A stretch of DNA of 64,000 bases from NCBI GenBank assembly GCA_965218585.1, contig CBDCLE010000024.1:1-64000 (forward strand), written 5' to 3'. Shown in pieces: positions 1-64,000 of this stretch; position 1 is the first letter of the stretch, and every line of letters starts with the position of its first letter. The notes under the pieces are model-generated. The model saw only the letters and a list, made by a program, of their open reading frames with translations, did not search any database and was not told the DNA's origin. A program made the translations under genes and the position numbers. The DNA is from Terriglobia bacterium. Lineage in GTDB: Bacteria; Acidobacteriota; Terriglobia; 20CM-2-55-15.

Positions 1-1156
1 GTTCTGAAAGGTCGAACGAATCGTAGGACATCGAGAAACATTCCTGGATGCTGCCGGGGATCAGAACGATGTGTTTCGTATCGCCGTGCGAGAGATAGGC
101 CATCGAGAGGATATCCGACTGCTGGGTTCGGGTCGGCAATCCCGTGCTCGGACCGACCCGGGCTACATCGAAGATGACGACGGGAATTTCAGCGTAATAG
201 GCGAACCCGACGAATTCGGCCATCAATGAGATTCCGGGTCCCGAGGTGGAGGTCATCGACCGGGCACCCGCCCATCCCGCGCCGATCGCCATGCCAACAG
301 CGGCCAGTTCGTCTTCGGCCTGGACGATCGCATAGGTGGCCTTGCCGTCTTCTTCGTGGCGGTATTTGGCCATGTAATCCGCGAGGCTTTCACACAGCGA
401 TGAGGACGGCGTGATCGGGTACCAGATTGCCACAGTGACGCCGGCAAACATCGCTCCCAGAGCACAGGCTGCATTGCCGTCGATGAGGATCTTGCCGGCC
501 GTCTTGTTCATGCGTTCGCAACGGAATGGATCCAGCTTCTCTAGATTCTCCCTCGCGAATCGGACGCCGATCGCGATCGCCTGCAGGTTCAATTCAATCG
601 CTTTCTTCTTGCCCTTAAACTGCTTCGCGACGGCCTTTTCGATTTCCTGTGGGTCGATGTCGAGCAGTTCGCCGACCACGCCAACGTAAAGCATGTTGGC
701 CAGGAGCTTACGCAACCGCGAGTCTTTGGAAATCTCTGTGGCCAGTTTCGCGAACGGAACCGGATAGAAGACTAGATCGTCCCGAAGCGAGGAGAGTTCC
801 AGCTTTTCCTCGTAAACGACGACGCGACCGGGGTCGAGTCCCATGACGTCTTCATGGGCAGTCTGGGCGTTCATTGCTATGAGGAAATCGAGTTCTTTGC
901 GGCGTGCGGTCCAGCCGTCTTTGTTAGCCCGAATGGTAAACCAGGTCGGCAGGCCGGCGATGTTGGAAGGGAAGAGGTTTTTTCCGCTGACGGGGATTCC
1001 CATCTGGAAAATCGACCGCATCAGGACTGTGTTGGCCGACTGGCTGCCAGAGCCGTTTACGGTCGCGATTTGAATACTGAAATCGTTTATTACGGGGCCC
1101 GGGCCCCCTCCACCTTCTTCGTCCAGCACAGCGGCATCAGAGGATTGCTGTGGCAC
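1..1156 (-). CDS. 2-oxoacid:acceptor (ferredoxin) oxidoreductase subunit alpha, 3' end outside window
   Basis: Absent from the ORF track because it runs off the edge. Minus-strand translation from GTG 1156 (RBS AAGGAG) gives INDFSIQIATVNGSGSQSAN...GKNLFPSNIAGLPTWF and later TSTSGPGISLMAEF and DVARVGPSTGLPTRTQQSD, typical KorA/PorA-type alpha motifs. Confidence 0.9.
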   Translation of the reverse strand, partial: MPQQSSDAAVLDEEGGGGPGPVINDFSIQIATVNGSGSQSANTVLMRSIFQMGIPVSGKNLFPSNIAGLPTWFTIRANKDGWTARRKELDFLIAMNAQTAHEDVMGLDPGRVVVYEEKLELSSLRDDLVFYPVPFAKLATEISKDSRLRKLLANMLYVGVVGELLDIDPQEIEKAVAKQFKGKKKAIELNLQAIAIGVRFARENLEKLDPFRCERMNKTAGKILIDGNAACALGAMFAGVTVAIWYPITPSSSLCESLADYMAKYRHEEDGKATYAIVQAEDELAAVGMAIGAGWAGARSMTSTSGPGISLMAEFVGFAYYAEIPVVIFDVARVGPSTGLPTRTQQSDILSMAYLSHGDTKHIVLIPGSIQECFSMSYDSFDLSE

Positions 1157-1344
1157 GTCTTCTCCTTTCTACACTCGCGAGTCGGTAACGTTCAGCGTCC
1201 GTTAACCCAAACAATAACTATAACATGAAGACACGGTTGTAGCTGCCCCGGTCTGGGGGCTCAGGAATGCGGAAAACGTTTTTGGGGGTCGGGCGGAGTT
1301 CCCGAATCCGCCCTCCGGCCTGGCCGTTCCTCTCTGAAGCTGGA

Positions 1345-1418
1345 TACGCCCGGCAGGATTCGAACCTGCGACCTACGGCTTAGAAGGCCGGTGCTCTATC
1401 CAACTGAGCTACGGGCGC
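1345..1418 (-). tRNA. tRNA-Arg (anticodon UCU)
   Basis: Reverse complement reads GCGCCCG TAGCTCAGTTGGATAGAGCA CCGGCC TTCTAA GCCGT AGGTC GCAGGTTCGAATCCTGC CGGGCGT A: acceptor stem, D arm, TCT anticodon and T-loop GTTCGAATC. CCA does not directly follow the discriminator (ATCCA). Confidence 0.95.
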
Positions 1419-1669
1419 TAGTTGAATGCAAAATTTTAGCACGGTCCAGCCTGCTAACTCTCTGTGGCGCTTCTACCTATGAGTCCGCCCGCAGGTATGT
1501 TCGAAGGTCCTGATCCGTCGAGGCCGAATGATAAACTTTTTCCGGATTATGGCGTCAAACACCATAACTTCGGTCTGATGCAGCCCGAACTCCGGTGTAG
1601 TCGGGCGTAAAGATTCAGATGCTGTGCTCGTCCGAGAGCACAGCAGGCCATCTTTTGGAGGGATTTCCG

Positions 1670-2572
1670 ATGAAAACAGTTCTGAAATACGGAATCTTCG
1701 TGGCGGTATTCGCGTCTCTGGTTGTCACAGGCTATTCGGACACCCTGATCCTCAAGAACGGAGACCAGATCAGCGGCTACTACGAAGGAGGAACCTCGAG
1801 GGTGATTCGCTTCAGGACCGACGCGGGCGTCGAAGAATACGACCTGTTGTCGGTAGAAGGAATCGAGTTTGGGGGAGATATTGTCCAATCAAGACCGACG
1901 GTGGAAACGCGCCCCGTTCTGGACCGGCGCGAGGAAGTCACTGAAACAGCCACTGAAACAGTGGACGCTGTCGACGTCGAAACCCCTCCCGATCCCGTGC
2001 GCTTGCAGTCTCGGGAAGAACTGGGCAACCGTCCCCAGGCCGACACGGCAGCCAACACCGCATGGACCATACCGACCGGGTCCAGTCTCCTCGTCCGCAT
2101 GATCGACAGTATCGACAGTGAGACCGACACCGTAGGCCAGGTGTTCACAGCCAGACTCGCCGAACCCCTGATGGTCGAGAGTATCGAGGTGGTGCCGCGT
2201 GGTTCAGACATCCGTGGCCGCATCGCCGAAGTACAGGGCGCAGGCCGGGTCAGCGGATCTGCCGAGCTGCAGTTGGAACTGAGTCAGATCGTCGTGAATG
2301 GCATTCCCTATGCCTTGACCACGGCCGAGTATTCCGAAGTGGCCGAGGGACGTGGTGAAGAGACAGCGACGCGAGTAGGGACGGGAGCCGGACTGGGCGC
2401 CCTCATAGGATTGATCGCAGGCGGTGGCAAGGGTGCGGCAATCGGTGCCGGAGTCGGTGCCGGAGCCGCGGGAGCCGTCCAGGTGATGACAAAAGGCGAA
2501 AGGCTTTATATTCCTGCCGAAACCCTGCTCGGGTTTACGCTCAGCCAGAATCTAATCATCGCTGCCCGATAA
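1670..2572 (+). CDS. Exported hypothetical protein with a VirB10/TrbI-like beta domain and a C-terminal glycine zipper
   Basis: Signal peptide MKTVLKYGIFVAVFASLVVTGYS after RBS GGAGG. Also IPTGSSLLVRMIDSIDS, GAGLGALIGLIAGGGKGAAIGAGVGAGA and the ending IPAETLLGFTL. Confidence 0.7.
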   Translation: MKTVLKYGIFVAVFASLVVTGYSDTLILKNGDQISGYYEGGTSRVIRFRTDAGVEEYDLLSVEGIEFGGDIVQSRPTVETRPVLDRREEVTETATETVDAVDVETPPDPVRLQSREELGNRPQADTAANTAWTIPTGSSLLVRMIDSIDSETDTVGQVFTARLAEPLMVESIEVVPRGSDIRGRIAEVQGAGRVSGSAELQLELSQIVVNGIPYALTTAEYSEVAEGRGEETATRVGTGAGLGALIGLIAGGGKGAAIGAGVGAGAAGAVQVMTKGERLYIPAETLLGFTLSQNLIIAAR

Positions 2573-2654
2573 GTCTGTCCGCAGAGTTGTAGCAAACAGC
2601 TTTCAGCCATCAGCTCCGTGCCGATGGCTGATTTGCTGAAAGCTGATATCCCTT

Positions 2655-3840
2655 TTACTCCACAGTCACTTCAGGATCGACACCCGACGATATTCCCAAT
2701 TTCTTGAAGGCAGTCGGAAACAGGAGTCCGGAAAGCACTGCTACGAGAATGATGCTGGCGCTTTCCAGTTCGTCCAGGGCACCGAGTTCCAGTCCGAGAG
2801 CGGCGATGGCGACGAGCAAGGTGAGCGGCGTTGCCAGCAGCAGTGAAGCACCGGCGATCTCTCGCGGTCCGAAACGTGTTGCGACCAGAGTGATTGAGGC
2901 GACGGCCTTGACCAGCAGTGACAGGATGAGTATCTGTCCCAGCAACGGGTAGATTTCACGATTCCCAAGTGCGCCAAGATTAAAGCTCACGCCAACGTAG
3001 ATAAAAAACACCGGAATGAAAAACCCGTGACCGATGCCCGCCAGCTTGGTCTCCAGAATTCCTTTTTCGCGAAAAACGAACGAGAACAACGCGCCTGCCA
3101 GAAACGCTCCCAGGATCGCTTCCATTCCGAGAAGTTCTGATACCGCCACGAAAGCGATCATCAGCGCCAATCCGGCGCGCACGCCAACTTCCGAAGGGTC
3201 TTCGATATCGATCATTCGGGAGAACTGCGACGGGAACCACCAGACCAGAAGCCGCAGGGTTCGCAGGGACCAGATACGCGATGACGAACACGGCGATGAG
3301 ACGAATCAATTCCTCGACAAAGGCGAGACCGAAGCCAAACCGGAAGACGATGTTATATAGCGTCGCAATGATGATGGTGAAGAACTCTCCGATGGATCCG
3401 ACAAGGATCACCGTCTGGCCGAAATCGGAGCGTGCGGCTCCTGTTTCCCGAAGTGTCACAAGGACGAGCCCGATGGAGGTTGCTCCAAGCACGATTCCAA
3501 AGAACGGAGACCAGCCCATGCGGAAGGCGGCCAGAAAGGCCAGGCCGAGGGTGAGCGAGGCCACGCCCACGCTCAACAGAATTACCCGGCCTCCCTTGCG
3601 TTCCAGATTGGCGAAGTCCAGCTCCAGACCTGCAAGGAACATCAGGAAGGCAAAGCCGAACTCGGCCAGAAACCCAAAGAACTCTGTTTCGGCGACCACA
3701 CCCAGAACGTAAGGGCCGACGAGCATTCCGAAAGCAATTTCGCCGACGGCCGCAGGCACACCTACGCGTCCGCTCAACAGGGGAACCACGAAGGCTCCAA
3801 GCGAGATCACCAGCAGTGTGATGGCTTGAGTGACGTCCAT
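2655..3840 (-). pseudogene. Cation:proton antiporter (CPA2/KefB-like), split by one frameshift
   Basis: ORFs 2980-3840 and 2655-3215 join at a GGG run (3266-3268). Removing one base restores AYLVLRTLRLLVWWFPSQFSRMIDIEDPSE. Motifs FLMFLAGLELD, GMEAILGAFLAG and GFFIPVFFIYVG. May be a sequencing error. Confidence 0.85.
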
Positions 3841-3846
3841 GTTGAT

Positions 3847-5304
3847 TCAGGTCGGCAGTACGATCGTTGTGATTGGCGCCTGGCGGAGGAGATGCTGGCT
3901 AACGTCGGGATTGAAGAACGAAGGTTTCCTTCCTTTTCCATGGGCCAGAACCAGCAGGTCGTAGTCTTTCGAGCATTTCACGACCTCCTCAACCGGATTG
4001 CCCTCACGATGCAACTGCTCTACTTGCAGACGATAAAGGTTCGCCAGGTGGGTGATCTTTCCCAGGGCTTCTTTCTGGTCTTCGATCGCCCGTCCTCCAA
4101 CCACGAACTTGGGCGCGGTCACCGTAGCAATCGTGACGCTGGCTTCGTAAATTCGCGCCAGGTCGAAGGCGAATCGGGCCACTTCCATTGAGGCTTCAGC
4201 TTCGGTGATCGGAAGCAGGATTTTCTTATAGGGATCACTGCCGCGCAGGATCGCCATGGGCGATTCCATCTGTCTGAAAATCGAAGACAAGGCCGTTCGG
4301 CGCAGTCCCAGGCGTTCGAGAAAACGGAATCGTTCGTCAGGTATGACCAGGAAGCCACAATCGCGGGTGAGGACGTGCTTCGTCGCGACGCTTCCATAGT
4401 CTCCGAAGACCGCCAACGTCGATGCGTCGATGCCGTTTTCCTGAAGAGTCTTGTCGAGTTCGACCTGCAGGCCTGGTTCATGGGGCCAGAACAGGACTTC
4501 GACGCCGCGAGCCCGGCTATGATCGAGGACGTAGCGAAGCTCAGCTACGATGTCTTCGAAATCTGAAGAACTTTCCGTCAGGACCAGAACGTTGGAGCCA
4601 AACTCCAGCGGGAATTCCGGATCTCCAAGTCTGAAGAACTGTCCGATTGAGGGAAGAACTTCCTTTTCGCCGATCAACACGACGCGATCTTCTGCCTCGA
4701 TCCGTGTGGGTCCGGTCGGAACGACGAGTTCGTCGTTCCTGTAGATCGCCCCGACATGCCAGCGCTTGGAGCGGACCGAGGACAGGGGCCGGCCGATCAT
4801 TGGAGACGAGGGCAGAACCGACACTTCGACTACCTCACCGCTGGTTTCGGCAGCACTCAAAGATGTGCCGACCCCATGGAGTACCTGGTGTTCCAGGCTT
4901 ACGGCTGCAGCATAGGATGGAGTTACAAAATCGATTCCGGCCTGCCGATATCGCTCCCGTTCCCCGAAGCTGACGACTGCGGCGAACAGGTTGGATTTGT
5001 CGAAATCTTCCCGGGCCAGGCGGCACACTTCCAGATTGGTCGGGTCCGAGTCGGTCACCGCAACGACGTAGTCGACTTCCCTGACGCCTGCCTTTTCCAG
5101 TATGAGACGGCTGGTCCCGTCCCCAGCGATCGTTTGAACCCGTTCGGGATCGACGTCCTCTCCGAGGCGTTCCAGTTTCTTCGGATCGACATCAATGATC
5201 GAAATGGGCCAGTTCGGAGCAAGACGGCGGAGAAGTTCGCGTCCCGTGGTTCCCGCGCCCACGATGAGTAGCCGGGGCTCGATCTTGGACTCGGCAAGCT
5301 TCAT
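3847..5304 (-). CDS. TrkA-N/TrkA-C (RCK) protein fused to a universal stress protein domain
   Basis: Rossmann motif LLIVGAGTTG...GDGT, RCK_C VEVSVLPSSPMIG...EAEDRVVLIG, and C-terminal USP YKKILLPI...GNPVEEVV...DLLVL. Confidence 0.85.
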   Translation of the reverse strand: MKLAESKIEPRLLIVGAGTTGRELLRRLAPNWPISIIDVDPKKLERLGEDVDPERVQTIAGDGTSRLILEKAGVREVDYVVAVTDSDPTNLEVCRLAREDFDKSNLFAAVVSFGERERYRQAGIDFVTPSYAAAVSLEHQVLHGVGTSLSAAETSGEVVEVSVLPSSPMIGRPLSSVRSKRWHVGAIYRNDELVVPTGPTRIEAEDRVVLIGEKEVLPSIGQFFRLGDPEFPLEFGSNVLVLTESSSDFEDIVAELRYVLDHSRARGVEVLFWPHEPGLQVELDKTLQENGIDASTLAVFGDYGSVATKHVLTRDCGFLVIPDERFRFLERLGLRRTALSSIFRQMESPMAILRGSDPYKKILLPITEAEASMEVARFAFDLARIYEASVTIATVTAPKFVVGGRAIEDQKEALGKITHLANLYRLQVEQLHREGNPVEEVVKCSKDYDLLVLAHGKGRKPSFFNPDVSQHLLRQAPITTIVLPT

Positions 5305-5466
5305 AAGTTACAGGTCGCTATGCGCGAACCGATTATACGACGTCATGCCGTTTGGAGTGGTGGGCTTCGGACTGTGGACCCCAGTCTGTGACCGGGCCCA
5401 GAGAGGGGAGAGGTTCGGGACAAAGACCGAATTCCGCCATTCGGTCCCTGTCCTCATTATTGCGTA

Positions 5467-6246
5467 TCAGAAACCAGGAACTTTCCCAGCTTTCTTGTAG
5501 CACTGGAATACGATGTGCCATCCCAGGGCGATCATGACGAGCCAGAAGACCCAGTACAGATCGGAGGGAATTCCCAGATTGCCGCCTGCAAAATAGGTCG
5601 TGTGCTGCCCGATCATCGCCCAGATGAGAGGCAGCGACATGTAAGTATTGTGCTTGGACCGCAGTCCTGCAAGCTTGGCCAGATCGCCGTCAGGAGCTTC
5701 GCCGTTCTTTATTGCGTTGATGATCTTCTGCTGGGCCGGCCAGATCCGGAACCAGACGTTGAACGCCATCGCTGTGCCGAACAGCGTGCCGGTATGAATC
5801 AGCGTTCCACGGAAGCTGAATTCACCCACATATACGAAGAGCGCCACGACAACGGAGAGGAGCAGAAACGAGACGATCACCGCCGCCCGTACGTTGCCGG
5901 CAAGACCTGTTTTCCACAGCCCGTCGTAAACGAAGACGGCAAGGAAAGCGACGACGACCATGACGATCGGTCCGGCCCCCCATGTCGCCCCGGTGGCCAG
6001 GGTCTGTTCGCCCATGTAGTAGACCAACCCCAGCAGGAGGACGCCGGTGATCCACGTCCATGCCGCTCCCCAACGGAACCAGAACAGCGCTCGGGGCATC
6101 AACTCGGGAACGACAGCTTTCTTGGTCGGGCCATCGAGTTTCGCCGCCATTGGGCCGTTGACCCAGTTGAAGAAGTAGAGGTGCCCAATCCAGATGATTC
6201 CTACGAAGACATGCATCCATCGGAAAATTGCCTCTAATCCGCTCAT
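5467..6246 (-). CDS. Urate hydroxylase PuuD-like membrane protein (Urate_ox_N domain only)
   Basis: RWMHVFVGIIWIGHLYFFN, FRWGAAWTWITG, MAFNVWFRIWPAQQK, RSKHNTYMSLP. Confidence 0.8.
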   Translation of the reverse strand: MSGLEAIFRWMHVFVGIIWIGHLYFFNWVNGPMAAKLDGPTKKAVVPELMPRALFWFRWGAAWTWITGVLLLGLVYYMGEQTLATGATWGAGPIVMVVVAFLAVFVYDGLWKTGLAGNVRAAVIVSFLLLSVVVALFVYVGEFSFRGTLIHTGTLFGTAMAFNVWFRIWPAQQKIINAIKNGEAPDGDLAKLAGLRSKHNTYMSLPLIWAMIGQHTTYFAGGNLGIPSDLYWVFWLVMIALGWHIVFQCYKKAGKVPGF

Positions 6247-6469
6247 CGCTCCTCCTCTAGTTCAGAATTCGTGACGGACCCAATGCTGTTGGGGTTTTGC
6301 CACCTTTATCCAAGGCACTCCGGGAAGCCGTCCGATAACAATTGAAGATGGTGAATTGTTCTGATCCGCATTTCTCACCAATCCGGTGAAAAAAAGCAGG
6401 CGTAAGATCCGGCTCGGGGCAAACCTACCACATCCCTCTGGAAATTGGAACTGGCCTAACAGACTCATT

Positions 6470-7732
6470 TCAGGCTGCATCCGGCAGAGCATTCCGCCGC
6501 AGAATCACTAGCAGACCCAGTGCCGGAAGCGCCGCGAAAAAGGTGGTCAGAAAGAAGAGCGGCCATCCCATTATCTCGGCCATCCCGCCGGCCGGAGCCG
6601 CTCCGACGTCTCGTGTGAACGCCCAGAGCGAGGACAGTAGCGCGTACTGCGTCGCCGAGAGATCGTGGTTACACAGGCTCATCAGAAAAGCGAGGAACGC
6701 AGCCGTGCCGAGCCCGGAACAAAAATTCTCGACATTGATCGTCAGGATCATCAGTGGGTAGTTGTGACCCACTTGGGCGAGGATCATGTATAGAAGATTG
6801 GTTCCAGCCTGCAGCAGACCGAAAATCCAGAGAGAGCGCAAGATCCCCATTTGGCTCAGAAGAGCTCCTCCGGCGAGGGCGCCAACGATGGTTGCCGTCA
6901 AGCCCATCACTCCCTGAACAACACCGATCTCAGTCTGAGTAAAACCCGTTTGAAGTAGAAACGGAGTCGTCATGTTGGTGATCAGGGCATCGCCCAGTTT
7001 GTAGACCGCTATGAAGGACAGTACCAGCAGGGCGGAACCGGTGCCGAAGCGGTGCCAGAACTCGGAAAACGGAGCGCGTACCGCTTCGCCGAGCGAGGCC
7101 GGGGCTCGGCCGGGGTTTGCGGGTTCGGGAGTCCGCAGGGAGGCCATCAGGCCGACAACCATGAATGCCGCCATGATCAGGTAAACGCGCGGCCAGGACA
7201 GGTAGTCAGCGAGTACAAAAGCGCCTCCACCAGTCAGAATGAGGGCGATGCGGTAACCGAGCGCTGTGATTCCGGCACCGGCACCCATTTCTCGTTCTTC
7301 CAAAACATCCGCCCGGTACGCATCGATAGCGATATCTTGAGTCGCGCTGAGAAAGGCGATGATAAGAGCGAGCGCTGCGATGAATGAAATACCGGTCGAA
7401 GGCCGTCCGAGAGCCATGGACGCGATCGCACCGAGTAGCAGGACCTGCGACAGGAGCATCCATCCACGCCGCCTCCCCAGACGAGAGAAGGAAAACCTGT
7501 CCAGAATGGGTGACCAGAGGAATTTTACCGAATATGGCAAACCCACCAGGCTGAGCAGTCCCACCGTTGTCAGGCTGACGCCCTCAAGAGTCAGCCAGGG
7601 CTGGAGTGTCCGGCTGGTGAGATAGAAAGGCATACCTGAGGAGAAGCTCAGCAGCAGGAGGAAACCCATCTTCCGGTTTCGGAAAACCTGGATCGGAGAG
7701 GGCAGTGTCGTCATCAGGGGTGATAGTGACAC
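6470..7732 (-). CDS. ampG: AmpG family muropeptide MFS permease
   Basis: FSSGMPF, LPYSVKFLWSPILDR, LGRRRGWML, SATQDIAIDAYR, YKLGDA, SATQYALLSS. Confidence 0.92.
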   Translation of the reverse strand: MSLSPLMTTLPSPIQVFRNRKMGFLLLLSFSSGMPFYLTSRTLQPWLTLEGVSLTTVGLLSLVGLPYSVKFLWSPILDRFSFSRLGRRRGWMLLSQVLLLGAIASMALGRPSTGISFIAALALIIAFLSATQDIAIDAYRADVLEEREMGAGAGITALGYRIALILTGGGAFVLADYLSWPRVYLIMAAFMVVGLMASLRTPEPANPGRAPASLGEAVRAPFSEFWHRFGTGSALLVLSFIAVYKLGDALITNMTTPFLLQTGFTQTEIGVVQGVMGLTATIVGALAGGALLSQMGILRSLWIFGLLQAGTNLLYMILAQVGHNYPLMILTINVENFCSGLGTAAFLAFLMSLCNHDLSATQYALLSSLWAFTRDVGAAPAGGMAEIMGWPLFFLTTFFAALPALGLLVILRRNALPDAA

Positions 7733-7932
7733 AGGGCAGGGGTCGGAACGGGGGCATCTCGTTCGTTGATCTTTTTTTGCCGGAACATTTCGATGAAAAC
7801 ATTGTCTTAAACGAAGTCACGTTGGTGTAGTCCAACCCTGATCGGGCTCTACCCTCGCCCGAGAGTGCAGCTTGAGGGTGATAAGATCATTCCATAATAT
7901 TTCGCGAGTCTGTTTTGTTTGAGGCGTACACG

Positions 7933-9699
7933 ATGCTGAGGATCCTGAGACGAGCGAGGCTTCTGATCTTGACCGGACTTGTGTCCGGTTCCCTCGCCTG
8001 GGCCCAGGCACCCATCCCGAACACGGGTCAGGAAGATCCAGACCCAGCCAGCATCGAAGGTTACGTCGTTCGAAGTGGAACCGGCGAACCTCTTTCCAAG
8101 GCGCGAGTCGTGCTCCGTCCGGCCCAGGGACGCCACCCGGTTTTTGGCGCCGTGACCGATGCCGGCGGGCGCTTCGTTCTTTCCAATATCGAACCCGGCA
8201 ACTACCGGCTGTACACAGAACGCGATGGGTATGTCGACCAGCAGTACGGTCAGGTCAGCCCGGCCCGCCCGGGAACTGTGCTCGTTCTTGTCCCGGGCCA
8301 GCAGGTTCAGGATGTTCTTGTCAGCCTGGTCCCCACGGGAACGATTTCAGGACGCGTGTACGATGAAGACGGCGAGCCCATCGTAGGCGCAAACGTCCGT
8401 GCGTTCCGTTATGACTATCGTGACGGCGAGAAGCTTCTGTCCCCGGTGCGTCAGGCGGAGACAGACGATCTGGGAGAGTACCGACTCTACTGGCTGACAC
8501 CTGGCGAGTACTACATCAGTGCGACGTTTGAAGCCCGTTTTCGTGCAGCGGCGGCCCTGCGCGGAGCCGTTCTGGCTGGAGGACCACCGGTCCTGGACGT
8601 GCGTGAAGGGTTTGTCCAGGTACTCGCTCCCACTGATCCGACCGACGAAATCTACATCGACACGTATTATCCCGGGACGAATGATCCTGCGAGGGCGTCG
8701 CCCCTGACTGTAACACCCGCGTTGGAGGTCAGCGCCATAGATTTTACTGTCCTCCCCACCCGTGCGGTGGCGTTGCGGGGGACAGTAGTGGGTTCGTTCT
8801 CCGAGCAGGAAGGCTTGGAGCCGGCGGTGACAATCGCCCAGAGAAGCGACGTCGTTGCCCCAGGCCGCTTTTCTTTTCGGGGTGGAGGTCGCGGTGGGTG
8901 TGGAGGTGGTGTAAATTCCGACGGCACGTTTGAACTCGTGGGCGTTGCGCCGGGCTCTTATACGTTGATTGCTTTGGTCGGTTCCCGTTCGGGGCGTGGA
9001 CGGGGTGTGGGCGTCGGTGCGGGTTTTCTCGACGTCGAAGTGGGTGCGGACGACATTGAAGGCCTCATCATTCCAGTTCAGCCCAGCGTTGCCGTTGGCG
9101 GTACCGTTCTCGTGGACCAAAGCGCGAGTGGGATCAACCTTTCGCGGTTGAGGGTCCGTCTGCAGGGTACGGGTAATCTGCCCATCGGATCACCGAACGA
9201 GCGTGTCGAGACCGACGGAACTTTCTCACTGGAAAACGTCAACCAGACTCTGTACAGGGTATCTGTCACCGGTTTGCCCTCTGGCTCTTATGTCGCAGCG
9301 GCCAATGTTGGCGGGCGGGATGTTCTTGGCGATGGGATCCAGGTGACAGCGGACACAGGCCCGATCGAGTTCTGGATCAGCGGAGCCGGAGGTACTTTGG
9401 ACGGAACCGTTCGAATCACTTCAGACCAGACGTATACCAGTGCCCAGATCGTCTTGATTCCGGAAGACCCCCGGCGGAACGATCTGTACAAGGTTGCCAG
9501 TGCGGATCAGTACGGCCGTTTTTCGATGACGGGTATTGCTCCGGGTAACTACCGCGTTTTCGCCTGGGAGGATGCGCCTTCAGGAACGTACCAGGATCCC
9601 GCGTTCGTCAATCGGTACGAGGATTTCGGCGAACGTATCGAGATTGAGCAGGCCGGGCAACTGCAGGCTCAACCTCAACTGATTCCTGCTGGATCGTAA
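7933..9699 (+). CDS. Exported carboxypeptidase-regulatory-like domain repeat protein
   Basis: Signal peptide plus repeated beta-sandwich units ([63 protein letters not shown]). Confidence 0.8.
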
Positions 9700-9812
9700 T
9701 CCGGATAAAACGAGACAGACAATCGAGAAACGAATCGCTGCTGGATCGATTGCAGTTCCGACCGTATACTCGATTTCGCGATTGCGAATTTTTTGAGAGG
9801 AGTGGATACGGC

Positions 9813-10232
9813 ATGAAGAAATCCGTCGTCTTCTTAAGCTTGATTCTGGCAGCGGCGGCTGGTGCCCTCGCACAATCCAACATGACTACAACTGATTCCG
9901 GACTCCAATATATCGACCGAGAAGTAGGTGATGGTGCAGAGGCCGTAAGCGGTGTCACTGTGCAGGTTCACTACACCGGTTGGCTCTGGATAGACGGCGA
10001 ACGGGGTGACAAGTTCGACAGCTCCGTCGACCGCGGCCAGCCCTTCCAGTTCAATCTTGGCGCGGGCAGCGTGATTCGTGGTTGGGACGAAGGTGTTGCC
10101 GGCATGAAAATAGGTGGGAAGCGCGAGCTGATCATTCCGCCGGATCTCGGATATGGGGCGCGGGGGGCAGGACGTGTGATACCTCCGAACGCCACACTGA
10201 ACTTCGAGGTAGAACTGCTCGATATCCTTTAA
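9813..10232 (+). CDS. FKBP-type peptidyl-prolyl cis-trans isomerase with signal peptide
   Basis: [48 protein letters not shown]; RBS GAGGAG. Confidence 0.95.
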
Positions 10233-10251
10233 CGAGCTTTACAATTTTGTC

Positions 10252-10281
10252 AAGGCGCGCCCTTGGAGGCGCGCCTTTTTT
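10252..10281 (+). terminator. Rho-independent terminator after the FKBP gene
   Basis: AAGGCGCGCC-cttgga-GGCGCGCCTT hairpin followed by a T run. Confidence 0.85.
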
Positions 10282-10332
10282 CGTGGCTTGACGTCGCGTA
10301 TGAGGTGTTTGGAATCGTGTTATCGTGGTCGT

Positions 10333-10926
10333 ATGAAACACGTGGTCCGACAGTATGGGCTGGAACAGGGCGCGTTGGAGGTTCAGTACATCGAAGAAAA
10401 CTTTCCCGAATTTCGGAACAAGAAAACCACCGACGAAATCCTGGATCGCCTTTCCGACAGAGAGTGTCTGATACTGCTTTCGATGGCGCCTGCCTCGGAA
10501 GACGACGACGAGCTGATCCCCGTAGCCTTCAAGGTAGGTCACGAACTGCGCGAGTTCGAATCCCAGGCCAAACTGGTCGATCTGGTCAGTCAGCTTTCCG
10601 GATGTGTTCAGTTCCCCGATCGCAAGATCTTCTATAGCTGGATTGGTGGGACGCGCAAGGATTGGCGTGGCCAGGGCCACTACCGGGCTCTTACCGAACA
10701 ACAAGAGGAATGGGCCCATCAACGCGGATATCATGAGCTTGTCGTCAAGACGAAGAATAAATTCTATCCCTTGCGGGCGACCCTGGATCATTTGCGTTTC
10801 AACGTGATCAAACTGCAACCGGATCTAGGCGACCATCGGGAGTCGAAGCTCTACCTGAGCAAACGGATCGGTGCCGAGCTACTGCGGACGCATCAGACGG
10901 ATCGTATGATGGAAGATCGTGCTTAA
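10333..10926 (+). CDS. GNAT family N-acetyltransferase
   Basis: FYSWIGGTRKDWRGQG acetyl-CoA motif A; VKTKNKF. Confidence 0.8.
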   Translation: MKHVVRQYGLEQGALEVQYIEENFPEFRNKKTTDEILDRLSDRECLILLSMAPASEDDDELIPVAFKVGHELREFESQAKLVDLVSQLSGCVQFPDRKIFYSWIGGTRKDWRGQGHYRALTEQQEEWAHQRGYHELVVKTKNKFYPLRATLDHLRFNVIKLQPDLGDHRESKLYLSKRIGAELLRTHQTDRMMEDRA

Positions 10927-11117
10927 ACGCTTCCGGACTTATTTATTTCATGGCCCCATGTGACCCTCACCTTTCGACCCAGCCTCGCCGTCTTTACATT
11001 CTTTAACGCATCCTTTGGTCCGGGTCACTGTCCAAGTTTGTGTATGGCCAAACGCATGAGGCGACCGGTCAGCTGACACCCGGTGTCAGGTAACATGATT
11101 TGGAAGGAGAACTAGTG

Positions 11118-11654
11118 ATGAAACTTAGAGTTATAGCTATCACGACGTTGTGCCTCGCAGTGGCGGCACCCGTCATCGGGCAGAGCCGCCGCGGCGGCTT
11201 TGGAACTCCGACGCCCCTGCCAGGAGTTGACGACCGGGGGGCAAGGACGGGTGAGTTCCCTGGCCGCGGAGAACGAGATCCCCTGGGTCCGCTTCCCGAA
11301 GCTCTGGACCTGACAGAGAGCCAGATTGCCAGCCTCCAGGCCTTGCTTGAGCAGCGCCAGATAGCGCAAGAAGGTTTTCGCGGCGAGATGGAAGCGGCTC
11401 GCCAGGCGTTCCAGGAGGCCGTAGAAAGCCGTGACCCGACTGCCATCGGCAATGCTTTTCTGGCCCAGCGAGACTTGCAGGAACAACTGCAGGCCCTAAA
11501 TGAGCAGTTTATGGCAGACTTCAGACTTCTTCTGAACTTTGATCAGCAGGAGCTGCTCGACGCTCTCGAAGCGTTCGGTCGCGGTGGTTTTGGAGGTAGT
11601 TTCGGCCTCGGAGAAGGGCGTGGCAACCTCCAGAGACGCTCCGGCGGTCAGTAA
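11118..11654 (+). CDS. Spy/CpxP-like periplasmic protein
   Basis: Signal peptide, ALDLTESQ and LLNFDQQ (LTXXQ-like motifs), helical core, Gly-rich tails; lies next to an OmpR-type two-component pair. Confidence 0.7.
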   Translation: MKLRVIAITTLCLAVAAPVIGQSRRGGFGTPTPLPGVDDRGARTGEFPGRGERDPLGPLPEALDLTESQIASLQALLEQRQIAQEGFRGEMEAARQAFQEAVESRDPTAIGNAFLAQRDLQEQLQALNEQFMADFRLLLNFDQQELLDALEAFGRGGFGGSFGLGEGRGNLQRRSGGQ

Positions 11655-11781
11655 ATACGAAGAAGGGTTTCGGGGTGGGCTCCCCGCCCCGAAACATATC
11701 AGTCCTAGCCATTGGCGACTCCAACAAGTGTCGTCGCCTTCACTCGTCGCTCTCACTCGTCGCTTGCATTCGTCGCTTTCC

Positions 11782-12489
11782 TCAGTCTTCAAATCGGTAG
11801 CCTTTCCCACGAACTGTCATGATATGGCGCGGCGATCTCGGGTTGGTCTCGATCTTTTGTCTCAGCCATGCAATGTGGACATCCACCGTTCTCGTGAACG
11901 GGATGGCTCTGTAACCCCAGACTTCTTTCAGCAGCGTCTCCCGGGAAGCGACCTCACCCCGATGCCGTACCAGATAGCTCAGTAGTTGGGATTCCTGCTC
12001 GGCAAGGTCGGTTATCTCTCCGTTGCGCGTCAATTGGTTTCGAGCGAAATCGACTCGAACGTCCCCGAACTCGTATGAGTCGACATTTGGGCCGCCGTCT
12101 CTCTGCGTACGTCGCAACAGCGCTTCGATTCTGGCAAGAAGTTCTTCAGCCTCGAAAGGTTTGGTCAGGTAGTCGTCCGCACCGGACCGCAGTCCTCCCA
12201 CTTTGTCTTCGAGTTCGTCTCGGGCGGTCAGCATGATGATCGGTGTATCAACGCCCCGGCTTCGAAGGCTGCTGGATATTTCGAATCCGCTCATCGAGGG
12301 GAGCATCACGTCCAGCAGTATGAGATCGTGGGCCCCTTCACTGGCAGCGTCAAGCGCAAGAACCCCGTCGCCTTGTGTTTCGACCCGATATCCTTCGGCG
12401 CCGAGCATATCGCCCAGCGCGCGTGCCAGAGACGGCTCGTCTTCGACCAGTAGAACTCGTCTTTGTTGTTCGGCTACTACCGCGTTCAA
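11782..12489 (-). CDS. OmpR/PhoB family DNA-binding response regulator
   Basis: LLVEDE, LLDVMLP, MLTAR, GADDYLTKPF, TRTVDVHIAWLRQK, TVRGKGYRF. Confidence 0.95.
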   Translation of the reverse strand: MNAVVAEQQRRVLLVEDEPSLARALGDMLGAEGYRVETQGDGVLALDAASEGAHDLILLDVMLPSMSGFEISSSLRSRGVDTPIIMLTARDELEDKVGGLRSGADDYLTKPFEAEELLARIEALLRRTQRDGGPNVDSYEFGDVRVDFARNQLTRNGEITDLAEQESQLLSYLVRHRGEVASRETLLKEVWGYRAIPFTRTVDVHIAWLRQKIETNPRSPRHIMTVRGKGYRFED

Positions 12490-13299
12490 TGTTTTACTCC
12501 TTATGAGACAAATCGTTCGATCACTGGCTGCTATGGATGAGAGGCACGTGCAGCGTGAAACTCGTTACCGGGTTCACTTGATACCGTCACTTCGCCGTTC
12601 TGACCTTCGATCATCCTACGGACCAGGCTCAGGCCCAGGCCGCTTCCCGGGGTACGTCCGACATGCCGGCCGCGATAAAACGGTTCGAACAGATGCCCGA
12701 GGTCGGAAGGATTGATCGCTCCCCCAGAGTTGCTGACGCTGAGTTGGATCCGGTCTGTGGGTTTGTCATGATGTGCCTCTATCACGACTGTCTCGTCGGC
12801 TGGTCCGTACTTGAGTGCGTTGACAACGAGATTTCCCAATGAGTGTCCGAGCGCAGTTTCATCCGCGAGCACCGGTGGCAGTTCAGGATCGATATCGATC
12901 CGCACCTTTCCGAGCGCTTCCTCTGACGAGGGGAATATGACACTCAGGGCGCTTTCAACCACATGTTCGACGTCCACGGGTCGCAGATCGTAGTCACGAC
13001 GTCCCGATTCGGTTTGGGCGAACTGTATGACCTGATCGACCATCTGAGAGAGTCGCCGCCCCTCGGCCTTCACCATTGCAGCGTATTCGCGAACTTCTTC
13101 AGGTTTGCTCACTACACCGGAAGCTATGTTGTGGGCCGCAGTTCGGATCGTTGCAAGCGGGGTTCTCAATTCGTGAGAAATTCCGGCTGCGAATTCCATT
13201 TGGAGCCGGCCGATGGAACGAACTCGTTCGGACCAAATGATGGTCTGAACCGCCCCGGGTTTTCCGGAGACTCCATTTCTTGAGAGGATGGGAGTCATC

Positions 13300-14696
<1,397 letters not shown>

Positions 14697-15799
14697 TGAA
14701 GGGGACTGCCTGGGGACCCAGGCCGGGGCGAAGCCCTTCAGGAGGCAAACCGAAACCCATAGAACGTCTGGGCACTCGACCCCGACCACGGTCTCGCCCT
14801 CGGGCGGGAGCCACCCCATCCCTCGGAGGCGCTTGGGGAGCCAACGCTCGGATCGCAACGTCGGGTGAGGCCATCGTGTTTCGGGACAGTTCTTCTTCGG
14901 ATCGGAAAACGATCTCGTCGGATTGACTCGATTCGAATACAACGACTTCGTAATCTTCTGGATCAAAATGTGTCTCGACTACATCTGGCAGGAGATCTGA
15001 CGCAAAGGCGCGGGTGTCGATTTCGACAAGAGTCCATCCCGCGAAGCCTCGTTCGATGTTGCCTTCCCACAAGTCGAGCGCTCGGACCATAGGGGCCAGT
15101 ATCCAGGCGGAATCATTTTTTTCGGAAACCTGGTCACCGGAAACTTGAGCCTCATCGGGGGCCGAGTTGCGCCGGAAGTCGAACCGTGTTCGGGAAAAGT
15201 CCGTGAGTTGGTCCAGGTGAGCCTTCAATAGCTCGGTCGCCTCGGACCAGGGTATCGTGACGAGCGTTCCGGATTCCGGATCGAAACGGAGCAGATTCAG
15301 TTCGCCGTCGGTGTCCCGAGTCGAAACATAAACAGATCTGACGATGTCCGGGTACGGGGCAGCCCCATTCCAGCGGTCCAGGTTCCGTGCGAGCTGTCCC
15401 TCCAGCGCAAAGGTTTCAGTTGGAGGTTGGGTCTGGAAGCTTAGCGCGATACTGGAGAATTCCCCGAAAATGTCGTCAATGAAGCGACGGGTTGAGGCGT
15501 CCAGCCCTTCTTCCAGCCGTTCCAGCTCCGATTCGCTTATCTGTCCGATCCACTGATATTGGAGAAAGGCCAGCACTGGAAGGAGCAGGCACAACCCGCC
15601 CATAAGGATGATCGACAGCGGAAGCCGGGATCGAATGGCCTGGATCGATTTCATGAGTTGGACCACACACTTGTGGGGTTGTCCGCTTAGACAGGGTGGG
15701 GCTGGGAAACGTTTAGCCTGATTGCGAAATAGCCGCCAGCCGGTAGGTGAGGGCTGATCGCTTATTCACGAACCAGAATAGGGCAGATACCGGGGTGAA

Positions 15800-17077
15800 T
15801 CAGGGAGAGGACTTGTCGGAAGTGGTCGTCCACCTGCGGATCAAGGTTGGCAGGTAGTTGGCGGGGACTGGCTCGCTCACGAGTTCTCCCTGGACCGCAT
15901 CGCAGCCCGCGTCTTCCAGTATCGCCAGGGCCCGTCTGGTTTCCACACCTTCCGCGCAGACCCTCATTCCCAGGCTGTGGGCGAGGGAAATCGCGGAGCG
16001 AACAACGATCTCAGCTTCACGATGTCGCCCTAATTCATGGATGAAGGACTGATCGATCTTCAACTCGTTAAACGGGAGGCGGACGAGTTGGAGAAGAGAC
16101 GAGTACCCAGTGCCGAAGTCGTCCATGGAAAGTTCGAAGCCTTTGAGTCGGGAACGTGCCAGGACATCCATCATTTCGGGTACCGTGCCCGCCGTCGAGC
16201 TTTCAGTTACCTCGAGCGTCAACATCGAGTGTTCGAGTCCCTGTCGGTCCATCATGGCTGCGAGGCGGTCGGGGAGCGTGATGTCGGTCAGGCTGGCCGC
16301 GGAGAGATTCAAAAATATCGGAACCTTTACACCTTTTTCGTGACAGGCCTTAAGCGCGGTTAACGCCTGGTTGAGCAAAGAATCGGTGAGCGTATCAATC
16401 AGGTTCGAACGCTCGGCCAGATGAATGAAGTCCGCCGGAAGAAGAATGCCAAGCTCTGGATGTTTCCAGCGCGCGAGCACTTCCAGACCGATTATCGTAG
16501 TTTCGGCTCCAAGCGTCACTTTGGGCTGGAAGAACGGAACGACCTCGCCAGCTTCGATCGCCGCCTCCAACTGATCCTCGCCCAGGCTCGGCCGAAGAGA
16601 GAATGTCCGTCGAAGAAGGTTTTCCAGATTCGTCACCGAGACGGGCTTCTGCAGCGATCCCTGAATGGACAGGTTCCATCCCTCTCCCAGACGTTCTGCC
16701 GCATTGATCATCTTGGACTCGCTTCCGCTGATCAGCAGGATCTTCACCCTCGACGCCTTTTCCGCCAGTTGGCGCATCAGAGCGATGCCGTCGGTTTCAG
16801 GCATGACCAGATCCAGAATCACGGCCTCGGGTTCAAAGAGATCGTACTGGATCCAGAATTCCTTACCATTGGTTGCCGTCCGGACTTCACAGCCCAACCG
16901 CTCAGCGATTTCGCCGAAGACCTGCTGGATGTCAAGATCGTCATCGACGATGAGCAACCTGTTGGAAACCGCTGCGGACCGCTTTTCAATCGGTGTTTCC
17001 GCCGCCTCTTTGTCTTCGGGTTTCTCCGGGTTTTCTGGCCCGGGCGGTGGAGATGGATTTTGGGATGGTTCCGGCAA
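15800..17077 (-). CDS. Response regulator with EAL c-di-GMP phosphodiesterase domain (REC-EAL)
   Basis: LLIVDDD...LDLVMP receiver; FFQPK, EVLARW, NLS, LEVTES, MDDFGTGYSS, ELKID, AEGVE. Confidence 0.93.
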   Translation of the reverse strand: MPEPSQNPSPPPGPENPEKPEDKEAAETPIEKRSAAVSNRLLIVDDDLDIQQVFGEIAERLGCEVRTATNGKEFWIQYDLFEPEAVILDLVMPETDGIALMRQLAEKASRVKILLISGSESKMINAAERLGEGWNLSIQGSLQKPVSVTNLENLLRRTFSLRPSLGEDQLEAAIEAGEVVPFFQPKVTLGAETTIIGLEVLARWKHPELGILLPADFIHLAERSNLIDTLTDSLLNQALTALKACHEKGVKVPIFLNLSAASLTDITLPDRLAAMMDRQGLEHSMLTLEVTESSTAGTVPEMMDVLARSRLKGFELSMDDFGTGYSSLLQLVRLPFNELKIDQSFIHELGRHREAEIVVRSAISLAHSLGMRVCAEGVETRRALAILEDAGCDAVQGELVSEPVPANYLPTLIRRWTTTSDKSSP

Positions 17078-18493
17078 CCGGGATCTCGCCTCGTGGGTAG
17101 TCGAGCAACCTTCGCAGTGGGTTGGTTACATGGGGTTTATGTTAATCACTGCTCAGTGACAATAGCACGTGGACATTCTCGTGTTAAAGTTGTTTATTCG
17201 GTGAATTATAGGAATAAAATTAGTGTTTTATCGAGAAAGCGGGGTGCGGATGTCTGAAGCAGCTGTGCGGGAATCGTGGGGATAGCGAACACCGCAACTC
17301 CTGGGCGGCTTCTCGTCATCGACGACGATGAAAAAGCAGCGGCGCTGGTGGTCGATGTTGCCGAAGGAATCGGTTCGGTTGTGAAGTCGGTTCACAACTG
17401 GGAAGACTTTTGGGAGGCGTATGGGAGCTTCGAACCCACCGTGATCGTCCTCGACCTGGTGATGCCGGACGTGGACGGCGTTGAAATTCTCCGCTTTCTG
17501 GCAGACCAACAGTGCCGTGCCAAGATTCTCCTGATCAGTGGAAGTGACACCCGAACGATCGATTCGATCAAGCGATTGGGGCAATCGTTAAACCTGAATA
17601 CGGCAGGAACGATTCAGAAGCCGATAGGCGTCCTTCGTTTGGAAGCTCTCTTGAGAAAGGCCTCGGGCCTCGGCCATCCCATCGATGAGGTGGAACTCAG
17701 TAAGGCCATTCAAGGCGGTGAGATCGTTCCGTACTTTCAACCGAAGATCCAACTACTACTACTGTGTTACAAACGAAGCGGTCCACAGAACGGACAACGA
17801 GGAAGCTGCTGAATCAGGAAGCGGGCGATGCGAATGCGAAGCGTGGCAATCGAGCAGGGGTTATGTCGTTCGGGCCGGATCCGGGGTTCCGCGGGGTTTG
17901 AAGTGTTTGGGGAGTTTGGGGACGGATAGTCCAACATGCTCGACAAATGCAGAGGGGGAAAAACGGCTCCGCTCGGCGACCAGGAACCCATAAGAGGCAA
18001 TACATAAGGTGCCATGATGGTGAAATCCACGCCAGCCGCGACCTTCGTAGTGTCCCAGACCGAGTTCCTGCTTGAGTTCCTGATAGTCGCGTTCGATGAT
18101 CCAGCGCTGTTTGGCCTGACCGGCCAGATCGGAAAGCGAGGTATGGGCCCCAAGAGTGGAGAGCCAGTACCGGATCGGTTCGGATGCGGTCTTGGGCCAC
18201 TCGACCAACAACCACTCTTTCGGATGCGGCGAGTGGCGCTCGTGATCCAGATGAGCGGGACGAATGCGAACTGCGGCGAAACGGGAACGCAGGGTCTCGG
18301 AGGTGCCTTCGCGCCAGGAGACGTTCTTCCAACGCTGGGGAGACAACGAGAGGGCCAGTTGCTTGACCGAAACCGGTTGATGTTTCTTGTTGCGCTGCAT
18401 GCGGGTCGGTGTCCGTCCGCGGCCGGTCAAGGATTTCGGCGGCAAGGGACCCTGGCCCGGTTTCCACACGGTCGTGGTGCCTTGCACCCCTAG

Positions 18494-20035
18494 GAGTCTG
18501 CGCGGCAGAGCGGAAAGAACCTGGATTTATTGGGATTTGATCGTGTTGTCGGAGGCGACCGGACCGATTCTGCCGTTATGATGAACTCAGACCGGTGCGG
18601 ACTCCAGTAGTAAGCCGTGTGATAAGGGTGGCGGTCCCGGTTTTCCGGATTAGGCCCATTCGATCTTCCCGTTCATCCGTCGTAAGTTCACTGCTAGAGT
18701 CACCAGGTTCCACTCACAGGTCACCTTGTCCAAACCTCGCAGACTGAACTGTCGGAATCCGAGCACCGATTTGATCCACCCGAAGGGCGGTTCACCAATG
18801 TGCTTTCTGGCCCGGTAGCGATCACGCCCAGACGGGGATTTCATCTTTCTCGTCATCCGACCAAGCGCGGTATCTTGTGGCGGGAGGGGGGCATCGTCCA
18901 GGTCCTTCTCCCGCCCCATGGCGACATACCCATCAATTTGGCGTTGTTCTAACATCCCCAGATTCGACTCGGATCGATACCCCGCATCAGCGAGCACGCG
19001 GCCTGGAGACTCTCCCAGGTTGTTGTTCACCGCATCCAGAGTCGGCTCCAACTGCCCCACATCCGACGCATTGTCGCTCACCGTGGTCGCCACGATGATC
19101 CGGGCCTCGGAATCCACCATCGCCTGCGCGTTGTAACATTGCTGGAACCCTTCCGTGGAGGTCTTCATGATCCGGCTTTCTGGATCGGTGAAGTTCTCCT
19201 GGGCCTTGGGCTTGGGCTCGCCCATGGGGCGTTTGAATGGCTTGCCCTTCTTTCCGCTTCCCGGTTCGTCGTCTCCCGGTTTCCGTCCGGCTTCCTGGTC
19301 CGCAGCCATCTGACGTTCCTCGAGTCGCTTCATCGCCGCCTGGATCGTGGCCAGACGCTTCTTACGGGTCGCCAACCCGTCGGGTAGTTCGTCTCCGCGC
19401 CGGTCCTTGCCGTAACGCTGGTCTTCGTCCTCATCGGTCGCGGTCGCCCGGTTCAACAGATCCCGAATCTGCTCACCCAACTCGGTCTCCTGCTTCTTCA
19501 TGCGTTGATAGCTCATCGCTTTGCGTTTGCTCGCATTCGCCCGCATCTTGGTTCCGTCCACCGCTACCGTCCCCATCTTCACCAAACCCGCTTCTCGCGC
19601 CATCATCACCACTTGCACAAACAGCTTCCCGAACTCCTCAAGATGCAGTTTGCGAAAATCCGAGATCGTTCGGTGCGCGGGAAAGTTCTCGGCTCCCAAC
19701 ATCCGGAACGCCACATCTTCTCTCAACTTCGCTGCGATCTTCCTGGATGAAAACACTCCGGTCCCGTACCCATAGATCATCACCTTCACCATCATCCGCG
19801 GATCGAAGGCCTGATTGCCAGGCCCGTCAGTTCCATGCCTCTGTTCGAACCCGCTCAAATCCATCGCGTCCACAGCATCCGATATGAAGTACGACAGGTG
19901 ATCTTCGGCCAGCCAATCGCTCAGCGACGGTGGCATCAGCAGGCTCTGTTCTGGAATATAGGCTCGGTAAGTTCGTGGCATGCCCTATCTTCCATCCATT
20001 CCCGCCCAATTTCGGTCCTTCTGCCGCGCAGACTC
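18494..20035 (-). mobile_element. IS1182-family insertion sequence, 1542 bp
   Basis: Perfect 16-bp IRs GAGTCTGCGCGGCAGA; CTAG duplication at 18490-18493 and 20036-20039. Confidence 0.95.
18650..19981 (-). CDS. IS1182-family DDE transposase
   Basis: GVFSSRKI, PAHRTISDFR, AVDGTK, NFTDPESRIM, YNAQ, LADAGY, EPPFGWIK...GFRQFSLRG. Confidence 0.93.
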   Translation of the reverse strand: MPRTYRAYIPEQSLLMPPSLSDWLAEDHLSYFISDAVDAMDLSGFEQRHGTDGPGNQAFDPRMMVKVMIYGYGTGVFSSRKIAAKLREDVAFRMLGAENFPAHRTISDFRKLHLEEFGKLFVQVVMMAREAGLVKMGTVAVDGTKMRANASKRKAMSYQRMKKQETELGEQIRDLLNRATATDEDEDQRYGKDRRGDELPDGLATRKKRLATIQAAMKRLEERQMAADQEAGRKPGDDEPGSGKKGKPFKRPMGEPKPKAQENFTDPESRIMKTSTEGFQQCYNAQAMVDSEARIIVATTVSDNASDVGQLEPTLDAVNNNLGESPGRVLADAGYRSESNLGMLEQRQIDGYVAMGREKDLDDAPLPPQDTALGRMTRKMKSPSGRDRYRARKHIGEPPFGWIKSVLGFRQFSLRGLDKVTCEWNLVTLAVNLRRMNGKIEWA

Positions 20036-21470
20036 CTAGGACGTAGCTAAGTCCGAGTTCGGTGATGCCGTGCCGGAACTTGTAGTTGTTGCCGTAGGCC
20101 GTATCGCCCAGAACCGGTGCCGGAGCAATGCCGTCATCGACGGCCTGCCGGATTTGTTCCAAAGCAATTTGAGGTTTAGTTTGAAATCGAACGTCTTCGG
20201 GAATAGCGGCTTTGCTTCGACGTTCCGGATCCTTCGCCCAGGTCTCGGGGAGGTAGAGTCGCCATGCCACCGGCAAGCTGGATTTCGCTGTCGCCACCGA
20301 CAGGCTCACCGCCACCCGGCAGTTCTCAGGTTTGCCGACCTGTCCACAGTATTGCCGGGCCACACCCACCGAGTGGGTCCCCTTTTTCACGAATCCGGTG
20401 TCGTCGACAATCCAGGCTTCAATCGGACCGTTGGCTTCCATCGCCCCCAGCGCGTACTGTCGAACTTCTGCCAACAGAGCCGCATCGTCCCAGGGCGCAT
20501 CCGCGACCAGATGATGTAGCGACTGGTGCATTCGGCGTACATTATCCGGAGCCAATCGTGCAGCCATCGGCTCCACACTCTTACGTTTGATCGGCAGCAA
20601 CAACCCGGTGCAGTACGACTTCAACGGTTCATGACGATCGGCGTGTCCTGCGGCCGACGCCAGGCGTTCCAAATAGGCCGCAAAACGTTTTTCCTGAGTG
20701 CCTGGCGCCTTCGATTTGGCGCTCATGACCGGATGCTAACATAAAATAGACCGTTTGTAACATAGTAGTACTACCCGCTGGCACGATTTGTGGACTCGAG
20801 GCATTGGCCCGCTGGAAGCATCCTGACCACGGGTGATCACTCCGGACGCATTTATTCCCCTGGCAGAGCGCGGCCAATCGATTCTCGATCTGACGATATC
20901 GATCGTTGAAGGTGTTCTGGAAGAGTTGCGGCAGTGGACCCTGGAAGGGTTTGAAGTCCCGGTTTCGGTAAACCTTTCGGTGCGGTGCCTGGGAGATCTG
21001 ACCTTGCCCGATCTCCTGACCCGCTGCCTGGGTACCGACATCGACAGCTCGCTGCTCGTTTTCGAGGTGACCGAGAATCTGGATATCGGGGAAGATTCCG
21101 ATCCAACGGAGGTCTTGACCCGACTTCGTCTCAAAGGTTTCGGCTTGTCGATGGACGACTTCGGGACGGGTTATTCCACGCTTGTCCAACTGGCGCGGCT
21201 TCCGTTCACTGAACTAAAGATCGATCGGGAGTTCGTGGCTGAGATCGGTGAACATCGTGAGTCTGAAATCGTCATCGAATCGTCGGTCGCAATGGCCCAC
21301 AGCATGGGAATGACCGTATGCGCGGAAGGTGTTGAAACAGGCCAGGCTCTCGAGTTTGTTCGCAGTGCGGGTTGTGACAGTACACAGGGCTTTCTGATAT
21401 CGCGGCCGATATCTTCCGACAAGGTGCTCCCTTTTCTTCGGTCCTGGGATCCGGCCCGATTGAGTCTGAT

Positions 21471-23711
21471 CTAGCTGTCTATGATTTCGCGGAGAGTTCG
21501 GTCGAACCGATCGGGCGAACAGTCCTCCCCGACGCGCTCCAGGGCCTGACGCCGCACCTTTTCCCAAAGATCCCGGTTGGTATACAACTCGATTGAGCGT
21601 TTGCTGAGTTCCTCTGCAGTCTCACCGACCAACAGTTCTTGTCCATCGGTCCACCCCAGTTGCTGGGCCAGCAACGGCGTTGCGACGACGGGGATCCCGT
21701 AGGCAGCGGCTTCATGGACCTTGTGAGGGACGCCGGCGGAAAAACGGGTCGGTGCGATGAACACTCGGCTGTCTTCATACAGGGGCCGAAGTTCCTTCTG
21801 GGGGCCTACGACGTGCAGCGTGTCCGACGCCAGGGCCCATATGCGATCTGATTTGTTGACACCCACGACGGTGAGCGACACCTCGCCCAGATCTGTGCGA
21901 ATCCTGGGAAGGATCTCTTCGCCGAGCCAGATAACTGCATCTCCGTTGGGACTGGTGTCGTCGTGGATGGCTCCGACAAACAAAAATCCGCTCCGCTGGT
22001 CAAATCCTTGCGGTGTCGGATCGATTTCCAGGGCGTGACCGAGCACGTGGACGTTTGAAACGCCGTCCTCCCGAAACGATCGCGCCTCTCCCCCGGACAC
22101 GGAAAGCACAGCGCTTGCCGACTGCGCCAATTTGATTTCTTTGCTTAGCAGCGCCTGCTGTTTACGGGCTTCTTTGGGATTTCCCAGGACTTCGTGTTTC
22201 CGGACTTCACGTGCCGAGAAGATGGCTTCCGCATCGTAGACGACCCGCGTTTTGGAAAACCACTCGGGATGTCTTCCCATGTGTGGTGCCAACCGTTCCA
22301 TATTATGAGGACGGCTTACGAGGATGACATCGTAGAAATCGCTGCGTTCGGCCAGGAATTCTCCAAGACCCCCTCCACTACCGTGCAGCATGATTTCCAC
22401 CTCGCGGGGGACGTCGGAGTAGGCCTGGTCCCAGGCTTCATCGACGACCGCAGTGGGGTATACGGTCACGAAGTTGTTCCACTTGACCAGGCGCGTGAGC
22501 ATTCGGTGTGCTCTGGGGAAACCAGATCCGAGGTAGGAGTGGGGCACGCGGTCGTCGATGATTAAGATCCTTCGCTGTGGCGCTCCGGCCGTTCTTGCAA
22601 GCAAGACGTTCCCCTCGCCCTGGGACCGGAGGGTTCGAATTCGAGTCTGATGCCTCTCAATAAATATTTGGCGGTGACGTATTTGAAGTTCCGAGGCCTG
22701 GGCCGGGCTCCGTGAAGCGAATTCATAGTGAAGGATGGCGGCGCTGGGTTCGAAAACGACTCGATAGCCAGCGTCCCAGAGTCTGATGCAGTAATCGGTT
22801 TCCTCGTAGTATGCCGGGCTGAACACTTCATCGAAGCCGCCGAGCTGTTCGAAGAGATCCTTGCGTGTGAGCAACAATGCTCCGGAACAGTAGTCGACGT
22901 CTCGCCTGAACATATACGGCGGGGCCAGAGTGTCGTGTCCCCGGCCGTAGCCGAAGCAGGTGCCGTTGTTCCAGACGATGCTTCCGGCTTCCTGGAGCCG
23001 CCCGTCCAGAAACACGATCTTGCCGCCTACGGCTCCGATGTCTGGCGAGCTTTCGATCGTGTTTGCCAATGCGTTGAGTGTTCCGGGAAGTAAGATCGCG
23101 TCATTGTTCAACAGTAAGAGATGGTCACCCCGGGCCTGGGCAGCCCCTTGGTTGACTGCGTGTATGAAATAGAGGTTCTCTCGGTTCCTTAAGACACGCG
23201 CACCGTCAACCCGGTCAAACAGTGAAGTCGTTCGGTCGGTGGATCCGTTATCGACAATGATGAGTTCGAATCCGATGCCCTGCTGTTCGGCCAGAGAGCG
23301 GAGGCAGGGAAGAGTCAATTCGGCTCGATTGCAGACGACCAGAATTACAGAGACACGAGGTTCGGGCGTTATCGGTATGCCCAGCCGTGCACCGGATGCC
23401 AGAAACTCTTCCAGGACAATGCGGGAGGCTTTTGCGAATCCGTCTTTAAACCCGACATTCTCTGCGTCCACATTCGAACCGGCTGCTCGAGTGCCGGAGA
23501 GGCGTTCAGGACTTCGTCCGTTAAGGCGTCCGGCAAAGTCGCGTATCCGGGAGGCAATCGAACGCAACGCCTGGGTCCACCTCCAGGAACGGGACTGAAG
23601 GATGCCGCTAAGAACTCTTTCCTGTTCGGCGAGCCGTAGCTCCTTGCTTTCCAGTTGCTGCTCCAGGACGCGAACACGGGCCTGATTTGTGTTTGGGCTT
23701 TTCGAGGACAT
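21471..23711 (-). CDS. Multidomain glycosyltransferase (GT2 + GT4-like)
   Basis: GT2 motifs IIVDNGSTD, LLLNNDA, DYCSGA and AYYEETD; C-terminal GT-B motif APTRFSAGVPHKVHEAAAYGIPVV. Confidence 0.9.
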   Translation of the reverse strand: MSSKSPNTNQARVRVLEQQLESKELRLAEQERVLSGILQSRSWRWTQALRSIASRIRDFAGRLNGRSPERLSGTRAAGSNVDAENVGFKDGFAKASRIVLEEFLASGARLGIPITPEPRVSVILVVCNRAELTLPCLRSLAEQQGIGFELIIVDNGSTDRTTSLFDRVDGARVLRNRENLYFIHAVNQGAAQARGDHLLLLNNDAILLPGTLNALANTIESSPDIGAVGGKIVFLDGRLQEAGSIVWNNGTCFGYGRGHDTLAPPYMFRRDVDYCSGALLLTRKDLFEQLGGFDEVFSPAYYEETDYCIRLWDAGYRVVFEPSAAILHYEFASRSPAQASELQIRHRQIFIERHQTRIRTLRSQGEGNVLLARTAGAPQRRILIIDDRVPHSYLGSGFPRAHRMLTRLVKWNNFVTVYPTAVVDEAWDQAYSDVPREVEIMLHGSGGGLGEFLAERSDFYDVILVSRPHNMERLAPHMGRHPEWFSKTRVVYDAEAIFSAREVRKHEVLGNPKEARKQQALLSKEIKLAQSASAVLSVSGGEARSFREDGVSNVHVLGHALEIDPTPQGFDQRSGFLFVGAIHDDTSPNGDAVIWLGEEILPRIRTDLGEVSLTVVGVNKSDRIWALASDTLHVVGPQKELRPLYEDSRVFIAPTRFSAGVPHKVHEAAAYGIPVVATPLLAQQLGWTDGQELLVGETAEELSKRSIELYTNRDLWEKVRRQALERVGEDCSPDRFDRTLREIIDS

Positions 23712-23776
23712 GGGGTTTCGTTCCGACCGAATCGAGAATAGTGCTGGTCCGGAGTAACGTCAAGCGTGGGCGAGAT

Positions 23777-24940
23777 CTATCGGAGAGCTAATCGGTTTGT
23801 CGATGGTATTTGGATTCCCTCGTCTTCCGGAACGAGGGCCCGATCGACACGCGAGGCGGTGATCGGGCTGACGATCTGGTCCTCCACGAGCCTGTATATC
23901 AGCCTGAGATGGCGCCCACGGCCTTCTCCTGGATTGCTCGATGAGGTCGTGACGACTGCCAGGTCCAGATCCGGCACAAGAAAGATGAACTGTCCTCCGT
24001 AGCCCCAGGCGTAGTAAGTCGCGTGACCCGCCATCTGACGGATCCACTAGCCGTAGCCGTAAAAGCGGCCTCTCTCTCGAGGCGATGGAGTGCGCCCTAC
24101 GAAGGAAGCTTCCACCCACTGCTGGGGGACCACCTGTCGGCCATTGGTCCGACCCCCGCTGAGATACATCCGCCCGAAAGCCATCATCTGTTGCGGCGTC
24201 ATCGTCATATCGTTGCCGCCGAAATAAATGCCCTGCGGATCACGGGGCCATTGGGCCAGAGAAAAGCCCATCGGCTCTGCAAGAACATCCCGGGCGAATC
24301 GCCACGTACTGTTGCCCGTGGCGCGGGTCAGAATCGCCGAGAGTAGATGTGTGTTTCCCGTGCTGTAGTCCATGCGGGTGCCCGGCGTGCGTATCAGAGG
24401 TTGGTTGAGAGCGTACCGCACCCAGTTCGAGCTCAGGACCCAGGCCCCATAGTTTCGGTTGCTTGTCGTCTCCAGGCCCGACCGCATCGTCAGGAGATCT
24501 TCGACCGTGATCGCCCGCTTTCCGGCGTTCCGTTCCCCGGCGAGCAGATCCGGAAAGAAATTCCCGATGGGTTGTTTCACGCTTTCGACGACTCCGCTTT
24601 CGATAGCGATCCCCACGAGGGCGGACACCACGCTCTTCGACGCGGATTTCAGGTTGGCGAGGCGCGTAGGTCGTGTTCCGTTGAAGTACTCTTCAACGAG
24701 CAGGTCTCCCTGCCAACTGATCAACAGACTGTGCAGACGGGGTAGCTGGGCGGCTTCCTCCAGAGCCCGATCGAAGGAAACCGTAGGCTCCGTTTCTGGC
24801 CGTTGTCCCTGCCCGGCCCCCGCCCAAGTCGTCAATGTCGAGGTGGTCAGTATGGAGCAGGCGGCCAGTGCAGCAAGCCATCGTAAGGGTTTGATTCCGG
24901 ACCTCGCAACACGGGATTTCATGGTCAGGGATTCTACCAA
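23777..24940 (-). pseudogene. Serine hydrolase (class C beta-lactamase-like) with an in-frame TAG
   Basis: SASK (SxxK), LLTMRSGL, YSTGN. The sequence FYGYG*WIRQMAGHATYYAWGYGGQ continues in frame across TAG 24047-24049, where Trp is expected. Confidence 0.85.
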
Positions 24941-25154
24941 AATCAGTTGCTTTACCGTCTTGGTCTTGAAGCCCGTCTGGTGTAGAATTCGGCACGGTAT
25001 TTCCTGTAATACATCTAATCACTGATGCGATCTCATCGTTCATAGTGGGAAAGAGGGCTGTTTCTGGCAAGGAACACGTTTTTCAAGCATTTTTACGTCT
25101 TATTTATTCCAATGGAACCCTCGTGCAGAATCTGGCAGGAGTTCACTAATCGAC

Positions 25155-25610
25155 ATGACAAGTTCAGGCCGGGGTTCCACCTCACAAGTACTGGTAGTAG
25201 ATGATGACGCCGAAATCCTGTCGATGCTGACGACGATGCTCTCCAGCCTGGGCTATTCGGTAATCGAATCCCGGCATTCCACGGATGCCGTAGAAATCCT
25301 CGAGGATCCGGATCGGTTGATCGACGTTCTTATCAGTGACTATCAGATAGACGAATTGAGTGGGGATCAGGTCGCCCGACGTGGGTTTCGTATGTCACGG
25401 AACCTGAAGTTTGTCCTGATGTCGGGCAATCCTGAGGCCCAGGAGAGGGTTCGCAGAGAAGATCTGTTTCTGGAGAAGCCCTTCGATCTGGAGAAGGTGC
25501 GGCACACGATGAAACGCGTCGACTCGGAGACCTGGCCTCGTTCGTTCCTGGGCCGCCGGAGGGGCGGTGATCGCCGGAGCGGAGCTGATCGGAGGCGCTT
25601 GGTCAACTAA
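25155..25610 (+). CDS. Single-domain response regulator receiver
   Basis: VLVVDDD, LISDY, LMSG, LEKPF; C-terminal DRRSGADRR repeats. Confidence 0.85.
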   Translation: MTSSGRGSTSQVLVVDDDAEILSMLTTMLSSLGYSVIESRHSTDAVEILEDPDRLIDVLISDYQIDELSGDQVARRGFRMSRNLKFVLMSGNPEAQERVRREDLFLEKPFDLEKVRHTMKRVDSETWPRSFLGRRRGGDRRSGADRRRLVN

Positions 25611-25741
25611 CCCGTATCGGGAGCAGCGCCGATGGGTCTTGCGGGCGAGGGTCGTGCCGCATTGTCACTCCCCGAGGAAGTTTGATTGTCGAAATGGCAA
25701 GCATCTCGCCTTTCCGATAAAAACAGAGGCCCGACGAAAAA

Positions 25742-25814
25742 TGGGGTCAGAGCCCTATTTACCCAATTAAAAAGAGGCGTTACTGAAAAATGGGTAAATA
25801 GGGCTCTGACCCCA
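25742..25814. repeat. REP/REPIN-like inverted repeat
   Basis: Perfect 24-bp arms TGGGGTCAGAGCCCTATTTACCCA at 25742-25765 and 25791-25814. Confidence 0.85.
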
Positions 25815-25838
25815 ATTAAGTTGCGTTAGAATTTTCGC

Positions 25839-27153
25839 ATGTCTCCTGAACGGAAGATTTTCTTCTGCCTCTTAGCGCTCGTTGTACTTATCCCCGGGGC
25901 GGGATGGGGCCTCGTGCAGCTCCCCTACGATTTCGAATATCCGGTCATTGAGTATTCGACCCGTCCGCCGTCCGATGCCATCGCCGAGCTTCAGCAGAAG
26001 ATTGACGAAGGTGAGGTGGATCTCGAGTTCGATGCCAAGAACGGGTACTTGCTTTCATTGCTCGGTGAACTGGACATCGACGTTCGGTCTCAGATGCTCG
26101 TGTTTTCGACGACCAGCTTCCAGGTCAACCTCATTTCTCCCGAAAGGCCCCGAGCACTTTACTTCAACGACAGCGTTTACGTTGGATGGTTGCAGGATGC
26201 GAACGTCATGGAAATTTCAGCGGTGGACCCGAATCTGGGGGTCGTTTTCTACACGCTGGATCAGGTCGAGGGAGCGCCGCGGTTCCAACGCCAGAACGCT
26301 GAATGTCTGCGCTGCCACGATACGTATTCGATGACCGGCGGTGGGGTGCCGCGCCATCTGGTGGGTTCTGGATTTACGGACCAGTTCGGTGGGTTCGCTA
26401 CTCACGAAGGTTGGCACTTGACGACCTATCAAAGTCCCCTCGAAGAACGTTGGGGGGGTGGTACGTTACAGGGACACACGGCGAGGGGCGCCACATGGGC
26501 AATATCATCATCAATAACGTTGCCGATCCAGCCGAGTTCGATCTGGACTTGGGGGCCAACGTGACCGACCTCGGCCCTCTGGTCGACACAGCCCCTTACG
26601 CGGGAGATACGAGTGACATCGTCGCACTGATGGTGCTCGAGCATCAGACCAGCGTTCAGAATGTGATCGTTCGGGTGAACTTTGAGACGCGGAAGGCAAT
26701 TCAGGACGAAGAAGAGAGCAACGTTCAACTGGGCCGGAAACCAGGTTTCATCTCCGATCCAGCAGTGGAATTCATAGAGGGTTGGTCGGAGCTTCTTACC
26801 GGCATCCTCCTCATGGCTGAAGAGGCGCCTTTGGAAGGACCTATCGTGGGGACTTCGGGTTTCGCCGAACAGTTTCCGATCGCGGACCAACGGACCCTCG
26901 AGGGCGCTCTCTCAGGGAACTGGATCTCGATCGGCGACTCTTCCGCTATCCGCTTAGCTATGTGATCTACTCCGACGCTTTCGACGGTTTACCCAGCCTG
27001 GTCAAAGACTACGTCTATCGGCGACTCGGGGAGGTCCTTCGGGGAGAAGACGAGAGGGAAGAGTTTGATCACCTATCTGCTGAAGACCGCGCTGCCATTC
27101 TGGAAATCCTTCGGGAAACCAAAACCGAATTCGCCCGTTCCATCGCTGACTAA
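25839..27153 (+). pseudogene. Exported CxxCH (c-type heme) hypothetical protein, two homopolymer frameshifts
   Basis: Signal peptide; FSTTSFQ...PRALYFNDSVYVGW; CLRCH; ERWGG|WYVTG (G7 run 26452-26458); SDIVALMVLEHQ; F|SDRGPTDPRGRSLRELDL...YPLSYVIYS (T run 26873-26875). Confidence 0.75.
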
Positions 27154-27156
27154 AAT

Positions 27157-27234
27157 TAGGGACAGGTCACTCTTTTTCCCAGAGAACGCTCGATCGCATG
27201 CGAATCCGGTCTCAGAAAGAGTGACCTGTCCCTA
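27157..27234. repeat. REP/REPIN-like inverted repeat between convergent genes
   Basis: Perfect 19-bp arms TAGGGACAGGTCACTCTTT at 27157-27175 and 27216-27234. Confidence 0.8.
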
Positions 27235-27693
27235 CTTTTTGGCGAGCCTCGAGTAGAGGATCCTGTCGATAGAGAAGGCACCCGCACCTTTGACCAAGAC
27301 CGACACGCCCATGGCGATGGCCAGGAGTTGAAACTCGTAACCCTCATCTCCGGCTGGCATTCTCCCCGCCCAGTTGATGAAGAAACCCTCGGACCCGGTG
27401 ACGATGATGATGGCGAACAGCATGGACGTGGAGACTCCGAACGAGGCGATCCGGGTGAGGAAGCCGACGATCAGTCCCATACCGCCCAGGAACTCGGCCA
27501 TGATCGCGATGAAGGCGAAAACGACTGGGATGCCGTAAATGTCGGTAAAACGAGTCATCGTCGCATCGAAACCGCTGCCTCCAAACCAGCCGAACATCTT
27601 CTGGGCTCCGTGCGCGAATATCACGACTCCCAACATGACTCTGACTATCGTTGTTCCGATGTCGTTTGGGGTTTGGATTAGTCGGGAGAACAT
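27232..27693 (-). CDS. DoxX family membrane protein
   Basis: RVMLGVVIFAHGAQKMFGWFGG, AEFLGG...GFLTR, GYEF, GAGAFSID. Confidence 0.92.
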   Translation of the reverse strand: MFSRLIQTPNDIGTTIVRVMLGVVIFAHGAQKMFGWFGGSGFDATMTRFTDIYGIPVVFAFIAIMAEFLGGMGLIVGFLTRIASFGVSTSMLFAIIIVTGSEGFFINWAGRMPAGDEGYEFQLLAIAMGVSVLVKGAGAFSIDRILYSRLAKK

Positions 27694-27765
27694 CAGCGAG
27701 CTCCTTTGGTCGAGAGAAACTGTCCGAACCTGATGTGGTGTCAAGGAGGCGGGTCGCGGGGTTCT

Positions 27766-29025
27766 TTATTCGACGGTTCCGTCCGCTCTCGTGAATCCGT
27801 TCTTGGCGTTACGCAGAATCCAGCGAATGACGCGGCCGTTGTTGTACACGTAACTGACGATGTGATTTAGGGTCGAGAAGCAGGTCTTCTCGCATTCCTT
27901 CTTCATTTCAGTAAGCTGGTTCCGGTCGAACTTGGGCGCACCTGCGACATCCCAATCATAGGTCGCTGAGTACATCGGAAAGCACGGTGCCAGTGTTCCA
28001 TCCGTTCTCACGATGAGGGTGTTCTGGCCTGCGCGGCAGCCCCACGGTTCGATCTCGCTACGCAGGAACTCTTTCATCTGGATGAGCCGGTTTTTCTGGT
28101 TTACGATCCGGTAGCCCTGCTCGTGCTTTTCGACAATCCAGTCGATCAACTCATCCACCTTTCCGTAATCTTCCTCGTAAAGGAAAGTCGGATTGTCCTG
28201 CAGATGTTTGAAGTGAGGGGCTTCCAGCATGGGTGATTCGACGATGTGATAGTCGATACCGATGTCGTAATCGTGTGCGAACTCGGTGAGGGCCCGGACG
28301 TCATCCATGTTGTTCTTACAGATGCAAACGTTCAGGAAGACGCTGTAGCAGTAGCGGCGCATGTTTTTGATCAGATAGTCGAAGTACGGGCGGATCGGGT
28401 TGAGTGCCTTGTGGAGTCCCGGCAATTCGTCCAGGCAGTCGACAGCGAGATTGACCGTGGTCAGTCCTGCGTCACCTAGGCGATCAACGACGTCCGGCTT
28501 CATGAGCCTGCCATTCGTCGGCAGGTAGACGTTGAAGTCCTTCTTTGTGGCGTAGTCGACTACTTTGTGAATGAACTTCGGCCGCAGCAGCGGCTCCCCT
28601 CCCATCAAAGCCAGGAAACGATTACCCGTGGAATGGAGCCAGTCGATCGAGAGCTTCGCAGTGGGTTTGGTCATGCCTTGAACGCTGTTTTCGTAAGACC
28701 AGCAATAGTGGCAGTCGAGGTTGCATTTCCACTCGGTGAAGAGATACGAGATCAATGGGCGGAGTTGCTGAGGTTTGAGGCGCGACTTGAAGTATGGGGC
28801 GCCCATCCCTTTCCAGACACGCCAGGCCTTGAAGTTGTTGTACGCCCGCTCGGTTTCCCACATGACTTCTGGCCGTTGAGGAAAAACCGGTTCGGGCAGG
28901 CCGCCTTCAACGGGACCGTCGGGTTCCGGCAGAGGTTGTAAATCCCGTACGGGGTTTAAAACGTCACGCAGGTTCTCGTCGATACGAAACTCGGGCGTTG
29001 CTTCCTTTTTTTCCGTCGTGCTCAC
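27766..29025 (-). CDS. Radical SAM protein with a C-terminal Cys-containing (SPASM/twitch-like) region
   Basis: CNLDCHYC, GGEPLL, TNG, CRAG...APC...CEKTC; RBS AGGAGG before GTG. Confidence 0.9.
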   Translation of the reverse strand: MSTTEKKEATPEFRIDENLRDVLNPVRDLQPLPEPDGPVEGGLPEPVFPQRPEVMWETERAYNNFKAWRVWKGMGAPYFKSRLKPQQLRPLISYLFTEWKCNLDCHYCWSYENSVQGMTKPTAKLSIDWLHSTGNRFLALMGGEPLLRPKFIHKVVDYATKKDFNVYLPTNGRLMKPDVVDRLGDAGLTTVNLAVDCLDELPGLHKALNPIRPYFDYLIKNMRRYCYSVFLNVCICKNNMDDVRALTEFAHDYDIGIDYHIVESPMLEAPHFKHLQDNPTFLYEEDYGKVDELIDWIVEKHEQGYRIVNQKNRLIQMKEFLRSEIEPWGCRAGQNTLIVRTDGTLAPCFPMYSATYDWDVAGAPKFDRNQLTEMKKECEKTCFSTLNHIVSYVYNNGRVIRWILRNAKNGFTRADGTVE

Positions 29026-29298
29026 CGTGTCCTCCTAGCGGGCGCGTTAGCCAATCCTCGGTAGCTACAATTGCCAAATCCGGAGCGAAAAGTCCAGCAT
29101 GTTTCTCGAAGAAGGGCGTAATGGCTTCCTTCACCTCGAGGGGAAACGATATCAGCTCCGACAGCCTGGTCCGTAATGGCCATCACATACAAACGGGCCG
29201 GAGTCAGAGTCTGGCTTCCTTGCCGGCTCGAAGGAATCCAGACTCTCTCGCCCACTTTGCGAACGGCTCCTCGTTTCGGCGATGCTTCGTCGATCCGT

Positions 29299-29829
29299 CT
29301 ATTCAGGTGCCTTGATGTTTGGGTACGAGAACACGTAGTCCTGCTCCCCTTGGGGTGCATGGCAACCGAAGCAGCGGGAGAGATCTGCGTTCGAATTGGG
29401 GGACCGGTCCGCTGTGAAAGACTGGTACTCCCATTCGCCGTTACGAACGTCCTCAGGATACTCACTGCCCCAACCGGTGCGTTTCTCCATAGCGGTGTAA
29501 CCACGGATATCGGTCTTGATCAACCGTCCGTCCGGGCTCGTCGCCGGCTCGTCGTTGGCACCGAGTTCGATGTTGTACTGGACCACCGTGATCACCGTAC
29601 CGCTTGGGAGCTCCGCGTCGTTTCCGGCGGCCTCGATCGCTGCCTGGCTCGTATAGTATTCGCGAACCTGATTGTTTCGCGGGCGATCCTGGGTCCAGTA
29701 CAGGACGCCGTCGGCGTAGTCTTCCGGAAACATGACCTTGTCGCCGCCGGTAGGCGCCTGTGCGGCCAGGGCCAAACCTCCAAGGGCTAGTACGAGTACG
29801 GCGATGGCGAACAGCGCTTGTGATTTCAT
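29299..29829 (-). CDS. Cytochrome P460 family protein
   Basis: Signal peptide, FPEDY, LPSGTVI, AMEK, GEWEY, C-terminal CFGCH and DYVF. Confidence 0.85.
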   Translation of the reverse strand: MKSQALFAIAVLVLALGGLALAAQAPTGGDKVMFPEDYADGVLYWTQDRPRNNQVREYYTSQAAIEAAGNDAELPSGTVITVVQYNIELGANDEPATSPDGRLIKTDIRGYTAMEKRTGWGSEYPEDVRNGEWEYQSFTADRSPNSNADLSRCFGCHAPQGEQDYVFSYPNIKAPE

Positions 29830-30050
29830 TAGAATCCTCCTTCGTTTCTCCAACGGACGGGTGAAAGGGTTGAGGGCATCTGATCACACTCCGTCGATTA
29901 AGCCAAGAATAACGTCGTCCCTCTGGCGCCGAATATCCGGAGAAGCTGTGATAAGTTATTGGTCGTTATTTTTGACCGTCAGTACGCTTGATCTGCGAAC
30001 GAGTTTTGAGATGCCCGGCTCAAGCAACGACAATGGAGGCCCTTTCAGTC

Positions 30051-31697
30051 ATGTTGATCCGTAAATGCCTTGTTTTTGCGGCGATGGGAATGGTTTTGAC
30101 TCTGATCTCCGCGCCCTCCGCCCTGGCCGCTGCCGGAACAGAAGAGTGCCTGTACCTGCTCGGCGAGACCGGTCCCGATCTTTCCATCACGACGACGCGC
30201 ATGATTTCAGCCCGGGATGGTTTGCCGGAATACTGTCACGTTCAGGGACTCATACCCCCGAACGTGGGTTTCGAAGTGAAGCTGCCTACGGATTGGAACG
30301 GTAAGTTTTTTATGGTCGGGAATGGCGGCTTTGCCGGCCTGATACAGGACGATCAGACCTACGGACTGCGACGGGGCTATGCAACGGCTGCGACCGACAC
30401 CGGACATGAAGGCCCCGAACCCAGCTTTGCGCTCAGCCGCGCCGCCGAAATCGACTTCGGCTACCGCTCGGTACAGGTGACGCAGCTGGCGGCGAAACGC
30501 CTTATCGATTCCTACTACGGCAGAACCCCAAGGTATTCCTATTTCAGCGGTTGTTCAACCGGAGGACGCCAGGCTCTGCTCCAGGCCCAACGTTACCCTG
30601 ATAGTTTTGACGGCATCATCGCCGGGGCACCGATCTACGACTTCAGTCAGAAACAGGCCTACAACGCCGGCTGGGTTTCCAGTGCCCTGTTCGGCAACAA
30701 CCGTGAAGGCCTGGTCCCGCTTTCCAAACTACAGATGCTCAGCGAGGCGGTCTATGCCAACTGCGATACGGAGGATGGCCTGGAGGACGGCATCATCGAC
30801 GATCCGCGCGAGTGCAGCTTCGATCCCCTGACGCATCTCAAACAATGCCCGGAGGGCACAGATTCCGATGATTGCTTTACGCCTGCACAGATCGAGGCGA
30901 TCGTGAAGATCTACGAGGGACCCGGCGACCTGTACACCCGCGAGGGCAACTATCCCGGCCACGTTGTCGGTGCCGAGTGGATGGAGCCAGAGCGTTCGGG
31001 ACCCTTTACCGGGGGATGGGATCTTTATTTCATCGGTCTGACCGAAGCGAGCCGGGAAGACGCCGCCTCGGGCGGTCTCGATTCCTACGGCGGAGACCGG
31101 TTCCAGCCGGTTCAGCTGCGCAATTCCTCAAATTTCTTCAGGTACTTTGCGTCTTATCCGGACATGCCGGATTTCGATGCCACTGTGGACCTGGACTTCT
31201 CCTCGCTTCCCCCGCGCTTCGCCAGCGAAGACACGGTAGACGCGACCGATCCCGACCTCAGTGCATTTCGCAACCGGGGAGGCAAGATCGTGATGTGGCA
31301 CGGCTGGGCCGATGTCGGGCTCATTCCGATGCGAACGATCGAATACTACGAGAAGGTCCAATCGACTATGGGCGCAACCGAAACCGATGACTTCCTGCGG
31401 TTGTTCATGTTACCCGGCATGTACCACTGCTCGGGCGGTCCGGGTCCGGACACATTCGACGACCTGACGGCTTTGGAACGGTGGGTGGAACAGGACATAC
31501 AGCCGGACCGGATAACAGCTTACAACCTGCCGGCCTCGACCGAAGCGAACTACGTTGCGGAACGCAAAGGGCTGGACGAACTGGATCAGGCGCTGATGTC
31601 CCGTCCGATCTGTCCCTATCCCGAGGTCGCGCGATATGACGGAACGGGAAGCACGGATGACGCCGCAAACTTCATGTGTGTGTTCCCGTCGGAGTGA
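30051..31697 (+). CDS. Tannase/feruloyl esterase family alpha/beta hydrolase, exported
   Basis: WNGKF..GNGGFAG, TDTGH, YFSGCSTGGRQ, DGIIAGAP, HGWAD, PGMYHCSGG, RPICPYP. Confidence 0.93.
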   Translation: MLIRKCLVFAAMGMVLTLISAPSALAAAGTEECLYLLGETGPDLSITTTRMISARDGLPEYCHVQGLIPPNVGFEVKLPTDWNGKFFMVGNGGFAGLIQDDQTYGLRRGYATAATDTGHEGPEPSFALSRAAEIDFGYRSVQVTQLAAKRLIDSYYGRTPRYSYFSGCSTGGRQALLQAQRYPDSFDGIIAGAPIYDFSQKQAYNAGWVSSALFGNNREGLVPLSKLQMLSEAVYANCDTEDGLEDGIIDDPRECSFDPLTHLKQCPEGTDSDDCFTPAQIEAIVKIYEGPGDLYTREGNYPGHVVGAEWMEPERSGPFTGGWDLYFIGLTEASREDAASGGLDSYGGDRFQPVQLRNSSNFFRYFASYPDMPDFDATVDLDFSSLPPRFASEDTVDATDPDLSAFRNRGGKIVMWHGWADVGLIPMRTIEYYEKVQSTMGATETDDFLRLFMLPGMYHCSGGPGPDTFDDLTALERWVEQDIQPDRITAYNLPASTEANYVAERKGLDELDQALMSRPICPYPEVARYDGTGSTDDAANFMCVFPSE

Positions 31698-31725
31698 CAA
31701 ATCCCCAGCGAATTACAGGCAAGTA

Positions 31726-31755
31726 GAGAAGCCGGTCCTAGACGGGCCGGCTTCT
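31726..31755 (+). terminator. Hairpin (probable terminator) after the tannase-family gene
   Basis: AGAAGCCGGTCC...GGGCCGGCTTCT stem-loop; weak U tract. Confidence 0.5.
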
Positions 31756-31813
31756 ACGTTAACCGGACGACGCACTACCAGACCCGGTCAACTAACCAAG
31801 AGGAGAGTCAGTC

Positions 31814-34207
31814 ATGAAGCGTTGGAATACAGCTTTCGCGGTTTCATTGATCCTGATGATTGCCCTTGTCGGCCTGGCGCAGGAAAAGCGGCCGATGACT
31901 TTCGACGACATCATGGCTATGAAAAACGTAGGTCCGCCGGAGATATCACCGGATGGCAAGACTATCGTCTATACGGTGACCTCCGCGGCGATGGACGACA
32001 ACGAGAACCGGCCTGAGATCTGGCTGCTTTCCACCGAAGACGGAGGCAACGGTCGACGGTTCACGTCGGGGAACAACGACCGGTCTCCGAAATGGTCGCC
32101 TGACGGGGAATGGATCGCGTTCATTTCAAACCGGCCTGTAGAGGGACGAGGGCAGGGGAACGGTGGAAACGGCGACGGGGACCGCAATCGGCCTCAGATC
32201 TACATTATCTCCCCAGACGGCGGAGAGGCCATGAAACTGAGTGATTCCCCTACCGGTGTAAATAACTTCGTCTGGTCGGGTGACTCAACCAGGATAGCTT
32301 ACGTCGCTCAGAACCCCTTGACGGAAGAGGAAGAAAGGCGACAGCGAGATCGCGACGATGCGAATGTGATTGACCAGGATTTTCGTTATTCGAGCCTTCA
32401 CGTAATCGAGGTCGAGTCAAAAAGTTCCGAGGAGATCGTGAAAGGCGATTTCGTTGTGGATCAACCGACCTGGTCTCCTGACGGAACGCAGATCGCCTAC
32501 CGAGTCCGACCGACTCCGAGGGCGGACGATGGCAGTCTCAGCGACATCTACGTAGCAAACTCGGACGGATCTGAAATGCCGCGGAAGCTCTATGACAATG
32601 AGGGATCTGACACCAATCCGGTCTGGTCTCCTGACGGGGAAACAATCCTGTTCGGCACAAGGCCGGCCAGCCAGGGGACTCTGGGTTTCACGCGTCTGCA
32701 CGCGATTTCGGTTTCGGGTGGCGAACCGACATCTTTGATCCCCGACTTCGACGGCCCTGCAAACAACGTTCGATTTTCGCCAGATGGCGAAGTGATCTAT
32801 TTCGAGGGCGCGCAGGGTTCGAGCCGCCAGATTTTCAGTGCACCTGCGTCCGGCGGCAGCGTCAGCCAGATCACCGATTACGAAGGAGTCGTCTCGAGTT
32901 ATTCGCTCTCCTCTGACGGAAGGACCTTCGCGTTCAGACGGTCCGACGTGCAACAGCCAAACGACGTGTACGTGGTTTCGATGCCGACGTTTGATTCAAC
33001 CAGGATTACCAATCACAATCCACAGTTAGAAGACATCGCACTGGGAGAAAGCGAGGTGATTCGCTGGAACAGCCCAGATGGCCGAGAAGTCGAAGGCGTT
33101 GTCATCTACCCGGTAGATTACGAACCGGGAAGGCAGTACCCCGTGATCATGAACGTACACGGCGGTCCGGCCGGAGCCTGGACCCAGAGTTTCCCGGGAC
33201 GTCACGGCAACTACGCTCACGTCTGGTCAGGCCGCGGCTGGGTGACGCTCCTTCCCAACCCGCGCGGCAGTTCCGGCTACGGCGAGGAATTTCAGCTCTC
33301 CAACGTCAGAGATTGGGGTGGTGGCGACTACGAAGACGTCCAATCCGGAGTGGACGAGCTGATCCGTCGCGGTGTGGCCGATGCCGACCGGATGGGCCAG
33401 ACCGGATGGAGTTACGGTGGTTACATGACGGCGTGGACCCTGACCCAGACCGATCGCTTCAAGGCCGTGATGGTCGGCGCTGGACTGACGAACATGTTCA
33501 GCATGTATTCCACTAACGACCTTCAGAGGACTCTGGAAGGGTATTTCGGAACCACGCCCTTCGATGACGAGGAGGAATACCGTCGAGCCTCTGCAATGAC
33601 GTTCATCAATCAGGCGAATACGCCCACACTGATCATGCACGGAGAGCAGGACCCGCGGGTTCCGAAAAGCCAGGCCCAGGAACTGTACATGGGGCTCAAG
33701 AAGAATGAGATTCCCGTTGAGATGGTGTGGTTTCCGAGAGAACCGCACGGACTGCGGGAACCGCGACACCAGTTGGACAAGATGAAGCGCGAATACGCCT
33801 TCTTTTCCGAGTATGTTCTCGGTGAGACCGTACCAGATACGCGAACAGAGCATGAAAAGGTTGTCGAGGTTGTCCAGAATGTATTTACTTACCTGGCAGC
33901 AGGTGACAGCGAAAACGTGAAAACGTTGTTCTGGCCTGGAGCAACGCTGGTTTCTGATCAGCCCGACGAGGCGGGGGAACGGAGACAGACGTTCACGACA
34001 GTGGAAGATTGGGTCGGATCTGCCACGAGAGGAAACGAAGAGATGGCCGAGCCTGAGGTGTCGATCAACGACAACATAGCCTCGGTCTGGGCACGCTATT
34101 CCTCCGGCTCTTCAGCGGCTGCGGGGGTAGATGCTTTTCACCTGGTCAAGACGGACGGGGAATGGAAAATCATGTCCTTCGTTTACACACAGAGTCCGAT
34201 GGAGTAA
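31814..34207 (+). CDS. S9 family peptidase (PD40 propeller + catalytic domain) with an extra C-terminal NTF2-like domain
   Basis: WSPDG repeats, VHGGP, NPRGSSGYG, GWSYGG, HGEQDPRV, EPH; tail ...NIASVW...GVDAFHLVKTDGEWKIMS. Confidence 0.93.
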   Translation: MKRWNTAFAVSLILMIALVGLAQEKRPMTFDDIMAMKNVGPPEISPDGKTIVYTVTSAAMDDNENRPEIWLLSTEDGGNGRRFTSGNNDRSPKWSPDGEWIAFISNRPVEGRGQGNGGNGDGDRNRPQIYIISPDGGEAMKLSDSPTGVNNFVWSGDSTRIAYVAQNPLTEEEERRQRDRDDANVIDQDFRYSSLHVIEVESKSSEEIVKGDFVVDQPTWSPDGTQIAYRVRPTPRADDGSLSDIYVANSDGSEMPRKLYDNEGSDTNPVWSPDGETILFGTRPASQGTLGFTRLHAISVSGGEPTSLIPDFDGPANNVRFSPDGEVIYFEGAQGSSRQIFSAPASGGSVSQITDYEGVVSSYSLSSDGRTFAFRRSDVQQPNDVYVVSMPTFDSTRITNHNPQLEDIALGESEVIRWNSPDGREVEGVVIYPVDYEPGRQYPVIMNVHGGPAGAWTQSFPGRHGNYAHVWSGRGWVTLLPNPRGSSGYGEEFQLSNVRDWGGGDYEDVQSGVDELIRRGVADADRMGQTGWSYGGYMTAWTLTQTDRFKAVMVGAGLTNMFSMYSTNDLQRTLEGYFGTTPFDDEEEYRRASAMTFINQANTPTLIMHGEQDPRVPKSQAQELYMGLKKNEIPVEMVWFPREPHGLREPRHQLDKMKREYAFFSEYVLGETVPDTRTEHEKVVEVVQNVFTYLAAGDSENVKTLFWPGATLVSDQPDEAGERRQTFTTVEDWVGSATRGNEEMAEPEVSINDNIASVWARYSSGSSAAAGVDAFHLVKTDGEWKIMSFVYTQSPME

Positions 34208-34287
34208 CCGGGGTTCTGTCAAGCGGGCGAGGGCCTGACTGTGTCAAACGCTTTGGCGGCCCCGAAGGAAGTCGCTCTGTTCGAAGA

Positions 34288-35331
34288 TCAGACCCAGCGA
34301 AACATCTTGAGTGCAACGGCGTAGCTTACCCCGCACCACAGACCCAGAATTCCAATCGAGAATGCCTGGGAGGCCAGTGGTTCTCCTGCGAGGATGACGG
34401 CGCGGAGCGCGTTGATCACCTGCGTCAAAGGCAGCGCTTGAATGAAGGGCTGGACGAGGGCCGGAAATCGTTCCGAAGAAAAGAAAATCCCTGAACAAAG
34501 CCACATCGGAATCATCACCAGGTTCATCAAACCGCTGATCGTTTCGATCGTTTTCGCACGGGAGGCAACCATCAGTCCGATGCCGGCGAAGGTGATCGAG
34601 CCGAGGAGCGCGATCAGGATCACGGCAGAGTAACTGCCCGCGAAAGGCACTCCGAAAAGCAGATTCGCCGCCAGGAGCAAGAAGAACATCTCCGGTATGA
34701 AGAACACCACGCGGCTGCTGACCAACGCGACCAGAAAATGACTTCGTCGCATTGGAGTCGCGACCATCCGCTTGAGCAGGTTTTTCATGCGCAGGTCGAC
34801 CGTGTTGAATCCGATCCCCCAGAGGCCCGCTCCCATCAGGTTCATCCCGATCAATCCGGGGACGAGAAAGTCGACATACCTGGAACCCGGCGCATCGGTT
34901 CGACGATCGTTCGAAAGCACCGTGTCTTTCCTGCCCGCTGCCCGCTGAATCGCATCGTCCACGACCACTCGGGTCGTGGTTCCAGCAGGATTCGTGGGAT
35001 CGAAAAAGTACTCGAAGTCTCCCGATGGATTAACGGAAACAACTAGCGGTGTCCGGTTACGCCGCAAACCCTCGAGCGCCTCGTCATGGGCGAGGATGTC
35101 GATCCCGAAGCGTTCATCTTCCCGCAGTGTCTGAACGATCGGATCCAAAGACGCCTCCTCGGTCGCAGTGAATAACGTCTGCACGTCGGTATCGCTGTTG
35201 AAGGCCAGGCCCAGCCCGATGACCATGATGAAGGGAAAACCATAGGTCCAGAAGATGGCTTCAGGTTGCCGCAGATAACTCCTGACGTTCGCCAGGACTA
35301 ACTGGGCAAATGGGTTGGTCTTAATCGTCAC
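34288..35331 (-). CDS. ABC-2 type transporter permease
   Basis: RYVDFLVPGLIGMN, LKRMVATPM, SGIFFS, LPLT...ALR. Confidence 0.9.
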   Translation of the reverse strand: MTIKTNPFAQLVLANVRSYLRQPEAIFWTYGFPFIMVIGLGLAFNSDTDVQTLFTATEEASLDPIVQTLREDERFGIDILAHDEALEGLRRNRTPLVVSVNPSGDFEYFFDPTNPAGTTTRVVVDDAIQRAAGRKDTVLSNDRRTDAPGSRYVDFLVPGLIGMNLMGAGLWGIGFNTVDLRMKNLLKRMVATPMRRSHFLVALVSSRVVFFIPEMFFLLLAANLLFGVPFAGSYSAVILIALLGSITFAGIGLMVASRAKTIETISGLMNLVMIPMWLCSGIFFSSERFPALVQPFIQALPLTQVINALRAVILAGEPLASQAFSIGILGLWCGVSYAVALKMFRWV

Positions 35332-36268
35332 GAAGATGCCTCCCCGTCAGGCTAACGAATACGTCCTCGAGATTGACATGCCGTGTGGTGAGGCTCTTGA
35401 GTTGCAGGTTCTCCTCGGAGAGCAGGTCGAGACACCCAGGGATCGAGAGATGCGGTTCCGCCACGGTGAGAAGATACCGGCCCGCTTCTTCGATGGACTT
35501 GGTGACACCGACGATTCTGGAAAACATCTCAGGATCAACCATGCGATCGCCGTTGGACTCGAGGCTGAATTCGATGACGTGCTCGCCACCCAGCCGGATA
35601 ATCAGGTCCCGAGGCGAACCCAACGCGATGATGTTGCCATGGTCGACAATGGCAACACGGTCGCAGAGCTTCTCAGCTTCATCCATATAGTGCGTTGTCA
35701 GAAAGACCGTGTTCCCGGCCCTCTTGATGTCGGTGACGATGTCCCAGAGCTAGCGGCGCGCCTGGGGATCCAGCCCCGTCGTGGGTTCATCCAGAAAGAC
35801 AAGTTCGGGCTTCCCGACCAGAGCACACGCCACAGCGACACGCTGCTTTTGCCCTCCCGACAGCTTAGAGATCCACGCATCAGACTTCTCTTCGAGCGAC
35901 ACCAGTGCCATCGCTTCTTCCGCTTCGATCCCGTCGTTGTAGAAACTACGGAACATCTGAAGCGTCTCAAGGACGCTCAGCTTGTCGCGCAGCCGGGTCT
36001 CCTGCAGTGTGATTCCGAGCTTCTGGCGCAACTCGTAGTTGTGGCCGGTGTCCCAGCGCATTCCCAGAACTTCGACTTCACCCGAGGTGGCCGGAATCAA
36101 TCCTTCCAGGATTTCGACGGTCGTCGTTTTTCCCGCGCCGTTCGGACCGAGAAGACCGAAACATTCGCCGCAATGGACTTCCAGATCCAGCCCGTTCACC
36201 GCGTCCACGGCCTTTCCGCCGCCTTCGTAGCGCTTAAAAAGTTGTTTGCAGGTAACAGCGTTCGACAT
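35321..36268 (-). pseudogene. ABC transporter ATP-binding protein with an in-frame TAG
   Basis: GPNGAGKT, LSGGQ, FLDEPTTGLDPQARR*LWDIV...LTTHYMDEAEKLCDR. The frame continues past TAG 35750-35752, where Gln is plausible. Confidence 0.88.
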
Positions 36269-36510
36269 GAGATGGGGTCCAGAAGATCGATATTACACTG
36301 ACTGCAAGCCCCGAGGTAGCCGGGAAAGTGCTGTCAAGTTAAAGAACTCAAAGTCGGCATAAGGGCCTTAATTTCTTACTTCCACGATCATTTCGATCTC
36401 AACCGCGCGCTGACCGAGTGCGCCGGGGTGAAACACCATATGGATTCGGGCTCGGTCGCCAGCCCCTGGAGGATGCGCATCGCCTCGAGCACCACGGAAA
36501 TGCTATGCGC

Positions 36511-37335
36511 TTATCTGAAGATTCTCGCGCGATCCCATTTTTCGATTGTGGACTCGATCAACTCTGCCATTCGCTCGTTTACCCTCTCGAAATACGTCCT
36601 GGCCTTGGCCGGATCGAAATCGGGATAACCCTGGCCGGGCTGATAGAGGATGATCGACGACGGGAACGGGTAGGCGCGCCAGCCGGATGGCGATGAGCCG
36701 GGAGTAGCCATGTCCGCCGAGTACCTTGCCGGATGGACGTGCTCGGGAACGATCGCCTGGACGTAGGCGTTTTCGTTGTTCCCGGCGTGGCCGCCGTCTT
36801 CTCCGAACACTTCGAAGGTGATCTCGCTGGCGATGGACCACCAGTTTGTGACCAGCGTGCGGACGCGTTCCCGACGACCGACTTCTTCGGCCACCCTTTG
36901 AAGGATCGCTGTCTGGCCTCCGCCGTGCCCGTTCAAGATAATCAGGTTTCGGAAACCGTTTCGCGCCAGGCCTGTCATCACGTCCATGATGAATGCTTCG
37001 TATGCGTTGGCGCCGATCGAGAAGCTCCCTGGAAAGGCATCGAGGGATCCAGTGAAGCCGTAATTCAAGGTCGGCGCGATGAGCGCATTCAGCCGCTCGG
37101 CAAGGTCCCGGGCCATCGCTTCGGGAGCCAGATTGTCCGAGCCATTGGGCAGGACGCCGTGAGGTTCAAGGGTTCCGGTCGGGATGAGAACCGTCTCGAC
37201 CCGGGCGGGCACGAGCTCCGCGAATTCCTGCCAGCCCAGCAGGTTCATCTCACGGGTGGAGGGTGGGGATTGTGCCTGAGCCGAACTCGCCACCAACCCG
37301 AAAACAATCAGCAGAAACGCGATCCTGAGCCTCAT
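36511..37335 (-). CDS. Creatininase family protein, exported
   Basis: PTGTLEPHG..PNGSD, NGHGG, GHAGNNE; signal peptide MRLRIAFLLIVFGLVASSAQA after RBS AGGAGG. Confidence 0.88.
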   Translation of the reverse strand: MRLRIAFLLIVFGLVASSAQAQSPPSTREMNLLGWQEFAELVPARVETVLIPTGTLEPHGVLPNGSDNLAPEAMARDLAERLNALIAPTLNYGFTGSLDAFPGSFSIGANAYEAFIMDVMTGLARNGFRNLIILNGHGGGQTAILQRVAEEVGRRERVRTLVTNWWSIASEITFEVFGEDGGHAGNNENAYVQAIVPEHVHPARYSADMATPGSSPSGWRAYPFPSSIILYQPGQGYPDFDPAKARTYFERVNERMAELIESTIEKWDRARIFR

Positions 37336-38022
37336 CAGCCTGAACCTCCTAGTGTGAACAGAGAATGCAGATATAGTAAAGTTTGTGCGAGGAATATTGT
37401 GAAGAAACTGATGACGTCGTCGTGGCAAGCTGCTCGGTCCTGATCGCCGGACTGGCGCTGGGGTGCAGCAGGTTGGCGACCTGACTTCAAGTGCCAGAAC
37501 GAAGTGAATTGGTAGAAGGCACCTCCAACTCCCCAGATTCCGACTTCTCAAGGGTTGAGACTCGATCAGTAAACAAAGCGGCGTTTATCGGGGGTAGTCG
37601 TCGCGTTAAACCTGGACTGGTCTCCCGATCGCCACTCACTGTCCAGTACAGTTTTGCCGCAGGGCGTCCCCAACCCTTCTCAACCCAATCACACTGCGAT
37701 CGTGGCAATTAATATCGAGATCGGGAACAAATACCAGTACCCGAAACTCAGCATGGAGCCCCTATCGATCGATGGTGACCATCCTGCGACCGCCAACTGA
37801 TGCCGCTCGCTGGCCACTCTCAGCAAGCCCGGTGGCTAGCAACCCTACGAGTAGATCGCCCCTCGGTTTTGTGCCGTCAACGAGCGGCTTCTGATGCGTG
37901 ACGGTACGCCGTCGAGATGGCATCCAGAGCTTCGTCGGTCCGCCATACTGCGCTCGCGATGAATCTGAACCCGTTGCGGCCTATCGTACTTAACTCACTG
38001 CCATCCAAGGAGCGCAGACATG

Positions 38023-38376
38023 CTAGCTCTTGCTTTCGCGACTCAGATACTCGAGAAGAGCCCGCGCCTGGTTGTGCTCCTGATCTCTGGTTGAGTACAC
38101 GAGCGTGACGGTCTTCTTCGCAGCCAGTAATGTCAACTCTTCGACGAGCCCGAAGCGTTCTTGTTTTAGCTCCAGGAAATACCGACGTTTAAACTCACGC
38201 CAGCGACTCGATTCGTGGTTGAACCATTTGCGAAGCTCCGTACTGGGGGCAATATCCTTCATCCAGCGATCAATTATGGCGTCGCGTCTGGAAACTCCAC
38301 GCGGCCAGATGCGGTCCACGAGTACGCGAACTCCATCACTCGGGGAGGCTTCATCGTAAATTCGCTTCAATCGCAA
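38023..38376 (-). CDS. DUF488 family protein (YeaO-like)
   Basis: KRIYD, RVLVDRIWPRGVS, APSTELRKWFNH, HNQA. Confidence 0.9.
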   Translation of the reverse strand: MRLKRIYDEASPSDGVRVLVDRIWPRGVSRRDAIIDRWMKDIAPSTELRKWFNHESSRWREFKRRYFLELKQERFGLVEELTLLAAKKTVTLVYSTRDQEHNQARALLEYLSRESKS

Positions 38377-38659
38377 CGTTGAACTTGCCTCCTGTTATTG
38401 ATGAGAACTTGTTCTCAGACACTCAACCACGGCAGGGTCCTTTCGCTCCTGACTGGTACCAGGTTAGGAGTTGACGATCGAAGGCGGCCGGTCCTCGATC
38501 GTCAGTATGAAGAATCAGTATATCGCTGGACAAGCGATCCAATAGATCTTGTGCAGTGCTGCCCATTACGGGTCTGGTTTTCCACAAGTTCTGGAGAATC
38601 GGGTTGCCAGTGGAGCGCGACTTCGGCATCAAACGCCACTGCGATCTGTTGAGCCAGGT

Positions 38660-40750
38660 TTATGCTGTGGTAGCGGTGTATGCGTCTCGAGGGGTCGATG
38701 CGGGCGAGACCCCGCGTCGTGCTCGGTCGATCATTAGTGGCCTGGACAGGGGCTCGGGTCTGCCCCCGCGTGGTGCGGTGATCGCGAACCGGTGCCTCTG
38801 CCACCAGGCATGGGCATCCTCGTCAGTCCACTGCCCTACGTCCGCGCACGCCTGCAGTGCGACCTGCAGAGCGGCGGCGTTCTGGGGTCGGTCCGTAGGT
38901 TCCTTGGCCAGGCAGCGCAGGATCAAGGCCTCGAGGTCCGGCGGCAACGGCTTCTCCAGGCGCTCGGACGGTGGCACCGGATTGCTGTGCAGTTGAGCCG
39001 AGCATACCTCAGCGATCGTCGTGGCCTGTAAACGCATGTTCCCCGGTGAGCAAGAAGTATCCCACCGCGCCCAGCGAGTAAATGTCGCTGCGAGCGCCGA
39101 CGGAGTCCGGAGCTTTGAGCGTTTCCGGGGAAAAGTACATAGGAGTACCAGCGATGGCGTTGACTTGGGTTAACAAAGCTCCATCGGCTGGCTCAAGTTC
39201 CTTGACGAGTCCGAAGTCGAGGACCTTGACCACGTCGGGCCGTACACCCTGCTCGACGAGCATGATGTTGGCCGGCTTGATATCGCGATGGATCAGGTTG
39301 ACCACATGCGCTTCCGCCAGCGCCCCCACTGCTTGGCTGAGGATCCGGACCACGCGTGCTGGAGGTTGCGGTCCGTCGTGATCCACAACGGTCTGGAGCG
39401 TGGCTCCGTCGAGGTACTCCATGGCGTAGTAAAACACGCCCGACGAGCTGCGCCCATAGTCATACACCGAGACGATGTTGGGATGGTTGAGCTCGCTCGT
39501 CCGCTGTACCTCGCGCTCGAAGCGCCGCAGACTCTGGTCATCGACCTTCTCGGGGGGTAGCAGCTTGATCACCGTGGGACGCCGCAACATGGCGTGCTTA
39601 GCGCGATAGACGACGCCCATGCCACCCTCACCGACTTTGTCGAGCAGCGTGTAGTTTCCGAGCTGAAGCGCCGCACGCACCTGCTCGCGAAGCGCGCGCG
39701 TGCGATAGCGAACGAAGAACGCGAACACCGCCAGACCTATCGTGACGTAGAGAACCCATGCCCACCAGGTGTGCCAAGGCGCTTGCGCGACGACCACCTG
39801 CACCGAGGCGACATGTTGGCTCCACACGCCGTCCTCATTGGCCGCCATGGCTTCGAGGGTGTAGGTCCCGCCGGGGAGGCCGACGTATCGGCCGCCCCGC
39901 TCTCCCCCGGCTTCGTACCAGTCGGCGTCGACCCCCGCCAGTCGGTACCGATAACGACTGGCGGCCGGATTGCGATAGTCGAGGGCGGCGACCTCGAATT
40001 CGAAAGAGTTCTCTCGCCAATCGAGGTAGATCGTGGTGACCTGCTCCGGCGCCGGTCCGACGTCCAGTGACTCTCCGTCCCGGGTAAAACCGGTGAAGAA
40101 CACCGGGGCCAGGTTCGGCTCCTCCCGAATGGCCTCGGGGCGAAATCGCGTGATTCCGCGATCGTAGAACCAGAGCTCCCCGTCTCTCGTTTCGAGCGGT
40201 CGGAACACCACGCCCACATTCTTGAGGACGTCCCGGTTCATGCCGTAGTAGCGGTAGATATTGTTCGAGGGATCGACGCGTACTAGTCCCTCGTGGCCTC
40301 CTAACCACAGACTACCCCAGCGATCGGCGATCACCGACATCACGCCCACAATCGGCAATGTGCCGTTGCGAGTCGACAAATGCGTGAAGGTCCCGGTTTC
40401 GGGGTGAAAGCGATCGAGGCCGACGTCGGTCGCGACCCAATATTCCCCGGTGGGCGCGTGGTAGAACTGGTAGACCGTATTGCTACTCAACAACGCCGAG
40501 TCGTCAGGATCGTTCTTGTACTTGTGGATCACTTGCTCGGTCTTCGGATCGAAGACATCCAGACCCCCTCCCGAGCGTGCTAAGCCAGATGAGTCCGTCA
40601 GGCTCCTGGTGGATGTCGTACATTACGCTTCCGCTGACGCTGGTCTCCGGTTGATCGGCATCAGGGCGGAAATACGTCGTCTCTCCGGTGTCTTTGTCGA
40701 GTCGAAGTAGACCCGACCCCGCCGTACCCATCCACAAGATATTGGAATCA
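38660..40750 (-). pseudogene. 5'-truncated beta-propeller/Y_Y_Y sensor fused to a Ser/Thr protein kinase
   Basis: Propeller repeats (LWMGT, YWVAT, LWLGG), YRYRLAG...LPGGTYTL, one TM helix, kinase GEGGMGVVY, HRDIKPAN, DFGL, GTPMYFSPE. Frameshifts near 40570 and 39030; no start or signal peptide. Confidence 0.85.
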
Positions 40751-41274
40751 TGAACATCGTCGCCCGGCATGCCAACTTGGGACTTCAACTCCTTCACACC
40801 GGTCGCAGCCAGGAAGCCTTAGGGTGGATCGAAGACGCTCTGGAACTCGACAATGATTTCTGGGGAGCCCACTGGGTATTAGGGAACTACCACCGAAAAG
40901 AGGGCAGTTATCGGGAGGCTGTAAACGAGTTCCGTCAAGCCGTTGCGCTTTCGGACGGGAATACCGTGTCGCTGGCGTCCCTCGGACACGCCTATGCTCT
41001 CTCCGGCCAACAATCCGAGGCCCTCGGAGTTTTGTCTAGGTTGGAGGAACTGGAAGAGCGAAGATACGTTTCCCCGGCCTTGATCGCTTACATCCACGCA
41101 GGACTGGACGCGACAGATTTGGCGTTTCAGCGGCTAGAGGAGGCTTTCGAGCAGCGATCTCGTTACCTGGTTTGGCTGAAGGTGGCCCCCGAATATGAAA
41201 AACTCCGTTCCGACCCGCGCTACCTACAGCTGATTACCCGCATCGGCCTGTCCGGGCCGAACAATACAGAATAG
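40750..41274 (+). pseudogene. C-terminal fragment of a TPR protein
   Basis: TPR helices with the typical ending YVSP..IAYIHAGL...WLKVAP..EKLRSDPRY. No RBS, and it directly abuts the kinase fragment. Confidence 0.7.
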
Positions 41275-41535
41275 TTTCACCAGAGATCTGCGGCGCCGTG
41301 CACGACATTTCTGAGCGTCGATCCAGTAGAAATCTAAGGAGCTGTTCGCGCGGCTTCCGCGAAGTGGCCATCTGATATCTTGAACCGAACCCCGAATCCC
41401 GTCTTGGATGGAGTGGCCCTGGCGTGGACATGCCCGGTACGAATCGCTGGATTACTAATGAGTAGTCGCCAAGTGTTTGGCAGTCGTGCAACTCAAGGGA
41501 CCCAGAAGCCGGTTTCCGGGGATCCCAGTCCCGAT

Positions 41536-41570
41536 GCGGGTCACTTGGCTGTATAACCGGCTATTCGGAC
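41536..41570 (+). repeat. Palindromic site, copy 1 (inverted relative to copies 2 and 3)
   Basis: GCGGGTCACTTGGCTGTATAACCGGCTATTCGGAC versus the reverse complement of 45966-46000, GTGGGTCACTCAGCTGTATAACCGGCTATACGTCC. Confidence 0.7.
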
Positions 41571-41768
41571 AATGGTCCATTGACCGATTTCTCAGACAAT
41601 TAGAGTCGCTTTGGTAAACGCGAGCGAATTTTTGGCAAACGTTGCGCGAGGACGTATAAATAAGGCCCGCGTCCAAGGATTGCCGAACAAATATACTCAA
41701 GCGTCGACCCGACGCGGTGTTCTTTTGAATTTTGGCAACTCGAGAGACCCCGTTCCGGCTAAGCTGGG

Positions 41769-43178
41769 ATGATGAAAACAACCCCCGCAGCTGGTGACAC
41801 AGTCGATACGGAGGTCAGCCCTCGCGGGGCTCTCGAGGTGCTGTCCCAGCGCGAGGTGGAGCAGCTTCGGCTCGCGGCTAAATCGAGGGAGAACTCCCAG
41901 CTCTTTGATCTGCTTCGGCGCTGTGCACTCGCTGTGATGAACTCGGGCAGCGACGAAGACGACGCCGCTGCCGTATTCGACCGCTATCGTGATTTCTCGG
42001 TCGAGATCGTACAACGCACGCGTGGGCTCAAGCTCAAGATTAAGAATGCGCCGGCCAGCGCGTTTGTTGACGGTCGGATCATCGAGGGAATTCGCCAGCA
42101 CCTGTTCGCAGTGTTGCGAGATCTCGTTTACATTCGTACTGAGATCGAGCAGAGCGAACGATTCGATCTCGAGCAAGGAGACGGCGTCACGGATGCCATC
42201 TTCCACATCCTGAAACACGCACGAATCCTGAATCCGAATCTCCGGCCTAACCTCGTCGTGTGTTGGGGTGGGCACGCCGTATCTCGCAACGAGTACGAGT
42301 ACGCGAAGGGAGTCGGGTATCACCTGGGCTTGCGCGGCCTCGATGTGTGCACAGGCTGCGGACCGGGCGCCATGAAAGGGCCGATGAAAGGAGCCGCCAT
42401 CGGCCACGCCAAGCAGCGCTTGCAAGATGCTCGTTACGTGGGTCTGACCGAGCCCGGGATCATTGCGGCCGAACCACCGAATCCGATGGCCAACCATCTC
42501 GTCGTCCTGCCCGACATCGAAAAACGCTTGGAGGCATTCGTGCGCATCGGTCACGGGGTAATTATTTTCCCAGGCGGGGTGGGCACGGTTGAGGAGATTC
42601 TGTACTTGCTCGGTGTGCTGATGGACCCGACCAATGCCGATCAGTACCTGCCCATCGTTTTCAGTGGCCCGAAGGAAAGCTGTGACTACTTCGAGCAGAT
42701 CGACCAATTCATCGCCGAGACCTTGGGCGAGAAGGCACGCGAGCGCTATCTAATCATTATCGACGATGAGCGGGAAGTCGCCCGGCACATGGATCGAAGC
42801 GTCCGCAAGGTTCACACCCGGCGACGTAAGAGTGGCGATGCCTTCTACTTCAACTGGCTGTTGAACGTTCCCGACGGCTATCAGCGTCCGTTTGAGGTCA
42901 GTCATGCAGCGGTTGCAGATCTAGTGCTCCATCGCGATCTGCCGATCCACGACCTGGCATCGAATCTACGTCGCGCCTTTTCCGCCATCGTGACGGGAAA
43001 TGTCAAAGAGCACGGAATTCGACTTATCCGGCGGAATGGACCATTCGAGATACGTGGGGATCACGCCATCATGGAGTTGTTGGATGCGATGCTTGGCAGC
43101 TTCGTCGATCAGGGACGTATGAAAATCGCCAGCGGGTCTTACAAGCCCTGCTATCGAGTCGTCGCATCGCGGACCTGA
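41769..43178 (+). CDS. ppnN: Pyrimidine/purine nucleotide 5'-monophosphate nucleosidase (LOG family, YgdH)
   Basis: [79 protein letters not shown]. Confidence 0.92.
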
Positions 43179-43461
43179 AACGAACGGCGGCCCGAGTCCG
43201 AATCCCGGTAGCGAAGATCTTACCGATCACCTTCATTCGGAACTGGAATCCGGAAAATCACTCTTTCAGTGAATCTGGATATTTCCGTATACATGTTTTC
43301 TCAACTTCCGACAGATCCGTCTTGTTCTTTTTTAGTGTGGCTCCTTTCTCTTCAAGTGGATATCCCACCTACGATCGGCAACCCTGCCAAATGCCTGGCC
43401 GGAGACAATCGATCGCTTCAACCATGGACCCATCTCGGAGGCTGACAGGCCACCCGTTCCG

Positions 43462-44382
43462 GTGTGTATAATCGAAGTAAATCCGTGTTTGGCAGCGAGG
43501 GACAGAGTCGTGGTGGATCTAGCTTCAGCATTGCCCGACAGCGTCGCCGAGAAAGTTCGTCGTGGCGAGGTCACCCAGGCTCGAGCCAAGGCCTTTATTG
43601 ATCACATCCGGCGGGTTGAACGGGAGATCTACGCCCATGACGTGGTCCGTCAAAACCCATATACGAGATGGTTTAAACAGGGAACGGCCAACGTCGACCA
43701 ACTCACGGATCTGGTGATCCAGTTTTCTGTGTTTTCCAACCACTTCTTGCCACTTGAGGCCAAGCGGATGGTCAACGCGGCGACCGAAGCAGAGGAAAAA
43801 AAGGCGCGATCGATTCTGGGGAGTGAGATTGGCGTACCGATAGACATCCACACCGGCGACATCGAAGGATTTCTATTTTCCCACGACAATGCCCACATTA
43901 AGTGGTTGCGAGACATCGGAGAGACCCTCGGCCTTGGCCGCGATCAACTCGGCAAATGGGCGCTCGGTAGTCAGGCAACACACCGGTTTTTGGAAAATCT
44001 GGAAAAAGTTTATGGTCACCCGGACAACAACATCGGATCCGGAGCGAGTTTTGCGATCGAATCCTGGGCGGGTTTCGGAATCGGTAAGGGCGAAGAGGCC
44101 GAGGGTAACAACTTCTGGAAAGAGCTAATCGTGGGCTTGGACGCTTACAACAAGACGCACCGCGAGGCTCTCGACCTGCATCCGATCGACGTCGGTTTCT
44201 TTCAGCTTCACTTCAATCTCGAACTGGGGCACGTTGCGAATGTCGAGGAAGAGCTTTCAGAAGTGTTCTTTAGCCCAGGTTTTGATCAAGAGCAGTGGTA
44301 CTACGGCGCACGTGAGGCCCTCGACGCCATCCACATCTTCTGGAAAGGCCTGGACGAAAAACGCAGGACACTGGAGGAGTGA
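43462..44382 (+). CDS. Heme-oxygenase-like diiron enzyme (HDO; CADD/TenA-like fold)
   Basis: All-helical protein with candidate ligands ILGSEIG, SHDNAH, AIESW and FFQLHFNLELGH; NPYTRWF..G; ends FWKGL. Start codon uncertain. Confidence 0.7.
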   Translation: MCIIEVNPCLAARDRVVVDLASALPDSVAEKVRRGEVTQARAKAFIDHIRRVEREIYAHDVVRQNPYTRWFKQGTANVDQLTDLVIQFSVFSNHFLPLEAKRMVNAATEAEEKKARSILGSEIGVPIDIHTGDIEGFLFSHDNAHIKWLRDIGETLGLGRDQLGKWALGSQATHRFLENLEKVYGHPDNNIGSGASFAIESWAGFGIGKGEEAEGNNFWKELIVGLDAYNKTHREALDLHPIDVGFFQLHFNLELGHVANVEEELSEVFFSPGFDQEQWYYGAREALDAIHIFWKGLDEKRRTLEE

Positions 44383-44533
44383 TCCGGGCGTCGGAAGTGC
44401 TTGAAAACACTTTGAAACTTTTCTTCCCGCCTGGGTTTCAGCTCTCCCCGCCTTTCGAGTAGATCTCGACGTGTTTCGCCACTAGAGTCCCTAAAAATTC
44501 ACCCTGAAGTTGGACTGGAGATAAATGAAGCGT

Positions 44534-44578
44534 CACATGGACGTATTGCCGGTTATACGTCCAAAGAGCCAGACCTCA
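44534..44578 (+). repeat. Palindromic site, copy 2
   Basis: GGACGTAT-TGCCGGTT-ATACGTCC near-perfect 24-bp palindrome; flanks CACA(T/C)GG and GACCTCAG are shared with copy 3. Confidence 0.7.
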
Positions 44579-44770
44579 GCCTCACGTTACCCTGCGCCCT
44601 GCGTTACCCGAAGACGCTCGCACAAGCCGTGTTTACGGCACCGTGGAGGAAAATACGAAACCGATTTCGCCGCTCCCCGCGCTACCTTCGAGCCGAGAAT
44701 CAACGCTGGGTAGATTTACGGTAGCCGCAGGGGCCAGACGAACCGGATTGACTTCCACCATTTCCCGGGA

Positions 44771-45700
44771 TCAGAAGGCGTGTTCTTCGATCCAGTTCAA
44801 CAGAGTCTGTGCAATGTCCGCGTTGTTGAGTTCCTGCATCATGATGTGGCCGTTGCCAGTGATGCCGACGTCAGGCAGGAACAACCCCGAGGCATCGCCA
44901 CCCAGCCCTCGGAGTCGATCGATGAGGTTCGCACAAGCGTTCGAGGGTTCAGAACTCTCAAGCCCCCCGCGCACGTCGAAGTACGGCACTCTTGCAAAGT
45001 TTGAGAGATCGTCGGGCAACTGTCCACAAAAGACTCCTCCCGCTGGCTCCACCGCAATAACCGCATGCAGCAACTCCGGGCGCCGGCTCGCAAGCATCTG
45101 CAGCATCGCGCCACCGGCCGAGTGCCCAACCACGATTGCCGGTCCGGTCTCTTCCAACAGCTCGGTCAGGCCTCTGGTAACTGCGGCGTCGAGAGAGCGA
45201 ATACCGCTCACCGGGAGAGACGCGAGAAACTGATGATAGGCAGCCTCGCCATCGGGCCATTGATCACCCCCGCAATCCTCGGGATTATCGATTTCGTCGC
45301 CACCCATGTTGGGACACATCCCGTTCCCCCCGCCACGGACTCCCGGCTCAGGGCCCTGATCCCACGTCACCCAGGCCTGGCCAGTCCAGCGGCGTAGTGT
45401 GCCTTGTGTGTCTGGCATGGAAAGTCCGGCTTTGACCTGGTTAAATCCATCCACGGCGAAGGAGGACCGGCCGCGACCGGCTGGCTCGATGACGTATACG
45501 GTGAAACCGCGACGGACAAAGAAGAGATCCCAACCCTCCCGGCGATCCGCTGTCGTGCCATAGATTGTGCCCAACAGGTCACCACCGGGGATCAAAATGA
45601 TCGGAGGCGCACCTTCCCGTTTCTCGTAGGGGACCGTGTACTCCACATAGCTGGCGCCGTCGACGATAGGACCTCGACTCGCGCCATTGCCCTGATAGAG
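44771..45700 (-). pseudogene. 5'-truncated alpha/beta hydrolase
   Basis: YVEYTVP, GWDLFFVRRGFTVY, GHSAGG nucleophile elbow, GITGNGHIMMQE; N-terminus missing. Confidence 0.75.
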
Positions 45701-45912
45701 ATCTGGCGGGAGATTCGATGGAGACATCAAGCTTGATCACCGTGGCCTGGGCAGACGGCATCCAGGCCGCTATCTATGCATTCAAGGAGATCACGAGCCC
45801 GTACTGGCTGAACGAGCGACGGCTTAGGGATCACAAGATTACACTTATTGGAGAGAAGATCACCCGAGCCGCTACTGAAGGACCCATGAGACCAATCGGT
45901 GGCAAGGAGTAG
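45700..45912 (+). pseudogene. C-terminal remnant of a thioredoxin-reductase-like FAD oxidoreductase
   Basis: AGD......LITVAWADGIQAAIYAFKEI resembles the TrxB-family C-terminal FAD motif and helix; nothing upstream. Confidence 0.45.
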
Positions 45913-45960
45913 CGGGCGAGCGAACCAGTCAAATTGCAAAGTCGGCGGACCTTGCGCAGC

Positions 45961-46009
45961 CACACGGACGTATAGCCGGTTATACAGCTGAGTGACCCAC
46001 GGACCTCAG
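45961..46009 (+). repeat. Palindromic site, copy 3
   Basis: CACACGGACGTATAGCCGGTTATACAGCTGAGTGACCCACGGACCTCAG. Confidence 0.7.
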
Positions 46010-46132
46010 AAGCCCCGAACACGATTTCTTTCGGGAATCAGCCCCACAAATAGTCTAATCTTCGTCGGCTCAGCACCCTCGGAGGTCTTGGAAGGCTCGC
46101 ATGGCCAGTCCTGAAGTCGTCCACCCTTTGCA

Positions 46133-47380
46133 GGCAGCGTTCGTAGTCGCCGAGCGGATGGCGCCGAGCGGCGTCATGCCTCGGTCGACCATCGCGGCAA
46201 ACTCTTTCGCATTGTCGCCGTGAGGATAGACGCCCGCGTCCGTTCCAAACGCTATGTTGACGCCGGCTTCGATGGCACGCCGCACGCTTGCCGCTGCCAA
46301 CGGGATCACCTGCTCGCCCTTGGCACGAATCGGCGGCGGCAGCATAGCTAGCAGCCTGTCGGACTAACACCAAATCAATAATCTAAGTCATTCATATGAC
46401 CGTGTTTACAGTTTCGAGCTGAAAAGGGCCGTCGTTGAAAACAAAGGACTTACGCCGAAAGTCCGACAGGCTGCTAGGTCGATGGCATCGTTGAGGTATG
46501 TGGTCGGCACAAGGTAGGTGCCGTGTTCTTTCATCGCTGCGACGGCCTCGTCGGTGAGCATTGACCCATGGTCGATGGAGGCCACACCGGCCCTCACGGC
46601 GGCGAGGATGCCTTCGGTTCCGTGGGCGTGTGCCGCCACCTTAAGGCCATGCCGGCGCGCTTCCTCGACGATGGCCTGCAGTTCTTCGAAGGAATATTGC
46701 TGTGCGCCCACCGCCTCTTCGAACGACAACACGCCGGCCGTGGCTAGGACCTTGATTACCTTGGCGCCATGCTTGATCTGATAGCGTACAGCCCGGACCA
46801 CTTCGTCGACGCCGTCGGCCACTCCTTGTTCTGGCGTCGACTCCAGTAGACCGGGGATAAAGCCGCCAGCGTCACCGTGGCCGCCGGTGATAGAAAGCGC
46901 GTGGCCGGCGGGCACGATGCGAGGCGCTTCGATGCGTCCAGCATCGCTCGCCTGCGCGAGCGCCACGTCGACAAACTCGACCGACCCAACGTCGCGCACG
47001 GTCGTGAAGCCGGCGATTAGCGTCTTTCGCGCATTGACGACGCCCCGGATGGTCCAGTTCGGCGTGGTCTCAGTGACAGTGCGAAGCTGTATGTTCGGCG
47101 TGAGGTCCAGCATCAGGTGGGTGTGCATGTCAATCAGGCCGGGCAGCAGCGTCATATCGCCCAAGTCGATCGTCTCGGCCCCGGCAGGCGCCTGGACCGG
47201 GTTGATGCCTTGGATCCTCCCATTTTCGACTACGACGACGGCGGGGCTCACGAACTCGCCGCTGTCGACGTCGAGCATCCGATCGGCCCGGATCACCAGG
47301 GATTGGGCGAGGGTTGAGGTGGCGCAGGCCACCAGCATGGCGCCTGCGAGGACGATTGAGCGGACGGCGGTTTTAGACAT
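46133..47380 (-). pseudogene. Amidohydrolase family protein (Xaa-Pro dipeptidase-like), MITE-interrupted and 3'-truncated
   Basis: LLPGLIDMHTH, AGFTTVRD, VAAHAHG, SIDHG, then after the insertion AFGTDAGVYPHG...AIRSATTNAA. The usual closing strand (G..AD) is missing. Confidence 0.88.
46352..46473. mobile_element. 122-bp MITE
   Basis: Perfect 14-bp IRs CAGCCTGTCGGACT / AGTCCGACAGGCTG; CTAG duplicated at 46348-46351 and 46474-46477; AT-rich interior. Removing it restores DAIDLAMLPP. Confidence 0.92.
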
Positions 47381-47708
47381 AGTCTCTCTCTGGTTCAATG
47401 GTGAACAGCCGGTGTCATATGGTTGATCTGTTATTAAAGTATCGTAGCAACGATTCTAAACGATTCTAATGGATGTGCTGGATACGTAGAACGGGAAACG
47501 TGAAGGTGCTTTGCATAAACGTCTCAATAGTGTACAGCTGCTCGCGATGGTGCCAATACTTGTTGTATGAGGCGAGAGAATGTGCTGCAGGTGCGGCCGC
47601 CGCTTCCGTTGATCCTCTCCTATTGCTCTGCAAGAATTCTCGAGTCCTGATAAATCATCTTGTCGGACGTTGAGAATTAAAACCGCTACTTTCCGATAAG
47701 CCGACTAT

Positions 47709-49176
47709 TACTACTATGTTACAAACGGTCTATTTTATGTTAGCATCCGGTCATGAGCGCCAAATCGAAGGCGCCAGGCACTCAGGAAAAACGTTTTGCG
47801 GCCTATTTGGAACGCCTGGCGTCGGCCGCAGGACACGCCGATCGTCATGAACCGTTGAAGTCGTACTGCACCGGGTTGTTGCTGCCGATCAAACGTAAGA
47901 GTGTGGAGCCGATGGCTGCACGATTGGCTCCGGATAATGTACGCCGAATGCACCAGTCGCTACATCATCTGGTCGCGGATGCGCCCTGGGACGATGCGGC
48001 TCTGTTGGCAGAAGTTCGACAGTACGCGCTGGGGGCGATGGAAGCCAACGGTCCGATTGAAGCCTGGATTGTCGACGACACCGGATTCGTGAAAAAGGGG
48101 ACCCACTCGGTGGGTGTGGCCCGGCAATACTGTGGACAGGTCGGCAAACCTGAGAACTGCCGGGTGGCGGTGAGCCTGTCGGTGGCGACAGCGAAATCCA
48201 GCTTGCCGGTGGCATGGCGACTCTACCTCCCCGAGACCTGGGCGAAGGATCCGGAACGTCGAAGCAAAGCCGCTATTCCCGAAGACGTTCGATTTCAAAC
48301 TAAACCTCAAATTGCTTTGGAACAAATCCGGCAGGCCGTCGATGACGGCATTGCTCCGGCACCGGTTCTGGGCGATACGGCCTACGGCAACAACTACAAG
48401 TTCCGGCACGGCATCACCGAACTCGGACTTAGCTACGTCCTAGGGGTGCAAGGCACCACGACCGTGTGGAAACCGGGCCAGGGTCCCTTGCCGCCGAAAT
48501 CCTTGACCGGCCGCGGACGGACACCGACCCGCATGCAGCGCAACAAGAAACATCAACCGGTTTCGGTCAAGCAACTGGCCCTCTCGTTGTCTCCCCAGCG
48601 TTGGAAGAACGTCTCCTGGCGCGAAGGCACCTCCGAGACCCTGCGTTCCCGTTTCGCCGCAGTTCGCATTCGTCCCGCTCATCTGGATCACGAGCGCCAC
48701 TCGCCGCATCCGAAAGAGTGGTTGTTGGTCGAGTGGCCCAAGACCGCATCCGAACCGATCCGGTACTGGCTCTCCACTCTTGGGGCCCATACCTCGCTTT
48801 CCGATCTGGCCGGTCAGGCCAAACAGCGCTGGATCATCGAACGCGACTATCAGGAACTCAAGCAGGAACTCGGTCTGGGACACTACGAAGGTCGCGGCTG
48901 GCGTGGATTTCACCATCATGGCACCTTATGTATTGCCTCTTATGGGTTCCTGGTCGCCGAGCGGAGCCGTTTTTCCCCCTCTGCATTTGTCGAGCATGTT
49001 GGACTATCCGTCCCCAAACTCCCCAAACACTTCAAACCCCGCGGAACCCCGGATCCGGCCCGAACGACATAACCCCTGCTCGATTGCCACGCTTCGCATT
49101 CGCATCGCCCGCTTCCTGATTCAGCAGCTTCCTCGTTGTCCGTTCTGTGGACCGCTTCGTTTATAACACAGTAGTA
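47709..49176 (+). mobile_element. IS701-family insertion sequence, intact, 1468 bp
   Basis: Same IRs and near-identical sequence to 17757-20770 minus the IS1182 insert; flanks CTAT and GTAG do not match. Confidence 0.95.
47753..49072 (+). CDS. IS701-family DDE transposase
   Basis: RKSVEPMA, IVDDTGFVKKGTHSVGVARQYCG, LYLP..W, RWIIERDYQELKQELGLGHYEGRGWRGFHHH. Confidence 0.95.
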   Translation: MSAKSKAPGTQEKRFAAYLERLASAAGHADRHEPLKSYCTGLLLPIKRKSVEPMAARLAPDNVRRMHQSLHHLVADAPWDDAALLAEVRQYALGAMEANGPIEAWIVDDTGFVKKGTHSVGVARQYCGQVGKPENCRVAVSLSVATAKSSLPVAWRLYLPETWAKDPERRSKAAIPEDVRFQTKPQIALEQIRQAVDDGIAPAPVLGDTAYGNNYKFRHGITELGLSYVLGVQGTTTVWKPGQGPLPPKSLTGRGRTPTRMQRNKKHQPVSVKQLALSLSPQRWKNVSWREGTSETLRSRFAAVRIRPAHLDHERHSPHPKEWLLVEWPKTASEPIRYWLSTLGAHTSLSDLAGQAKQRWIIERDYQELKQELGLGHYEGRGWRGFHHHGTLCIASYGFLVAERSRFSPSAFVEHVGLSVPKLPKHFKPRGTPDPARTT

Positions 49177-49700
49177 GTAGATGGCTCACTGGAATCGTCA
49201 CGCTTCTCTTTTTCTTTTTGGTGCAGCCGGCGACCTTGTACCCGATAGCTGCAGAAGGACAGAACGGTGAACCATCAGCTATTGATTTCCAAGCAGCAGA
49301 CTTAGATGGAGGTTCGTTCGACGGCCTCGGCCTGAAGGGGAATATTGTCCTGCTGGATTTCTGGGCGGTGTGGTGCAGACCCTGCCTCGATGCCTTCCCC
49401 AAACTCTACGAACTTAAGTCAGATCTGGCGGACGAAGATTTCCAAATCGTGAGCATCGCGCCCTATTCCGGAACGGCTGGTGACGTAAGGCAATTCCTCC
49501 AAGAATACCCGACCAACTACATCGCAGTCGTTGGAGACGAAGATCTCATCTATCGCTACGGCGTTATTGGTTATCCGACGTATTTCCTCCTCGATCCCCT
49601 TGGTGACATCTACCAAAAGTATGTTGGGGATCTTCCGGGTCTGACGGACCGGATCAAATCGGATGTTGAAGGACTCAGGGAGAAGTTCGGAATGCGCTGA
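49177..49700 (+). CDS. TlpA-family thiol:disulfide oxidoreductase; native start removed by IS701
   Basis: LKGNIVLLDFWAVWCRPC, YGVIGYPTYFLLD. The frame opens at the IS edge as RWLTGIVTLLFFFLVQPA, a signal peptide lacking Met. Confidence 0.85.
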
Positions 49701-49746
49701 TCGCAGCGTGAAGTTACAGTTGAAACTGATTCGAAAGGAGAAAGGA

Positions 49747-50607
49747 ATGCAAAGAAAATTTCTCGCCATCGCTTCGTTGGCTGTGGTTCTGGGATGGGGC
49801 ATTGTGAAGTCAGCCCCCGCCCAGGAGATCTCACCCGAAGCTCAGCAGGTCGTGGATTACCTGCTGGAAGATTGGCAGAAGCAGTTTCGGTCAACAAGTA
49901 TCGCACTAGCGATGAACAATCTCGGGATGGAACCCGACGACTCGCTTCGATTGGAGGTCGGCGAGTACTTTCGCGCCAACGTCAATCGGGCCCGGAATCT
50001 CCAGTTTTGGGGTGCGAACAATTACATCCTGAGTAATGAAGAAAAGCGGGCTGCTAAGTACCTGATGGGAATTGAGAATACCGAAGGGCGGATGCCCGAG
50101 CTCGCAGAGCTATCCCAAGTGTTGGGAATCCCTGCCGAAAATCTTGCTTCGCGATTGCGATTCATGGCCGATGCCGGTTTCCTGAAGCAGGATCCTGTAC
50201 AGGAACTCGGATTCTCACTTGCAGAAGGATTTGAACGTTGGGGTGGCCCACTCCAACATAACTTCCACACGTTACATGTCGAAGGCGAACGGCCCTTCGA
50301 TGTTTGGTGAGCGGTCGACTTCCTGCTGTTGGTCAACAGCGATGATTACAAAGGCAAGCATTTCACCCTCGAAGATTCCTGTGCTCACGGCCACTTGCCA
50401 ATCAGTGTAGAAATAGACAGTGCCACAATCACCGGCATGAATCCGGACTCTGTCTGGGTTCAGCAGGGTGGAGGCTGAGCGGTCGACAACCTCTTCTGGT
50501 CAGAAGAGCACATGAACGAATGGTTAGACGAGCACCCGGAATACCGGGAGTTGAACCAGTCTCCGATAGGAGAGTTTCTGGAGAATCTGAAGTCCCGAAG
50601 TCGTTAG
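49747..50607 (+). CDS. Exported MerB (organomercurial lyase)-like protein with two in-frame TGA codons; probable di-selenoprotein, 286 aa (U188, U244)
   Basis: RBS AAGGAG, signal peptide, winged-helix segment, then FDVW-TGA-AVD...EDSCAHGHLPISVEI...PDSVWV..GGG-TGA-AVDNLFWSEEHMNEW, ending at TAG 50605-50607 just before a terminator. Confidence 0.85.
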
Positions 50608-50632
50608 ACCAGTCACAACAAGTCTCGTTTCG

Positions 50633-50661
50633 AAAGGGCGGCCACCGAGGCCGCCTTTTTT
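50633..50661 (+). terminator. Rho-independent terminator after the MerB-like readthrough ORF
   Basis: AAAG-GGCGGCC-accga-GGCCGCC-TTTTTT. Confidence 0.85.
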
Positions 50662-50714
50662 GCTGTTCTCGCGGGCTGGACCGTGAGTTCAAACTCTATG
50701 ATGCTTCTGACTCA

Positions 50715-51356
50715 TCAAAAATAACCAAGCTCGATGGCTTTCAAGACCGCGCGTGTACGGTCGCGAACACCCATCTTCGAGAGAATACTGGAAACATGGT
50801 TTTTTACTGTGCCCTCGCTCAGATGTAAAGAATCTGCAATTTCCTTGTTGCTGTAGCCGCCGGCCATCAACCGCAGCACTTCGATTTCACGTTCCGTGAT
50901 CGGGAATGGCTCGGAGAGGCTCTCGAAATCATGCTTTCGATTGGCGAGGCCCTCAAGCAATCGTTCCGTGACGGCTGGTCGAATGAGGGTGCCACCGCTA
51001 GCAATCTTTCGGATGGCGCTGGTGAGTTGTTCCAAGGACACGTCCTTCAACATGAAACCTCGCGCTCCAGCGCGAACCGCTTCCAGAACCAGATCATCGT
51101 CGTCGAAGGTTGTCAGGACCAATGTCGGAGGAAGCGTCCCTGCTTCCCGAAGTTTCTTCAGGACTCTCAGGCCATTTGCTTTGGGCAAGCGCACATCGAG
51201 GAGAACGACATCTGGGTTGCTTTCAGGAATAACGTTCATAGCCTCGGCCCCGTCTTTGGCTTCGGCCGTGACTTCGATGTCGTCGACCAACTCAAGCAGG
51301 CCATGAATGCCTTGCCGAACCAGAGTCTGATCTTCGACCAGGCAGACGCGAATCAC
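50715..51356 (-). CDS. NarL/LuxR family response regulator
   Basis: LVEDQ, LLDVRLP, LTTFDDD, GFMLKD, TEREIEVL...SNKEIA...TVKNHVS; GTG start overlaps the kinase TGA. Confidence 0.95.
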   Translation of the reverse strand: MIRVCLVEDQTLVRQGIHGLLELVDDIEVTAEAKDGAEAMNVIPESNPDVVLLDVRLPKANGLRVLKKLREAGTLPPTLVLTTFDDDDLVLEAVRAGARGFMLKDVSLEQLTSAIRKIASGGTLIRPAVTERLLEGLANRKHDFESLSEPFPITEREIEVLRLMAGGYSNKEIADSLHLSEGTVKNHVSSILSKMGVRDRTRAVLKAIELGYF

Positions 51357-52501
51357 GGGCTGCCTTCCTGGAGCGGCATCCATGCGTGGAGCCTAAAACC
51401 TTCAGATAGCTTAGAGTCAATCTGCAAATTTCCTCCGAACTGTTCCAGACGTTCCTGCATTCCTTTCAACCCGTTTCCTATTCGCACGGTCCGTGCACCC
51501 CGGCTGTCGTCACGAGCTTGCACCTCAACTCCGGAAGGCGACTTCCTGAACTCAATCCAGAGATTCGCGGCGTCGGCATGCCGGATCGTGTTGGTAATGA
51601 TTTCCCGGGCGCACCGAAGCAAGGCCTGCGCTCGCAGCGGGTCATCAATGCTCAAATCGTCAGGCAGTATCATGTGAATCCTTGGGTTAGGTACGTCCTC
51701 GATGAGTCTTGTTAACGACCGTTCAAGGTTGATTTGGTCGGTATCACGTACCGAGCTCACCACGCCTCTGACGTCATCAAGCAGCGTCTTCGTGAGGTCC
51801 CGTGCATTCACCGCACGTTCTCTGGTTTCTGCGTCGCTCGTGTGAGCCAGGACTTCAAGGTTCAGGCTCAGAGCAGTCAGGTTGTGACCCAGGACATCGT
51901 GCAACTCTCTGGATATGCGTTGGCGTTCCGCAATCCGGCTGCTTTCCGATAAGAGTTCTTGAGTCGCCTTGAGTTCGGCATTGGCCAGGGCCAATTCTGA
52001 TCGAGCCTTGGATTCACTCGCTGCGAAACTTGCACTAAACAACGCAAGGGCTTCGAATCCTGCGTAAGTAGCGAGGAGGGTCAACGCTACCCCCATCGGA
52101 AAGGACAGCGAAATCAGCCAACCCATCAACAACGACTGAAATAACAGCCACGACAACGCCCACGGCACGGGTAACATCCACCCCAGCTGGAGAGAGACAA
52201 GTACAAGTAGAGCTCCTTCAAAGCCCGAGCAGACAAGGCGGATCATCACCAACGCCAACGTGGTTTGAATGCCAACCATCGCGACACCGAGGGAATCGGG
52301 TTGGACCGAAGCAGGTTGCCAAGGTGTTGAAATGAAGGTAATTCCGAAAGCCAGGAAGAAGCCCAACCAGAGGTAATACGTGGGGTTCGTCAAATAGTCG
52401 GGGTTGAGCCGCAAGACCCTCAACAGCGGCAGGCCAGCCAGTATCCAAGTTAGGATTCCGGCAGAACGTAGAAATTGCCTGGCTTTGTGAGACAGGTCCA
52501 T
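51353..52501 (-). CDS. Membrane sensor histidine kinase (HisKA_3, DesK-like)
   Basis: About five TM helices, ERQRISRELHDVLGH, EIITNTIRHA, GNGLKGMQER. Confidence 0.93.
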   Translation of the reverse strand: MDLSHKARQFLRSAGILTWILAGLPLLRVLRLNPDYLTNPTYYLWLGFFLAFGITFISTPWQPASVQPDSLGVAMVGIQTTLALVMIRLVCSGFEGALLVLVSLQLGWMLPVPWALSWLLFQSLLMGWLISLSFPMGVALTLLATYAGFEALALFSASFAASESKARSELALANAELKATQELLSESSRIAERQRISRELHDVLGHNLTALSLNLEVLAHTSDAETRERAVNARDLTKTLLDDVRGVVSSVRDTDQINLERSLTRLIEDVPNPRIHMILPDDLSIDDPLRAQALLRCAREIITNTIRHADAANLWIEFRKSPSGVEVQARDDSRGARTVRIGNGLKGMQERLEQFGGNLQIDSKLSEGFRLHAWMPLQEGSP

Positions 52502-52511
52502 GATCCCAACG

Positions 52512-52691
52512 TTAGACCGTGATCATGTCAAAACGACAGTGCCGAAAGTCATGGTAAGCGGAAGCTGCTGAATTTACGAGTGGGGTCATGCCCACGAGAT
52601 GGAACGCGCTGAGAAGACCGGCCAGGATCAGATTGGCCGACCTTGTCTCTACCACCGTGTCTTCGAGCCATTCGAACACTGAGGCGAACAT
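52512..52691 (-). pseudogene. Possible N-terminal remnant of a membrane protein (DUF6644-like)
   Basis: MFASVFEWLEDT...LSAFHLVGM, after which similarity breaks down. Confidence 0.3.
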
Positions 52692-52767
52692 GAGATCTAT
52701 TCCCTGTGGGTGCGGCCTATGACCGCACAAGAACGGAGGCTACAGAACCCCCTGCAGGGCTTCGCGA

Positions 52768-53199
52768 TCAATGATGGCCCGGTGCATTGAATGCTCCATG
52801 GACAACCGCGATCTGCCAGTTGTCGTCGACTCTCTTAAAGACCGTCGTGTTCAAGCCCAGAATATCCGCCTCACCACCAGTGAGCGTGTACGCATACGTC
52901 GCCCATGCTGCATCGGCCGTGTTGCCAGTTCGGACATTCGATACGCTGAGGGTCCGGGCCGGTGTCTGGTTGAACAGGATCCCGATGAACCCGAGGACCG
53001 TGCTCTTGCCGTTCATGATGTGGCCGTCCTCGTCCAGCCATACGACGTCATCAGCAAGATGCTGTTCGAAATACGCCATGTCGTGGGTGTTGTATGCGGT
53101 GACGCCTGCCTGAACAAGTTCCGCTCCCGGCTCCTGAGCAAGTGCGGGTGCCGCGCCAAAAGCCACGATCAGGAAAGAGATGCAGAGTAATTTCTTCAC
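52768..53199 (-). CDS. Exported NTF2-like (DUF4440/SnoaL) protein
   Basis: Signal peptide; LADDVVWLD, TTVFKRVDDNWQIAVVH; ends GHH. Confidence 0.8.
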   Translation of the reverse strand: MKKLLCISFLIVAFGAAPALAQEPGAELVQAGVTAYNTHDMAYFEQHLADDVVWLDEDGHIMNGKSTVLGFIGILFNQTPARTLSVSNVRTGNTADAAWATYAYTLTGGEADILGLNTTVFKRVDDNWQIAVVHGAFNAPGHH

Positions 53200-53246
53200 G
53201 TTAGTTCTCCCTTGAGGTGTTTGATCAATTAATACTTGAAAACTTT

Positions 53247-54542
53247 TCACGACAAATCGATACCGTCTTCCATCAATTCTTCATCAGAGGCCTCCCGGGC
53301 CAGAGTGCCTGGAGGGTTCTGATACCAATCCGGATCTTCGTAACTCGTAATTCCGTCCCGAACCTTCAGCACAGTGAACATGCCGCCCATGTCGACGGGA
53401 TCATGTTTCCCAGGTGTGCTCTTCATCGAGATGCTGTTGTCAGGAACAGGCATACCCATTTCAGCCATGCCGGCCATACCGGTCTGCCCCATCGTCATGT
53501 ATCCAGGCAGGAGCGAGCGGATGCGGTTGTCCAGGCCGCCGGGATCGAGTCCGATGACGTTCGGCCCTTCATGCCCCATCTGGTTCATGATGTGGTGGGT
53601 GAAGTGGCAGTGCATGGCCCAGTCCCCGGGTGCGTCGGCGACGAACTCGATGTCTCGCGTCGATCCTACAGGCACGAGCACTGTCGTTTCCGGCCACTGA
53701 GCCGTATCCGCAATGCGGCCCCCGTCGGTTCCCGTGATGTTGAAGGAATAGCCGTGCAAATGGATCGGATGGTTGTCCATAGCGCTCAGGTTCCCGAATC
53801 GGATACGGACGCTTTGACCCGTACCCACAACGAGAGGATCAGTTGCCGGAAAGGCCTTGCTGTTCAAGGTCAGGACGTTAAAGTCCGTCATCTCGCGAGG
53901 GTCGGGCCGACGGGCACCAATGGGGACGAACCACTCGCTCAGCATGATGGCGAAGTCGCGGTCTACGACGTATTGCGGTTCCTGTTCGTGGATAACGAGC
54001 ATGCCCATCAGTCCCATGCCCATCTGCGTCATCTCGTCGACGTGAGGGTGGTACATGAAGGTGCCGGGATTCAACATCGTGAATTCATACCTGAACGTCT
54101 CTCCTGGGCGGATATACGGCTGGTTCAGACCGCCTACGCCGTCCATGCCGTTAGGAAGAATAAGCCCGTGCCAGTGGACGGTCGTGGGTTCCGGCAGGCG
54201 GTTCGTAACGTAGATACGAACCCGGTCACCCTCTACAGCTTCGATCGTCGGTCCGGGAGTTCGGCCGTTGTAGCCCCAACACGGACCCGTGAGTCCGGGA
54301 GCGAATTCATGTTCCACTGGCTCGGCCATGAGGTGGAAGACCTTCACACCATTTTCTACGGTCCGGAAAGGAAGCGAGGTGCCGTTGGGCGTAACCACCG
54401 ATCGATAAGGGTTTCCCGTGCCCTCGGGTGAAGCTGTCGCTCCCGTCGTTTGCGATTGTGCTTCGGCAATGCTGGATGGGCCGATCAGAAGTGCGCCTCC
54501 TGCCAAGACCGAACCTGTCATGAATTTTCTTCGCGAAACCAT
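53247..54542 (-). CDS. Tat-exported multicopper oxidase
   Basis: SRRKF Tat motif, TVHWHG, MYHPH, HPIHLHG, MHCHFTHH; Met-rich tail. Confidence 0.93.
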   Translation of the reverse strand: MVSRRKFMTGSVLAGGALLIGPSSIAEAQSQTTGATASPEGTGNPYRSVVTPNGTSLPFRTVENGVKVFHLMAEPVEHEFAPGLTGPCWGYNGRTPGPTIEAVEGDRVRIYVTNRLPEPTTVHWHGLILPNGMDGVGGLNQPYIRPGETFRYEFTMLNPGTFMYHPHVDEMTQMGMGLMGMLVIHEQEPQYVVDRDFAIMLSEWFVPIGARRPDPREMTDFNVLTLNSKAFPATDPLVVGTGQSVRIRFGNLSAMDNHPIHLHGYSFNITGTDGGRIADTAQWPETTVLVPVGSTRDIEFVADAPGDWAMHCHFTHHIMNQMGHEGPNVIGLDPGGLDNRIRSLLPGYMTMGQTGMAGMAEMGMPVPDNSISMKSTPGKHDPVDMGGMFTVLKVRDGITSYEDPDWYQNPPGTLAREASDEELMEDGIDLS

Positions 54543-54554
54543 CTCAAGTTCTCC

Positions 54555-55949
54555 TTATTCCCTGGCGTCAGACATGCTGAAGACATCACGCATCGTCACC
54601 AACCGGCCTGCCAGAATCTGATCCAATGTCGAGCGCGCTCGCCAATAGCTCCGCAGCGCTGTCACATACTCCTGGCCGGTGCGGATTTGTTCCCTGCGGG
54701 CCAGGAGCAACTGAAACACTCCCGTCTGCATTGCGTTAAACTGCCTCTGGGTTTCGCCCACAATCTGTTCCCAGATCGGGAGCAGAACATCCCGGTAGTG
54801 CTCGGCTCGTCGAGTGGCGATCAACAACTCGCTTCGCGCCCGGCGGACCCCCGCCCGGATACGGACAGCACGGGCCCGATACTGCTGCTCCAATTGCCGC
54901 ATTTCAGCACGAGCTGCTTCGATGCGCCCCTGCCCCCGATCAAAAAGCGGCACCTCGAGGGAGATGATCGGGCCGGTCTGCCGAACACTTTCTTCTCTCC
55001 CAACCTGAGCCCCGGCCCGCAGCGCAGGCAGAAGGCCTTCTGCGCGTGCGAGGTTGGCCAGACGCGCCGACGCCGTGTAACGGTATTCGAGACCGAGAAG
55101 GTCCAGGCTTTCCTCAATGGCGCGAGCCTCCAGAACGTCAATGCCAGGCAGATCTCCTTCGGCTTCCGGTCCCCCTAGCCGTCCCGCTGACTGCCAGTCC
55201 GTTTCGGTTCCCGACAGTCCCATCCATGCATTGAGTTCTTCACGACGGCCGAGTGCGGCCGCCTCCGCCAGAGCCGTCTCACTCCGAGCCTGCTCGTAGA
55301 AGGCACGTTCGTTGGCCAGTTCCAGAGCTGTGATATTTCCCGCGTCATAGAGGCGTTGGGCTGCCTCGTATGATGCCGCGGCGACTTCCAGAACGGTCTG
55401 GTCCAGTTCCAGCAACTGTTCAGCCCCCTGGTAGTCGTAAAAGGCGTTGCGTACCTCGTAGGCGAACTCGAGTGCGGCCCCTCCGGTTTCGATACGAACC
55501 GCATCCAGCCCAGCTGCGGCGACGCCCCGGCGCAGTGGCAGGAACAGTAGGTCTGTCAGGTTGGCCGTAGCCGCGAAGCCGAAGTCCGAACGGCGGTTAT
55601 CGGCAAACGAACCGATATCGCCGTCGAACTCGATGTTGGGCGGCAAGCTTGCATCAATGAGTTGGGCTCGGGCGATTCCCAGCTCTTCAAAAAGTGCCTG
55701 CAGGTCGGCGTTCTTCAGGAGAGCGATATCGACAGCCTCGTCAGGTCCAATGGGTTGGGCAAGCAGCTCAGCTACTCTTTGGTCGAGGGCAGGATCGCCT
55801 GAGAGCTGCCGCCACTCGGCATCAAGCCCCGCCCGTTGTTCGAGTAGAACTTGCACGGATTCAAACCCAGCGTTTCGCGGAGCGCAGGAGGTGAGGCTCC
55901 CGATTAAAAGAAACAGGCATGCGAATGGTTTTGGTCTTAGCATCCTCAT
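54555..55949 (-). CDS. TolC-family outer-membrane lipoprotein associated with the copper oxidase
   Basis: Lipobox LTSC, AVDIALLKNADLQA, LEVPLFDRGQG, FNAMQTGVFQLL. Confidence 0.88.
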   Translation of the reverse strand: MRMLRPKPFACLFLLIGSLTSCAPRNAGFESVQVLLEQRAGLDAEWRQLSGDPALDQRVAELLAQPIGPDEAVDIALLKNADLQALFEELGIARAQLIDASLPPNIEFDGDIGSFADNRRSDFGFAATANLTDLLFLPLRRGVAAAGLDAVRIETGGAALEFAYEVRNAFYDYQGAEQLLELDQTVLEVAAASYEAAQRLYDAGNITALELANERAFYEQARSETALAEAAALGRREELNAWMGLSGTETDWQSAGRLGGPEAEGDLPGIDVLEARAIEESLDLLGLEYRYTASARLANLARAEGLLPALRAGAQVGREESVRQTGPIISLEVPLFDRGQGRIEAARAEMRQLEQQYRARAVRIRAGVRRARSELLIATRRAEHYRDVLLPIWEQIVGETQRQFNAMQTGVFQLLLARREQIRTGQEYVTALRSYWRARSTLDQILAGRLVTMRDVFSMSDARE

Positions 55950-55952
55950 CCC

Positions 55953-56477
55953 TCACGGCTCGGTGGGACCGGAGGCGTCTTCCCCCTCCGAGGCCACCAG
56001 ATCGATGCTGAAGATCTGAATTCGTTCTTCCGGAAGTCGCTCGATTCTGAAGACGATTTCGTTTCCTACTTCGAGAGATTCTCTCCTGACTTCTGCAGCA
56101 ACGGGGAATGTCATCGTCATCGCCATCATGAAGCCGGGAATCATCCCGTGTTGGATCTGTAATTGGTCTGCTGCTATGGCCCGAATCACTCCCTGTCCCA
56201 CGAAGGGCGCATCACGCGTACCGTCAGGTGTGCGATTGTCGCTTTGTCCGATTTCACGACCTTCCTCTCCAGTCGTAAGAGTAAGTTCCCCAGACGGATA
56301 CAGAGGCGCATTGGGCCGGAGGATGGCCGCAGGTTCGGCCTCCACTCGCCCGGGGGGAGCATCGATTCGCGCAGGGTGGTCTGAGGCCAGCCCGAGGGTT
56401 GTGGGTACACAGCCGGAGCCGACGAGAGCGAGGATCAGTGTGCCCCCCAACAGTAGCTTGTTTGGGCTGTTCTCCAT
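55953..56477 (-). CDS. CusF-like copper-binding lipoprotein
   Basis: Lipobox GSGC; IQHGMIPGFMMAMTMTF CusF-type His/Met site. Confidence 0.8.
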   Translation of the reverse strand: MENSPNKLLLGGTLILALVGSGCVPTTLGLASDHPARIDAPPGRVEAEPAAILRPNAPLYPSGELTLTTGEEGREIGQSDNRTPDGTRDAPFVGQGVIRAIAADQLQIQHGMIPGFMMAMTMTFPVAAEVRRESLEVGNEIVFRIERLPEERIQIFSIDLVASEGEDASGPTEP

Positions 56478-56511
56478 CTAAATCTCCTCTTCTGAGATCT
56501 TTCAGCGGACG

Positions 56512-56958
56512 CTAATTGCCGCTGATCACTACCGTCGGTGCCACGTCGCCCACCCATTCCGCAGTGCTTCCGTCCGCGTGAGTTTGAACGACGCTCCACA
56601 CCAGAGTGGTTGCTTCCCCAGGGTTTTCGGCAGTGAAGCTGAATTGTTCCGCTTGGCCCTGGGGAATCTCTCCGCCGCTCCACACTGCGCTTACAACGTA
56701 GCCGTCGGCATCCGTTGTCGGCTCGATCGTCCAGCCGGTTTTAGATTCGAAGTCGGAGACCGTCACGCCCATCGGAAACTCGGCTTCAATCCGGACTGTG
56801 GCACTGTCCCGTTCGGTAGGAACGCGCATCGTGTAGGTTTCACTCGCGCCGGTGGAGGATTCCGTAGGCGAAATCGTCACGTGAGCAAACCCGCTTCCTA
56901 CGACGAAGAAAATCCCTAAAGCTGCGGCAAACACCAGATAAGGTTCTTGTGTTCTCAT
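56512..56958 (-). CDS. YcnI/DUF1775 family copper-binding protein
   Basis: Mature N-terminal His (AHVTISP), RVPTE, WSGG, VVQTHADG...EW. Confidence 0.85.
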   Translation of the reverse strand: MRTQEPYLVFAAALGIFFVVGSGFAHVTISPTESSTGASETYTMRVPTERDSATVRIEAEFPMGVTVSDFESKTGWTIEPTTDADGYVVSAVWSGGEIPQGQAEQFSFTAENPGEATTLVWSVVQTHADGSTAEWVGDVAPTVVISGN

Positions 56959-57044
56959 TCGCTTCCTCTCCGCGGAGGCAGACCCGCTGGCCTCGGCGCC
57001 GTTCTGATCCGTCGTTGTTGAGCCAGGCGTCCAGCCCGGCCGTG

Positions 57045-57743
57045 TTACCGCGCCAGGAGGAACTCCCGCCGCAGTGCTTCGTAATAATTCCGATCCAGAG
57101 GTTCTTTCAACTGGAAGACAAAGCGCTTCGTTTTATCGAACGCTCTTTGGTTTTCCTCCAGAACGCGTAATTCCAATTCGAATGCATTGGACGACCAGAC
57201 GTTTGCGATATGGATGTCGCGGCGCCAGTTGCGGGCGTCTTCGGTATGATCGGTCTGGTAAACAATCCATCCGTCGCCGAAGGTCAGCGTGCCTTCACAG
57301 CCTCCAAAGACGTGGAGATGTTTGACGGCCACTTGATATTCGGGTTCGACAACCCTCGGGACCCGGTCCGTCACCGGCCGTGCAAGCTGCTGTCTGATCT
57401 GCTCAAAGGTTGCTTCTTCGAGGCCCGCTTCGCCGGGGAGAACCGTGAAGTCAAAAGAACGATCCAGACCCAGATGCAAGGCGAGGTCTTCGTAGCTTAG
57501 AACGCTGAATCGTTCCGCCGACCGGCGGTCGAAGCCCTGGACGTCCACCCAGGCCCAGTCGCGCTGATGCTCTTCTTTCTCCGTTTCGTAGCGGATACCG
57601 TTTTCAGTAATGTGGAGTTCGCCTTCGCAACTGCCCCAGGGATCGTGGTCGTGACGCACGAGAAGTGTCTGCGCCGAAACGGGGACCGCGAGGATCAGTA
57701 CCAGGAACATCAGCCACAAGTGGCGATACCAGCCTCTATGCAT
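57045..57743 (-). CDS. Exported hypothetical protein with two HxH...C repeats
   Basis: Signal peptide; VRHDHDPWGSCEGEL and VKHLHVFGGCEGTL; start overlaps the cusA stop. Confidence 0.7.
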   Translation of the reverse strand: MHRGWYRHLWLMFLVLILAVPVSAQTLLVRHDHDPWGSCEGELHITENGIRYETEKEEHQRDWAWVDVQGFDRRSAERFSVLSYEDLALHLGLDRSFDFTVLPGEAGLEEATFEQIRQQLARPVTDRVPRVVEPEYQVAVKHLHVFGGCEGTLTFGDGWIVYQTDHTEDARNWRRDIHIANVWSSNAFELELRVLEENQRAFDKTKRFVFQLKEPLDRNYYEALRREFLLAR

Positions 57744-60700
57744 CTTTTAGCCTCCAGCCTTTCAATATGTAGTAGATGACCGGGTACACGCCGAGAACCA
57801 GAACCACCGAGGTCACGACGCCGCCAACCATCGGTGTGGCAATGCGTTTCATGACGTCGGATCCTGTCCCCTGGCTCCACATGATCGGCAACAGGCCCGC
57901 CATGATGACGCTGGCCGTCATGATTTTGGGACGCAACCGCGCCCTGGTAGATCGCATCCACCAGGTTCTTGCGGTGACGCATGCGTCCCGCTCGCACCGC
58001 ATCTTTGTAGGCCAGGTCCAGATAGAGGAGCATGACAACTCCGGTTTCGGCAGCCAGTCCGCCCAGTGCGATGATGCCCACCCACACGGCGATGCTCATG
58101 TTGTAGTCGAGCAGGTACAAAAGCCAGAACGCCCCGACCAACGCCAGCGGCAAAGAAAGAAAAACGACGAGCGTGTCGACGATGGATCGCGTATTCAAAA
58201 AAATGATTACGAAGATGATCAGCAGGGTCATCGGGATCACGAGCCGCAGGCGCTCGGCGGCGCGCACCATGTATTCGTACTGACCGCTCCAGGTGATGCT
58301 GTACCCGGGGGGAATCTCGACTTGCTCGGCCACGGCGTTCTGGGCCATGGCGACATAGGTGCCCACGTCTATATCATCCAGATCTACATAGACCCAGGCG
58401 TTTGGGCGCGCGTTCTCCGTCTTGATCGCGGGCGGCCCCTTCTTGATCTCCATGTCGACCAGCATCTGGAGCGGAATGTGTTGGCCGGCCGGCGTGGGAA
58501 CCAGGATCTGGCCCAGCGCCGCGATGTCGTCCCTCAACTCCCGGCTGTAGCGCAGGTTGACCGGGTATCGTTCCAACCCTTCCACGGTCGTGGTGATGTT
58601 CATTCCTCCGATGGCGGACTGGATGACGTCCTGGACATCCCCGACCGTCAGTCCGTAACGTGCGATGGCTGCCCGATCCATCTGGAAGTCCAGGTAGTTG
58701 CCGCCCAGGACCCGTTCCGAATAGGCCGAGCGAGTTCCCGGCAACTGGCCGACGACGGCTTCTATCTGTTGACCGACTTGTTCCAGGACTCCCAGGTCAG
58801 GCCCTGCGACCTTTACGCCAACCGGCGTCTTGATGCCGGTGGAGAGCATGTCGATACGATTTTTGATGGGCATCGTCCAGATATTGGTCATACCTGGAAA
58901 CTGCAGTGATTGATCCATCTCGGCGGTGAGGCGCTCCGGTGTCATGCCGGGCCGCCACTCGGCCTGTGGCTTCAACATAACGGTCGTCTCAACCATGCTG
59001 AGCGGCGCCGGATCGGTAGCCGTTTCGGCACGGCCGATCTTTCCGAAGACCGTGTCGACCTCAGGGAAAGTGCGGAGGATCTTGTCGGTCTGCTGGAGCA
59101 ACTCTCGCGCCTTCGTGACGGAGATGCCCGGCAGTGTTGTCGGCATGTACAGCAGGTCTCCTTCCCAGAGAGGTGGCATGAACTCCGATCCAAGCCGGGA
59201 GTACGGAACCCACGTGCCCACCAGAACTACGAGCGTCAGCGCCAGAACTCCCCATCGAAATCGTAATAGAAGGTGCAGGATCGGATCATAGATCCAAATC
59301 AACAGCCGGCTGAGCGGATTGCGGCGCTCGGCCGGGATGCGCCCCCGGATCCAATATCCCATCAGGACGGGCACGAGCGTGATCGCCAACAGGGAAGCCG
59401 CCGCCATCGAATAGGTCTTGGTAAACGCCAGAGGTTTGAACAGCCGCCCTTCCTGGGCTTCGAGCGTAAAGACGGGAGCGAACGATACCGTGATAACCAG
59501 GAGAGCGAAAAACAGCGTCGGCCCGACTTCCTTCGCGGCGTTGCCGATGATCTGCCAATGCGGCTTCTTCCCACGGTCGCGTTCGAGGTGTTTGTGAGCG
59601 TTCTCGATCATGATGATCGCGGCGTCCACCATTGCCCCGATCGCGATGGCTATGCCGCCCAACGACATGATGTTCGCGCTGATTCCCTGGTAGTACATCA
59701 CCGTGAACGCCATCAGAACAGCGATCGGCAGCGTGATGATGGCCACGAGCGAGGATCGGAGATGGAGCAGGAACAGGATGCAGACCAGAGCCACCGCCAG
59801 GCCCTCTTCGAGCAGTTTCTCCTGGAGCGTCTCCACGGATCTTTCGATCAGACCCGACCTGTCGTAGACCGTCTCGATCTCGACATCGCCGAGGAGCCCG
59901 GGTTTCAATTCTTCGAGTCTTGCTTTGACGCGCTCTATGACTTGGTAAGCGTTCTCGCCTGAACGGACAATGACGATGCCCCCGACAGCCTCACCCTCCC
60001 CGTTCAATTCAGCCAGGCCGCGCCGGATGTCCGGCCCGAGCTGCACGGTTGCGACATCCTTCAACAGGAGCGGCGTGCCCCTCGAATCTACCTTCAGGAC
60101 GATGTCGCGGATGTCGTTCTCATTCTGGATATAACCCAGACCCCGGATCATGAATTCGGATTCGGCCATCTCGAGGACTCGGCCGCCCACGTCATTGTTG
60201 CTGCTCTGGACAGCTGTGCGTATCGCCGAGATCGAGACGTCGTAGGCACGCAGCTTGGTCGGGTCCACCGTAATCTGGTACTGCTTGACGAAGCCGCCGA
60301 TGCTGGCGACTTCGGAAACACCTGGTACGGCTGTCAATTCGTATTTCAGGAACCAATCCTGGATGCTGCGCAGCTCGGAGAGGTCCCGCTCGCTGGAGGT
60401 CAGTGAGTACATGTACGCCCAGCCGACACCGGTGGCGTCGGGTCCTAAAGTGGGCGTGACGCCCGCTGGCAGCCGCTCCGAAACGTAGTTCAGGTATTCG
60501 AGAACGCGGCTGCGGGCCCAGTACAAGTCGGTTCCGTCCTCGAAGATCACGTAGACGAGAGAAAAACCGAAGAAGGAATAACCCCTCACGACACGGGAAA
60601 AGGGCACGGCCAGCATCTGCGTATTGATCGGATACGTCACCTGGTCTTCCACGACCTGTGGCGCCTGCCCTGGAAAATCAGTGTAGATGATGACCTGCAC

Positions 60701-60832
60701 GTCGGAAAGATCCGGGATCGCGTCCAGCGGCGTGTTACCGATAGCGTATATGCCGCCCATTACGGCGAACCCGGCAGCGAGGATCACAAGAAACCGGTTC
60801 TGAATCGACCAATCGATGATTTTTGCAAGCAT
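57736..60832 (-). CDS. cusA: CusA/CzcA heavy-metal efflux RND permease, frameshift near the 3' end
   Basis: LDAIPDLSDVQV, LGPDATGVGW, IAIGAMVDAAI, EFMPPL.EGDLLYMP. The GAV|RLRPKIMT break at about 57938 joins ORF 57736-58038. Confidence 0.93.
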
Positions 60833-60850
60833 CTGGAACTGATTCCTCTG

Positions 60851-62359
60851 TCAGTCTCGATCGGGCATTTCCATTTCGGGCGACATCTCCGTATCCGCGT
60901 CGGGTGACATGTCCATGGCGCTCGGTGATGCTGCAGGCGGATCCTCGGCGAGCAGCTTTCTCACGGCTTCCCGCAGGTTGCTTTCCGAATCGATCAGGAA
61001 TTGAGAGGACACGACGACACGGCTGCCTTCGGATAAGCCTGTCCGTACTTCCCAGAGACCGTTCCCGTTTACGCCTAATTCGACCTCACTCACCTGAAAA
61101 GTTCCGTTGCCGAGGTCGAGTACGACTACGTCGCGCTCGCCGCTTCGGATCACCGCTTCCTCAGGCACGGCGACAACTCCCCTCGCTGATGGGACATCGA
61201 ACGTCACTTCGGCGTACATCTCGGCTCGAAGCTCCTCGCCGGGATTGGGCAGCTCGATCGAAAGCTTCAGCGTCCGTGTCTCAGGGTTGAAGAACGGGTA
61301 AACGTACCGGATGGTCCCGGAGTAACGCCGACCCGGCAAACTGGGGACCTCCACCAGGGCCGACTGGCCGACACGTAACCAGGGAATGTCGTCCTCGAAA
61401 ATTTCGGCCTCGACCCAGATCGCTGAAAGATCCACGATCTGGTAGAGGTTCATGCCGGGCCTGGCGAGCATGCCCTCCAGCGCCTGCTCCATCTTCGAGA
61501 CGACCAGACCGTCAACAGGTGAAAAGACCGTGAGCGTGCGTCGAGGTGCATCGGATTTCTCCAGTTCGTCGATCTGGTCGTTGGTGATGTCCCAGTAGCG
61601 GAGTCGTTGCCTGGAGGATTCCACGAGGGAGCGGGCGCGATCGATAATTTCTGGATAATCGCTCGCGCCTAGGCGTTCCAGATACTCCACGGCGTCCAGA
61701 TAATCTTGTTGTGCGTTCACGAGCTGCGGGCTGAAGACGTCGAACAGCCGTTGCCCCCGCTGGACGCGCTCACCGATGTAATTGACCTGGACGTTTTCAA
61801 TCCAGCCGTCGTACTTCGTGTTAATCGAGAAGATCTGGTTGTCGTCGTAAGCAAAAGTCCCGACGGTTCGAATCGTGTGGGGAATATCGGTGCGTGCGAC
61901 CTCGGTGGACCGGACTCCAATGTTCTGGACAAAGACCGGGTCGATCCGCACCAGGCCCGGTGTGTCCACCTCGTCCTCGTAGACAGGAACAAGATCCATC
62001 CCCATTGGAGATTGTCCGGGTTCGTCGGATATGAACGTCGGATCCATGGGCGCGACCCAGTAAGCGACGGTCCGTTCCGCCGCCTCGTCCTCATAAACGG
62101 GGATTAAATCCATTCCCATCGGCGACTTACCCGGTTCGTCAGATATGAAACTAGGGTCCATCGGCGCGACCCAGTATCGGATCGCCCGTTCTCGGGTCCC
62201 GGCAGCGGAGGCGTTCGTTTCGTCAGACATCGCCATTGGCGTCAATCGATCCCGGAGAGCCGAGGCCCAATTCCAATTGAGGGGATTGACCAGGACAACG
62301 CCAGCCAGTCCGATTCCGGCGAAAAAGAACATAAGACTGAAAACGACGGTTTTCTTCAT
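60851..62359 (-). CDS. cusB: CusB-like RND periplasmic adaptor with two heavy-metal-binding domains
   Basis: YWVAPMDP...PGKSPMGMDL twice; GWIENV, FSPQL, DLSAIWV, SQFLIDSESNL. Confidence 0.9.
   Translation of the reverse strand: MKKTVVFSLMFFFAGIGLAGVVLVNPLNWNWASALRDRLTPMAMSDETNASAAGTRERAIRYWVAPMDPSFISDEPGKSPMGMDLIPVYEDEAAERTVAYWVAPMDPTFISDEPGQSPMGMDLVPVYEDEVDTPGLVRIDPVFVQNIGVRSTEVARTDIPHTIRTVGTFAYDDNQIFSINTKYDGWIENVQVNYIGERVQRGQRLFDVFSPQLVNAQQDYLDAVEYLERLGASDYPEIIDRARSLVESSRQRLRYWDITNDQIDELEKSDAPRRTLTVFSPVDGLVVSKMEQALEGMLARPGMNLYQIVDLSAIWVEAEIFEDDIPWLRVGQSALVEVPSLPGRRYSGTIRYVYPFFNPETRTLKLSIELPNPGEELRAEMYAEVTFDVPSARGVVAVPEEAVIRSGERDVVVLDLGNGTFQVSEVELGVNGNGLWEVRTGLSEGSRVVVSSQFLIDSESNLREAVRKLLAEDPPAASPSAMDMSPDADTEMSPEMEMPDRD
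61972..62190 (-). repeat. Intragenic tandem duplication (114-bp period) of the metal-binding domain
   Basis: YWVAPMDPSFISDEPGKSPMGMDLIPVYEDE and YWVAPMDPTFISDEPGQSPMGMDLVPVYEDE. Confidence 0.85.
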
Positions 62360-62365
62360 ATCGGG

Positions 62366-63693
62366 TCACCTCAACGTTTGCGGAAATCGCGTTCCCAGGG
62401 CGAATTCCAACCGAGACAAAGCCTTCATGTAGTCGGATTCGAAGCGGGCCTCGGCCAAGCGGATATCCAGAAGCACGCGTTCGCTATCAAGAAGATCGAG
62501 CGCGTCCGTCAATCCTGTTTCGTAAGCTGTCTCAACCGATCGTAGCGCGCTGTCGGCTTGTGGAATCAATACACGTCGTAGAGGTCCAGCTGCCTTGTCA
62601 GCGTTTCGATCCGGTTTGCCTGGGTTCGAATTTCAAACCGCATTTCGTCTGCGATAGCGTCATAACGGTCCCGGCCGGCCACCACCCGTTCGCCGGCGGC
62701 CAATTCTGCCGTGCGGTACTTGTCGCGGCGGATCGGAATGTTGATTCCAACTGAAAAGTTGTAAATGTTCTTGCCGTTGTCAGGAGGCGGGAGCGCTCGA
62801 CCTGCCCGATCCTCTCGTCCATCGACGTTGATGAGACCTGCACTGAACGTGAGATCCGGCCAATAGCTTTTTCGCGACAACTCCACGCCGAGTTCGTTCT
62901 GTTCGATTTCATCCAGAGCGGCGCGAAGTTCAGGACGATTCGCTTCCCCGACTGCATACAAGCTCTGAAGGTCCAGCATGAGTACCGGCAGTTCGACCGG
63001 TTCCACAGGCGAAATCGGTTCTTCCGGGCGACCGCCTCTAAGTGTGTTCAATCGCGATACGGCGTCATCGCGTTGCTCGGAGAGAATTTCCATCCGATTG
63101 ATGACCCGAGTGATCTCGGTCTGGACCTTGATGACTTCGTGCTGTAATCCCCCTCCGGTGGCGTAGCGGGTTTGGGCCAACAGCTCGTAGTACTCCAGGA
63201 CGAGTTGTTCCTCGCGCGCGATCTCGATGGAACGGTCCACGTAGGCGAGCTCGTAGAAGGAGTCCTTGACTCTTTCTGCTATCTGCCGTTCATACGCTCG
63301 ATACTGCTCGTATTTTGCCGAGGCTTCGCGGACGGCCACTTTTTCCTGAAGATCCAGCGTTCCGAACCACGGGAACCGCTGGCTTACAGTGAGGCTTTGT
63401 GTCTGGGGTCCCACTCTCGTTTCCGGGCTTCGGATGAACTGAGTGAAGGTCATCATCGGATCCGGCAGTGCCGTGACCTGTGGAATCTTCTGGATTGAAG
63501 CCCGATACTCGGACAGCATGACTCGGGACTGCGGGTTTCCCTCGATCGCTTCCCGGATGAAATCTTCGAGTTGCGGATCTGAAACCCAATAGTCGAGATC
63601 CTCGTCGTCTCCCAACTCCTGGACTGCGAGAGTCGGGGCCGACAGCGACAGGAGGATCGGCAGGATCCATCCTGTGATCCGAAGTTTGATCAT
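62366..63693 (-). CDS. TolC-family outer-membrane channel (CusC-like), frameshift near 62572
   Basis: ALPDPM, SQRFPWFG, NRPEL. The LYD|VLIPQA break joins ORF 62366-62569. Confidence 0.85.
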
Positions 63694-63803
63694 CAAAACC
63701 TCTTTGACGGCAGTTTTCGTTGCCCACGAACTCACTCTGTACGTTGAGTGCGTGAACGTAGAGATACCAAGGTGGCCGCTTCAGCGGACGTTAGGGTGAA
63801 GAA

Positions 63804-64000
63804 TCAGATCAACAGAACGCAGATCTGGTGGGTCAGGGGCTGTCTTCCGGGAGGCCTCTGGAGGACTTCTCCCGAAGTTGGCCCGAGGACGATCGGTGAG
63901 GCTGCCCGGGTTTCCTCCCAGGAAACAGCCGCGTATGTATTCTGTGTCGGGACCGTTAACTGAAGGGACTCAACCGGGGCCGCCTGCGCGAGACAGCATT
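63804..64000 (-). CDS. 3' end of a small Cys-containing protein upstream of the cus operon
   Basis: Minus-strand frame CCLAQAAPV...QRPPGRQPLTHQICVLLI-stop; this style of small protein often precedes heavy-metal RND operons. Confidence 0.5.
   Translation of the reverse strand, partial: CCLAQAAPVESLQLTVPTQNTYAAVSWEETRAASPIVLGPTSGEVLQRPPGRQPLTHQICVLLI

Follow-up and report, generated by a model that had tools for sequence, protein, structure and literature searches.

A MerB-fold gene with two in-frame UGA codons, each followed by a hairpin that is very probably a bacterial SECIS element

The bacterial SECIS model of Zhang and Gladyshev, as summarised in Fig. 2A of PMC13188914, has an apical loop of 3 to 9 nt on an upper stem of 4 to 16 bp, with a G in the first two loop positions, 16 to 37 nt between UGA and loop and a minimum free energy (MFE) of -7.5 kcal/mol or lower. 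In the account given in PMC8659212, the fdhF element of E. coli has an 11-nt spacer and a bulged U17 in its upper stem. Among proteins of the MerB type, for which the roles and signature of Cys96, Asp99, Cys117 and Cys159 are treated in PMC8261052 and PMC10114901, one selenoprotein has been presented, the organometallic lyase SaoL (NF040728), with a single selenocysteine (Sec) in a CU motif (as outlined in bioRxiv 10.1101/2022.07.06.499078). SaoL is the only MerB-like entry in the table of 119 selenoprotein families in PMC13188914, the MerB-like entry in PMC9312934 has the same accession, and the main text on BSepDB (PMC13326102) makes no mention of MerB. In a full-text literature search of openly readable sources, no MerB-like family with two Sec residues or with export was seen described, and the double-selenocysteine, probably exported MerB-like family described here is apparently uncatalogued.

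The gene in question was found in the window (the whole stretch of 64,000 nt that was analysed), where a single open reading frame runs through two UGA codons, as the earlier note had read it. The gene and its parts are as follows.

49735 to 49746, + strand: purine-rich, Shine-Dalgarno-like stretch ahead of the ATG, read from the sequence
49747 to 50607, + strand: gene for a MerB-fold protein of 286 aa with two in-frame UGA codons (U188 and U244) and a TAG end, seen as an ORF with weak MerB HMM matches across the UGAs and MerB as the top fold match
49747 to 49821, + strand: predicted cleavable signal peptide, approximately residues 1 to 25, with a basic n-region, a hydrophobic core and an A-P-A end
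50308 to 50310, + strand: UGA 1, putative Sec188, aligned to MerB Cys96, with Asp191 as the equivalent of Asp99
50476 to 50478, + strand: UGA 2, putative Sec244, aligned to MerB Cys159
50633 to 50661, + strand: inverted repeat, rich in GC and with a run of T behind it, that is likely the gene's terminator, read from the sequence and absent from the list of the terminator scan

The two UGA-linked elements lie 168 nt apart in this one gene. Judging from sequence and its comparison, we hold it very probable that both hairpins are SECIS elements, that Sec is inserted at both positions and that the gene encodes a MerB-fold protein, the substrate being left out of this estimate. An Rfam search gave no SECIS-like match and one chance match at the terminator. 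Contigs from two RNA-library runs contained only pieces of a related strain outside the UGA region. A contig of run X2, which may come from the source sample itself, is identical to 49147 to 50505.

The product is likely exported. A simple rule based on hydropathy picked out a hydrophobic N-terminal 11-mer in all 81 close proteins tested, and no hydrophobic N terminus in about half of 33 distant homologs; residues 1 to 20 have low pLDDT in an AlphaFold model that as a whole reaches 93.7. A distant sub-branch (P0102, P0114, P0115, P0130, P0134 and others), one member of which is labelled Chloroflexota, has no signal peptide. In several of its members two separate stretches align with the query, suggesting a duplication of the N-terminal domain.

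MerB is the top fold match of the model (Foldseek E value of 1.8e-8; Z of 11.9 and rmsd of 2.1 over 116 residues), and MerB2 was the match in the PDB by sequence (E value of 3e-4). The scores with MerB HMMs were below the curated cut-offs, at 28.4 against 193 and 21.1 against 200 bits for NCBIfam and 22.7 against 27 for Pfam. When Sec is counted as Cys, U188, D191, C212 and U244 align with Cys96, Asp99, Cys117 and Cys159 of MerB. In the column of Asp191, 56 of 63 rows have Asp and 5 have Glu, and a C-x-x-C motif at 212 to 215 was found in 38 of the 63 aligned rows.

In databases, 78 of 84 homologs end exactly before site 1, and 10 cluster look-ups gave no name beyond "hypothetical protein". 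A wider search with 117 representatives retrieved Cys/Cys, Cys/stop and stop/stop forms, with Cys in the site-1 column of distant homologs. A tree of 50 rows set 42 family rows apart from canonical MerB and from other Sec-bearing MerB-like branches (support of 100/99, with a midpoint root and long branches flagged). One Cys/Cys and one Cys/stop member nest within the UGA/UGA clade, a position that suggests reversions. NF040728 gave 37 weak matches among the 63 family rows (best E value of 6.6e-10, with a cut-off of 140 bits) and none at an E value of 0.1 or lower to the query protein; these weak SaoL matches were the only ones obtained with the NCBIfam selenoprotein models on the MerB-like region of the 63 rows. 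A separate, apparently cytoplasmic MerB-like branch (L060, positions 1483 and 1678, genome G198; 28% identity to the query protein over 97 residues) likewise has an in-frame UGA at each of the catalytic positions, and a GGUC-loop hairpin like that of the 49747-50607 gene comes after the second one. A third branch (L069:986 and L072:1563) combines Cys at the first site with UGA at the second, and here too a GGUC-loop hairpin lies 19 nt downstream. The recurrence of this hairpin at 19 nt in L060, L069 and L072 is explained by the F-[RWS]-S-E-E peptide, whose codons can form it.

The gene lies directly downstream from a gene for a thiol-disulfide oxidoreductase and an insertion sequence (IS).

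49177 to 49700, + strand: TlpA/ResA-like thiol-disulfide oxidoreductase gene (WCRPC), the conserved partner, with its 5' end apparently cut by the IS (HMM, locus survey)
47706 to 49180, + strand: multi-copy DDE insertion sequence at the start of tlpA, transposase at 47753 to 49072, outside the system (IS boundary, HMM)

A TlpA-like gene stands upstream on the same strand in 37 of the 43 loci with enough flanking sequence, and in L021/P0078 TlpA is fused to the MerB-like protein. At 34 loci inspected for up to two ORFs on each side, TlpA was the only widely shared neighbour. Pfam assignment of 47 hand-picked neighbour ORFs from these loci gave canonical MerB at 4 loci, two of which are close relatives of each other, and one locus each for MerR, ArsR and a heavy-metal-associated (HMA) domain. 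Here the neighbours are the IS, tlpA and a two-component pair, with no mer genes at the locus. The IS has many near-identical copies in the genome. No start codon is left ahead of the hydrophobic leader of tlpA; the IS appears to have removed it, so the operon may be impaired in this strain. Related strains (runs X5 and X6) have no IS at this point; their contigs enter other DNA at 49177 and have CTG instead of TTG at 49218. Elsewhere, pairs of ECF sigma and zinc-finger anti-sigma factors (L012 and L053 to L055) or of BlaI/BlaR-like regulators (L017, L022, L037 and L041) stand upstream of the tlpA-merB-like unit, each kind in lineages of its own.

Farther along the window, on the - strand, 53247 to 56958 holds what we take, from motifs, to be multicopper-oxidase-like, outer-membrane efflux (TolC-like), CusF-like and YcnI-like genes, a copper-handling cluster about 3 kb from the double-UGA gene. 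Also on the - strand, 46038 to 47398 holds what is presumably an amidohydrolase-like gene, apparently split into two ORFs.

Translated through both UGAs, the gene would yield an exported enzyme of the MerB fold whose site is Sec-Asp-Sec. In it, two selenolates would hold the organometal and Asp191 would protonate the carbon, while TlpA would keep the two selenols reduced or strip the bound metal, resetting the site. That its job is MerB-type cleavage of metal-carbon bonds outside the cytoplasm, with TlpA resetting the site, is the likeliest of the roles considered, close to an even call but on the doubtful side. A more specific proposal, in which the exported protein is an organometallic lyase whose MerB site is all selenium (Sec-Asp-Sec) and a periplasmic thioredoxin dedicated to it, not MerA, does the recycling, is tentative and on the whole unlikely. 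Against a lyase role speak the 28.4 bits, far under the curated MerB cut-off of 193, the rarity of an adjoining canonical MerB (only 4 of the 34 loci) and the lack of any MerA over the cut-off in this 95%-complete genome, which has four MerA-like matches.

With the same recoding, the protein might instead be a redox enzyme, running a diselenide cycle that TlpA reduces and acting on an exported oxidised metalloid or sulfur substrate. We regard this as possible, though we lean against it. A thioredoxin-fold reductase that is tightly linked, and in L021/P0078 even fused, would fit such a cycle, as would the C-x-x-C motif in 38 of 63 rows, the lack of a mer operon at most loci and the richness of the genome in redox selenoproteins. 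However, the MerB fold and its acid Asp191 have been retained, and metal-related neighbours recur (MerB at 4 loci; MerR, ArsR and HMA at one each). A role as a periplasmic trap or carrier that binds soft metals (Hg, Cu, Ag) without catalysis, the selenols serving as high-affinity ligands, seems unlikely. MerB variants are described in PMC8261052 and PMC10114901 as binding other metals via two cysteines, and the BlaI/BlaR-like, ECF sigma/anti-sigma and ArsR/MerR regulators near several loci would suit an inducible envelope response; yet the catalytic Asp is conserved, and a costly double selenoprotein would fit a catalyst better than a stoichiometric sink. The lyase and both of these alternatives share the recoding of the two UGAs, for which the hairpins downstream are part of the evidence.

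50311 to 50323, + strand: spacer 1, 13 nt, unpaired in the RNAalifold consensus, its first 9 nt encoding Ala-Val-Asp
50324 to 50341, + strand: putative SECIS hairpin 1, a 7-bp stem (50324-50330 with 50335-50341) and a GGUC loop (50331-50334), 20 nt past the UGA (folding, covariation, RNAalifold)
50479 to 50490, + strand: spacer 2, 12 nt, unpaired in the RNAalifold consensus
50491 to 50508, + strand: putative SECIS hairpin 2, a 7-bp stem (50491-50497 with 50502-50508) and a GGUC loop (50498-50501), 19 nt past the UGA (folding, covariation, RNAalifold)

The similarity of the two sites was first noted in two strings that are indeed present exactly, at 50308 to 50335 and 50476 to 50502, each ending in the hexamer UGGUCA. 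This hexamer consists of the GGUC loop and its closing U-A pair, and the stem sequences of the two sites differ. The 7-bp stems with the GGUC loop evaluate at -6.4 (site 1) and -7.4 kcal/mol (site 2), and 27-nt hairpin windows at -7.3 and -7.4 kcal/mol, against the model threshold of -7.5. The 48 nt from the UGA reach -8.7 (site 1, in another fold) and -9.3 kcal/mol (site 2), and the MFE structure of a 43-nt window at site 1 is also a different fold. Single-sequence stability in 35-nt windows was unremarkable (z-scores of 0.20 and -0.52), so the case for the hairpins rests on comparison.

Homologous loci were collected from the genomes of relatives, named genomes (19 loci), metagenomes (19 loci) and phylum searches; the titles of the named-genome loci include Acidobacteriota, Neomarinimicrobiota, Bacteroidota and Deferribacteres. 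From the loci of relatives, named genomes and metagenomes we built alignments of 36 rows, in which RNAalifold, unaided, returned an identical 7-bp/GGUC hairpin at both sites, with the first G of the loop invariant at both. At site 1, 96.5% of the cells in 33 distinct rows are paired, and two-sided changes (U-A to G-C or C-G) occur in three pairs and 15 cells, a result reached in none of 500 shuffles; control windows slid along the alignment gave 0 to 4 two-sided cells. One of these changes, U-A to G-C, ties a Leu-to-Val to an Asn-to-Thr replacement. At site 2, with 30 distinct rows and 99.0% of cells paired, two pairs and 14 cells changed on both sides (again 0 of 500 shuffles, and 0 to 7 cells in slid windows), the count of covarying pairs by itself being ordinary (123 of 500 shuffles). 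Its closing pair is U-A with Trp, C-G with Arg and A-U with Ser, and the Ser that comes next changes its wobble base to match. Since the homologs are related, the loci are not independent trials and these shuffle counts should not be read as probabilities.

Of 47 loci that span both sites, 45 distinct ones were left after collapsing, row L057 being misaligned through a frameshift. In these, codons within stem and loop are frozen: V196 (GTC, 43 of 43), N197 (29 of 29) and S198 (AGC, 37 of 37) at site 1, and L249 (CTC, 42 of 42), F250 (TTC, 45 of 45) and E253 (44 of 45) at site 2. Most other conserved residues have codon uniformities of 0.30 to 0.70, the exceptions being F184 (0.95), I228 (0.88) and C215 (0.86). 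Spacer 1 varies synonymously among homologs. The spacer codons GCG GTC GAC (50311-50319 and 50479-50487) reach uniformities of 0.71 to 0.83, against 0.33 to 0.59 for Ala, Val and Asp elsewhere, and no supported pairing accounts for this. Gene conversion between the spacers was considered and found no support: the Ala codons of the two sites agree more often than in permutations (23 of 32, p of 0.011), Val gave a p of 0.07 and Asp of 0.21, and the control pair D210/D247 gave 0.014.

The hairpin also follows the UGA. Site 1 holds TGA in 46 of 48 loci, the other two being a true Cys codon (L010) and a misaligned row, and site 2 holds TGA in 50 of 51 loci, the remaining row being misaligned. In a census of all loci minus listed duplicates, with the misaligned rows L057 and L056 set aside and a hairpin defined as 6 bp or more capped by a G-led loop, such a hairpin followed 45 of 46 site-1 TGAs (the exception, L016, has 5 bp) and 49 of 50 site-2 TGAs (all but L068). 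It was absent after the site-1 Cys codon of L010, the sole in-family DNA control, and after the catalytic Cys codons of all eight loci of MerB or MerB-like relatives; it followed 6 of 43 Cys212 codons. Phylum-wide searches of 401, 167 and 201 genomes (the third repeating the phylum of the first) produced no further in-family Cys codon. The homologous genes of L010, L056, L057, L058 and L028 appear frameshifted, with split matches, by decay or long-read assembly error.

The presence of a SECIS-type element after each UGA, with both UGAs probably Sec codons, thus agrees with the original proposal, on the grounds of covariation, alignment with Cys and the sel machinery (see below). The structure proposed there was a different one, in which GAC pairs with GUC straight after the UGA to close a small hairpin, the motif being a SECIS consensus of the host lineage, and this we consider most improbable. 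At site 1, 98.5% of cells formally retain the GAC/GUC pairs, and at site 2 the share is 92.5%; the spacer codons are somewhat more uniform than other Ala, Val and Asp codons (GCG 29 of 41, GTC 28 of 35, GAC 33 of 43). However, the three pairs amount to only -0.4 and -0.9 kcal/mol, and to +1.4 and +1.9 kcal/mol when a C-G pair is added; their variation is only the C/U wobble imposed by Asp and Phe/Asn codons, and one pair is broken in 6 of 30 distinct rows at site 2. Two-sided changes were seen in no cell at site 1 and one at site 2, so that covariation, the check suggested at the outset, favours the 7-bp stem over the GAC/GUC pairing. The two are incompatible, because the covarying stem needs GGUC as its loop. 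A pseudoknot joining them was also considered, and by reasoning is sterically implausible, as no linker separates the loop strand from the 3' strand of the stem.

The hexamer TGGTCA is read as TTG GTC A at site 1 and as TGG TCA at site 2, from which it had been argued that protein similarity does not explain the shared motif. Only part of this holds. At either site the initial 12 nt are read as U-A-V-D in one shared frame, identical codons having a probability of 4.7% under the codon usage of the genome, and among 50,000 random synonymous recodings TGGTCA arose in place in 23% (site 1) and 8.5% (site 2). The 7-bp hairpin, in contrast, formed in only 0.9% and 2.2% of them. The likeness of the two elements would have two sources, the U-A-V-D that the protein has at each site and the GGUC at which both loops have settled, a sequence that accommodates Leu-Val-Asn when read in one frame and Trp-Ser when read in the other.

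The idea of a lineage-specific consensus could be checked against other selenoprotein genes of the same genome, which encodes tRNA-Sec(UCA), SelA, SelB and a SelD whose gene has its own UGA. A search for AhpC/TSA proteins gave 11 matches with one TGA, ten of them at the active-site position; the other (C4:172023), which scored below the cut-off and has its TGA close to its end, was dropped. Adding SelD, an OsmC-like and a DsbA-like protein to these ten gives 13 comparison sites.

C25:160626, C26:118931, C2:341302, C17:5712, C26:346579, C13:2630, C12:184260, C2:102140, C17:141701, C3:63488, C26:310308, C5:11264 and C4:113897, in genome G000: 13 selenoprotein UGA sites, a large selenoproteome

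The motif TGA-N6-GAC-N8-13-GGTC follows none of the 13, including SelD, the comparison named beforehand as one that could disprove a lineage consensus. As a selenoprotein finder it does not work either, since TGA-N6-GAC-N8-11-GGTC has 32 matches in the genome and falls on a selenoprotein UGA only at the two query sites. The 12-mer TGAGCGGTCGAC occurs three times in the 4.55-Mb genome, and TGAGCGGTCGAC-N8-11-TGGTCA at the two query sites only. Even within the family, the GAC/GGTC motif follows only 35 of 46 site-1 and 33 of 50 site-2 UGAs. To judge from the sequences compared, the GGUC/GUUC loop is a feature that tracks the gene family across phyla, and other MerB-like branches, and not the host lineage.

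A 7-bp hairpin with a G-led loop 16 to 26 nt downstream was found at 10 of the 13 sites (8 of the 11 found without a screen on sequence context), compared to a background of 1.4% of 141,068 TGA triplets, the limits of this filter having been chosen after the sites were seen. The other three (C25:160626, C12:184260 and C17:141701) have no hairpin of at least 6 bp. Loops at these sites vary (GGA, GGT, GTG, AGGT, AGTTG, CGGGC). The ordinary hairpins at 10 of 13 sites, together with the absence of the motif, indicate that the query elements are very probably canonical SECIS.

Searches for further selenoproteins were noisy (144 matches in a strict GG-tetraloop scan; 178 and 56 candidates in coding-potential scans), and none of the four PF00384 matches that represent molybdopterin enzymes in the genome has an internal stop. 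Scanning of 14 extra candidates yielded two that were selenoprotein-like (OsmC and DsbA), three that looked like ordinary genes interrupted by an in-frame TGA and nine without a family. A hairpin alone proved a false positive in an integrase, with a stem of 10 bp. The in-frame TGAs seen in a tyrosine recombinase (L090, C11:138398, followed by a 10-bp hairpin with a GGA loop), a CDF transporter (L094, C1:93081) and a carboxypeptidase-regulatory-like-domain protein (L103, C5:160469) are probably nonsense changes or assembly errors. selB is present in 52 of 61 relatives and the double-UGA MerB-like gene is patchy (5 of 61); with selB so common, its co-occurrence with the gene adds little.

That the UGAs are true stops or Trp codons, in a decayed or split gene or under an altered genetic code, is scarcely credible: although two database entries (P0008 and P0069) show W at both sites and other in-frame TGAs in ordinary genes here (integrase, CDF transporter) resemble nonsense changes, the W is most simply a TGA translated under another table, homologs have Cys at both columns, TGA is kept at both catalytic positions in several phyla with an open frame and conserved sequence beyond, adjacent genes use TGA as their terminal codon, and the genome has tRNA-Sec(UCA) beside a single tRNA-Trp with anticodon CCA.

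We therefore return to recoding at both sites, in which each hairpin would act as an ordinary bacterial SECIS and SelB would deliver selenocysteine at both catalytic positions. By analogy with E. coli, the spacer of 12 to 13 nt would lie in the ribosome when the UGA is in the A site, and SelB-GTP-Sec-tRNA would bind each loop as its UGA reaches the A site, twice per protein. Failed insertion would leave truncations of 187 or 243 residues.

These results describe a protein family that occurs in several phyla and is recorded almost only as a fragment without the whole active site (78 of 84 entries). Both selenoproteome catalogues and merB-based estimates of microbial mercury demethylation miss it, the merB surveys because the gene is called as 187-aa fragments. 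If the all-selenium lyase were true, selenium-using environmental bacteria of several phyla would have a way, outside the cytoplasm, to demethylate methylmercury or to split other bonds between metal and carbon. The gene is also an unusually clean natural case of an ordinary RNA element, since its two independent stems have compensatory changes that pull amino-acid changes along and freeze synonymous codons, and two such covarying stems provide a ready test pair for the specificity of SelB outside E. coli. As Cys/Cys, Cys/Sec and Sec/Sec forms all exist in nature, what selenium does to MerB chemistry can be tested directly.

When compared to the described systems, the RNA element is a SECIS of known kind. 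Its 4-nt GGUC loop, 7-bp stem and UGA-to-loop distances of 20 and 19 nt fall within the bacterial model; the host has SelA, SelB, tRNA-Sec and SelD; the UGAs align with Cys in homologous proteins, and where a Cys codon takes the place of the UGA, in L010 and at the catalytic positions of eight MerB-relative loci, no hairpin follows. Nothing essential differs, the isolated hairpins being 0.1 to 0.2 kcal/mol short of the energy threshold. With the fdhF element as described in PMC8659212 it shares a short stem-loop past a spacer of ribosome length and a G and a U in the apical loop, although the spacers here are 13 and 12 nt, the stems are unbulged and the 39-nt consensus has no conserved lower stem. 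On the protein side, the query resembles SaoL in its MerB fold, in Sec at the Cys159 equivalent and in database entries that stop at the UGA. SaoL, as characterised in its source, has Cys at the Cys96 position, is cytosolic, has about 213 aa and belongs to a nine-gene SAO locus of anaerobes, whereas the query has two Sec residues in GGG-U and W-U motifs, a predicted signal peptide, a TlpA partner and an extra N-terminal helical region of about 65 aa. With MerB itself (PF03243; PDB 3F2G and 5C17) it has in common the fold, the equivalents of the four catalytic residues and an N-terminal winged-helix-like domain, and it differs in an identity of about 20%, in scores below the cut-offs, in Sec for both catalytic Cys, in its predicted export and in a locus without a mer operon.
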